From: Podarcis liolepis
Taxonomy: Eukaryota
Assembly (NCBI GenBank): GCA_965112155.1
Contig: OZ218115.1
Length of the DNA stretch: 64,000 bases
Strand: one strand, 5' to 3'
This document shows, in pieces, positions 1 to 64,000 of the stretch. Below the pieces are notes generated by a model. It made no database searches and was not told the DNA's origin. It saw only the letters and a list, made by a program, of their open reading frames with translations. The position numbers and the translations under genes were made by a program. Within the stretch, counting starts at the first letter, position 1, and each line of letters starts with the position of its first letter.

Positions 1-356
1 AATCAAGGAACCTAATGGAGTGATAAGTCACTTTGAATCACCAATTATTACTGTTTTTACAAAAGCAACTCAAAGTGGCTTATCACATCAATCACAACAT
101 TCACACAAAAATCAGCATAAAACAAAACAGAAAAATCTAAAACATATCCATGTTTTTAAAAGGCAGGGTCAAAACAATTTCAATGGGTCAACTCTGAGAA
201 AAATTTAGCTGAGAACCTGAGAAAAGCAGTTTGAAGTTGGGAGGGGGCAGAGTAAGGAGGATGCCAGCACCTCCCAGCTCAACATCACTCAGTCCCTGAA
301 ATAACCACTGAGATTTTTACGCAATTGCTGTTACAGAATGGAAGCTGAATACGCGC

Positions 357-380
357 GTGTGTGTGTGTGTGTGTGTGTGT
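357..380. repeat. (GT)n microsatellite
   Basis: Direct observation. Confidence 0.95.
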
Positions 381-1519
381 CCTGGATTCAGTTTGCATTG
401 TTGATTACTGCCACTCCCAACTTTGAGGAGGAGAATTTACTAATTCTGGACAGAGCCAGGCTCCTTGTAAGTCTACGTTTGCAGTTTGGTTGGCCTTCTT
501 GCTCTCTGATGTAGACTGAGGCTGGACCCTGCAGTGCCTTTCCTCAAGGGATGCAGCCATCGCATAAGACTCCTGGCCACCATCATCACGCACAGGCTTG
601 GCAACCTGACTTCTTACAGTAATGCCCTTATGGTGGGAGCCTGTGGGCCTAGCCAGCGATCACGGATGATGGGAGTTGTAGTCCAACATCTGGGAGGCAC
701 AGGTTCCACTTCTTTATATGGACCTGACAAATGCCATCTGGGAACTCCAGCTACAGCAGAACTCCATTGCCCATGCCTTGACAGAACTGCAGAATATGCT
801 ACGGGGATGGGTCATTCTGCTACAAACTGCTTGGAGGTTTGCTCAATCTTGCTCAAGGTGCTGACTTATAAAGTCTTGTTTGGTTTTAGACCAGCATCCA
901 TCTCTGGGAGCATCTTCCATCAGAGGGAAAACAAGATCTGCCAGGGGCTCTTGTGGACTTCAGCCTTTGCCATGGAAAAGCCTTTTATTTTTATATTTTT
1001 TTTAAAAGCTAAACAAAGATCCTGAGTGTTCTTTCAGGCCATGACCCAAGCCACCACTGCCGTTTCCCTTTCACCTTGAGTTTTTTTAGCAGTTGCTTTT
1101 AAAACTGGATGTGAATGACCCATCTTCCAACACAATTAAATAATGCCTCTGCCTCCGACTGCAAAGCATCTATTTTATTTATATATTAGACTTATATACC
1201 ACCACCACCCCCATTATCAAAAGATCTCAGGGAGGTTCACAAGGTCTAAGCAGATCATTCTTTAACAAGCCCATTGGATCTGCTTGGACCTTATATCACC
1301 TCAACGGGAAAGAGGCCAACCACACACAGAAAAATCTCAAGCCCAAGGAACCTGTTTTGGGCCTCAATTATTTTGGAATTACAACCCAAACTTGCTGGAG
1401 CTGGTGGGAAATGGCGTTCCAACACCACTTGGAGGGGCCACAAGTTTCCCACACCTGCTCTACACCATCAGATGCCTGCCCTCCCCTGTTACAGTGGCTA
1501 GGAGTTCATTTTAGAAAGG

Positions 1520-1692
1520 AATCATAGAACTGTAGATTTGGAAGGGATCCCAAGGGTGATCTAGTCTCGTCCAACCCCCTGCAATGCAGGAATCTCGACC
1601 AAAGCATCCCTGGTAGGCGGCTACCCAACCTCTGCTTAAAAATCTCCAAGGAAGGAGAGTCCACCACTTCCCGAGGGAGTCCATTCCACTGT
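1520..1692 (-). mobile_element. CR1 LINE 3' fragment
   Basis: GAATCATAGAA...TTGGAAGGG...TCCAACCCCCTGCAATGCAGG, reverse of a CR1 tail. Confidence 0.75.
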
Positions 1693-1792
1693 CAGAAGAG
1701 AAGCGGACCCAACAGCTCTACCTTTGGGAGGGAAGGGGGTGGGTCATCCACTGTACAGCAAGCCTGACCCTGCTCTGCCAGGCCCTCCTTAC

Positions 1793-1925
1793 CTTCATCA
1801 ATTTCTGTGACATGGCACTCTTCTAGGGCCCCCGAGGGGCTGTGCACCTTGGCATCAATCACACCTTTGGCCCCGTTCAAGCTGACGGCAAACGAGGCTG
1901 GCTGGTTCACCTTTAACCCTGACTC
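1793..1925 (-). CDS. FLNA: FLNA exon 44 (133 nt), Ig22
   Basis: [21 protein letters not shown]...VTEIDE; CAG/GTAAGG. Confidence 0.96.
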
Positions 1926-4900
1926 CTGGAAGCACACAGCACGTTAGGCAGCAGAAAGGACAGAGCGGGCAATGGCATCAAGCTTCGGCTACCACAAACC
2001 CCACCCCTCCCCTCCCCTTGAGGACAAGGTGGAAGGTCACTTACCTGGGAGCCAGGTGGCTTAGAGAGGGAGAGCTGCCCCAGGAAACAGGGCCGCAGTG
2101 CAAGAGGCAGGCAGGCAAGCAGCAGCAACAGGGGAGGATTTGTTAGGCTAGTACCCTGGAAGAGGGAGGCTGGCAGTTTTCAAAAGGATGGCAGCAAGAT
2201 TGGCAGAGGCATGGGCCAGGGAAGCTCTCCATCTTTAAGCCCCAGCAGCCAAAAGGAGCAGGGGACTGTTAGCAGCCTTTAAACGAGACACGAGAAAAAC
2301 CCCAGAGCAGATCCCTAGATGGCCAGCAGGGCTGACACAGTGGCTGTCCCAAGGCTGGCACAAGGCACCCACAGAATCATAAAATTGTGGGGTCGGAAGG
2401 GACCACAAGGGTCCACCCCTGCACCCATCTTGTCCTAAGTTGTTTAATCACCTTATCTTGGAAAAACCTCAGCCACACCACACCCCCAGATCAGTACAGA
2501 TTGGGAGCACACCCTTGCCCCAATCTGCTTCTTCTCCCGCCCCACTTTCAGGATCCAAGTCTCTTGGATCAAGGAACAGCCAGCCCAGGAGAGCAACAGT
2601 GCCAACTCAATCCAGCCAGCAGGGGGAGCAAGTGGGCGGTTTCTCCCAGTGCCTCACCTGAAGACTAGAAACAGTGAGTCGACGGGCATCATCTGAGGTG
2701 GAGGTGGCAGGTACCACAAAGGGACTGTCTGGGATGTGCTCGTCATTGAACTTCACAGAAACCTCGTAGTCTCCTGCAAGCAAAGAGGAAGGAAGAGGAA
2801 TTAAGGATGCTTATCCAAAAGGCTCAGTCAATGGATGACTGGAAATCCAGGCATGGGGAGTTTTTTCTTGTTTGAGCATGAGATCAGCACCTGAAGCCTT
2901 GCTCTGCATCAGGCTGGCAGGTATTTGGGGCTTTTCAGCAGTGGCCATGCACATCTTTGCAAATACATACGGCTACATCACCGATTATTTTTAAGGAAAC
3001 ACTCTGAAGATTTCTTTATTATTATTATTCAGTCTGCATTTAGTTAATAGAATGTGTAAAAAGAAATATTAGATGTTGCCACTGCCAATTTTAATTGAAT
3101 GATTTTTTAATTTAATGATGTTTGTAATTATTGTATTTTTTATCAAATTATCAGTTTGACGTGCAGATGGGTCCCCATATGGAACAATTACCACATATTT
3201 ACTATTTGGGTAATGTCAGCATGAAGTTGCATTTCATATTTAACAGTTTTCTTGAAATTACATATTTCAACAACTGAACTGCCAAAAATGGGAGTGAGAG
3301 ATGCTCCAAAAACATTTTGAGTGCTGCTTTCTGTTTCTTAAAAGTTTTCAGTAGACTTCAAAATTCACACCTCTAGCACGTAGAAGTTCTTCTAAAACAC
3401 CATACTACCTCAAGCCCCAATCCTTAATTAACACATTGTTTTTGATAAGGATGGAGGTTATAATAATGCATCTCCAAGTACAATCCTCTGTTGAAAGGAG
3501 CCCTCCCCTCCCCGCCTTCAATAAAAAGCATTTGAGATCTGGCTGAGATTCCCTCCCCTACTTGCAAACTGTGGGGCAGCCAATTACCCAGCTTGCGTTC
3601 CAGATGGCCGCTTCCAAAGATCTGCCAGCCTCATTAGCAAACAGAAAGCTCTTTAGAGCACTGGATCCATTCCAGGTAGTTGGCAACACGATGCCTGTTG
3701 GATTCCAGAAGTTGGCTGCCTGCAGATTCCCTGAGTGGCTTATGGGAGCCGTTCCCAAGAGAAGGAGCTAGAACAAGCTCTGGAGAGAGAGAGGTCTGCC
3801 TCTGGAGCTTCTCCAGCAGCCACCCGTTGGAACAGACCTCGGTTTCCGAGTTGCAACATACAACTTCCATCTGCCTTGTGCTCAACATATGATTCTTTGA
3901 ATCGGATGTTGGAACACGATCCTTACTTTATTATTGCTTAAGGCAGATATACAACCTGTGGAGCAAAGAGCAGCAGGGATCTCCCTCCACTGAGCCTTGC
4001 ACCAGCCATATTCTCTTTCTCTCTAATACCTGTGTCTTCTGGCTCCTATCCCTCTGCCTAGGAATAGCCTGAAGCCTTGCCTTCTCCAGGCCTTTGACCT
4101 GGCCACTGAAAACCTAGATGGACTGTTTTTAGATCACCTCTCCACAGTGATGTGTAAGGCTGCCCTTCTTGGCTCTTGCATTCTCTACTACCTTCACCCC
4201 CCCCCTCAGATTCAGTTAAATTGGGAGCTATCCACATCCATTTAACACCACATTTGTATACCACCATTCGGCTGAAACAAGGGCCATTCCACAAGCTTGG
4301 TTTACAAGGGGTAAAAGTATGAAAGCCAGTGCAAACGCCAAGAGTGAGGATAGCCATGATGGAGGTGGTGGCGGGGGTTCTCCAGAAGCTGCCGGTCTAC
4401 AACTCCCATCAGCCCTAGGGAGCATAGCCAAAGGTCAGGGATGATGGGAGCTGTGGTCCAGCAACATCTGGAGAGCACCAAGTTGGCTACCCCACTCAGT
4501 AATAGAATTGGAACACAATATTGAGAACCAAGAAGAAAAGAGAGTTAAACCCTTCAACATCGAATTAAATGTCTGATGTAATAAAAACGGGGGCCACTTC
4601 CCCCTGGAAACCATCAAGGACGGGGCCAGTCTAGCCTCCCTGGGGAGGGGATTCCAGAACCAGGGACCTGCCCCAGAAAAGGCTGTTTTGCACTGACACC
4701 AAACGTCCCCTCTTTTGGTGGAGAGGACCTAGTCCTTCACCCTGTAGTGCTGATAAAGGCTGTTTTCAGTCCACACACCCCTCATCTTGGGGTTAGGGAG
4801 ATGGCAGAGCCCAACATTTTGATCCCACCTCACTCTCTCAGGCACACAGAACACCCCCCTTCCCCTCTGCATCCATGCCCTCCCTTCTTTAAATCTCCTG

Positions 4901-7900
4901 TTAAAAACCCTCAGTCCATGCAGCAGTCTTCTCCATGCAGCACCCATGACCACTTACCAGGTTCTTGCACAATGTAGGAAACACCACATGAACCATCTTT
5001 TCGGTCTTCAAAAGCAATCTCTGCCTTACTGGGGCCCTCCACAGCAATGGAGAGGCCACCGGCCCCAGCCTCCCGCGTCCAGATGCTAAACTCAGCTGGG
5101 GAAGAAGGCAAACAAGTCTTATTAGGAGGTGCTCCATCATCCTCTTTTGCTAATGCAAGTTCCACCTTAGCACTAAGCTTGGGACAAAAAGCCTTTCTCT
5201 TACTAATTTCCGAAACATACTTTGCAGAGTTTGTTCCAGTAACTACTGCATAGCCTTCCCCAACCTGGTGTCTGCCAGAGATTTCAGATCCATCAACCCC
5301 AACCATTGGCCAAACTGGCAGGGAGCTTTAGTCCAAAATATCTGGAGGGCACCCAGATGGGGAAGGGTGCTCTAGTGGGACACCTTCGCCGGTGGTGTGG
5401 ATCTTGACCCTTGTGTTTGGGGATGCTTCTTCTGATACAACACTTAAACCAAAAACAGCCAACATGGTGTTCTGCAGGTGTTGCTGGACTACATCTCCCA
5501 TCAGCCCTAGACAGCATAGCCTTGTCAGTGGTGATGGGACCTGTAGTCCAACAGCATCTTTGAGGGCATCATGTTGGCTACTCCCAACTTAGGGCAGAAC
5601 TGCACCATACATCTAAAGCACCTTCCCAAAGAAGCCTGGGAACCACAGTTTCCCACTCACAGGACTACAAGTCACAGTACCCATAACAGACGACAGGGCC
5701 CAAGATTCTTTGGGGGAGTGATGTGCTTTAAGTGTGGATTTGCCCTTAGCCAGAAGGCCCAGGGGGATTCTGATAGCAAGACTGGTGGTGCTATATAATC
5801 ATCATCCAAGTACACTTGAGTTTTACAGAACACGCCCAGGGAACAGGCCCCTCTTATCGGGATACGGGAGCTGAAAACTGAAAGGAGATGGGAGGACAAT
5901 GTGGCCTGGTGGGCGGAAGACGACATCGGGCACATTTGCCCATCATTTCCTTATCATTAAATGGTGCCTAACCTATGGTTCTATGGACTACAGCTCCGAT
6001 CATCCCTGACTACCATTTTTTGCTGTCTCGGGCTGATGAGAGTTGTGGGTCCCAACAACTTCTGAAGGATGATCAAGGGTCTGGAAACTAGGACTTATGA
6101 GCAACAGTTGAGGGAGTTGGGTGTGTTTAGCCTGGATAAGAGGAGAGTGAGAGGAGAGAGGAAAGCCCTCTACCAGCATCTAGAGGGCTGTTACATGGAA
6201 GAGGGAGCAAACTTGTTTTGAGTGGCTTCAAGTTATAAGAAAGGAGATTCTAACTAAACATTGAGAAGAAGCTTCTGACAGAGCCATTGGACAGTTGAAT
6301 GGGCTCCCTTGGGAGGTGGTGGACTCTCCTTCCCTGGAAGTGTTTAAGCAGTTAAGCAGAGGTTGGATGACCATTTGCCATGGATGCTTTCGCGGAGATT
6401 CCTGCATTGCAGGGGGTTGGACTAAATGACCCTCGGAGTCCCTTCCAGCTCTACCATTCTGAGATTCCAGGGTTCCAAGGCACCCCTGCAGTCATGTCTG
6501 ACAAGGGAGGCTGACCTGCCTCAGTCCCCATCACTGCATCAAAAGACTTTTCCAGGCCCAGGTTGTACCAGCTTAAGTGCTAGCATCTCACACCCCTCCC
6601 TCCCACAACTCCCAAGTTACACCCTTTTGCCTATCCTGTCCCCTCCCCACCTCCGTCCCCCGTCCAAAGCCACAGTCCTACCTGGCACGCCAGCTTCAGC
6701 TCTCTCCAGTCCAGGGCCACCTGCCCGGACCTTGTGTGCACCACCCTCGCCAAGAGGGCCCACGGTGAACTGGAAGGGGCTTCCGGGCACATGCTGCCCT
6801 TTGTACTTGACGCTGACTGAGTGGATGCCCGTCTCAGTGGGCACAAAGCGGATGCAGTAGGTGTTGTTTTCTGCCTCCAAGATCTCTGCATCGTGGGACT
6901 TGCCTGAAGGACTGGTGACCTGAGCCGTCATGTCCCTGATGTTGATTTCTGTGGGAGAAGGGGCAGCAGATAAAACAGCTGTAGAAACATGGGACCGCAG
7001 CTTCGCTCCTTCCCTACCATCAGCCAACACCACTGTGCTAAGACCATCAAGACCCACACACATTCTATGGCAGGGGTGGCCCAATGGGCATTCAGAGCAG
7101 CTGGATCATAGTCCAGTTCACCACTTAACCCCTTGTCTCCCTACCCCATTCTCAAGGTAACTTAATGCTGTTCCTTGTCTGAATAAAGGTAAAGGTAAAG
7201 GTACCCCTGCTGGTACGGGCCAATCTTGACAGACTCAAGGGTTGTGCGCTCATCTCACTCTAGAGGCCGGGAGCCAGCGCTGTCCGAAGACACTTCCGGG
7301 TCACGTGGCCAGCGTGACAAAGCTGCTCTGGCAAGCCTGCACCAGCGCAGCACACGGAACGCCGTTTACCTTCCCGCTAGTAAGCGGTCCCTATTTATCT
7401 ACTTGCACCCGGGGGTGCTTTCGAACTGCTAGGTTGGCAGGCGCTGGGACCGAGCAACAGGGGCGCACCCCGCCGCGGGGATTCGAACCGCTGACCATGC
7501 GATCGGCAAGTCCTAGTTGCTGAGGTTTTACCCACAGCGCCACCCGCGTCCCCTTGTCTGAATAGTCAGATCTTAATAATTTTCTCCAGATCCAATATTT
7601 CTTCTAAAAACAAAAACAAAACAACCCTTGTAAATACAAGGCAAGTGATACTGCACCCCTATTGTTCTAGATCAGTCACCCCCAACCTTTGGCCCTCCAG
7701 ATGCTTTGGACTACAATTCCCATCATCCCTGACCACTGGTCCTGTTAGGTAGGGATCATGGGAGTTGTAGGCCAAAACATCTGGAGGGCCGCAGGTTGGG
7801 GATGCCTATTCTAGATGAAGGCCAGGACAGGATCCCGTCCACAATAGCCTTGGCAGGAGCAGAGACCACTGGCAAGCAGAGGTATTTCACTGTACAAATG

Positions 7901-10900
7901 TCACACTTCTTCCACAGGCCATCTGAATTCTAACACAGTGTGAGGCCTGTCCTGGTAGCCAGCACCAGTTACAGAACATGCACATGGTGGTGGTGCATTG
8001 AGGAATGCGGCCTTCCCAAAGAGATCCCCCCTCAAGGAGGTAGATTTGCAGTGGTCCTTTTCCCCTTTTCAAAACATGCATAAAATTACCCTCATTGTTT
8101 CGGAGTAGTTCTGCTGACATTAGGGGTTTGGACACAATGCCCTAAACTGCTGATTTATATTCAAATAGAAGCAGTTTTCACTCCACTTGCAAACACAACA
8201 GTCTAGCCACAGTTTTACTTCTGAGCCTTACAACCAGGAAAAAAGCAAGCACATATACACCAAAAAACTCGAATAAAATTCTGAAACTCTACACATTAAA
8301 GGGAAAGCAACAACAGGAGAAATGAAAAGAAAGTAATTGTGCTGGGATGAGAGAACGGGAAAACTTTAGGAGGCATTGAGGGCTACATAACATGAGGTCA
8401 AGGGCTGTATGTGGCTCCCAGTTACCAACCTGTGTCTTAAACCAAAGTGTTCCACCAACTTGGCTATGGTTTGGAAGGACTCCCAGATGGCCATGCCTGT
8501 CCTACACTTCAGCATTTTCCCCATTCTAACAGCCTCTGTGCCAACTGGGGGAACTACGAGTCAACTGGGCTGAATATGCTTTGGTTTTTGCACTGTATCA
8601 TTCTGAGCTGGAAAACAAGGCTTATGGAGATTTGAACACATACTCTGGGTTCCAAAATTTTGCTGGGCACTGTCCATGGGCCTTCCAAACTTCTCTGTGC
8701 CAAGTTCAAGGGTGGGATTGGAATATTCCTGACCTTTAACCATTGGGAGGGGTACTTAATAGCTCGTTTTGGGCAATAGCTCTCCACTGCTTGGCTTGTC
8801 TTGGGCAGCACCCCAAACCACAAAGCCTATCCTTAAGCCACTCACCTGGGATTTTCAAACTGAGGTCGCACTGGCTGCCAATGTTGGCAACTGAGGGGGC
8901 TTTGCGACGGCGCGTGATCATCTGCTTCATTCGTCCTTCTCCTGTCACCTTCACAGAAAATGGACTCCCTGCACCAGAGAGATGGAGGGGGAGAGAAAGT
9001 AAGGCAGAGGGAGAGGGACTTGCTGGCTCAGCCACATGCTCCAATTGGCCCTTTCAGGGAGAGGAGATCATGGATTTGGGTGGGGGTGGGTTTCAGGGCA
9101 GGAGCCAGAGAAAGAATCAACTTCCCTGGGTAAGCTTTTGAATGTCACAACACACACACACTCAACATCCTCCAGTGTAGCCATCGCCTCTCATCTGGCA
9201 TTAAATCTCATTAAGAAAACTATGCAATCATTTTGTCACACGTTTTAGACTTATCACTAACTGGAAAGCTAAGGACTGAATGTTCTCCATACAAGGCCTA
9301 TATAAAAAATAAAAAAGCCACACCAAGTCAGGAAGTAAGCTAGGCCTCTTTGCCTTGGTCTGCTGCTGGGGAGGATGCCGAGGAGCATTGGACTGCCCTT
9401 TATCTGCAACCCTGAACAGCAAAAAGCTGCACCAGGCAATGCTGCTGATCATGCAGTGTGTAGGCTGCATATACGTTGGAGCAGATATTTGTTTTACAAG
9501 TGATGAACCCCCTGCTTTCAACTCCTGCAATGCTTTGTATCCATAGTTCAACCAGAAGCAAGCACTGGAAGGTAACTTGCAATCTCTTCCAGCAACCCAA
9601 GTATTACGGACACCTTTGTCCCATCTTCAATTGGAGACATGTTCTAGGGTCCCACCAGCACTTCCTGAATGCACCTTTGCTCCCCTCGCCCCATGCAACA
9701 ACCCACCAAAGAGGAGACTACCCGCACCTGGAACATGCTGGTCTGCAAACTTGATGTTGATGATGTAGTTGCCAGGCTCTGTTGGACAATACGTGACTTT
9801 GCAAGTACCATCCTCTAGGTCCTCAGTATTGATGTCGACCTTACTGGGGCCTTCAATGGACAAGCTCAGCCCACCATAACCTAAGAGAGAGGCAGCTTAT
9901 AGTAACAGGGTTTTGTTATATGTTTGGACATCACCACCATGAGCTATTGGGGACACGGGTGGGGCTGTGGGTTAAACCACAGAGCCTAGGACTTGCTGAT
10001 CAGAAGATCGGCGGTTCGAATCCCCGCGACGGGGTGAGCTCCCGTTACTCGGTCCCTCCTCCTGCCAACCTAGCAGTTCAAAAGCATGTCAAAGTGCAAG
10101 TAGATAAATAGGTACCGCTCCTCTTTTTGCACCCTGCTTCTTACTCTTTAGTCTACCTTGCTCACATAACAGTACATCCTGCAAAAGTCACATGGTCCAC
10201 CTTTCAAGAAGGGCTTCTCTAAACACCTATGCACATAGGGTTGTAACTAGTATGCATGGAGCAGTAGAACACCAGTGTGCTACCTTTCCTATGTCTATTC
10301 CTGAACATCAGGCTAGCCAAAGATGGGGCTTGTCAGCTGGAGGACAAACAGCCAGCGTCACCATGGTGAAACAGATTGGATCAGTGGGGTGGAAGAGATG
10401 AAAACAAACCAAGGATCTTATTGACTTAGTGATTTGTGTTTCTGGTGTATTGCTCCCCAAGAGCAATAAGAACTAAAGAGTCCTGATGGATCAGGCCAGA
10501 GGGCCCACCTTAGTCCAACACTTGCCCAAAGGAAGCTTGCCAGCCCTTGCCCCACCTGCCACGCCCAGCAACTGGTCCTCACTTGAGGCAAACTCCCTCC
10601 GACAGCACAGCCACCATGGCGAGTAGCCCTTGTCTTTGAACCAAAGGATTATAAACCTGCATACCAGCATCTCTTGTGTCAATTATGAACTCTGAAGGTT
10701 CAAATGTCCGCCCCTCGCTGAGCCCTGGGCCAGAGACCCTGACGCGGCTGGCATCGCCAATTTCAGACTGGCTGATCATCACTGTGATGGGGCTGTTGGG
10801 GATGTGCAGCCCATTCTTCTTGATGTTCACAATGTGCTCTCCAATCTCTTTGGGGACAAAAGAAATTCCTACAGAAAGATGGGGTGGAAAGGAAGAAGCA

Positions 10901-11588
10901 AAAGAGAATCGTTATACCTATATAATCTTTTCTTCTATCCATGAGCTCTGCCAGTCGGCTTGGGACATAACCAGAAAAGCAGAGGTCTTCTCGGTCACTC
11001 ACCAACATGCCCATTGCGTAGGTGTTTGAGCAGACAAGGCTCCTCACGACCAGAAGGTGGGATCACAGTGGCTGTCAGTTGGCTCAGGTCCGTCTCGGTG
11101 ATGTTCAAGGGGATGTCGGCAGAGGAGCCCACTTTGAGATGGGACATGCGCATCGTGTCATCTCCTGCAGAAGCAGAGAAAGGCAGGCATTGTGCCGTCA
11201 AGGTGGGCCTGCAGCCTACCTTCTCCTTCCCCTTCAGTGTGAGCTTACCACCCGCCCCTTTCTTTCCTTAATTAGCCCAGGTGGGCCGGCTCCAGATCTC
11301 ACCAGTAATCTTGGCAGTGAAGGGACTTCCTGGGATGTGCTTGTCATTGTATTTCACCAATATGTTGTAGTCGCCAGGCAGAACGGGAAGATACGACACT
11401 GTGCAAGTGCCATCCTGGTTATCAGTGCAGCCAATCTCAGCCTTGGAGGGGCCTTCGATGGCCAGAGAGAGGCCGCCTGGAAACAAGCAGAACATCAAGC
11501 GTCAAGCACGGGAAGAGCCATTAGCCCTAGTGCCCCAGTAACTGAGCCAGTGTGCTCCTGTGCTAAAAATCAAGGCAGACACCCCCCA

Positions 11589-11636
<48 letters not shown>

Positions 11637-14600
11637 CACTATACAAGTTTGCATATTTGGTTTTGCTAGGCATCTCAATGACAGATTTGTGAAGAAGAGC
11701 ACACAATCCTAAGCCTATTTTCTCTGCTGCTTCCCTGCAGCAAGGAATGGAGGGACCAGGTAGCTGCTGTGTGCATTTACACAGAACAGAAGCATCAACA
11801 GCCTTGCCCAAATGGCCAGAAAACCAGAGGGCAGGAGCAGTTCCAAGCACCAAGTGGACCTTGCGGACTCACCTTCTCCTGCATCTTTTGTGTTGACGGT
11901 GAAGACTGCTGGCTTGTTGACTACCCCATGGATGAGTCCCGGTCCATAAGCAGTCACGTGGCCACTGTTGACATAGTCCACGTAGAACTGCAGTGGGCTA
12001 CCTATGGAGGTGGGAGGAGGGTATGGTGTCAACATATTTTAGATACCTACTAGCGCACATTTAGTTGCTCCAACCAACGTGAGCTTGGTAATTTCAGAGC
12101 CAAACACCTTTTTGTGTGTGTTACCTGGGATGTGCATGTTGTCGTAACGGATGTCCATCTCATGCAAGCCAGCCTCTGTGGGGGCATAGCGCACTGTCAC
12201 TGTGCCATCCTTGTTGTCTGTGATGTCTGGCTTTGCCACCTTGCCAGAGGGCATGCGCACCTCACCTGTGGGGAGGGAGGAAACCACAGAAAGCCCTTTT
12301 AAGTTGGTGGGTTCTGTTCACCAGCGTAGGAATGCAAGGACCCAGGAATCTGTTTTTTGCAAGGACCCCAGAGAGGACATTTTAAGGGGACTTGGATTAA
12401 AATCACTGGTCCACAATTCACTGGGCTTAGCTAGGCCACTAGATTCATGTAAAGCTGTAATTCCATCTACCTTTCATAGAGCTGTTGAAAGGAGAGACAT
12501 TTAATATGCTGCAATCCTAGGAGTTTGTAAAACTGAACTGGTTTGGCAAAGCTCTATTTGCTACGCCATCAACAGATTATTAATTTGAGGTGAGGAAGTA
12601 GATAAGCTTTCTAGATGGTTAGACCTGCATAGGTTGGACTAAGAGGGTAGACTTTGGGTCCCTTCCAGCTCCATGACTCTTAGAGATAAAAATATGCTAC
12701 CAAGGATGGAGACATGATTAAGATCTATTTCCAAATCCTTATATACCAGGGCATGTAACAGCAAGTGCTACAGCTATATTTTCAGACTGTCCTGAAGCAA
12801 ACTAGGAAAGTTTGGTGTTCTGCATCAAACGTTCTGCACCCAGGTAACCCATATCCTTTATCAAGAGAACCAGAATCTGCATAAAACCTTCTAGAGCTTA
12901 TTCTACTTATGCTAGTTATGGAGAGGGCAAAACAAAAAGCAGAAACAGAAAGGGCACTGAAGCCCCCACCCCAGCCACTATAAACCGTTATTCAGGCAGC
13001 CCTCTGATCTTGCCAGACACTGCCATATGCTTCACAATCTACCTTAAGAGCCACAAGGACTAGGAACTGAACAGAGATCAGGAAGCTGAGTTCTGCCTCC
13101 ATTTACATTCTGTGCTCCAAGCACACTGCTCAAAACACAGCCTGGCTATAAACTATTGCCCTGACCTCTGTAAAAGGGAGAGTCCTAAACCGCTTTGATC
13201 ACGTCCCCCTCACATCCCATTACCTGTGATCTCTCCTTTCTTGATGGTAAAAGGAATGACCAAGTCGAAAGGCCGCAGTCCGGCATCCAGTCCATTGACA
13301 GGACGGTCTGTTGCCTGGAAAAGACAGAGGCACCCCCAACCCAACACAGCAGTGAGAATCGTCTTTGCTTTTTCGAGAGCCAGACAAGACAAGGAGGGAT
13401 GGGAAGAAATGGCAGGAGTTCATAAACAGCGATGGAACATGGAGCAGACAAAGACAGACCTTGAAAAGCCACCAGGTACCAGACAGTCGGGGGGGGGGGA
13501 GGAGAGAAAGAGCGTGTAGACAGGCAAGCTGGCCAGGAAGCCACCTGAGCTGTTGCATAAAAATGGATTTGGTGGACCTTCTTCCCTTTAAATGCTTTTA
13601 AATTTCAGGTTTGCTTCGGTAAGTTTGTATTGCAAACATCGGCTTGGGAGAGTTTTGGAGTCAGATTCTTGAACTGAGCACAATGCTGGGTTCTGAAGTG
13701 GAGCTCAGCAATCATTTTACATACCGAGAGAGCCATTCCAACAGCTGCTCAGTACAGAAAGAGGTCCTGGGACTCAACACACTGAAGCTGGCAAGAGCCA
13801 GAACTCGATTTTGGTTTTGTTCCTAGCTCAAGAACACATTTCTGGAGAGATGACACTTATTCCCCCTGCCCCCTTTCTATTTCATGGTGGGTTTAAACAG
13901 AAGCTGAGGGAGTTTGGTTTGGTTTTAGAGCTGTTTCAGGAAGCATTCCCAATGGGGTGGCATTCACTATAGTATCTGGGAGTTGCACAACAAGTGGAGA
14001 GTAGGGCAGTTGCTTCTGTGCAGCTCATTCTGTCCCCACCCCCATGGCCCTGTCATTTGGTAGCTGAATATTTCATCCACAGGAGAGAAACTGAATGCCA
14101 GTTTTATGATCATCAGCTGAAAAGGTCAGCACTGCAAGGCACTAACGCAGAAGGGAGTTACTACTCTACAACACACCCACCCATGCTGCACTGCCCCCAT
14201 TTGTTTGGCAGTGATTGTCCCAAATGTGGCTGTGTTTCACTGGAGTGGAATCCCACTGATGTGCAGCCAGCTGTTGCAGCACAGTTGGGGAACCTGTGTG
14301 AGCCTCCAGATATTGCTGGACTACAACTCCCATCACCCCCCAGTACTGACTGTTCCAGCTGGTACTGATGGGAGTTGGGAGGCCATGTCTATCAGCAGTT
14401 ACAAGGATGCAAGCCAAGTAAGACTCCCAGTTGTGTCCGCCCAGGACAAATGCTAGCCATGCCCCCCCCAGGGGACAGAGAAGCATCCTTCTTTGCATCC
14501 TGGAAAGGTGAACATCACACAACCTGCCTGAGATATGACTTGGCAGCCCCCCCCCCCAAAAAAAGAATGGAGGTATTGACAAGGACGACATACAAAGCAC

Positions 14601-15041
14601 AGATGGCCCCCCTCCCCGGCATCAAGAGAGAAAGGGATGTGACCTCAAAGACAAAGACACCCTGGGAAAAGCCCCGATCCGGTCACATTCTGGGGGGTCT
14701 CTTCCCCCCTTGGAATTCAGGTGTGGGAGAGGCCAAGCAAGGGTGGGGGAGAAGAGGTGCCCATAAAGTTGCTTCTGAAAGCAGCCCACCTGCGTTAGCA
14801 TCAAAGCAAAGTTGGGGGCAAGAGAGAGAAGCGATGAAGAGTCTGCACAGGGCATCAGGCAGACCACCCAAAAGAGCCACAAAGCCCACTGCTTGGGTTC
14901 TTGTGGGGCACTTGCAGGAGCAGAGCCTCTGCCCCACCCCACAAAAGCTTTCTGCACAAGCAAAGGAAGCAGAGTTTCAAACTGCGTTGATTCTGCTCTG
15001 ATTCTCTTCCTAGTTGACACAACGACTTCTAGCATTGGACA

Positions 15042-15082
<41 letters not shown>

Positions 15083-18000
15083 CTCACAGCTGCTCAATAA
15101 AAGGCAGCTATTTCCAAGGATTGTAAGCCCAAGATCACAAAGTTTGTGGAAATGGTGAATTGTTTCCTGGCTCAGTTAAAAAAAAAAGTTGCTGCCTCAG
15201 AAAAGGTGGTCTTGAAAGTTAGTGACTTTCCAACTCAATGAAGGAATGTCCTCTAGGCCATCTCCTCCTGATGAGGCTTCCTCCAGATCCTAGACCCAGG
15301 GGACATGGGACCATTAGCCCTTTGCCCCCACCGTAGTTTTGGTCTGGGTTGGTGGCCCCCCCTTGCTTACTCTTCACTTTGGAAACAAACAAACAACTGC
15401 AAGTTTTGTGAATGGCACTGTGTCTAGTTCAGCTGCAAGCACAAACAGATTCACAGCTTGCCTGTAATGCCAAGGAGAGAGACCTGTAGCTCAGGGACAG
15501 GCAGCCTGCTTTGTGTGCAGAAGGCCTCAGAAATTCCAGAGAAAAGGAGGAGGTTGCTGCTGCTGCTGCTGCTGCTCCTCCTGGGAAGGAAACCCAACTA
15601 GCAGGTGCTCCTCAGGAGCTCTGGCAGAAGAGATCATTTGGGTTAGATAGATCTGGGTTTCCCAAACTTGGGTCTCCAGCTGTTGTTGGACTACAACTTC
15701 CATCACCCTTAGCTAGCAGGACCAGTGCTCAGGGATCATGAGAACTGTGATCCAAAAACAGCTGGAGATCCAAGTTTGGGAAACCCTGGGTTAGATTATT
15801 CTGTTTCCACCAAGAATCACCCAAAATGGAAAATAACAATAATTTGAACATCAGTTTCAACAACTCTCAGGGCAAAGGCAGGGGCTGGAGCCTTTCCTGG
15901 GAGTGGGTTTCCATTTCTTGGCGCACGTTCTAACCCATCTGCAGTTTCCAGATGTGGGTTCATCATCTAACCCTGCCACCAGATGTTTTTGTTTAAAGGA
16001 GCAGGGAACCTTTGATCTTGTGACCTCAAGCAGAAAACCAGCTCCCCCCTCCCAAGCAGTGGCAAACAGCGCAAAGCAGAGGCGGCTGAATTCCATGGGG
16101 TGCTCCCCCCACCCAGAATGCCCTGGGCTAGCTTTTCCTCCAAGAAACTGAACTGTTACTGCCGGTCCCCAGGGCTGCTGTGCACCAGGTGGATATGCGT
16201 AGGGTGGGGCCCGCATCGGCTGGGCCATCTGCTGGGGGGTCGTGCGCTCACCATCCAGGGCCTGTGGCGGGAATGGGGCAAGAGTGTTAGAACGGACCAG
16301 TGGAGAGGCCGGTTCAGGGCCAGGACAACCCTGCCGTGCTTCCATTTCAGAACGTAAAACCACAGGAACAGGGGAAACAGCCCAGTGGCCCTTTCTGGCA
16401 AGCATGCTGCCATCATGTCATCCCATAACCATCATCTCCCTGGGACAAGTTTTTACTTTGCAAAAACAGTAAAAAAAAATAAAAGAAAAAACCTTCCGTG
16501 CTCGGTCATTATTGCACAAAACAATCCTTCTCTCAGATACTAGCTCTTTGCCAGAGGATAGTATCCCACACGTATCTCCCACAGCAATATGGCAACATAG
16601 GGCACCTATGATTGTTTTGAGAATTATTTGCTTCAGAAAGGGCTTGAATCTGGCATCCACACCCCCCCCACCCAAAGTAGTAAACCATCAATGGAGCTAA
16701 GAACTTGCTTTTCAAAGGAAACCTAAGCTTAGACATTCAGAAAGTCTAACTGTGCTATAACCCAGGTACACCAGGAAAAAGGTGATGGGGAGTGACAGCG
16801 CCCCTGTGAGCCACCACCCAAAAATAATGTCCACAATCATAGAAGCCACACACTCTGGTGCAAAGTATTTCAAGTTTGCATGTAGCTGAAGTATTGTATG
16901 ACCAGGGCTGCACAAGGAAACCAATTCTGTTTGCCAACGCAAAATAATGATCTCATTGCCTGAAACGCACATGTTGCAACGTGGTGCCAATTTATGTCTA
17001 GAGCAGAGAGACAGCCCAAAAATGTGGCCTGTGGGCTGAGAATGGGGTTTCTCCTTTTGCACACAAAAAGCACAGGAAACCGCAATGCTAAAAAGTCTTC
17101 TGGCTATTTTATGGGATGGTCACGCACACCTTATAGCTCTGAGGGATAGAGCTGGAGGGGTGGGGGTGGGGGAATACCCTGCTGAATGAATTATGATCTG
17201 GATTTTCTATCATAGCCATTCTATTCCCTGGGGAGGGATTGTGCCATTTTAAGAAGCCTGCATGAAGTGGATGCAAATAAATGACTAGAAGAGTTAAGAT
17301 AGACAGGACTTATTTTATTCTGCAGAGACACTTTGTATGGGGTGGGGCGGGGCAGGAGAACTCAAGAAAAATCTGGGTAATAAGGTAGGTGCTAGCATAT
17401 TTGCAAAGCTAAGCAGGGTCCGGTATGGTTTCCAATTGGATGGGGAACCATGATCCTGTATTGCAGGGGTTGGACTAGATAGCCCTTGGGGCCCCTTCCA
17501 ACTCTGAAATTCTGTAATTCATGGGCATAAGCTACTACTGTGATGTAGTACTGAATTAACAGCAGAACTAGGGGAAAAGAATACACAACACACACTCAGA
17601 GCCTCAGGGAGAAAAATGTTCAGGGCCAGTCCTGGTTGAGATCCTAGGCAATTTTTTCTGGGACTCAGCTAGGTCTATTGAACTCAGTAAATTTCCAAGT
17701 GAAGATGCCCAGCACTGACTGCAAGTGCTATAAAAATGTTAAGGATGAAATGGAGGTGGAGAAGAAAAATATTAACGGGTTTTTGTTGCTGGTGATGCTT
17801 TTAACAGAGTTAAAGCAGAAGTTCAGTTGTGCAAGAAATCTGTGCTCAAGTGGAGAGACTCCAGTTTCTTGGCTATGAGGTGGGGTAAGAGAGGAAGAGG
17901 AAGAAATCAGGTTCAAAAATGCTTTCCACTGAGTCAAAACTTCCCTGGTGGAGGGACATTTGCTTGCTTGTTTCTAACACACACAAGACAATACCCAGAA

Positions 18001-21000
18001 AGAAAAAAGGGACACTGTCCCTTCCCAACCGCTTCCTCCCTTCCTCCCCTTTCTGTGACTGAGCCAGAGGGTTCCTTTTGCACTGGAACCTGGAAAGAGT
18101 GAGTAATGCATTAAACAGGAAGGCTGGGTCTACAAAAGCCAACCAATGAGTCACATGTTACAGCAGGACAAGTTTTGTGTGTGTGTGTGTGCGCGTGTAA
18201 CATTTGTGTGCAAGTTCCTAGCTCACTTTTTTTAAAAAACAAACAAACACAAAACACATTTTTTTTATCTTTCACATCGATGCAATTTGAATGTAACAGA
18301 TTTGATGCTGGGCTCCAGATAAACATATTGTGCAGAATAAGGGCTTATCCACACTTACTTTCCCTCCACTTTTTCTAGGCATGGTGTCCAAGCACCTTCT
18401 TTTTGCTCACAACTTTTCCCCACGGAAACCCACTCTTTAAACAGAGGCAGGTTTAGGGGAGCCCGACCAATTTGGCTGCCCTGGGCATGGAGCCTTGGGA
18501 GCACAACTATTACCCAGAATGAAAGAGGCAAGAGGTGGGGAGTGCGCCAAATTTTGGTGTTGCACAGGGTGACGCTGAAATTTGGGACCCCAAGGTCTGC
18601 CACTGCTTTAAAGCTCAATTGGAGCAAACGGCAATCCGCAGGAAACCCAAATCGACCTTTGCTCTGATTGAGCACTAAAGAGCGGGTTTTTGTGGAGAAA
18701 GCTCCAGGGCAAGGAGAGAGAAAAACACTCTGACATACGAGTTTTTAAGCACGCTTATGCCTGGAGGAAAAAGTAAGTGTGGATAAGCCCTCAGTCAGTA
18801 GAATTTGTACCATTTCAAGGAACCCTATTTTTTTTCAAAAGTAGTAGTACAGAAAAAGATCATTAGATGGAGGGGTACACTAAAATCACATGCTGCTGTA
18901 CACTTACACCAGGTTCCACCCCGCATTGTGGGTGCCCAGCGCGTTACACGCATGTCATCACACGGCCTGAGGGGGCTGATGGGGCCCAACGGGCCCTCCT
19001 GCGGCTGCAACGAGCCCCATTGTGCCTCAGCGCACCATGAAATGTCATGCGTGCGCTGTGTTGGGGTGCCCCCCCCAGCCACCCAGTGAAAATTTTGTGG
19101 GTGCCTTGGCACCCAGGTCCCCCCAGAAATGGCAGTACTACACCACAGGCAGGAAGTGCACATGGAGAAGCCTTCAAAAATGCCTGCAGATGAGAATTCT
19201 GCTACAGTGGTGCCTCGCAAGACGAAAAGAATCCGTTCTGTGATTCTCTTCGTCTAGCGGTTTTTTTGTCTTGCAAAGCAAGCCCATTGACGGATTAGTG
19301 GATTAGCGCTATTAGCACTATTAGCGGCTTTTAGCGGCTTATCGGATCAGCTGATAAGCGGCTTAGAAAAAAGGGGGGAAGGGGAAAAAAACCCCGCAGG
19401 AACTCGCAAGACATTTTCGTCTTGCAAAGCAAGCCCATAGGAGATTCGTTTTGCGAAGCACCTCCAAAACGGAAAACTCTTTCGTCTAGCGAGTTTTCCG
19501 TCTTGCGAGGCATTCGTCTTGCGGGGCACCACTGTACTTCTGAGTAATGATCCCTTTTACTTGATCTCCTCACCACACAAATAAGAGCAGAGGGAGCAAA
19601 TATAGATTGTTTATACCATCAAGGGGTGTATAAATTTTATGAAATAAGATAAACCAACAATCTATACATCAGGGCAGCACAGCTTTTTCTGCCACCCAAT
19701 GCACATGTATCCTCCATAGCTGTGAGCAGGGGGCTGCCCACTTGATTATTCCTAAGCAAACTGAGGCGTCTGCTCCTGCAAAGAGTGCCTAAAGGCAAGA
19801 AACAGAGCAAGTTCTACCCAGAAATTACCATCCCCCCACCCCTCAAAAAGCAGCAGGTTATAAAACTGGACATACCAATGATCTGTTTAAAATAATGTGT
19901 CTAGCCCCCAAGACTGCAATGTGGCAAAATCTGAGGCTGAGGTGGAGTTTTCAGCAGCTTTTGTACAAGACAGCTGGGAGCATTCTGTATGCTATGCTGC
20001 ACTGCACAGAACTTCTCCCTCTGCCTGTGCTCTTATGACACCCTCTGTTTTGGGGGCACAGGGGGAACAACCACTATATTTCTAATCTGATCATGGATGC
20101 AATTTCTTCTAAAAAACCCAACAACCCCAATTAGTCTGAACAGAGCCCCCTTTCTGCAGGATTTTGGATTTTTGCCATTGAGAACATGCAACCCTAGAGC
20201 AAACAACCAGAGCCCAGAATGTATAATTCTCAGATCTAGAATACACATGAGCTTTTTTTTTTGAGAAGGGGACTCACCTCCCACTTCCCATGTATGTATG
20301 TATGTATGTATGTATGTATGTATGTATGTTCATTCATGTTAACCAGCTCAGATGTAGCCCAGGGCTTAGATCTGAACTCAGTGCCAGGAGGACTGTTCCA
20401 TCTAACATGTCACAAGTTTTGGGACAGACACACAAGAAGTATCCGAAACAAAGACCGAGCTCCTTTGCTAATACGGCCCCCGCTCTTTCAGGTAAAATCA
20501 TCTCACCACCGCAGTTCTGGGCTTCTAAGTCAATATGGCAGGAAGTTCCATTATCACTCATTTAAAGGAGGCAGAACTACCGCAGGACAAGACTTGACCT
20601 TGCACACATGTATGAGTCTTCCAACATCAGCACCATGCTAGCCACAATTGCATTAGGCACTAAGCCCTTTGCTGAGCCAGACACCTCTGGCCACTTACTG
20701 CCCCCTGGTCACCCCAAGACTCACCGTAACCTGGAAAGGACTGTTGGGAATGTGCTCTCCTCCAAAGCGCACACAGATGACATATTTGCCTGGCTGGGGC
20801 GCCGTGTAGAAGATGTCAAAGGTGCCGTCCTCATTTTCCACCACATCCACGTCCACCTCTGTGCCATCAGGAGTGCATACTGTGCAAGTCACCTTGCCCT
20901 TCCCGGCAGCCTTGGCATCCACCGTGATCACCGTCTCCTCACCAATTTGGATGGTGGGCCCAATGCCGGCTCCTGGCAGAAGGGAAAGCCAGTGAGGAAT

Positions 21001-24000
21001 GGAGAACTTGAGTCCAATTCCCAACTCCTTCCCATCATGCACCATGGGTCTCCCTAAGCTCCCAGCCTCTTATACCAGCTGACATGGCCTCATGGGGACT
21101 TTGAGACAGAGGGCAGGTTGATCAAATTGTGGGGGGACCAATATTGCACAGATGAATTAAGCCATTGTAGGTCAAAACAGAGCAACTTACCAATGGACTA
21201 TATTCACCCATTCAGTTGCAGGTACAAGTGGTCAATTTTATTGTATAAAGCCAAAGGCTTTTACAATGGATGACAGAGAAAGAAAGGAAACTTTGCAAGA
21301 AAGAAAACACAGGCTGGAACACTAGGGCCAGGTCACACTTGCTGGTGGACCCCACGCAAGCTCTTTCCAGGAATACTTGCATTCACATGAGAGGCCTGCA
21401 TTTGCAGACACCACAATTTGCTCAAAATGATGGCTGTTCCAGGCAATACCAAAGCCTGGTCAGCAGTTAAGTTTTCGGCAGGACAATGTTTAGAACTCAG
21501 CCAAGAGTTACCCACCCACCCACCCACCACTATCTACCAGAGACTCTTCTCCAATGCACCTCAGTGGCTCACTCCCATTTTGCTCATGCAAGGGAGAGGT
21601 GGTTGAGGTGCAGAAGAGAGGCTGTCAGAGCCCCCCATGCCAATTGTGTTGAGGTGGGGGTTAAAAAAACCCTTCCAGCTTGCACAGGAGGCTGGGAGCT
21701 GGATCAGACCCAACTCTTGCCATCTGACACCAAGCCCCCAAGGAAACAGTCAGATAACATTACATTTTTTAAAAAGGACTAAAGCAAGATGGAGTTAGGG
21801 CAACTAAAGCCATGATTGGACCCCAGCGGCAGAAGCATTGATTGTTCATAAAGCAAGGGATGTTACAGCTTTGGGTAACTAGGGGTTGGCCAATGCCAAG
21901 GAAGTGCTTGTTTTCACTGAAGAACGAACCCTATGCAATCATAGCACAAGAGGAGATTTTGAGCCACAGACTTTCAAACTAGCTTAAAGGGTTAACTTGA
22001 GGCAGCCAACATGGTGCCCTCGAGCTCCCATCCTACCTGACCAATGGCCACAGAAACTGGAGCCACTGGGAGTTTGCCCAACAAGATCTGGAAGGCACCA
22101 CAATGGGTTAATCCTTCTTACAGAGAGGGCTCTGGCTTAAAGAGATTTCCAAAAGCAACAACACTGTTAACAAACAGAGAAGCTGCTGTAAATATCATGG
22201 TTGGGGTTCTCCCCCATCACATCAACATCAAGCTGAATCGAGATTTCTATTGTTTGCTTAGGTTCCTATTGTAAAATGGCAAATCATGATCAGAGCTACA
22301 CACACAATAATAAAAACTGGGCCCCTAGTGCTGGTTATGAGAGAGTGTTTTGGGGAATGAGTGCTGGGAAGGGGAAATGTTTAGATTCATGTCCAGCCAA
22401 ATTTGACTCCTAAGCCCTCTGGATAGCAAAGACAAGCCGAGGACTACCAGTTTGCCTGTCAAGCTGCATAGAGGGTGCAAGTGAGGGGGGGGGGGGAGAG
22501 ATGAGATGGTACATGTTTAGGCACCAGGCAAAATCATTCCTCTTTACCCAGGCTTACGGCTATGGCCCACAGCCAGGAAAAATGTGGAGGGGAAAGACTG
22601 TTATTATGATGACTATTTTATTATTAGGCTGTCTGCCAGTATGCTTTTTATTATGTTTTTATCACTGATGTTCTGTAATGTGTCATTAATAAAGGACAGT
22701 ATGTAAAGTGAATAAATAATGTTTCTTCACTGTGGTCTCGGGCTCTATCTGCAGCTTATGACTCCTTTAATCTACTTAGGAAGACCATGAGGTGTTATTT
22801 TCCCCTTACACTTGGGGTGGGGAACCTAGCTTCCCTGAAGATGGCAACCACTTATCAGTTTCCCTGGTCTGAAGCTGCTGCCAAGAATTCACCCCGATGA
22901 CCTTTCCAGTGGGGGCACCTAGGCTGTGGAATGCCCTCTCCAAAAAGACTCGCCTGGCACCTGCACTGATCTTTTGGATTTAAGAAAAGACATTTCAATG
23001 CTCCCAGGGCCTTTGCATTTAAAAGAAGTGTTGCTGCTCTGTTGCTTTTGCTTTGGTTCGATGACATTTTCATCCCCAAAAAAGTTTTTGATTTGAGTTT
23101 CTACTGAAATGAGGCTGCATTTTAATGTTGTATTTTAATCAATTGTTTTATATATGGTGTTAGCCGCCATGAACCCGGTCTTGGCTGGGGAGGGCAGGGA
23201 ATAATAATAATAATACTTTATTCTGTAGTTGTTTTAGATTTTTATGTGTTACAGTTTTAGCCTCTTATTCTTGTGAATTGCTCAGAGTTTTCAAGCTATT
23301 TGACAGTATAGAAATGTGGCAAACAAAATCCGTTCACGTGCCTGATACAGACCCCTGAAGCACACTTCTTGTGGAAAGCCAAGACAACGTCAACAGGACT
23401 CCCACAAACCTAGGTGGCCACCTGAGCCACCGCAAAGCTTGCAACATGCCTGCCTGTAGACAGAAGCCTTCCCCAGAGTTAAGAAACATGCATGTACCTG
23501 ATCCATTTCCTGATTCACAAGCTCATGCCCCTCATTAGGCAAGCACAGCAGGAGATGGAAGATGGAGAGGGAGGCAAAGAGTAGGAGAGGACTATTTGGG
23601 GAGGCGGGGAGGGTAGAGAGAAGGGGGGGAGGGGGAAATGTACCATGACAGCCATAATCCAACCCACCACTAACATTCAGATCCACCTCCTTGCTTCCTA
23701 TCAATGGCTAGGGTTGGAGAAAATGCAAGGCTTCCAGCTCTCCCTCCCCCTCCCCAATAGTTGCCTCTCTTCTGCCTCTGAAGCAGAGGCTTAGTTCACA
23801 GCAATCCTATCCTGCTGGAAGAAGCAAAAAGTGAATATGTTCCAGCAGGGGCAAACTAGTGGCTCATCTCTGCAAGTAAAAAACTGAAAAATGGAAAAGA
23901 AAGGAAGGACCCTGTTTTGACCCCTAGCAGCTTTGCTTCAAGGAACAGCTTCTCTAGCAAAAGGCCTCTGCCTGGGACCCTGAAGAGCCACTACTGATTT

Positions 24001-27000
24001 CAATAGTCCATAATGGGTTAAGACAAAGTACGGGCCCCAACTGCCTTCACGTGCGCTACTTGCGAAGCTGGCATTCCCTTACGCTGGCACAAGTCCTGTC
24101 ATTCAAACTCATCACATGTTTGCTGAAAGTGGAACAGGTATCAAAGGGAGCTACTGAAAACAGTTCTTGTTTAGCAGCAAGCGCAGAGGAGATAATTTTT
24201 TTAAAAGCCCAAAACAAACAACAACTAAAGCAGGGCTGTGTCCCTTCAGATATAGGGACTACAATTCTCACCATCCCTGACCACTGGGCCATGCTGGCTA
24301 TGTCTGGGAGGAGGTGCACCACTGCAAGTGCCACAGCCTCCCCCCCCCGCAATCCCTGAACTAGAAGCTTTAACTGACCAATCAGTGGCACTGCACTTTA
24401 AGCGCCCACCTGATCATTTTGGTCCTGGCAAGGTTTTAACAGACCAAGGAATACATATGCTTCTTTTATAGCCTAACCAGGGAAGTGGCAGCTTTTATCC
24501 AGGTTCTGTGAAGTTCTATATTAGCAACTGACCCAGTTTTCAGCAGAGACCTGCTTTGAGAACAAGAGGTCCCTTCCAGATGGAATATTCCAACCAGCCC
24601 TTTGGGCAGGGAAGCCTGACTGCCCTCTCCTCTCTGACCTGGGGCAGAGGTGGAGCCCAATGCCAGTGTGAGACCATGCAGCGGAAAAGGAAGCAGCGAG
24701 AGCAGGCAGGCAGGCAGGCAGACTTGGGGTGGGGGAAGGAAGCCATCAGCAAGCTGCTTACCTAGCCCATGACCTCCAATCGACACTGAGGTGAAAGGGC
24801 AAAGAGCAAGGGTAATCAGAGTGAGACAAGAATCACACGGAACAGTGCACAATTAAAATAAAACACAGGAGAACATAGGCAATGTGGCATTTCCCTCCCC
24901 ATGGTGGGTGAGCGGTGTGGCCGGATGTGCCCGGCAAAAAGCAGTCGATGTGGGAGGGCGTGGCATTATTTTAGCGTGGCTCGCCCCACCCTCCAGCAGC
25001 CCTCACCCCCCATAAGACCCTCACCTGGGAGGAGCGCTCACCTGTGACGGTGCACTTGCTGGCGTCGCCAGTGGGCAGGGCCCGGATGCGGTACGGCGAG
25101 TAGGGGATCTCATCCCCACCGTACTTGATGAGGATAGTGTACCGGCCGGTCATGTCTGGGACATACGACACAGTGTAGGTGCCATCTTGGTTGTCACGGA
25201 TGGTGGCTTTCTTGGGCTTGCCCTCAGGATCCTGGCCACGGCACAGCCCAGGAAGGGGGGGTTAGAAGGAAGGCAAGCATTTCAAGTTAAGAAGCGGCAA
25301 CTGCAGCAGCCATTGTAAACCTAGGTCCCTGCCCCAAAGTTGTTATGGTCATGAGAATCTGACAGGAATTTGTATGAGTGAAAACCCACTTGAACCCTAA
25401 ATGGCACAAAAAGACAGCCGCCACGAGCATTTCTTGCTGTTACATAGGAAAGCACTGAAAGGACATTTTATGTTTAAAAGGGGTGGGGGGCTGAGCAAGG
25501 CATGAATAAACTGGGATTACCAAGGAGGAGTTGTGAAATTGGTCAGTGACCTACACAACACCCTTGCTATGCTTTAGATGCAAGCTCAGCTTAAGGTTGC
25601 CACCACTATAGACCTCTGGTTCAAAATGAGTACTGAAATCTACTGTCTTGCTGCAGTGGGATACTCAGGAGTCAAGAGACTCTCACCAAGTGCAGGGTTG
25701 GTGGCCCTTCTAAGTATAGGATGAGAAGGGTAGCTTGAGTCAAGGGCAGAAAGCTCTGGACAATGAACAAGGCAGCGTTTTCTGCCATTTGGAAATGTTA
25801 TCAAAGCTCCCACCCTCCGAGTACAAGACAGCAAGTATGACTATGCAACCATGGGGCTTATAGAAATCAGTGAGGATGTTGCCACAAGGCAGTGCCACCA
25901 CGTGACTGAATGAAGGAGCTCACAGTCCACCTGACTGCAGCTTATGTGTACCTTCAGACTTGTCCCAGTCTTTTCCACATCATCTCCCACTGATTTATCC
26001 CCCAAGTATCTACCGTGGAACCGACCCCTCTGCCCTGAAGGCCTTCTCACAGCAACCCCCAACCTGCATTCATCTCCCCTTCGGACATTGTTCCACTTAC
26101 GGTGATCTGGACGGCCAGCAAGCCCTCTCCCGCATCCTTGGCATCAATTGTGAACTCCACAGGCAGGCTGGCTGGCACACCTGTTGTGTTCAGCCCTGGG
26201 CCACTAGCCTTTACCTTGCTGGCATCATGTGTGGGAAGAACCTTCACCTTGAATGGACTGTGTGCATAGAAAAGAGGGAGGGAGAGAAGTGCCTCTGTTA
26301 ATGTTAGGCAACTGACAGAAATGGCCACACCCCATCCCTCAACTCCAGGGTGCACAGGTGTTCCCCCACAGGATCATTAAGGGTCACTCATCTTTCTCTT
26401 ACACAAAATAAAGGCATTATAATCTGAGGCCACTGCAGCCTGATGGAATCCTCTACTAATGAGAAGTTCCCACTGACAGGGCAGCACGTTCAGCAGAAAC
26501 AACGGTAAGTGTAAGACACTGTACACTGGGCTCAGTGTTCCAGGAAAAGCTTTCAAGTCTTGTGCCAGTTTTTGCTCTAACACAATTTGCCAGTCGACAG
26601 TAAGAGACAAAAAGATCTGTGGCATAAGGTTTTGCTTCCAACACTGATTACATGGGAGTCTTTAATAGATTTGCAGAGGCCCTCTCTCAAACAACTTGCC
26701 CAATGTGTTCAATGAAACTTTAAAAACATTATCCTGAGAGGTAAGTCCCCTAGCCTCAGATTCTCAAGTGCTGGGTTTACAAACACTCTGGATTTACAGT
26801 AAATGGTGAAATCATATGAAGCTTTGGAAACATCAAAAAGCAGCCATTGCTATTAGAGTCTCTGCCTTGGCTCAGAGGGGCTAGAAGCTTCCTTATGAAT
26901 GTCAGTGTACCAAGCTTCTGTCCTAAGGAGGCTTCTGAGTCTCACTGTCTTCCCTCTGGCCTACAGTGGCCAACCCACAACCCATACCTGCGGGGCACCT

Positions 27001-30000
27001 CCTCATCTCCATAGTGCACAGCAATGCTGTATGGGCCTTCCCGGCTTGGCACGTAGCTCGCGGTCTGAGTCCCGTCAGCATTGTCCACCACATCTACAGG
27101 CTCCACCACTCCTGCAGGAAGAGTTCAACAGGTGAGAGAAGGGCCAAGCCCCAGGAAGGCACTACTGGTCTAGTCAAGCCGAGATTTGCTTACCTTTAGG
27201 GCCCTGAACTTTGACCTGGAGGGGTGCCACACCTGCCTTGCTGGTGTCAACCGTGAAGGACTGGGGGACATTGGCTCTGACAACACCTGGAGTCAGGCCA
27301 GGGCCTGAACATTTAACTTTAGATGAATCTATCACATCATGCACAGGCACTTTGAAGGGGCTCCCTATGCAGAGAGAGAGAAGGGGGTGAAAAAAGTTGG
27401 ATTTGAGCCCAGAAACCACTTCAAGGTTTCAGGTAAAGCACACACTCCTTACATCAAATGCAGTTTTAAAAGAAGTCTCTTGCTTTTGAGTCCCACCCAC
27501 ACTTGTGTTTTAGGAGTCCAACTTTACTCGTGGAATTCCTAACCAGCAAGTCCTATTTGCAATCCAATTGCCTGTCTCTTTGATCTTCCAGGGGACTCAA
27601 GTGAAGCATACAATCATAAAACCATAGAACTGTAGAGCTGGAAGGGCCACAGGCGGCATTGACCAATGCTCAGCAATGATGGGAGTTGGGGAGTCACAGG
27701 TCCCCCACCCCTATGTGGCATGCCCTACGGTCCGCAGCCTCTGATCCCACACTAAGCATTACACCATCCTGCTTGCCCAGCCCACTCCTGCCTTGCTGGA
27801 GATTGCTCAGAGGAGAGCTGACAAAGTGCACCAAGAACGCAAAACAGAGATGGATATGAACTTGTTTTGCAGAATATTTAGGCCAAGTAACCTTGGGCAG
27901 CTTGAAATCTTGCTTTCATTATTTAGGTACCAGGAGAGCCTAATGGGACTATATGCCTCTCTTTTGGCTAGAAAGGCAGCCTAAATTTCCACCAGTGCCC
28001 TGCCCAGAACACAGAAAACACCAAAGTGGTGAAAAATCAAGAGCAACAATTGCATTGTGGAGCCCAGGGAAGAGCAATCTTTTCCGGTCAGTGGACCAGA
28101 TCCTTAGGTCACCCAGACCTTGTCAGCCATTTTGGCAGGTGCGCAGGGCCACCCAGGTGTCAATGAACTGATGTCACCATGGCAGCTGGCAGCGAGTTTT
28201 CCTTTGCCCAGGCAGTGCAAAAATCAAAGCACTTGGCCAAAGGCACAAAACATTGCAATCCCCAACAGCAATTCAGTCAAATCCCACTTTAGGCAGGAAG
28301 CCGCATCTTTACCTGCCTCACACCAAATGCTATATGATGGCAGGTGGGCAGGACTCAAGGGGAACTATTGTGGGCCAAATTAGGACTCCTGCCGGGCCTC
28401 ACTAGGACCATGGGCCAGAGGCTCCTGACTGCTGGAGTAGCCTCCCTCTCCCTCTCTAGGGCCATGTATGCCAAGAGCGACAGAAGATGCCACCATCACC
28501 AACCTATAAATCAGTTGCCCATGCCACTTCCTGCCTACCACTGCCACACACACAACCCAGCCCCAATCGGTACCTGGCACTTGGTGGCCACCGTAAGTGA
28601 CGTTGAGGTTGTAGGTGCCAGGTTCATAGGGAATATATTCCACAGAACAGCTGCCATCTTTGTTGTCAGTGCATGACATCTTTGCTTCAGAGGGACCTTC
28701 AACAGCTAGGCCCAGTCCACCAGAACCAGCACCCCTGTAGAAGAAGAAACCAGTTTTGACTCTAAAAGGCCCCAACTGATCAACAAATCAAAGCCTGTGA
28801 TAGTTGGGAGTCGCTACAGACTCATGCCTCAGGCAAAGAAGATCGAGGAAGTGAACTAGGAAGCTCCTGTTCAAGCAACTTAGAAGCGCAGTGGAAGTGG
28901 AAGTGCTTTCATTAAGAACAGTTCTGGGGTAGGCCAATGAATCTTGCGCGAACTCTTAAAAAGCTAAAATCCCCACAGGCCAATGAATTTTAAAATTCAC
29001 AGAGCAAGAAACCATTTTGGTTGCCTTAAGGATTAGTTGTACCTTAAGTATGCTATCTTGTTTTGTATACTTAAGAGCCTGGGTGGCTGGATCAGACCAC
29101 AGCCTGCCTAGTCTTATCCGCCCTTCCAACCATGTTTTCCTGCTTATCCTTTTAACACCAATCTTTGGGCCGGGAAGGGAGCAGATACGATGCAAAGCAA
29201 AGGAATCCCAACTGAGACAGCATTTTTCCTTATGTTCTCACCACCTTTAGAAGTGCTACTGCTAGGAGCCGACTTCATTTTCCAGGCTGCTTCTCCAACT
29301 AGCTCAGTGCTGCATTACTGTGACTGCAAAAAGCTGGCCAGGATCTCATCTCGTTAAAGAGATGCTTTTCACATTTATTACATTTGTCACTTACCACATA
29401 AAAGCAACTGAGTAAGATTCAAAACACTAAAAGAATAAAACCTTTACTAAAAGTGCTTCGCCTGCAATATTATAAAAAGCACAAAACTTTTAATTTACTT
29501 TTTGCTTTTGCATATTAAAGCCCTGCCTTCCTGCAAGATTCCTAGCAGCCACCAAGGTGATCCATTAGAGGGTAGCAGATGACTTCATTCCTGCCCATTC
29601 CAGATTAGCACAGCTTCTTTTGAGGGCTGGGCTGCACCCCCGAGGGTAGCAGGCCAGGTCGGCTGCCCAAACCAGGCGGTGATGCCCTTCTCGGACCGCA
29701 CCCTTTGCACAGCAATCCTCCTTGGTCTCTCTCCAGTTTTACCTGGTCTCCACCGTGAATTTGTTGGGCTTGTTGGTGGTCCCACTTTGGATGCCAGGAC
29801 CATGCACTCGAACCCTTGTGGGGTCACATCCTTCTGTTACTGGAACCCGGAAGGGGCTGCTCGGCACAGGGCTGCCATTGTAAGTCACATCAATAGAGTG
29901 GACACCTGAAGAAGAAGAAGAAGAAGGGGGAAAGCTGGAGCTCTTGGGTGCTATGCCTCAAACTTCAAAGCCTATGCATCGCGGAAGCCCTCCTGTGACC

Positions 30001-33000
30001 TCAGGTGTGCGCAGACTGGTGGCAGTCAAGCTCACTCCTCTGGCACTATTCCCTTAATGCCCAGGCTCAAGCAGCCCAAGACATTTTGCTATATGAGGCA
30101 AAAAATGTTTGATGGAGCACATGCTTAACAGTCATGATTAAAGAGCATGTGTGCATGCTACACACACATTTTCACTCTCCACAGTTTCCAAAAAGGAGGT
30201 CCCCTCATCTTGCCCAATGGTAGGGCCAGAAGTCTCAGGTGGCCAACACTGAAGACTGAACAACAGCATCAATCGCCCATGAAACTGGGCACATTTTCAA
30301 AGCAAAAAGGGCAGGCTTGTGAGGCAAGCGTTGAAGAGGATCTTGGAAATCCATAGCCCCTCCGTTAGGGTCTGCACCATCAGGACCAAGGGGGCTCCCC
30401 ACATCATGAACGCCCCTCCCTGCCGCTGCACAGCTCTCTCACCATCTTCATATGGAGTGTACTCCACATTGTAGGTCCCATCCCCATTATCACGCACATA
30501 GCTCTCGGTCAGGTTTCCTGAGGGATTGGACACTCTCGTCTTGACATGAGGGCCTCCAGCCTTAGTCAGGGCTCGTGCATCTACGCTGAACTCTGTGGTG
30601 GCTTCACGGAACACACCTGGTGAGCACAAGCAGGGTCAGAAGTCATGGAATATGGAAGGAGGCTGCACAACAGGACTCTCCCAACCCAGTCTCATTTTGC
30701 ATCCTGTTTCATGAATGACCCGAGGCCCTAAACTGTATCCAGCATCACCTGGGAATGTAATTTGGAATGTGGGTCTGAGCCAAAGCCCCAAGTCATTTGC
30801 ACCTATCACCAGAACTATCCCCAGGCCAAATAAGACATCCTCAGGGCAAGATGGAGGCCATCCATCACAGCCAAGCTTGACATGAAGGGTCTTCACCCCC
30901 CCCATTACTTTCCTCTCTAGCCTACACCTCCAATCCCCTTATTATGAAGCCCCCTGGCTCAGGACAAAATGGTTTACCAGCATCCTGTGCCCACTTGTCA
31001 CCAGCATATAACAGGTTTGACTTTCTACCCCTTCTGTCTCTGAAGAAAATTTCTATAAGGATAATGCCTGGTGAAGTCTTAAGGAAGCCCCAAGAGGGTT
31101 GTTTGAAACTTCCAATGCCTCTGCCCTATAACTAGGGGGAAACAAATTTATTCCCAAAAATACAGACGGGCAATTACGTTTTCCTTCTGCAGCTCAAGCA
31201 AGTCATCTAAATTCAAATTAGGCTGACACAAATTTGTCACAGCAATTCCCTTTCCCCTCTCCAAACCCAAGCCATAAACTTCCTAGGACAGGCTGCAGAC
31301 TACTCAACGCCAAGTCCCACTGGGACACTCTTCCAAGGAGAGGGCCCAGCCAGCCTCACCTTTGCCTTCCACTCCGGGCCCGTAGACTTTAACTCCAGAC
31401 GTGTCCACAGCTGGTTCCACGTTGAGCTTGCTGGGGAAGTTTGGCACAGGCTGCCCACCGTATTTGATTGTGATGGTGTAGACACCCGGGCAGAGAGGGA
31501 TGTAAGTGATGGTGTAGGTGCCATCGCCGTTATCCCGCACGTGGACCTCCGCCTGTGTGCCGCTTTCCGAAATGATCTCAATGGTGAGCTCTGCGCTGCC
31601 GGCACTGGAGCAGTCCACGCTGAACTCTCCCGCCTGCCCCACCGTGGCGTGCTCCAGCCCTGGCCCAGAACACTTCACTTTGGACGGATCAAAGCCAGGC
31701 AACACCTGGGCTTTGAAGGGAGAGCCCGGCACATGGGTGTCAGCAAAGAGGATGTTGATGTTGTACTCGCCAGGCTCCGTGGGCAGGTAAGAGACGGAGC
31801 AGGTGCCATCTCCATTGTCCAGGCACTCGATCTTGGCCTCACAAGGGCCCTCCACAGTCAGGCCAAGGCCTCCGTTGCCAGCCCCTTTGGTATCTATGGT
31901 AAAGGGGGCAGGAGCGCCAGCCAAGCCACCCTTCAGGCCTGGTCCATAGGCCTTCACCTGGGACAGGCCAAGGGCAGGGGGAACAAGGAAAGAGAAGACA
32001 GAAGAAGAATGCTCCATGGTCACTTTGGCCCATCAAACAAGACCTTTAAATAAAAAGGATTTATCAAGGCAAACCCTCCCGCCATCAAAAGGTGACTATT
32101 TGCTGCACCCAGATGAAGACAAATGCTTTATAAATGGTCAACTTGCCCCTTCAGATCTATGCAGGGCTCTGAGTGACTGAGTTCATGGAGATGTGTGCAG
32201 ATCTCAATCTACAGTGGCAACCACCCAGAGCCAAGTTAGCACAGCGATGAGAAGGCTCTAGTCCAGGGAGGATGGGGGACCGGGGCCCCTCTTCCAGGTG
32301 CCATTTCACTCCTAGCAGTCCCAGCAGTCAGCATGATAGGACTTGGAGTCTTACAACATATGGAGGAGAACAGCAGCCTCCACCTCAACTCAAGTCTGCA
32401 CTACTAGACAAGCCCTCCTTTTCAGGAAAGAAGAATTAAGGGCATTCAGAGTTTTGGGTTTTTTTTTGGAAACTCAAGCACTAATTTGCCCAGGGAGAGG
32501 ATGTGTCTCTCCTAATATGGTCAACACATACTCTTTATTAGGCATGTGCACACACACAAATAATTTAAGCCCCCCACCCACTGGAATAACCAACATCCAC
32601 ACCGTCAGATTAATCTAGACTCTTAAGGGTTTGCTGTCTGCATAATAGTGGTTTCCTGTCCACAGTGCCCCCGTATGCCCCCTAACCAGGCCCGCTTTGC
32701 CTGGTCTAAGTATATGAAATGGCTGGAGCTCACTGGCTAGGTCAGAATGTTATTGTACTGTGAAGTTACAGGAATGGAAGGTTTGAGACAGGAAAAAAGA
32801 AAAGTCAAGATTTAGGACAAAACGAATTCGGTGAGGAAAGACACTTCAAAAACAGGGCACTCTGTGCATGCCCCATGTGACCACCACCACATACATGCGG
32901 CAAGAAACCACTCAGAGTTCTAGAACACAGGAGGTGGCGAGCAGACAGCTGTTCTGCCCATCCACACAGAGACTGAATCAGCCAACAAGGCCCAATCCCT

Positions 33001-36000
33001 CGGCCACATTAATGGGGTGTGGGGTGTGTGTGTGTGGAGCTCCTACCTTGGATGGGTTGGTGGGGGGTACAGCCTCCACAGGGAAGGGGCTGCCTGGGAC
33101 TGGCACACCATCATAGGTCACGTCTACTTCATATGGCCCCTCTTCCCGGGGGATGAACTTCACCACGCTGTTGTCGGAGCTGAGGCCTGGCTCCACCTTG
33201 CAGGGCACAGGTTTGCTGGAGGGGCCTGTGATCTTGGCAGCCACCTTGCCTTGGCCACCAGCCCCCTTCGACTTGACGGTGAACTCCTGGTCCTTGCCCA
33301 CTTCCACTTCTGCAAAAAACAATGTGCGGGGGGCAGAGTGTGCATGTTTGTGTCAGATCTCAAGTGTATTTGGCCCTTTGAATTAAAAAAGGAGGGGAGA
33401 GATCCTCCTCTTCTGGGCCAAGTATTCCTACCCCCAAAATCCACTGCTTTGCCTGCCCTATAGAGAGCGGCTTAAGAATTGCTAAGACAGAACCATCCAC
33501 TAGATTCCTAGGTAGCCGTTTCTCAGATTTATAGCACCACTTCCTAAGGCCTAGAGAAGGTGACAATACTTTTGTGGCTGGGGTTAAGTTGCAGGGGGGG
33601 GAGGGGAGAGAAATACTGGCATGACTAGTGTTTCCTGAAAAAAACAAAGACCTTGGAGTGCTTCCAATCATCTGGCCCTGGCAGGTCTCCAGGAAGCAAA
33701 GATTTTTAATCCAGCTGCCACTTGGGAGGCATCTAAAAATGGGGAATTTTCCCATCATGGTTTGACCTCCATGGAACTCCAAAACCCTTCCGGGGGGGGG
33801 GGTTGTAGTAGATGATTGCCTGTGTGACAAAATGCCCCCAATCTTGTCAGGGCAAGACTCCACAAGACCAGTTTAAAGCTTGCTGATGTTGGGAGCACAG
33901 ATGGGTTGACAGGGATTTTTATTGTGTGGAGGCTCTGCCACATGGTATGGGGAGGAATGTACACACATGAATAGCGCAGAAACTGCAATGTGTCAAGGGG
34001 GAGGGTGGAGATGGGCAGGAGGAGAATGCTGCTGCAATAGCTTAGAATCATTCTGCAGACTCGCACAGCTGCCACTCAAAAGGCCATTGCATTGAGCTTC
34101 ACCCTTAACATGCAGCAGGCTTGCTAGTCCTGCCACAATAGGCAACACCACGGGAGCTGAATTTGCTAGAACCAAGGGGAAACCACCCAGCTCCCCTTGT
34201 TATTTCTGCTATTGCCAGGAGGTGTGGTGTTAATGTAATCTTGTTATATTTATAGCACTGCAATTATGGGTTTTGTACGTTATTATATTTGCCATTGTGG
34301 TTTTCTTTTGCCGTGAAATTGTTATTGTGACAACCGATTGAGATGCATTCCCGTTTCCTAGGCTGCAAAAGCTGCTTTGATTTTTTTGTAGGAGGGAAGC
34401 ATACAAATAAAATTATGATGTTGCTGCTTCACATCACAGGCTGGTGAAGAGGATGACGGGAGCTGGGTTGGCAAAAATGCAGCTAACTGAAACCCCAGGG
34501 CAAGTTCTAATGGGTGGGTTGCTGCTGGGGGAGAGGATGCGGATGGGAACCAAGAGTGCTAGATGTGCTGCCGCCGCCATTTTGGGCAGAACTCTGTGTT
34601 TTAAGTGCAATGTGATTTGGCCCCAGGGCTCAGGAAAGGTCCTACTCTAGTTTTTATGGCTGTAAAAGTACATTTGCAAAAGTGAGTATGCTTGAAGGAC
34701 AATGCCTCCTGGAACTCATAAACCCAAGACAGCAAGCAACAGAGCAAAACTATTCTACATTTGCTCTGCAAAATTGCAGGCCTGCAAAACCCTATTAATG
34801 CAAGACTTCTCAATGTGGACATATCTTCTGAGCTGCCTGAATCTGCCTCGCAGGGGCCAAAACTTCCCAAGGGATGCTGGAACAGATGGGCTCTTGGTCT
34901 GATCCCAGAAGGCTTTACCAGCCAGCTGCAAACACTGGCTGTATTGTAATCCTCAGGGATAAACTTGACATGGCCAACCTACTTCAGAAAAGCCAATGAC
35001 TGCAGAGAAGCAGAGTAGACCTTTAAGTGTGTGATAGATCATTTCTTTATTAGGTGGTTACCTTTTAAGAATTTTTTTTTAAAAAAGAAAAGAAACCCAA
35101 CAAGGGTTGTGTAAACAGCAGCTGTACAGTTCAGGCACCACCCTCCTCCACATCTGGTGCCCTCCAGATGTTTTGGACTACAACATGATTCGCCTCAAGC
35201 ACATTGTAGTTGAAAGCATCTGGAAAACACCAAGTTGGGGGAAGACTTACTAGTTCAATTCAATCTTCATTTGAAAGGAAGGGGGCAGAGACAAACTAAC
35301 TAATTTAAGGGTGGCTTTAGATCAAATTGTAACTTGTAGGAACACAATACCTTTACTAGAGCCATCTTACCTTATTCCCAAATTTGACTCTTGTGCTGCT
35401 TTTATAAAATTAGGCTTACTCTAATGAGCAAAGACTTTTACATTTTAAATACATTTTCTTTGGGTATACCAGCCAAGAAAGACCGCAGCTTGGAATTTTG
35501 AACAGATGAAATGATATAGGCATGCAGTGATGCAACCAGAGCCAGGATGACTTCACAAAGAGCCCGTCCTGTTACTGCTGCAAAAATCTGGAGATCCAGA
35601 TGCCTGTTTCATGCTGGCCAAAAGTATGCTATAATGATGTCATAAATGCTAGATGCAGAGTGTTTAGAGGTTAACACTGTATGTAGTTCATCACCCTTTC
35701 CCAGGATACAGGCACTGCTATGTCCAGCATTTAAGTCACTGGGATACATACTGTCGCCAAGTCCAGAGATCTTGATCTTGCCGAGGTCCAGGGTGGGTGC
35801 CACTCCCACACTGAAAGGGCTTTTGGGGATGTGGTCTCCTCCATATGTAACATTCACTCCAATGTTACCCTGAAAGTCAAGAACCATGACTGTCATCACT
35901 TAAAGACACCATTTTTGAGTGATAAAGAGACAGCCTTCTCCCGCCCTCATCCTGCCAACTCGAAGCCACAGCCAAATCTAGTTTCTTACCTGAGTAGATT

Positions 36001-39000
36001 TTAAAGACTACTTTAACTGAGACTGTAAGCCTGTATCTGGACAGCAACACCTCCCGACACTTAGCAAGGGCTCCTCCGCAAGGGGGGGGGGGGGACCTTG
36101 CATATAGCACATCCAGGACAAGACTAGGCTAGAACACCAACCCTACATGCAAGCCACAAACCATCCTATTTGCCTAAACCTGCCACACCAGGCTCCTCTT
36201 TCCTTGCTCTTCTTAGAGTTTGAAGACGCCAGATCCTAGCCGGCTTTGTGTATTCTGGGATGAAGTCTGCTACTGACCAAGAAATCTTGCCTCGGGGATA
36301 AGAGAGCCCTTAAGATCCCATGTCTCCTCCCCATCACTCACCTGCTGCACAGGGGTGTATTTGACAGTATAAGTGTTGTCATGGTGGTCAATTATTTCAG
36401 AGTCTCTAACAGCCTCTCCTTTGGCCGGGCCAGTGAACTGGACATCCAGCTTAGCCTTGCCAGCTGCCTTGGTGTTGACTGTGAAGTAGGTTGGTTTGCC
36501 TATCTCCACACCTGTAGCGAAGGGAGGTGAAAGTTAAACAACTTTTCTAATAAGCTCCTTAGTACAATGCTTACCAGAATCCCCCCACCCCAATCATCCA
36601 GTTTAGGACACAAACCATTCGCCCAAAGCCACCTCTTGCCTAGGTTTGAGTTCTACCCATTTTGCAAATTGGGACACTCAATAAAATGCTTTCATCAGCT
36701 GCCTTCAGCTGTCCATACTAGAGGCTCAGTATTCCCATTTCCTTCCTCACACCATCCACTCTTGACTTCCAAAGGGGTGGTTGAGGATTTCTGCCTAAGA
36801 GATGGGACAACACTGGAGAGAGAATGCCCTTAGATGCCCTCTCCTCATAAACTTGGGAGAAACTTTGGACAGCAGAGGAAGGAAGGCCTGTAACCCAACC
36901 ACAGCCCCTTCCCCACCATGTGACCTCCTGGGAGTATTCCCAATAATCCCTGGTTACTCGCAGGATCCTATCAGTGTGGGAGGGAGGGGTAGAAATGCTC
37001 CTCAAGGAGTACTGAGGACTAACAAAGCCCCATCCCACCAAGGATTGATAAATCATGCCCCCACTATTTGGCGGTCCATAACACAAGCACTGTCCTGGAT
37101 TCAGAGTCATGCATACTTCTAAGTATGGGAATCAGTGGGTCTAAAGAGTTGGAGCTTCAAAGCTCCTGCACAAATTTTAAGAGAAACGGGTACCTTTGGG
37201 AGGAATTTTAGTCATCCTTGCTCTAGCTTAGGCTCCAAGGATCCCGATACCCAGCCATACAGTTCAGCCCCAATTCACCCCCATTTACAGAGCATCCCCC
37301 AGCTCACCACTCCTGTTGAGTCCAGGTCCCTCAGCCTTGACTTTGCTGGCATCATGTGAAGGATCCACTTTGATTCTGATGGGGCTGGTGGGGGTGGCCT
37401 GCAGATGAACATGAAAACATTGCTTCCTACACTTTTTTGGCCTCCTCCCCACCCCCACCCTTCTGCAGTAAGAGGAGCTCTTACCTGGTCAGCAAAAAGC
37501 ACCATAATGGTGTAGCTGCCAGCACCGCGGGGTGTGTACTTGACTGTGAAGGTGTCATTGTCATTCCGAATGATGTCAAAGTCTATGTCTGCCTCTGCTG
37601 GGCCCACAACGCCTGGTGCACACTTGATGCCAATGCTCACGTCACCTTTTAAGAAGCAAAAAGTGGGAGTGAGACAGCAGCTTTAACTGGAACCCAGCTG
37701 CTTTATTGTGGCCTTCCCAAAGGTACAGCACAGAGAAGGGGAACCTGTGGCCTCCAGATGGCATTTAACTTCCACTACCACCAGCCCCAATCAAGACAGC
37801 TAGTGGTCAGGGAAGATGAGTTGTAGTCCAACACCACCATCTGGAGCAGCCTTTCTCAACATGTGGGTCCCCAGATGTTGTTGAACTACAACTCCCATCA
37901 CCCCTAGGTAGCAAGGCCAGGGCTCAGGGGTTATGGGAGTTGTAGTCCAACAACATCTGGGGACCCACAGGTTAAGCCCTGCTGATCTGGAGGATCATGA
38001 GTTCCCTGTTCCTGGTGTAAAGGTAAAGGTAAAGGGACCCCTGACCATTAGGTCCAGTCGTGGCCAACTCTGGGGTTGCGGTGCTCATCTCACTTTATTG
38101 GCCGAGGGAGCTGGCGTACAGCTTCCAGGCCATGTGGCCAGCATGACTAAGCCACTTCTGGTGCATGGAAATGCCGTTTACCTTCCTACCGGAGCAGTAC
38201 CTATTTATCTACTTGCACTTTGACGTGCTTTCGAACTGCTAGGTTGGCAGGAGCCGGGACCGAGCAACGGGAGCTCACCCCGTCGCGGGGATTCGAACTG
38301 CCGACCTTCTGATCGGCAAGTCTTAGGCTCTGTGGTTTAACCCACAGCACCACCCACTTTCCTGGTGTAGCAGGTCTCTAATACTGAAGGCAACAGGTGG
38401 GTACTCGAGTAACTCCTAGCTACTGACTGGCTCCAAAGGTTTGCAGCTGGAGTGGAGAGCAGGGAATCATCATAATCATTCCTGGCCTCTGACGGAGATG
38501 CAGTGTGAGATCATGACCTAAGGCAGCAGTATTATGAAACCTTGACTGAAAGTAAGCCCTACTGAACACAATAGGAAGTGATTCCAAGTAGTTTCAGGAG
38601 TCCACTGAAGTAGAGGGGAAGAGTCTTCGTGACCAGGTTTCAGTTTGGCAACAGAGGCCAGCATTCTGTCAGTTGTCTTCAACGGGGGGGGGGGGGGGGG
38701 ACAACCGGTTTTAATCCTATAGCATCCAGGCTTGCTGGGGTGTGATTTCTGCAAGGGAGGGCTATAGGTTTCTTGGCATCCTCCCCCAACTATAATGCCC
38801 AGAACTCTTTGGGAAAACCACAACTGTCAAAACGACAGCAAAGAAAATCTAGCAAGCCATACATGTCAATGGAGTGGGTAAATAACTCAAGGCACTTCTA
38901 GCTTCATATGCAACAATGCCCTTGTTGTGTCTCATGGACAGAGGAGCAGTCAGCAACTAACAGGGAAGAGGCCTTGAGGGAAAGAGAATGATGATAAAAA

Positions 39001-42000
39001 CAAACAAGGACTGCTCATCTCATTGCCAATGACTGTTCAGGGACACACTTAAACAGTATTAGAGTGTGGCCTGACTCAGATCTAATGCAAGACAACAGTG
39101 AAGGAAGTTTAGCTATTATTTAGCATTGACATTGAAACAGATAAGGCACAGTTGATAGCTGTTGCTCCACTTTTGCAGGCCACTGTAGCTAGAAGGTGAA
39201 ATGCTGAGCAGGGAGCAAAAGCAGATGTTTGGAAGCCTGGAAGCCTTAAAGCATGTTTGGGGACCTTAAATCCATGGTTTGGTGTGGCCCAAGCCAGGGG
39301 TGTAGTGTGCCAGGGGTGCCATGGCCCCAGGCGCACCATTTCTGACCTCAGTGCTTCTCTCCACTCGCCAAGGATCCCCCCTGGCCAGGATCCCCTCTGC
39401 GCAGGCAGGCAGGCAAGTGTCTCAGGGCAGCCCTGCTTTGCTCCAGCGGCAGCGCTGGTGGTGAGGGTTGGGCTGGCAAGCGCTCTCCCCAGGCGCCGGC
39501 AACCAACGCTATGCCACTGGTCCAAGCACAAGAGTGAGTGAGTGAGTGTTGGGAGTCAGGAGAAGCATGGCTCTTCCCTTTCTCCTTGCTTTCTACCTTA
39601 CTTCTCCCTCACCCTGCATTAGCCCTGGAGAGCCCTCCCAAGTACAGGAACTTTAAAGGGTCAAAGCTTCTAAACATTAAATGAGGCAGCAAGCAACAGC
39701 TATTAGGATACAAAAGGATCTGCTGAACTGGGCAATAAAGAAGGGAGCGGCTGATCTCTGCAGAGGGAGCAGAAACAGATTGCACAACTTTGTCTATTGT
39801 TTCCTTAGCTGTCAGCAGAAGAAGAGGGAGAGAGACCAAGGGCAACCCCTTCAATGAAAAATATTCTCAGTGTCGTTTTATGCAAGAAAAAGTTTCTTCT
39901 CTGCTCCCACTTAACTGACAATCCCCACCACTTGTAATTACTTGTAAGCCCACCCACCTGTCTGGGTTGCTCCAGCCACTCCAACAGAATAGGAAGAACA
40001 CACAATGCGGCAGACAAACTCTGATGCGAAGTGCAGCATCCTCTCTCCCCAATAGTAGGCAACATGTATAATGACACAAGCCACTTATGGGGCCAGAAGG
40101 GCAGTGCTTCCAACATGGACACTCCACTTAGCCATTGGGGGCTAAAGCCACTGGGATATATTTTAGAGGAGTCTCAAAAAAGGTAAAAATATACACAGAA
40201 GGGTAGCTGCGCCAGCTTGTTGGGAACAAATACAGTACAATCAAGTCTTGTGACAGTCTTTAGACAGACAGACAAATTCATTATGGCATAAGCTTTTGTG
40301 GCCTCAAAGGATGAAAGTGAATGGGTTTCAACTGACAGAATTTGTTACAGAGACTCTTGTTTTGCTATATTAAAAGGTAGAGGCTGTAGTAAGGCCAGGG
40401 ACAAGGACCTGGTGAAGCTCAGAGTTGGCCCAGGGGCTCGGTTCCAGTTGCAGTTGTCCGCACACAAAGAAAAGTAGTGCAAAGTCAGGAAACCACCACC
40501 TCAACAAGGCAGAGGGCTGCATCCTGGGCTCTGGGAAGGGAGCATCCCAGGACCCTCCTGCAACCTGCCCTGATCCCAGTAAGCAAGAGAAAACAGCTGA
40601 GTGGCGGGGGTGGGGGGTGGGGGTGTTAAACAAATGGAGAGTGTAGGCGACTGGCAAGTTTGACCTGCTCTCCATTTATTTATTCTCTCACCCATCCGCA
40701 TAGGTTGCGATTGTGTATGTAACGTGAGCGTAAGTTGCGGGCCCACTGTTTATGGTCTCCATTCTGGGGCAGTGGGCCAGAGCAAGCCCCCTGCAGTTCT
40801 GCCCACAGTGTCTACCCCTCCAGAATGGAGCACCCTCTGAGCTTCCCCCTCCAGCTCTGTTGGGGGGGGCATCAACAGAAGACAACTAGCTTATCAGAGC
40901 TGTGCTTCCAGCATGACCAGTCCTGCCCTGGGGCTTCTTGGCCTGGACTCCAGGTGACAGAAGCCCTTCTACACTCACCTTGCCCGGCTTCTGCACAGTC
41001 CACTGTGAAGTAGGTTGGCTCGTGAGCCTTCAGGCCAGTCTTTGCCACACCAGGACCATACACTTTCACTTTGTTGGGGTGGCTGCCAGCACCAACGTTG
41101 ACCTAGAGTGAGAGATGGAAAAACAATGTGATGTAACATGTGATTAGTAATTAAATCTACACAACAAGCACACCAGCCCAGTAAGACCCTGCACACAGAC
41201 AGCTATAGTCTACACCTGACCTAGCTATCTGCTTGCAAGGGGAAATAAGTTTATTTAGCTACTTGGTAAGGGAAAGACACAAAGAAGCACAAAGTTGGAA
41301 GGGTCCCTGAGGGTTATCTAGTCCAACCCCCTGCAATGCAGGAATATGCAACCTTCGTGTTATCAGCACCATGCTCTAACCAACTAAGCTATCTATCCTT
41401 TTTTTGCTCTCAGAGTGTGATTTGGGGGTAGGGTGGAATACAGAGAACACCAACCCTGTAGGGACTGTTGGGGATGTTGACTCTGCCCCATGACACCATC
41501 GCTGTGTGCTTTACGGGCTTCTTGGGCAGGTAGGAGCAGCTGTAGGTGCCATTGCCATTGTCCTTCACAGAGACATCCACAGGGGATCCTTCAGAGTCCT
41601 GCAACGGAGAAACAAAAACAGTAGTCCTTCCTCTGTGGTAAGATCAGCATCCTGGAAGCCTCTTCTCCCATTCTTCATAGTGACAGCACGAGATAAAGCT
41701 ACGCCCCCTCCGTAGCACAAGCACCAAGTCTCACCTGTACTTGCACCTTGAGAGGAGCCTTTCCACCACTCTTGGCATCTACTGTGAACTCAGCTGGCTT
41801 GTTGACTGCAACGCCCGTTTTCTCCAAGCCTGGACCATGGGCTTTGACCTGGAGAGGGGTTGGAAGAGAGGTGTGAACTCCAAAGCAACTTCTGCACAGT
41901 TAGAACACACTGCACTGGTCATCATAAGGTTTACAGCTAAACCTTCATTCAGCAGGAATGGCTGGAGCATGGACACAACACTTGAGGTTGTGAGAGCTGT

Positions 42001-45000
42001 GCCAAGCACACAACTCCATGCTGGAAATGTTTTTTGGGGACGCTACTCCCATGTAGCTCGAGCTAGTCTTGCCCAGTCCCCATCTGGAGTACTTGGTGGT
42101 GGGGAGAAGGGCAGCAGAACACCACTGGCTGACAGCAAATCAAAATAAAAGTTTGGATTGCCAAAAGGGACAATGTGCTTGAAGACCTCTTTCTACCACT
42201 GCCACTCCTCAACCAGAAGCACCACTCAACCCTTCCCTTAACTGTGACCTCCAACTACCAGGCTCTTCCACACAGTCATAAAACCTAGAACCTTTACAGC
42301 CAAGATCAGCTTTCCAATAATGTGTATGCTCACACCAGGAAGAGCAGTTGGCAATACACCCCTACAGACGTGGTTGTGACGAGTTCTCAAGCCACCAACA
42401 TGGGCCAGTTACTGGTTCTCAGTTCTGCTTCCCTCACAGCCTTATACATAGACACACAAGAGTGCCAGGATGCACCATCCCAAAAGGAGTCTCCTTCATG
42501 CAGACACTTACCTTCTCTGGGTAGAAGTCCTTGGGAGCAGCTTTGATTTCCGCCATGAAGGGGCTGAGCTTGATGTCTTCGTTGTTGCAGAGCACATGGA
42601 CTGCATATTCGCCTGGCTCCTGGGGCCAATAGCGCACATTGCAGGAGCCATCGCCCTTGTCGTCACACTCAATCTTGGCCTGCGAGGGACCCTCCACAGA
42701 GAAGCCTGCCAGGAGCACATGCAGAACCAGGCATTAGCTCACAGTTAAACCAACACTCGGAAATGCCTATCCCAACAGTTACGTTATCCTGAAGACTTGT
42801 ATTTAGCTTAAACACTGATAGCATATCAGCATCTAAGGCTGACTACTTAATCCTACAAGGGTTCTGAAGGCTGCTTAGAACTAAGTGAAAGTCATTTAAA
42901 CAATTTTTGAATACACAGACAAGGTAAAAGTAACAAAGGTGGCTAAACAAAGCTCCACCTAAGCAAAGGCCTTAAACTGCCCAAGGTGACTGCAGCTGAA
43001 GGGGCAGGTGGGCTTCCTCAGGCAAAGAGATCCCAGGTAAGGATGTTACTGGTTCCCTGACTGTCCCTTTTCCCTGAACACCAAGTCATACCATCCAGGA
43101 ACCTGGAGGCTCCTTTAGCGTCAAGGCCAATGCTGACCAAGAAGCGCATCCTTCAGAAATCTGCTTGAGCTTTGGAGCCATCTAAGCTAGGAGGCCACAA
43201 CACTGTGACAATGAATTCCCCAAGTCAGTTATGCATTGCGTAAACACCAATGCCATAAATGCCAAGCCACTTCCGCTCCTCTCCCAACTTTGCCGGTTAC
43301 CTAGTGTGCCAACGTCATCACCAATGGCTTCCACCACGAAATCAGCAGACTTGCCGACCACGCCTCCTTCCAAGCCTGGCCCCCAGGCCCGCACCTTCTG
43401 GTTTGTACATTCCGTTCCCACTTTTACCTCAAATGGGCTAAAAAAAAAAAAAAGGCCGGGGGGGGGGGAATAAAAAAACATTTATGTTCGATCTCAGCCT
43501 TAAGATAAAATGGATTATCTTAACAGGCCGATTTGCTAATGAAACTTGCCTGCTCCAGTTTGCTCCAGCAGTGCAGCTAGCACACTTGCAAGTCATCACA
43601 TGAGGAGGTATCAGACTGCAGAACAAGAAAGCTGCAGGAAGCCAGCCCTATCATTTGGTAGACTGAGGGGCCAGCTGGTTTTGTGTGTCACAAAAGGACT
43701 GCAAATGGTTAATTTATTACAGCTATGTTGTACTCTGCCAGGGAAAGGAGTGGCCCTTGTGGGATTTTCTGCCTCAGGTGCCAAAACAACTTGGCTGATT
43801 GAGCACTTAGGCTTGGAGACGGAGTCATCAATTGCTCCACTTAAGCAGCAAATGCCTTGGTCAGGCCCTGTGCACTCTTGCTGTGATTGGACAGCCACCC
43901 ATCCCCAAAAATACAACAGGTCCCTAATTAAGTCCTACTTAATCCGTTTGCCTAGTTATAAATCTCTTGAATAGCAGATTGTGTTTGCCCCCTCACCCCT
44001 CAGGGATTTGTGCAAAACACGGGAACATCTGCAAGTTTGCAGGCTGAAAGAGAACACTCATTCCCCCAGAAGAGGAGACATATTGCACCAACGCTAGATC
44101 TCCACCCCCTCTGGAAGTCACGCCGGCTTCTCCTGTTGGTTAATTGGAATCAAAGCCCCAATCTGCTCTGTTTTAAAGTGTATTTTACCTAGGATTTTAG
44201 TTGTGTGGTCTGTTTATTTTATTTCTTACATTTATTAAATTTGTACACCACCCTTCATCCAAAGCTCCCAGGGTGATTCACAGCATTAGTTGCTTTTTTC
44301 ATGGAAACTGGACCAAAGTGAATTATAAAGCAAAGATTTCAACCAAGTATAAAAAACCAAAACACCAATAAGATATGAAAAGACAGGTCTAGAAGATGAG
44401 CAAGGAAGATGCAACAAATGGGAGAAAATAAAAGTTTTTGCCTCTTTCCATAAACTGATAAAGAGGGTAACCAGGAATGCCTCCCTGGAGAGAGGATTCC
44501 ACAAGCAGGGAGCCACCACCAAAAAGGGCCGTACTCAAGCTGCTGCCCTCCAGACCTCCCCTGGGGAGGGGGGCACATACTAAAAGGCCTCAAAAATAAG
44601 GTGTTTGGGGACCTCTATTTAGGATTGAGAAGTAGTATCTAAATTTTTATTCAAATATAAATGAAATGAAAACTCTACAGCTGAGACCATCAAGTTGAAT
44701 GCTAGAAGGATCAAGGCAAGGAAGAGATTCAAGGCACCCCTATAACTCATAGTATCTCCCTGAGTCTCAGCAAGCATCCCTTTCCTCCTCTCTTTCAGAT
44801 GGAAATAGTTCCCCCCCCCCTTCCCCAGCCTTCCCGCTTCTTACCTGCGGGGGATGTGCTGCCCACCCCAAGTGATTGTGACTGTGTAGTTGCCAGGAAC
44901 TGTGGGGTAGTACTCAAAACCATACACCCCATCTCCCAGGTCCTTCTGCTTGACACGTTCCTCAAGTCCTTCTGTGGGAAGAGATTGTGGTGGTTGAGGG

Positions 45001-48000
45001 CAGAAGGAACTTCACAACATACAGAAAAAGCAAAACAAAACCCATATACCTGCCAGTTACATATTACCAAGGAAGATCATGCAAGCATGCCCTCACCTTG
45101 CAGAATATAAGCCAATGAGTTCTTGTACATCATGTTTATCACAAGTCTCAGCATGGCTCCCAGGGAGAGCTACTAGGGTCAAATGCCCACTGGGTCCATG
45201 AAGCACACGGAATATACCTGATCTCAGTCACTATCCCAGTCTTACTCCCAAATAATAGAAGACAAAAAGGAGGATTCAACTCTTATGCACACTATTCTGA
45301 GCACCCTGGAGGAAAGGCAAGATAATACAATTGGGAATGCTGCCAAGAACAAGTATAGGTTGGGAGTGCTTCACAGGTGGAAGAGCATCTGCTCTGCATG
45401 AATGTATGCAGGTCCCTAGTTCAAATCCTGGTGTCTCCAGGGATGCCCTGTCTAAAATCCTGGAGAGTCACTGCCCATCAGTTCAGACCAGGGGTGGGGA
45501 ACGTCTGGCTCATGGGCGAAATCTGTCCTACCAGGCCATTTCCCCAAACCATGCCCACCTGCCCACACCTGGCACCATATGCAATGTCAGGTGTGAGGCA
45601 GGTAAAGACTCAGCTAGATTCCCTGCAGAAAGTGGGACTGAACTCTAGCACATCAGCTAATGTGCAGGGGGTTCGATCGCACTTGACCGCTATCTCCCTT
45701 CGCTCCTGCTGGTCAACTTTGACAGGTTTGCCCACAGGGTTTGGTCAAAAAGATTCCCCACCCCTGGCTAGACAATATTGAGCTAAAGGAGCCAGCAGCT
45801 TCTTACCATCCTCACATTGGCAAGGAGGTGGGGCTGGTGGGTGGGACTCTGGTCTCCCCTCACCCTGGTGCCCATTTGCATTCAATTCCCCCATCACACT
45901 TCTCTAGTAACTGCAGCCCTTACACCAAAGCCCCATGGAAGGGGCCTGGATCAAAACACTGACACACAGCTGCAACCAGCTTAAGTACAGCTTGCTGTTT
46001 GGCAGCTCCAAAGAGTCCTGGATGTCGTAACATTATACTGCGCTCTGCTCCCCACCACTGACAAACCCAAGCATCCCTTGAGGGCTCTTTGCAGGCTACA
46101 GCCTCCAAGGGAATAAAATGCAGTCACATTCTCAAGATGTTATCTTCCAGCTGGGAGAGATCTTCAGCTCCGACAAATGTCTCAGGCTCCTGAAGTCTGC
46201 CTGGGGCCTAGTTACCCAACCTCTGCTTTGAATGCTTGCGGCTTGAACCCAGGGTTAGAACTGTCAAAATCCAGCTCCTCCATCATTCACATACCTCTCT
46301 GCATTGCTGCAGCCTCTCCTTCCAGCCCAGACAAGAACCCAATTATGTTTTCTACAGTGGTTTGTGGCTCTGCTTGCCCCGCCATGACTCCACAACAGCC
46401 ACTCAATTTACTGCTTTGCTTCCTTGCCTCAGCACATTTCCATGCTTGCACAAAGTACAAATGCCACCATCAGCCCCTCCTATAGACCAGTTACACTTGC
46501 ACCAGAAGAACTTCCTGCTGCAAGACCCAAGAATTTTAAAACAGTCCATGGGCAAGCAAGCGAGATCGATAGCTTCTTAGGCTTCAAAGAGTTTCTAGAG
46601 CTTGCCATGTCTGAGAGTCAGTGGAGCGCAAATCACCACGTCCCCATCAATGGATGCTCCAGCACAGAAGAAGCAACAGCCTCCTGTGCAATCAGCCTGT
46701 TCCCTCATTGGTAATAAAGAACTCTGCAGCCGTGTTAGAAACCGAGTTATGAAGGCTAGGAGCTAAATGGCACCTTAAACCTAGGTTATGGGAGCAACAA
46801 GGGAATGGCCAGGCACATTTTTTTATAACAATACAAAGCTGAAGATGAACTGCAGCTAAAATATGTTCATTTTGCACATGGTCTGGTCCTTCCCCTGCCC
46901 GCCCCCTAATATTCTTAAGAGGGTCTCATCTCCAGTCTTCAGAGAGTAGCTGGAAGTGGGGAGGCAGAAAAAAGTCCTCCTTTCTTTCCACTCTGCAGTT
47001 TTAATCTGAAATCTTAGGCACAGTTCTGCGCCCAGAAACCTCTCGCACTAATGAAAGTCCCTGTCACAAAATGTGCTTAGAACAATGGGTGTTTTGAACA
47101 CTGCTCTGCAGTTTCTTCCTGTTCCCCAAACAGATCTGGGCATGCACTAGCCAGATGGGCTTTGCAGTATACTGCTTGCCTTCCAAAGGGGCATTACCAT
47201 AGAAGCTGGGCGTCTGCTTTAAGACATGTGCAGCAGCTGCACCCCGAATGCCTCTGAGTCTATGCAAAGTGTCATCAGGCTCCCAACACTTCCCACACAG
47301 AGTAATTAGACTATAGCACTTCCAGGCCAAAAGGCAGAGCTTCTGGGTTAAGTGCAAATCCCACCCTCCCATGTCTGAAACACAGAGGGTGGGGAAGACC
47401 AACACACACACTGGACTTACTTGGGCCTTTTATTGTCACTTTGAGCTCTCCGCTGCCAGCGCCTTTTGTGTAGACCTTGAAATCTGCTGTCTCCTTCACG
47501 CGGACACCTTTGGGCTGGAGGCCTCGACCCACGGCCCGGCAAGCATTTGGGTTGCATGCTGTAGCAGCAGAGAGAGGGTGGCAGAGAGGGTGAGCGTCCC
47601 TATCGAGTCCAAGTAGAATTCCAGTTTTCCCAACTGGGTGGGTCTTTGCCATCATTAACGCGCCAGGCATTCAACTAGCTCCGCCCATGAGAGGAAGGCC
47701 GGATCTCAAGCCCATAGGCTGCTCCTCTGGACAGAAGCAACATGCACCCTTGCCACAGGTCCCCACCCACACCTGCCAAGAGTGAAATACCATTGGCCCT
47801 GGATCCAGGCGCCGAGCAGCTGGGAGGAGATGAGTGCCAGCAGAGATCCAGGGAGATGGCTCTTCAGAGTAAGAGAGGACAGAGCAGAGGAGAGCTGGGC
47901 CAGGACAGGTGGAGGTAGGCAGAGAGGAGAGGAGAAGCGTTAGGAGCAGAACAAAGAACCACCCCCCTTCTGGTCACAAAGAGGAAACCAAGCAGCAGCA

Positions 48001-51000
48001 GTGGTGTTAAGGTTAAAAGAGACCCCACCAAGAAGCCCCGTGCCAGATGGGAGACTCACCCTGGCCAATGGTGACCGTATATGGGCTGCGGGGGATGGGG
48101 ATTCCCCCAAAGGTGATGTAGATGGTGTAGGTGCCCTCCAGAGTGGGCTTGTAGGTGCAGCGGTAGGTGCTATTGCCTTTATCCTCCAGCTGCTGCTCCA
48201 CTGTCCCTTTCTTGCCAGTCGGATCTTGGATGATTACCTCGATTTCCCCAACACCAGCACCTGGGGGGAGGGATTAGGGTAAGATGAAGAGAGGCAGGTG
48301 TTAGGTGGAGATAGTGCATGCAACCTTAAGTGTTCAATTACGGGAAGGCCTTTGATCTGGACCAAGAACACAGCAATGGGTTTCCAGGGGGAAAATAAAG
48401 CCCTGCACAGCTCCTTGCCATTTTCTGTAGTTAGCAGTGCTGTGAAAGAGAAACATTATGCAAGTTTTGCTTGCTCTATTTAATTTACGTAGGAATTGCA
48501 GGTTTCTTGGGGCAGCATTTTAAGAACAGAATTCAAGTGCTATTTATACTGCATCCCTACCTTCCATGCTTAGGGCACCCTGTAGCCAAGCACCTAGCAA
48601 TTAAAGACATTTAAGAGCAGCCTTAAAATTTGTTTGCAGCTTCTTTCTAGCTAGTGGAGAAAACACCACAATGTCCCCAAGTTAAAACTTCACTATGTTT
48701 CAGCCTTTGGTAACAGACCCATTTCTGAAAGCAAAGAAATGGAAGATTTGTTTGCTACAGTGACTGTGGGCTGCATGTTATGCTCTACTTAGCACTGGAT
48801 AGGCTTCAGCTAGGATTTAGTGGGAGACCTTTCATGCTTGCAAGATGAGGCCAACAATTCAGACAGACTTGCTTAGGCAGCAACTAGCCTGGAAGCAAAG
48901 GTACTCATCTTCAGCCTCAAGAGTTCAGAGGAGACTATTCTAACATCCAGCTATAAATAAAAATGAAACGCCAAGACAAGAGACCAATTGTTTGCAAAGG
49001 GCTGTTGGGACAAGGAAGTTGCCTTTTGCCTGAAGGGAGAAGAGCCGAGAGTTTCAAGGCAGGCAAGGAGAGAGGGTGACATTCCTGGATAAGAGAATCA
49101 AGGATGACTGATCTCAAAGCAAGCTCTACTGTGTACTCTGAATCATTGTTTCATTTCATATCCTGCCACGTTGAATACAGTATTACTCAGGGCAGTTCTG
49201 AATTCACAATTACACATATGAAACTTAAGAACACGTGGAATCATGAAACTGTATATTCCTAATATAAATGTCTGATCATTCTGCCTCCTACACTATGGCA
49301 TGCTGAAGCAACAGGCATAAACTTCACCACAATGTTGACCAACTAAAGCCTGGACAGCAGGAGCAGAAAGCAGTTCCTCCAGCCACAGCCTACCTTGAAG
49401 GAGTCAGAGTGGGGCTGTTAAGCCAACTAAGCTGCCCTCCTCCATGGACAGCCTTAGGCAAGCTACTCACTCACAATCTCTTCCTTTTGGTATTCTCTGT
49501 AATCCTCCCAACAATCTTATGTGAAGCACTGGACACTTAAAAATGCTATGTGTAGCCTGACTTGTTCCCAGCTTGGAAGCCCTCCCACCCAGAGCTGTTA
49601 GTCTCTGAAGACATGTTGCTTTGACAAGCAACTCCGAAAGCAGGAGAGCTAGAAAGGTTCCACTTTGGCGAGAAATTGAAGCCTCCAACACAATTACTCA
49701 GTTCATAGTGAGAAAAGTTCTCCAATGACAGTTTATTCATTGCCAACAATTCAGGTGTCCCCAACACAGTACTCCCCCCCCCCCAGTGTTGCTGGACTGC
49801 AGTTCCCATCCTCTGACCATTGGGGCCAAGAATGCTGGGGCTGATGGGAGCTGGGGACCAAGAATGGACCAGGTTGGGGAACGGTGGCTAAAATATTTAT
49901 AACAAGTTTCTAAGAAACCAGCCAACTACGTCATTTGCTTTCAAGCTGCGTCCAGGCTTCAGCTGGCCAACACCCTTCCACCCTCTCAGAACCAGCACCC
50001 CGCCCCCATCCACTGACCAGCAGTGAAGATCTCAAAGTAGGTGGTCTTGTTGGCAATGTTGCCCACCGGCTCCAGGCCAGGACCCTGGGCAGTGACCTTG
50101 CTGGCATCCCCGTGCGATTTGTCCACATTCACCTCAAAGGGGCTCTTGGCAATGTGCTGCCCAGCAAACAGTACCGTCACCTAGAGCAAAAAGTGAAGGT
50201 CGTCAAATGTTGATCACTGAGATGAAGGCCCAGTTCCAGAATTTTCTCCCAATCACCTACACGATATACAGACTCTTACCTTGTGGATTCCTGTCACCTT
50301 TGGCACATACCACACAGAGAACGTCCGGTTCTTGTCATTGTTGGCAATGACCTTCGCCTTGAGGACAGACAGAGGAAGTTCAGTAGTGGTTGGTATTCTA
50401 CAACCCACCCAAAACACCCCCCATAACTCTTCCGCCTCAATGCCTGGCCATCCAGACCTCCAAGGACACACTCCCAGGGGGACTCACTTCTTCCCGATGT
50501 CCAGCAGGGTCCTCCACATAGACTAGCACTTCTCCCTGGCCAGCACTGATCGTTTCAACGGTGAACTCTGCCTTCTTCTTCACCATGTTGCCTGTGGGCT
50601 CAATGCCTGTGAATTGATCAGACACAGTAGTAACTGTACCACCCCTGGCCTGTGATGCCATCAATTTGTACAGCAGTGGTTCTAACATCACCTCTACTGT
50701 ACAGCCTAGATGACCTCAGGAAAGCCCACAAATGCTAGCTAGAGCTGATGGGAGAGCCACAGAGATGGTACAGAGCAAACCATCACAAGGCAATCACAGG
50801 GTGTTGCAAGGAAGAGGTTAAAAAAGCATAAAGGTAAAGGGACCCCTGAACATTAGGTCCAGTCGTGGCTGACTCTGGGGTTATGGTGCTCATCTCACTT
50901 TATTGGCCGAGGGAGCCGGCGTTCAGCTTCCGGGTCATGTGGCCAGCATGACTAAGCCGCTTCTGGCGAACCAGAGCAGTGCATGGAAATGCTGTTTACC

Positions 51001-54000
51001 TTCCCGCCGGAGCGGTACCTATTTATCTACTTGCACTTTCAAACAAACTTGTGCTTTCAAACTGCTAGGTTGGCAAGAGCAGGGACCGAGCAACGGGAGT
51101 TCACCCCGTCATGGGGTTTCGAACTGCCAACCTTCTGATCAGCAAGTCCTAGACTCTGTGGTTTAACCCACAGCGCCACCCACGTACAAACACCTTTAAG
51201 TCGAGCTCTATGAGGCAGCTATTCTATTCATGACACCCTGGATCCCCAAAGATTGTTGGGCTCCCATCATTCCATTGGCTAAAATAGCAGGATTATGGAA
51301 GCTGCAGTCCAACCACATCTGGGGACCCAAGGTTGAAGAACGCTGTCCTAGGAAAACACCCACCTTGTCAATGTCCTTGTCAACACCCACCTGCCCCCAC
51401 TGTGGTCAATCTCCCAATTGTTTAAGAAGTCCTCCAGACCCTCCTCTGCACACATGTAATCCCAAGCCTTTACCACCTGTTCCTGGACTCACCTGGGCCA
51501 TAAGCTCTGGCTTTCTTGGGGTTCAGTTTGGGCCTAAGGGGGGCTCCTGGCTTTAGCTTAGCTTTGGGGAACTGGGAGAGGTATGTCATGACCGAATGCT
51601 CATCAACATTGGGGTCCACAATCTCTTCAGGAGTGATCACCTACAGAGGAAAGAAGGCAATTAGCTGGAGACAGCAAAGAAGAGGAAAGTTTACCTCTCA
51701 CACGCCAGGAGTCAAGTACAGAGCAGGCACAGGATGCAGCCTCCCAGGAAACCCAGTGCTTGCTTTTCAAAAAGTAGACTTCTAGCCCTGAAGGCTGCAG
51801 AGGGGGGCCTAGAATTTTAAGCATTTATGGGAAATCTAAGCAGCATCCTGGAGGGGGGTGGTGTCAAGGGATAACACACCTTCAGACTCTACATTGCTCA
51901 CTTGCCCCTGGCCAAAACTGGAAGCAGTAAACACTTTTGCCAATACATCTACCCATAGCAGAGTTCAGCTGAACACAAAGTATCTGAGCTGCTTACCTGT
52001 GGGATGCCCAGCCAGTCATCCGCTTGCTGCATGGCCTCCCGGGCATTGTTGACAGGTTTGCTAGCATCCCACGAATCCCAGTCAGGGCACAGACCTATTT
52101 GAGAGAGTGTCCCAGCTCTTTGTCAGTCACACACAGTAGTAACACTTCCTCCATACAGATCTCTGGAACAGTGCTCTGGGGCACTGTAGCATCCGTCCAC
52201 AACGTAAGGTAGAAATAAAGCCGAAGGAGCAGGCATCCAGCACAGGCCACTCCAACACAGGCATCCCAAACCCTCAGCGGAATATTAGACCCAGGGCCAA
52301 GATGGAGTTGGCATCAATGACAAGGATAGCCAATGCTGGTGCCCTCCAGATGATGATGTACTCCAACTCCCATCAACCCCAGCCAGCATGGCCATGGTCA
52401 AGGATGACAAGAGTTGTAGTTCATAAACTTCTGGAGGGAGCCTAACTGGCTACTCCTGATCTATGGGCCAACTAACACAGGAAGTAGTGCTGGCCTCCAG
52501 CTCCCATGTGAGCAAGTCAGAAGAGGCCTCCTTGCAAACCTCTCAAGTTCACCCTCTCACCCCCCACATGAACAGTGCTGCTCCTTCGCTTACCTGGGGC
52601 ACAGCTGTCAACAAGAGCGCCTAGTGCCCGGCCGCTCTGCCAGTCCTTGCTGAAGTTGGTGATGGGCAATTGAGGCAGTTTGTTTTGGATCCAGCCCAGC
52701 AGTCGCTGCTTGGGGGTTTGTTTCTTGGCCTCTTCGTCATCTTCCTCATCCCACATGGGCATGGAGATAGAGTAGTGCAGGATGAGCGTCCAGATCAGGC
52801 CCAGGATCAGCTTCAGATTCCCATCCACGATAGCTTTGCTGTCTGAGAGTCAGAAGCACAGTTCAGCATTCACAAAAGAGGACAGTGACCGGGACACTTT
52901 CAGGGAAGACGAGCCCCACTCAGGAACATCCTAGGCCTTCTCCCCTCGGAATTCTCTCCTTTAGTAGGAGGAAGGCCAGTCTCTACACCTAAGGAAACTC
53001 AAGAGGAAGCCTGCAGGCAGTTTCCACCAAGTAATAAGTCCACTCCCACCTTTTCTCACCTCCTCAATAGATTGGAGACCTATAGAACAAGCTTCTAGCA
53101 AGAGATTCTGTCCTTAGGGGCCTGAAGAAGCTGGTGGGAGGGATTTTGATGAAGAATGGCCATAATTTGACTGCAGGTAACATGCTGGAAGAAACTTAAA
53201 AATGATTTTAAAAGTGGCCTGTGTGTGCTGGTTACTACCATGCCTTTTTCACTCACTGGCCACTGCCTGCCACTTTAGATGCCATCATTTCCACCGACCA
53301 TGTACTAAGAATGGCTTTCCTTTATACAGTCTCGAGTCTCTTTGGTAGTGTCTCTTCCACATCTACACTGCCTAACCTTATTTTAAAATAACAGTGACAG
53401 AAAATAAACAAGTTGCAATTGATACTTGATGTATTGTTCTTGCTATGGGTTCTATTTATTATTTTTATCTCCTGCTTCATCCAGGGAATTTTGGGTGGCA
53501 TACATGGTCCATACTCCCTCAAGTTTCATTACAACAACCCTATGAGGTAAGTTTTGGCTGTGAGGGAATGAGGGTCTCAAGATCGCCCAGCAAGCTTTCA
53601 TGACTGAGGAGAGATTTGAATCTGATGCGAATACAGTTCTCCAGCCACTCACAATGGCAGTCAAACTTTATGCAAACTAGTTTAAAACCTGATAAATCTG
53701 AAAGCACCAGAAGCTGACTGGACTGGACTGAGCTCAGTGGCTATAGCTTTGCTTCATTTTCTCCTTTTCCTTGCAAAGTGTGGTGACAACAATGCTCCCC
53801 TCCTTTGGCAACATGACAGTGAGATGAAGTATTCCTGTAGCTGTGAATCAGACTCAGGTACACTTACTTGGAAGTAAGGAGCCACCGGCATTGTACACTA
53901 TATAAAGCTGTATCACTTTCAACAGTCATGGTACGTCCCCCTAAGAATCCTAAGAAATGAAGTTTGTTAAGGATGCTGTTGCGTGACCTCATTACCCTCA

Positions 54001-57000
54001 CAGAACTACAACTCCCAGAGTTATTTGGGAAGATGGATTGACTGGTAAACAGTAGATCTGTGAGAGGAATAGTGATCTTAGCGGCCTTAACAAACTACAA
54101 TTCCCAATATTCTTTGGGGGACACCTTGACTGTTAAAGTGGTATAAAAGTGTCTGCTCCTGTACCTAACAGCCTTTTCCCTTAGAATATTGGAAAGACTT
54201 GAAACAGGTCCTAAGAGTCATTCTCTCCCTTGCCCTCCTCCTGAGGTAAAGTTGACTGAGAGGTGATGCCCAAACTCTAGAATGCCCTCAGTAGCTCAAC
54301 GTATCTGGTGCCAACCCTTAATTGAGTTTCAGGGACTAGGCAAACATCATTTTATTTGCACAGGCCTTTTAATTTGTTTTGTTTTAATAACATGCTTGCA
54401 GTTCAGTTCATTCCAACAGCTACAGCATTTTTGCCACAAATTTAAGTAAAGGAATACCAAAACACAAAATTATTCCCAGTGAGTCAATTCAGGAGCAAGT
54501 CAACAAGTGCTGAAAAAATCCAGTACTAAACATGCATGTGTAAAATGGCCCCCACAGTTAGGCCCAATTTTGCTACAAGGCCATAAAGAAAGGCAGCCAA
54601 TGAAGCCTGGGGGTGGGGGGGGGGAGCCATGTACTTCTGCCCCAGGCCCTTTGTTGGCCCCACTTTATTTGTTTCTATCCCCATATATGTATCTCTTATG
54701 TAGATTCTCCTACAATTTCTGTTTGCAACATGCTGCCATGAATCCCACAGTATGTGGGATGTTACCAAACATAGATTTTTGTTACCTTGAGGTCATGAAG
54801 CAAGAAAAAGCAGAAATCTTGCAAAGCAAAAGCATCACTCAGGCAGCCCTTAATTCAGGTGTTCTGCTGCGCTGACTGCGTGCCGACTCAAAAAAAATTG
54901 GTGAGTCAGAAGATGTCATGAAGGGAATTTGGAGCAAAGGAAGATAGGGATGGGAAGTGGAGGAGACACTACCCAAGAGCCGCTTGGTGAAAGTGTATGA
55001 AGGAATCCCACCCTTTGTATATGGTTAGAGGCAACAGAAGAGAAAGCAGCAGCAGCAGCAGCAGCAGCAGAAAGAGGCCTGGCCAGGATTGCGCAGCAGC
55101 AGATTGATGTAAACACACCAGATTCAGGGAAACAAAGAATTCCTTCAATGCACTGGCCTCCTGCCAAGATTAACCTCTCCAGAGACGAGACACAGCAGCT
55201 GAAAGGGGCCCAACTATTCTCCCTCAGCTCAGGTTCAGACAAGTCTTAAGCAACCTTCCTCTAAACCCCAAGGGGTAGGCAAGCTGGATAAAGCTGAACT
55301 CCCACAGGCTCTAAGGAACAGCCCAAGGCCCTGCCCTGCCTTCCCTCGCCTTCAGTTGTGGCTCCACCATTATGGGATTTACTCCCAAGGGAGACCCACC
55401 TGGCCTAGTCATGGTTTGCCTTTTTTCCAGCAGGCAGTGAAGACCTAGCTATTTTCAAGGTCAGCGTTGTATTGCTTGACTATGCTATTTATTATGCATT
55501 CTTCTGCTTTAAATGCATTTGATGTTGTGCATTCTTTTATTCTATTTTTTTAAGCCAGTGTACAGATCCTATGGGTACCGGAGCACAAGGTATGAAGGAA
55601 GAATCAACCTCCAGATACAAAGTGAAAGAGACTGATGAAGATCAAGGCAGCAGAAGAGAACCTAGAATGAATTCAAAGCGATGGCCTAATCTCAGAAGCA
55701 CAGAACCTGTTCCTAGGTGTAAGATTTTCTGAGGGGCAGGGGGGTTCCCAGAGCCAACCATTTCACTGACTCCCAACATGGAAGCGGAACACCATGTCCA
55801 AGACGTCACCAAGCCAAGCACATCCTAAGTGCTTTATGTGGTGAACTACAGTGGTACCTCGGGTTAAGAACTTAATTCATTCTGGAGGTCCGTTCTTAAC
55901 CTGAAACTGTTCTTAACCTGAAGCACCACTTTAGCTAATGGGGCCTCCCACTACCACTGCACCGCCAGCACGCGATTTCTGTTCTCATCCTGAAGCAAAG
56001 TTCTTAACCTGAGGTACTACTTCTGGGTTAGTGGAGTCTGTAACCTGAAGCGTTTGTAACCCGAGGTACCACTGTACTCTGTGATTTTCCAATAAAGGGC
56101 AGCATACAAATGTAATAAATAATTCCTGCAGCTGCACAAACACAAGAAGGTGGTTTTCACGGAAGTAGGAAAAGGCTTCTTGCAAGTGCATGTGGGGTGG
56201 GTGTACATGCAACAGAAGTCAGAAAAATTACTGAAGAAACCTTCCAGTGGTTTGAGGTCAGGTTTTCAGTGCCCTTTACATTTATATAGAATCATAGAAC
56301 AGCAGAACTGGAAGGTAGCCCAAGGGTCATCTAGCCTGACCCCCGCAAAGCAGGAATCTCAACTACAGCATCCCTGACAGCATCCCCGAGGCTGAAGGCA
56401 GCCCTGTATTGGGAAGTTTCCAGTGTTTGATGTTTCATTGTGTTTTCATATGCGTTGGAAGCCACCCAGCCATATAGGCAGGGTATAAATAATAAAATTA
56501 TTTATTTTGTGCTTAAAGACCTCCAGCGAAGGAGTCTACATGCTCCTCTACCCCATAACAGCAAGGGGAAGCAGAATTATGAAAAGTGGTTTAACTTGCA
56601 TAATTTAGACAGGTCAGTTGTCTTTTTAGTATGGAAAACAAGCAACTCTGTTTTATGGTCCATAAAGGAAGAAATTAAGTATCTGGCACCTTCTGGAAGA
56701 ATATACTTACATGTTTACAGGGAACGTGCTCCCTGGTTACATAAAGCTTGTGGCTAGGGACCCCCACAGTGACAGGACCGTGCATGTGTGTTTTGTTGCA
56801 TGTGCTGTGGAACTGCTTTTTGCTACAACAGGGAGCGGAATCTCAGGCTCAAGGGCCAAATGTAACCCTCAAAGCGCCTCTGTCTGCCACTGAAACTCAA
56901 CAGGTACTGGATGGAGAAGTGTGTGTGTTTGTAGATACAGTGGTACCTCTGGATACGAACAGGATCCGTACCTGAGCCCCGTTTGCATCCTGAAGTAAAC

Positions 57001-60000
57001 TTAAGACGCGACTGCGCGTGCGCGGGTTGCCACTTCCATGCATGTGCGTGAAGTCATTTTGAGCGTCTGTGCATGTGCGAGCAATGAAACCTGGAAGTAA
57101 CGCGCTCCGTTATTTTCGGGTCACCGCGGAGCGTAACCCGAAAATATTCATCCCGAAGCTACTTCAACCTGAGGTATGACTACTAGCCTAGTATACAAAG
57201 CTAAATTTTACATTTGCTGCTCTGGCCCCACCCACCAGTTCCATGAGGCTCCCAGAGTTTGGCTAGATGGGAATGTGAAAAAGGATCTCCCTCCCTTGAA
57301 CTACAGCTTCCTAGCATCCAGACATGTGCTACTGCCACACAATATACACACTTGGACCCAATAGGCTTGGGTAGGACCCATTTCCTACCCAAGCAGTCTG
57401 TGGCCTCCAAACAGTTAACATGACACAACCCTCAACAGTATTAGAGGGAGCTGCTATTCTCCCTCTGCAGCAGATTGCAGGATCTGGTTACAGGCAACAT
57501 GGAGTGAGTACCATCCTGAAAAAGGGCATTTTCCAAGCTTCCATCTGCATTCTTCCCTCCCCATCGCACACACTTTAACTTCTGCCCTCCATATCCACTG
57601 AGCCCCATAGCAGCTGGAAGCATTCAAAAGAGCAGGCGTCAGGGCCAGTCTCAAAGCTGGAGAGGAGCATTCAACACTGTCGAGCTGAATAAGCTGTAAA
57701 CTGCAGAACAAGCATTATCAAAGAGGACAGGAGGGCCAAAGGGAATCTAAGACCCAGAGGCCACTGAGATTCACCCACATTAGGCCACATGCCCCCTCCC
57801 TCCCCGGGAGCAGAGACCCAGTCAAGGCTAGAGAAGCTGGCTCTGTACCGCCCACCCAGCCACAGAGCAGACCGCTCCAGCATTTTTTAGCCTTATATGG
57901 AGTGGCCGGCAGGCAGCAGCTCCTCTGTCCCAACAGGATTCTCCTTCCAGGGGGAGGGAAAAGAACGCCCCCTCCACATGTTTGGCCTGGTCCCTCCCTC
58001 TCTGCCCGCCTTCCCTACATCCTGCCTCTCTGTGAAGAGGAGCAAAAGACCCGCCCAGCCCATCCTTCTCCTCACCCCAACCCAAGGAGGAGGAGGAGGA
58101 ACAGACAGGCACACCCAGGCACAGGGCTACCCATCTCTAGCCTACAGGCATGGTTATGGTGTGCGCACGCCCTTCCACTTCTCAGCAACTGCTTGCCAGA
58201 CCTTGTCTGAGTCAGAGTCTGTGGCCCAGGGACTGACTCACTGCATTGACGGCAACGCAGGATTCTCATCTCCCACTGCCCTCAGGGTCTTCTGCAGGCT
58301 CCAGGGGGAGTCAAACAGAGCAGGGGGTAGAACCCTCCATCCAGCTCTTGCTGGACCACAACTCCCATCCTTCTTGACCACACTGGGTAGGGCAGATGCA
58401 AGTTGGGAGTCCAACAACATGGGGCCCATTTAGAACCTCACTTACAGGGAGCTGGAATGAAAGCCAGTATCCCTTCGGTGGGCCTTATCTTCCCATACAG
58501 TACGGCTTTACAAGTGTTACACACAGCCACCACATTGCTGAATATCTAGCAAGTTTACCACAGCAGTCAATCTAATCCAGAATTTCCTATCATTACCAGC
58601 TCACAACCGTGTAGAGCACATCCAGACAGATACACCAAGAGGGTTTCATCAACAGAGGGGTCCCTGCAGCAACGTACATGGGCAGCTGCCAGAAATAGGC
58701 AATAGGGAACTTTTTAAAATAATAAAAAACCCTGCAACTTCAGGATAATAGGTGGTTTTGTACCTCTGGATAGTCACCAGAACAACAACTTAAGACTTTA
58801 AGGTACTCAAAGTAACTAGGCCTTTGAAAGCTGTCTCTGTATTACAAGGTGTGTTACCCCAACTTTACCCCAAGATATGGAGTTCCTGGTCAAGTGGACA
58901 AGGAACCACGCCAGGTCCAACATAAGGTAACACAGGACTACACTTTTTGTGTCAGATCCACCTAATCATAGCCCACCAGTACTAAGGCCTGCCAGGCATT
59001 CAACACACTGCCACATTTTTGCAACCCTGGGCCAAACACAGCTAAATGAAAACCCTGCTGGGTTGTATTTAGCTTGCAGAGTCACAGGCCCAATTTTAGT
59101 GAATACAAGGAGCTACATGTGTTGGGATGTCAACACATCCCAGCTGACACCAGGTCTTTACAAACTGATAGTGCAGGAAAGAGCAGGAATGAGACCAGGG
59201 CATCAGTACAGAAAATACATTCTGCTTATATTGGCAACATGGATTGACACCAGCCATTCCAGGAGCCAAGGGATAGCAGTAGGAGATGACTGTGGGTTTT
59301 TTTAAAATAATTATAACAGTATTTAGTCATGTCACTCTTTTCCACCTAAGTTTGGTCTAGTTGACTTCCTCAACAAAGGGCTATGGGCAAACCCCAACCC
59401 CAGAACAGGCTATGGATGCTCATGACCCTGAATCAACAGTGGGGATGTCTGGGCCCAGTGAATTGTCTGGGAATAGCAGATGTTTCAGCAGTGCTGTGGC
59501 TGAGCAGGCATGATAAATCTGAATGAGAGGCCACCGGAAGCTCCCTGCAAAAGCAAGGTATGCATAAGCCACTGGTTTTTCCGAAAAGCTAATGAGACAT
59601 CCAGGATCCCCACATTAATGAGTCAGACCTAAACTAGAATCAGTTACTTCCTCTACCAGGCAATGCAAGAGCCAGGCTGCTCAGGGCCAATGTTACACTA
59701 TTTAGAGACACACCCATCCACAGCTTTTACTGCATGGAGTTTTTACCAGCGGAGCCACCACCAGTCAGTCCAAACCTAGATGGCTGGTAAGCTATCCAAA
59801 AGTCTCCCTTTGCTGGGACCATAAATGCCAAGCATCCAAGCCAATTCAAGCTGCCCAAGCATGGAAGCAGCCGAGAGTCACCACCCATTTCCAAGAAAAG
59901 GCTGCTCCTATTATAAGGCAAAGGACAATTAACAGTCATTTGCTTTCTTGTATTTCTGCCAAAACAGGAGACCCTTGAACTTTTGCTTCAGGAGCTAGGG

Positions 60001-61991
60001 GTCCATGGCAAAGCAAGGAAAATATAAGGATCAGTGAACTGAATGCAATCTTTGCCCAGTACACATAATTCCAATGGGAGATACCATGGTCTGGTTTACA
60101 TACAGTGTTAAACCATGGTTTAAATTAGCTAAGGTTTGGTGTTGCATACAAACCCAGCCCAGCACCTTAACTACAGTTAGCTATGATTTTGTTAGCAAAA
60201 ATAAGCCATGGTTTGTTGCTGGCTGTTGGTTTACTCACCTTAACTATGGATTAGCATTCCATACAAACCCAGTCAGTTCATTCGTTATAGTTTATGTATG
60301 AGCAGCTTCAGATCTATGAAGAGATAAGGAGGCTCTCCCACAAACTGGGTCCTTAAAAGTCTATCCTAGCTAAGGGCCCCGTCTGAAGCCATAGCTTCTT
60401 TCTGTGTTACTGTTCATCCCCAGCATGTGCCACTGTAGCAATATCCCAGACTACTATCAGACCCTCCAAGTGTCCCCATTTCGCCCCAGTTTCTGATTTG
60501 ACCCCAGAATGTCCCACTTTTCCTTAGGATGTTCCTATTTCCGTAGGAGAAATGTTGGATGGTATGTACTAGGGCATTATTGTGACTGGAAGAGCTCAAG
60601 AGTCCATCAACTTCCTGACACCTTTCCTTAAGGCAGAATCTTTGCCCAGACTCTGCACTGACGCAAGATTTACCCCAAAATCAGAGCAGAAGGACAAAGG
60701 CTTCTTATTGCCTAAGGTGTCGGTTGTGGGTTCACGAGAGCGCAGATATTGGCTCAACCACATCCCACTTCTTGGGCAACTTTCCCCCTCAATGTAATTC
60801 AAGTAATTCAAATTTGATGCGGCGGGTGGGGAGAAAAGAAGGCAAACAATTGTTTGAGCTTGGAAAATGTGCGTGCGGCGCGTCAGGAGCTCGCTCGACC
60901 GGCGAGTCAAAAGGCATCTACAAGAAATGGCTCGGCGGAAGGCGAGCGCCAGGCCGCCCCTCCTCCCACTCCTAAATAGTTAACGGGCCTTTCCGAAGCG
61001 GAGCGCCGCGCCGGGCTGGGCTGGGCCAGAGATGGCGGGAGGGCGCGCGGGGCGGAGGGCGGGGGCTGCAGCAACGCGAACCGAGGCCGGGGCTGAAGGG
61101 GGCTTCCCCCCTTTTTTTGCAGACTCCAGACAAAAAGCCTGAAACCGGAGCCGCCTCCTGCAACCCTCCCCGCCACGCCCAGATGCAGCGTCCTCCCGCC
61201 CGCCCCACCCCTCCAGCCAGGCCTCTTCGCGACTCTCCCCAAAAGGCACCCCATGACTACAGAAATGGGACCCCCAACTCCGAGGCGGCCCCGATCCGCC
61301 ACCAGCGGTCCTTCTCTCCCCCCCCCGCCCAACCCCGCCACAAATCCCGCGAAGCTACGCACGCCCCCTTCGCGGGAGGGGCCAAGCGCGCCCCTCTCCT
61401 CTTCACCTGGGCCTCGCCATGGAGAGGAGAGCGGGGTGCCTTTCCAGTCCCCCCCTCCATAAGAGACAGACTTGGGTGCCCCGCATCCAAAGACCCCGCA
61501 CTCCCCCACTTTTAGGATGCCCCCTTCAGGTCCCCTTTTCGCCCTCTCCGCCCCCCTCCCCTCTTTCGCTGGGACTTACCGATGGAGACCAGCTTGATGT
61601 TCTCTCTTTCCAGAAACTCCAGCGCCACCGAAACGTTCTCCAGCTGCATCTGCCGGAAAGTGGGGCGCGTGTTGTACTTGCGCCCCATCTTCTTCTGGCT
61701 CAGCACCTCGAGCAGCGCGATGAGGCGCAGCCCGTCCCCCAAGTCCGTCTGCAAGTTGGCGATGCGCTTGTTGACGCATTTCAGGTGCTCGTTGCACCAG
61801 CGCGTGAAGGTGTTCTGCTGGATCTTCTTCCAGGGCGCGTCCTCCGCCAGGTCCTTCTCGGTGGCCGGCATCTCGGCAGCGACCTCCCCCTGGATGCTGC
61901 TGCTGTTGCTGCCGCTGCCTGCTCCTCCGCCGCCGCCACCAACGCCTCCCGCTCCTGCGGCCTGATGGAGTCGCGCTTGAGAGCCGCTCAT
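1793..61991 (-). CDS. FLNA: Filamin A, spliced CDS of 43 exons in window, 3'-partial (exons 45-48 off the left edge)
   Basis: N-terminus ...[28 protein letters not shown]1/CH2 and filamin Ig repeats; FLNA-type segments (VSIGGHGL micro-exon, hinge ending [14 protein letters not shown]); consistent phases; 7192 coding nt. Confidence 0.97.
2658..2773 (-). CDS. FLNA: FLNA exon 43 (116 nt), ends in the Q/R editing codon
   Basis: [18 protein letters not shown]...RRLTVSSLQ; CAG|GTGAGG. Confidence 0.96.
4958..5095 (-). CDS. FLNA: FLNA exon 42 (138 nt), Ig21 (integrin-binding face)
   Basis: [26 protein letters not shown]...IVQEP; CAG/GTAAGT. Confidence 0.96.
6075..6468 (+). mobile_element. CR1 LINE 3' fragment
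   Basis: TTTAGCCTGGATAAGAGGAG...GGTTGGACTAAATGACC...CCCTTCCAGCTCTACCATTCTGAGATTC, a typical CR1 3' end. Confidence 0.8.
6682..6948 (-). CDS. FLNA: FLNA exon 41 (267 nt), Ig20-21
   Basis: [16 protein letters not shown]...ERAEAGVP; CAG/GTAGGA. Confidence 0.96.
7186..7552 (-). mobile_element. Full-length Sauria-type SINE with target-site duplication
   Basis: tRNA-like head GGGACGCGGGTGGCGCTGTGG...GGTTCGAATCC on minus strand, (ACCTTT)n tail, TSD CTTGTCTGAATA at 7174-7185 and 7553-7564; CpG-rich, so young. Confidence 0.9.
7673..7808. mobile_element. Palindromic hAT-type MITE (GGACTACAACTCCCATC family)
   Basis: Near-palindromic 136 bp; 8-bp TSD TTCTAGAT. Many decayed copies elsewhere (e.g. about 4370-4490, 5250-5370, 14280-14350, 52340-52440). 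Confidence 0.8.
8846..8968 (-). CDS. FLNA: FLNA exon 40 (123 nt, 41 aa; the 'var-1' cassette carrying the S2152-equivalent phosphosite)
   Basis: [40 protein letters not shown]; CAG/GTGAGT. Confidence 0.96.
9728..9880 (-). CDS. FLNA: FLNA exon 39 (153 nt), Ig19
   Basis: [16 protein letters not shown]...ADQHVP; TAG/GTGCGG. Confidence 0.95.
9951..10120 (+). mobile_element. 3'-truncated Sauria-type SINE
   Basis: GGACACGGGTGGGGCTGTGGGTTAAACC...GGTTCGAATCCCCGCG...GTAGATAAATAGGTACC. Confidence 0.85.
10665..10868 (-). CDS. FLNA: FLNA exon 38 (204 nt)
   Basis: [19 protein letters not shown]...IDTRDA; TAG/GTATGC. Confidence 0.96.
11003..11164 (-). CDS. FLNA: FLNA exon 37 (162 nt)
   Basis: [18 protein letters not shown]...LRNGHV; CAG/GTGAGT. 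Confidence 0.96.
11303..11476 (-). CDS. FLNA: FLNA exon 36 (174 nt)
   Basis: [14 protein letters not shown]...FTAKIT; CAG/GTGAGA. Confidence 0.96.
11590..11629. repeat. (TG)n microsatellite
   Basis: Direct observation. Confidence 0.95.
11873..12001 (-). CDS. FLNA: FLNA exon 35 (129 nt)
   Basis: [15 protein letters not shown]...KDAGE; TAG/GTGAGT. Confidence 0.96.
12125..12265 (-). CDS. FLNA: FLNA exon 34 (141 nt)
   Basis: [20 protein letters not shown]...NMHIP; CAG/GTAACA. Confidence 0.96.
13224..13314 (-). CDS. FLNA: FLNA exon 33 (91 nt), hinge end and Ig16 start
   Basis: [30 protein letters not shown]; CAG/GTAATG. Confidence 0.92.
15045..15081. repeat. (GT)n microsatellite
   Basis: Direct observation. 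Confidence 0.95.
15653..15788. mobile_element. Palindromic hAT-type MITE
   Basis: TIRs GGGTTTCCCAAACTTGG / CCAAGTTTGGGAAACCC; flanking GGTTAGAT duplication. Confidence 0.78.
16160..16261 (-). CDS. FLNA: FLNA exon 32, hinge 1 (about 102 nt; donor uncertain)
   Basis: [34 protein letters not shown] resembles human hinge 1 (AL...QQTW); CAG acceptor; first in-frame GT donor is GCA|GTAACA. Confidence 0.75.
18341..18790. mobile_element. PIF/Harbinger-like non-autonomous element
   Basis: Perfect 21-bp TIRs GGGCTTATCCACACTTACTTT (18341-18361) and its reverse complement (18770-18790); flanked by TAA/TCA. Confidence 0.75.
19205..19534. mobile_element. Tc1/mariner (Tigger-like) MITE
   Basis: TA-flanked TIRs CAGTGGTGCCTCGCAAGACGAA / TTCGTCTTGCGGGGCACCACTG; internal TTAGCGG-like repeats. 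Confidence 0.85.
20290..20329. repeat. (ATGT)n tetranucleotide microsatellite
   Basis: Direct observation. Confidence 0.95.
20725..20972 (-). CDS. FLNA: FLNA exon 31 (248 nt), Ig15
   Basis: [18 protein letters not shown]...SPFQVT; CAG/GTGAGT. Confidence 0.96.
24762..24785 (-). CDS. FLNA: FLNA exon 30, 24-nt alternatively spliced micro-exon (VSIGGHGL)
   Basis: CTCAG|TGTCGATTGGAGGTCATGGGCTAG|GTAAGC; matches the 8-aa cassette distinguishing the two main human FLNA isoforms. Confidence 0.93.
   Translation of the reverse strand, partial: CRLEVMG
25042..25231 (-). CDS. FLNA: FLNA exon 29 (190 nt)
   Basis: [17 protein letters not shown]...ASKCTVT; CAG/GTGAGC. Confidence 0.96.
26101..26257 (-). 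CDS. FLNA: FLNA exon 28 (157 nt)
   Basis: [15 protein letters not shown]...LAVQIT; CAG/GTAAGT. Confidence 0.96.
26988..27111 (-). CDS. FLNA: FLNA exon 27 (124 nt)
   Basis: [25 protein letters not shown]...EEVP; CAG/GTATGG. Confidence 0.95.
27194..27364 (-). CDS. FLNA: FLNA exon 26 (171 nt)
   Basis: [16 protein letters not shown]...VQGPK; TAG/GTAAGC. Confidence 0.96.
28574..28734 (-). CDS. FLNA: FLNA exon 25 (161 nt)
   Basis: [18 protein letters not shown]...YGGHQVP; CAG/GTACCG. Confidence 0.95.
29743..29905 (-). CDS. FLNA: FLNA exon 24 (163 nt)
   Basis: [21 protein letters not shown]...FTVET; CAG/GTAAAA. Confidence 0.95.
30443..30616 (-). CDS. FLNA: FLNA exon 23 (174 nt)
   Basis: [16 protein letters not shown]...YTPYED; CAG/GTGAGA. 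Confidence 0.96.
31360..31957 (-). CDS. FLNA: FLNA exon 22 (598 nt), Ig9-10
   Basis: [14 protein letters not shown]...YGPGVEGK; CAG/GTGAGG. Confidence 0.97.
33047..33309 (-). CDS. FLNA: FLNA exon 21 (263 nt)
   Basis: [18 protein letters not shown]...PPTNPSK; CAG/GTAGGA. Confidence 0.96.
35752..35869 (-). CDS. FLNA: FLNA exon 20 (118 nt)
   Basis: [19 protein letters not shown]...ISGLGD; CAG/GTATGT. Confidence 0.95.
36342..36511 (-). CDS. FLNA: FLNA exon 19 (170 nt)
   Basis: [17 protein letters not shown]...YTPVQQ; CAG/GTGAGT. Confidence 0.96.
37308..37398 (-). CDS. FLNA: FLNA exon 18 (91 nt)
   Basis: [30 protein letters not shown]; CAG/GTGAGC. Confidence 0.95.
37485..37645 (-). CDS. FLNA: FLNA exon 17 (161 nt)
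   Basis: [22 protein letters not shown]...LFADQ; AAG acceptor/GTAAGA. Confidence 0.95.
37847..37984. mobile_element. Palindromic hAT-type MITE nested in an older copy
   Basis: 8-bp TSD ATCTGGAG at 37839-37846 and 37985-37992. Confidence 0.78.
38020..38358 (-). mobile_element. Sauria-type SINE with TSD
   Basis: AAAGGT tail repeats; TSD TTCCTGGTGTA at 38009-38019 and 38359-38369. Confidence 0.88.
39295..39519. mobile_element. hAT-like MITE
   Basis: Imperfect TIRs CAGGGGTGTAGTGT / ACGCTATGCCACTG; 8-bp TSD GCCCAAGC/GTCCAAGC. Confidence 0.7.
40979..41102 (-). CDS. FLNA: FLNA exon 16 (124 nt)
   Basis: [18 protein letters not shown]...AEAGQ; TAG/GTGAGT. Confidence 0.96.
41455..41598 (-). CDS. 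FLNA: FLNA exon 15 (144 nt)
   Basis: [19 protein letters not shown]...PNSPYR; CAG/GTTGGT. Confidence 0.94.
41735..41848 (-). CDS. FLNA: FLNA exon 14 (114 nt)
   Basis: [26 protein letters not shown]...KVQVQ; CAG/GTGAGA. Confidence 0.96.
42512..42705 (-). CDS. FLNA: FLNA exon 13 (194 nt)
   Basis: [19 protein letters not shown]...DFYPEK; CAG/GTAAGT. Confidence 0.96.
43301..43437 (-). CDS. FLNA: FLNA exon 12 (137 nt)
   Basis: [21 protein letters not shown]...DDVGTL; TAG/GTAACC. Confidence 0.96.
44845..44971 (-). CDS. FLNA: FLNA exon 11 (127 nt; 124 nt if the distal AG of the NAGNAG is used)
   Basis: [22 protein letters not shown]...WGGQHIP; CAG-AAG acceptor/GTAAGA. Confidence 0.93.
47421..47558 (-). 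CDS. FLNA: FLNA exon 10 (138 nt)
   Basis: [17 protein letters not shown]...VTIKGP; CAG/GTAAGT. Confidence 0.96.
48060..48260 (-). CDS. FLNA: FLNA exon 9 (201 nt)
   Basis: [18 protein letters not shown]...SPYTVTIGQ; CAG/GTGAGT. Confidence 0.96.
50018..50180 (-). CDS. FLNA: FLNA exon 8 (163 nt)
   Basis: [15 protein letters not shown]...YFEIFTA; TAG/GTCAGT. Confidence 0.95.
50280..50357 (-). CDS. FLNA: FLNA exon 7 (78 nt)
   Basis: [26 protein letters not shown]; AAG acceptor/GTAAGA. Confidence 0.94.
50488..50606 (-). CDS. FLNA: FLNA exon 6 (119 nt), Ig1
   Basis: [18 protein letters not shown]...GHREE; CAG/GTGAGT. Confidence 0.96.
50830..51185 (-). mobile_element. Sauria-type SINE
   Basis: Same body as the 38020-38358 copy; AAAGGTAAAGGG tail; no clear TSD. 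Confidence 0.85.
51493..51640 (-). CDS. FLNA: FLNA exon 5 (148 nt)
   Basis: [24 protein letters not shown]...KARAYGP; TAG/GTGAGT. Confidence 0.96.
51997..52094 (-). CDS. FLNA: FLNA exon 4 (98 nt)
   Basis: [32 protein letters not shown]; TAG/GTAAGC. Confidence 0.96.
52594..52842 (-). CDS. FLNA: FLNA exon 3 (249 nt), CH1/CH2
   Basis: [14 protein letters not shown]...VDSCAP; AG/GTAAGC. Confidence 0.97.
55045..55070. repeat. (AGC)n trinucleotide repeat, intronic
   Basis: Direct observation. Confidence 0.9.
55849..56074. mobile_element. Tc1/mariner (Tigger-like) MITE
   Basis: TA TSD; TIRs CAGTGGTACCTCGGGTTA / TAACCCGAGGTACCACTG. Confidence 0.88.
56938..57182. mobile_element. Degenerate Tc1/mariner MITE
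   Basis: TA-CAGTGGTACCTC left end; decayed right end AACCTGAGGTATGAC; CpG-rich core. Confidence 0.65.
57891..57900. promoter_or_regulatory. Perfect CArG box (SRF site) in first coding intron
   Basis: CCTTATATGG with neighbouring AP-1 motifs (58208-58214, 58234-58240). Confidence 0.5.
61580..61991 (-). CDS. FLNA: FLNA exon 2 coding part (412 nt): N-terminus and CH1; exon acceptor probably at 62065
   Basis: MSGSQ...IKLVSI; donor G|GTAAGT; polypyrimidine-CTGCAG acceptor at 62066-62090. Confidence 0.96.
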
Positions 61992-63122
61992 TATAACGGC
62001 TGGGCTCGGGGTGGGTGGGACCCCGGCGCTGGGTAGGTTGGGCCCGGGATTAAAGGCGCAGGATCCTGCAGAAGAACAGAGGAGAGGGAGGCGGTGAAGT
62101 TAGGCGCGACCAAAGGCGCACGGCGAGGCGCACAGAAGAGCCAGACACACGCCCACCTCGGGGCAGCGGAGACTGGGCTCCAAGGAGGGCAAGGCGGCAG
62201 CCCCAGCCCCACAGAAGCGGCGAGCGCCTCCAAGCTGCGCGCACCTCCAGGGGCTGGTAGTCGGACGGGCGGGGCAGGAAGGAATCCCCAGACCCGAGGC
62301 TTCTGCAATCCTGTGCACGCTCACTTGGCGCGCAATCCCAATTGGGAGTGCGGGGGTGGAGTGGGATCTACTCTGGAGTAAGTTTATACATAGGCAACAG
62401 CTGCAAAAGTGCCTAGCCCTCTTAAAGGTGGGTCAGCGAGCTTAGGGAGGGGTCCTGCAAAAGGAGTGAAGGGCAAGCTATTCCTTGGCCACGGCAGCCC
62501 AAGGAAGCCTCCATGTGCAGAAGCAGTGTATCTGGGAGGAGGAGGGGCGAGGGCTTCCCGGAGGCTACTTTGGGAAGCGGTGGACGAGGCTCTAAACCTC
62601 TCGGGTCCCTCCAGCGAACCTCTCTTCTGGAGCCTATGGGCCTGGAATGGCAGGGTGCCGAGGCCTTTGCTTTACGCGGGGCCCTTTGGCAAGGGATCAC
62701 AAGGGGGGCGTTACTTGGGAATTGCAGCCGCAGCCAGACCCGCTCGCTCACCCCACACCTTCGAAAGAAGGCGCGAGGCGGGAGAGCAGCTGGGGAAAGA
62801 ATGGGGGGCGCGCCTTCCGTGGGGCCTCCTTCTCTGCCCACCCCCGTGCCCACCACTTCCTTTTTAAAAGTGAGGATCTCGGGCACCAGGCGCGAAGATC
62901 CGGGGGATGCTGTGATGGCAAGGCGGGAGGAAAGGCGCCCCCGCCCTGGAAGGCCCTGATCCCGGGTGTTCTCTGTCTCTCGCACACACCCCGACCCAGA
63001 GAAGGAAACGAGACTTGCCCCAGGAGGGAGGCAGCTCTGAAGCGGGGGGATTCCGCGGTGAGCCAGCCCCCCTCCCCCAGCTGGAAGGCGCCGGAGAAAT
63101 GCCCCCGGGCTAGGAAGCGCAC

Positions 63123-63395
63123 GTCTCCCGAATTCCTGCGCCTGCCCCTCCTGCCGCCCCCGCCCCGGCCGGCCCTGCGCCTCTTTTGCCTCGACTGCGG
63201 CTCTGGCTGCCCTGGGTGTCTCCTCTTGCTGGGGAGGGTGAGATCCAGGGTCTCTCTCTGTGTCTGCCTCCCTCTCGCCCTCGACACAGCACGGCGACGG
63301 GGCCGGTCTCGGCTTGTCATCTGCTTGCAGCTGCTCGCCTGCCTGCCTGCCTTCCCTCCGCTGCGCTCCCTCTCTGACACCTCCACGGCTGAGCT
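63123..63395 (-). other. FLNA: Candidate non-coding exon 1 of FLNA (boundaries uncertain; alternative donor near 62752)
   Basis: Purine-rich leader starting GCCGTGGAGG..GCGCAGCGGA, resembling my recollection of the human mRNA 5' end; weak donor GAC|GTGCGC. Confidence 0.3.
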
Positions 63396-64000
63396 GCTGC
63401 TCTAGGATCGCTCAGTCAGTAGAGCGAGAGATTCTTAACCCCAGGGCTTCTTCAAGAAGCAACCTTCAAAATAAAATAAAAAATCAAAGATCCTTACCGT
63501 ATAAATTATTAAAATACGTGGATATTTGTGCAGAAATGACCGCACAAACTTTATTTTAGTTCAATAAAGAAATAAAATTTTGTTTAGAAAAAAGCATCTC
63601 CGGGTTTGTGGGTGCCAGCCCCCCAGGCAGCCCCAAAGATTGCTGCGTGGTTGGGGTCAGACTAGTTGACCTTCGTGCTCCCTTCCTATTTTTACAAGCC
63701 TCTTTGGGCCTGCCATACAGAGGGAAGTGGCTTGGGGAGAGGTGTTCTGGAGCAGGTTTTATTCATGACCAAAGATTCCACTTCTCTGCTGAATGGTTTG
63801 TGTTGGGTCATCTGTGGTAGAGGCTAGAGTACCTCTGAACATGTGCAAAGTCCGCTCTCAGACTGATGTAGACACACACATTTGCACATCATACACATTC
63901 TAGGGTTAAGGGCCCTGTAATTTTTCAGAGAAAAGAGAAACCCTGGCAGCCTTGATTTGTAGAAAATTAACTAGACCCAACCAAAAACGGTCTCACGTGA

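Follow-up and report, generated by a model that had tools for sequence, protein, structure and literature searches.

The FLNA gene and its intron 9

The minus strand of the window, by which we mean the whole 64-kb stretch of lizard DNA that was analyzed, carries the filamin A gene, FLNA, of which exons 2–28 were modelled with an open frame of 1599 codons. The host gene is FLNA, as a first-pass annotation of this DNA had proposed, and not FLNB or FLNC, based on the identity of 43 of the 45 residues of the exon 10 peptide to the solved human filamin A and on a tree of exons 4–9 with 33 rows (the window and 32 named proteins), in which the window falls in the FLNA clade with support of 96/97 and has a gecko protein as its nearest neighbor (94%). 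FLNA spans almost the whole window. Its first coding exon (61991-61880, minus strand) lies in a GC-rich region and starts with a Gly/Ser-rich run, and the last ~260 residues of protein P0002 have no match in the window, so that the 3' end of the gene is probably outside it.

Exon 9 (48060-48260, minus strand) has 201 nt and ends in phase 1 in our gene model, and exon 10 (47421-47558, minus strand) has 138 nt; both lengths are the same as those of the corresponding exons in mouse and human. The intron between them, intron 9 (47559-48059, minus strand), is 501 nt long, compared with 537 nt in human and 552 nt in mouse, as computed from supplement coordinates. The flanking exons of 201 and 138 nt confirm that this is the intron which houses the FLNA poison exon of mammals. 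A review names that exon exonN and calls it mammalian (PMC8652244), while the label "exon 9N", which the first-pass annotation had used, was not found in our literature search. A search for tandem repeats in intron 9 returned none, consistent with its earlier description as repeat-free; one 16-nt repeat in two copies was found and carries no weight.

Anatomy of the candidate cassette

When the sequence of intron 9 was re-read, every feature previously reported there was found in its place, all on the minus strand. The predicted branch point, CCTAAC (47939-47944, with the branch A at 47940), sits inside a 71-nt AG-free zone before the first candidate acceptor. A CU-rich tract (47862-47945), predicted to serve as a PTBP1-binding silencer as well as a polypyrimidine tract, is 79% pyrimidine and holds 10 PTB-type motifs in 84 nt. 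Acceptor 1 (47894-47896; exon start at 47894; 7.2 bits) is the first AG past the branch point, which is the AG favored by the scanning rule, and would give exons of 104 or 122 nt. Acceptor 2 would start an exon at 47861, and acceptor 3 (47819-47821; 6.9 bits) is the least supported of the three, its tract coinciding with a gap of three codons in P0008, one of the related proteins described below. Two candidate donors follow. Donor 1, ATG/GTATTT (47785-47793), is weak at 1.3 bits, and donor 2, CAG/GTGTGG (47767-47775), is the stronger here at 7.1 bits. Farther downstream there is a UGCAUG, a motif of the RBFOX type (47741-47746), which is probably incidental or lineage-specific.

The six exons that these sites could define have lengths of 104, 122, 71, 89, 29, and 47 nt, and recomputation confirmed that all are 3n+2. 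None of them contains an internal stop when read through the true phase-1 junction, and, as had been claimed, all six options bring exon 10 into the frame of an otherwise out-of-frame TGA at 47498-47496. Nonsense-mediated decay calls for a stop that sits 50–55 nt or more before a junction, and this TGA precedes the donor of exon 10 by 75 nt.

The most likely cassette exon is the 71-nt option from acceptor 2 to donor 1 (47791-47861), although its boundaries are predicted; its body is conserved in P0006-P0008. This option spans 0.40–0.54 of intron 9, and the mammalian exon spans 0.41–0.52 of the intron in human and 0.42–0.52 in mouse, so that in relative position this option fits the mammalian exon best, with the exon from acceptor 1 a close rival. 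Six of the seven AGs upstream of donor 1 share a frame (47969-47798, minus strand), including three, at 47969, 47966, and 47798, that were not listed earlier. We consider this shared frame to be probably a coincidence because relatives shift it.

Features at the background level and the CU-rich tract

Several of the features that make the cassette look convincing at first sight are common elsewhere in the gene. Based on splice-site matrices built from 27 introns of this FLNA gene, the three acceptors score 6.9–7.6 bits, values matched or beaten by 2.4–3.5% of 2175 decoy AGs. The donor ending an exon at 47791 is equalled or bettered by 20% of 1738 decoy GTs, and that ending one at 47773 by 2% of them. 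For the five acceptor/donor pairs tested out of the six, the other introns hold 8–77 pseudo-exons that are at least as strong. The position of the stop is weak as evidence since 11221 of 12720 random pseudo-exons (88%) would also be poison, in the looser sense of causing any frameshift or stop. Across 32 kb of intron there are 13 copies of TGCATG, and the six 3n+2 lengths do not amount to six independent facts. Splice-site strength, the poison frame, and the TGCATG are arguments of little weight.

The CU-rich tract stands beyond the background of the gene. Its motif count or its pyrimidine share was reached by none of 2801 windows drawn from the other 26 introns, a comparison in which the last 60 nt of each intron were excluded and the edges of the tract were picked after looking. 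CU-rich motifs of the PTBP1 type are present upstream of the candidate exon, as predicted sites. The next-richest PTB-type clusters in the gene, at ~49127-48980 in intron 8 and ~39883-39730 in intron 16, each have 10 motifs per 150 nt, versus 13 in intron 9.

Conservation of the block in close relatives

A search with the exon 9 protein yielded 17 proteins among 32 candidates. Of these, the relatives examined were P0006-P0009, at 94–95% identity, and five proteins at 65–77% were left out. P0006-P0009 each consist of exon 9 with read-through into both of the flanking introns, and 62–63 of 66 residues are identical to exon 9 of the window. In frameshift-aware alignments to the window, the intron 9 parts of the four proteins scored 187, 201, 160, and 80, compared with maxima of 44, 50, 47, and 35 for shuffled controls. 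Their intron 8 parts were at the null level (27, 26, 20, and 31 vs maxima of 30, 29, 27, and 33), a control in which three of the four read-throughs are short, at 18–24 aa.

Since P0006 and P0009 read intron 9 in different frames, together they fix many of the underlying bases. In 47909-47790 the window agrees at 66 of the 72 positions so fixed, versus 54 of 79 in the stretch 48029-47940 (p = 5e-4, Fisher test); the bin in between (47939-47910) has 23 of 30. The CTAAC of the branch point is forced by the two frames, and at acceptor 1 the sequence CCAGCTCTC is identical in P0006 and P0009. Peptides across acceptor 2 match the window in P0006-P0008. The only relative to reach donor 1, P0008, keeps its ATG/GT, read in frame as Met-Val, and the exon there would be ~62 nt. 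P0008 is three codons shorter where acceptor 3 has its tract. Past donor 1, neither GCATG nor the CAGGT of donor 2 is encodable in P0008, where AGGT is, and the UGCAUG expected downstream of RBFOX-activated exons is likewise not encodable in this protein, which runs 24 codons beyond donor 1. In P0006 and P0009 the spacing of acceptors 1 and 2 is shorter by a single base, and an exon from acceptor 1 would be ~103 nt, in a frame that hits a stop just before donor 1. This change in spacing implies that a uniform 3n+2 length is not the conserved trait.

Judging from these peptides, the block 47945-47790, comprising the branch point, the tract, and the exon body, is conserved in all four of the close relatives examined. 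Searches with peptides from the intron block recovered nothing beyond the relatives that had supplied them (3 of 8000 candidates and 2 of 1.84 billion) and gave no match to the block in a mammal, bird, turtle, or crocodile. Two bird read-throughs compared with the block scored at the null level, no spliced inclusion product from a squamate was found in protein searches, and the ESM Atlas returned only generic filamin clusters, under 0.9.

Gene models from fish and a frog

With a fragment of gecko FLNA as the query, a further search returned 69 proteins out of 365 candidates, and 34 named proteins were examined after pooling with the exon 9 search. Among the 15 named proteins that the tree places in the FLNA clade, three (P0035, P0036, and P0010) have an extra segment after exon 9. 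All three come from "hypothetical" gene models, that of P0035 being faulty elsewhere too, with an odd N-terminus and a missing internal stretch. In P0035, from Pampus punctatissimus, exon 9 is followed by a 27-residue insert (~80 nt), then by exon 10 in the shifted frame predicted for the lizard (18 of 18 residues compatible, null maximum 13), and a stop. P0036, from Ilyodon furcidens, has the same insert (19/27 identity to that of P0035) and then an apparent read-through of the donor, and does not reach exon 10. P0010, from the frog Ascaphus truei, has an insert of ~97 nt and enters exon 10 in the other shifted frame (42–43/47). As the residue before exon 10 in P0035 and P0010 cannot end in AG, we infer that their inserts are cassettes and not extended acceptors.

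These models share the exon 9 junction and the FLNA clade with the lizard gene, and in P0035 and P0010 exon 10 is frameshifted and the protein ends early. The inserts, of ~80 and ~97 nt compared with 62–104 nt for squamates, are described as poison exons in no paper that we found. Their sequences are not significantly similar to the lizard block: 16, 29, and 17 of 100 shuffles scored as well, and a joint fish profile was equalled by 11 of 50 real intron tiles. The best cross-class match to the block was that of Pampus, in one of three frames, with an uncorrected p of 0.01. The fish and frog models speak for a poison exon in this place among bony vertebrates, and not for its homology with the lizard block. 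The earlier claim that the switch predates the mammalian neocortex fares accordingly: the gene models are consistent with it, and a significant sequence link to the block was not found.

Two models from the FLNC clade, P0039 (Crotalus adamanteus) and P0043 (Anguilla anguilla), have a proline-rich segment after the equivalent of exon 9, with a similar end motif, and in P0043 this segment runs in frame into exon 10. The paralogous FLNC intron may therefore hold a coding alternative exon, judging by these models. A literature search for "filamin C exon 9a" found nothing.

The mammalian exon as a comparison

The mammalian exon is 57 nt long (PMC13078869; a supplement row of PMC11188260; bioRxiv 10.64898/2026.02.19.706765) and lies at chrX:74240815-74240872 in mouse and chrX:154365744-154365801 in human, between exons of 201 and 138 nt (PMC13078869 supplement). 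The mouse values given in PMC13078869 show a PSI of 0.11–0.17 at E11, 0.85 at E18, and 0.64–0.83 in cortex, with values mostly <0.1 outside the brain and 0.16 in one testis sample. The same source reports CTCTCC and Ptbp CLIP peaks upstream of the mouse exon and increased inclusion on Ptbp knock-down. Its mouse table also gives a model flag of nonNMD and a PSI change of -0.004 on Upf1 knock-down, so that even there not every dataset shows decay.

Since 57 nt is 3n, the mammalian exon does not poison by frameshift, and, being both 3n and NMD-flagged, it presumably must hold a stop of its own. The six lizard candidates differ on both counts, as they are 3n+2 and free of stops. There is no plausible 57-nt exon in intron 9 of the window, where the three AG..GT/GC pairs at that spacing all have poor donors. 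An ancestral 57-nt exon running from acceptor 1 to 47838 was also considered. The window has no GT at that point, and none is encodable in P0006-P0008 as read by eye, so this idea stays a lead. The ends of three things coincide at 47838-47837, namely the ungapped core conserved with P0008, the weak best match of the fish exon (47876-47837), and the 57-nt stretch from acceptor 1. No named truncated isoform from a mammal was found in protein searches.

Elsewhere in the gene, a 24-nt microexon with clean splice sites was located at 24762-24785 (minus strand) through a peptide pattern. It has the length of the alternative 24-nt FLNA exon of mouse and human (PMC13078869). In this reptile the length of a second known FLNA cassette is thus preserved to the nucleotide, whereas that of the poison candidate is not.

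Proposed mechanism and alternative explanations

Considering the observed anatomy, the frame and its stop, the unusual tract, and the conservation in relatives, we put at about 0.7 the probability that the block 47945-47790 is a conserved poison cassette which PTBP1 silences through the CU-rich tract, which is released in neurons, and which exposes the TGA of exon 10 and leads to decay. Where PTBP1 is high, in progenitors and non-neural cells, exon 9 would be joined to exon 10 and full-length filamin A would be made. Where PTBP1 falls, in neurons, the exon would be defined by donor 1 together with acceptor 2 (71 nt added) or acceptor 1 (104 nt added), spliced through the branch point at 47940. 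Inclusion would shift exon 10 onto the TGA at 47498-47496, and the transcript would be subject to nonsense-mediated decay, with any product stopping at ~533–544 codons. Common descent of this cassette with the mammalian 57-nt exon is also something that we infer.

An alternative with regard to descent is that the lizard exon is a real poison exon whose origin is separate from those of the 57-nt exon of mammals and the inserts of fish and frog, through repeated convergence on PTB control in intron 9. The lengths and stop mechanisms do differ among the groups (57 nt in frame in mammals, 71/62 or 104 nt in squamates, ~80 nt in fish, and ~97 nt in the frog), similarity between classes is not significant, and the mean phastCons of the mouse flank over 35 vertebrates is given as 0.231 (PMC11188260 supplement). 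However, the lizard shares the intron with mammals, as well as a near-equal relative position and a CU-rich tract of like type, and comparisons derived from peptides are weak in power at such distances; the best fish match, while not significant, falls inside the conserved block. We therefore regard independent origin as unlikely.

Much the same can be said of the prospect that the block is a conserved element which is not meaningfully spliced in, be it a PTB-bound silencer or decoy, a control of intron retention, or a DNA enhancer. Consistent with such an element are the absence of an inclusion product from protein searches, the weakness of donor 1, the fact that the 5' part of the intron can also be aligned (68%), and the variation of acceptor frames among relatives. 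It sits poorly with a conservation peak that covers the branch point, acceptors, and exon body, with the ATG/GT retained in P0008, and with a known mammalian exon at the same place; moreover, an Rfam search of the block found no RNA family and a fold energy test of it nothing unusual (z -1.04). This, too, seems improbable to us. A chance pseudo-exon in neutral intron sequence, although compatible with splice-site strength, 3n+2 lengths, and a UGCAUG that are all at background, is largely refuted by conservation of intron 9 far above shuffled controls with intron 8 at the null, and by a CU-rich tract unmatched in 26 other introns.

The proposed poison cassette would matter beyond this lizard, given that the FLNA poison exon is a classic example both of neuronal differentiation governed by splicing and of brain malformation with a deep-intronic cause. 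Among the papers listed by our literature searches, which took in neither the primary paper nor splice databases, none was seen to report a counterpart from a reptile, amphibian, or fish. If the cassette is real, the switch is older than the neocortex, and selection has acted on the poisonous outcome and not on the length of the exon or the position of the stop. We suggest, tentatively and at somewhat less than even odds, that the poison switch in intron 9 of FLNA goes back as far as the bony vertebrates and has preserved its function through changes of means. The means would then be an exon of ~80 nt with a frameshift in teleosts, one of ~97 nt in the other frame in the frog, one of 62–104 nt in squamates, and, in mammals, one of 57 nt that carries its own stop. 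On this view, the silencing of filamin A as progenitors become neurons would be ancestral to vertebrates and would have been inherited by the neocortex, and variants in periventricular heterotopia could be modelled in fish. The coordinates given here define exact junctions that can be counted in existing RNA-seq.

Relation to known poison exons

The lizard element resembles mammalian exonN in its gene, its intron, its relative position, the CU-rich PTBP1-type motifs upstream, and a predicted premature stop. By prediction it would work in the same way, but it fails to reproduce the 57-nt exon itself: the window candidates are 3n+2, place the stop in exon 10, and have several tandem acceptors. 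The proposal that it is the counterpart of the mammalian exon thus stands with regard to gene, intron, and relative position, and falls short in length and stop mechanism. Inclusion in neurons and control by PTBP1 have been demonstrated for exonN, whereas for the lizard they are predictions.

A wider comparison is with the PTBP1-repressed, NMD-stimulating cassettes of non-neuronal genes such as Bak1, Iqgap1, Ripk1, and Hps1, as presented in PMC11188260. That class was defined in mouse cells by knock-down and cycloheximide, whereas the lizard element is known from its sequence. The lizard element shares with the class an intronic context that is conserved, here across the four close relatives examined. 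In those genes PTBP1 motifs lie by the cassette and its inclusion in neurons lowers the mRNA, and the same is predicted for the lizard FLNA cassette.
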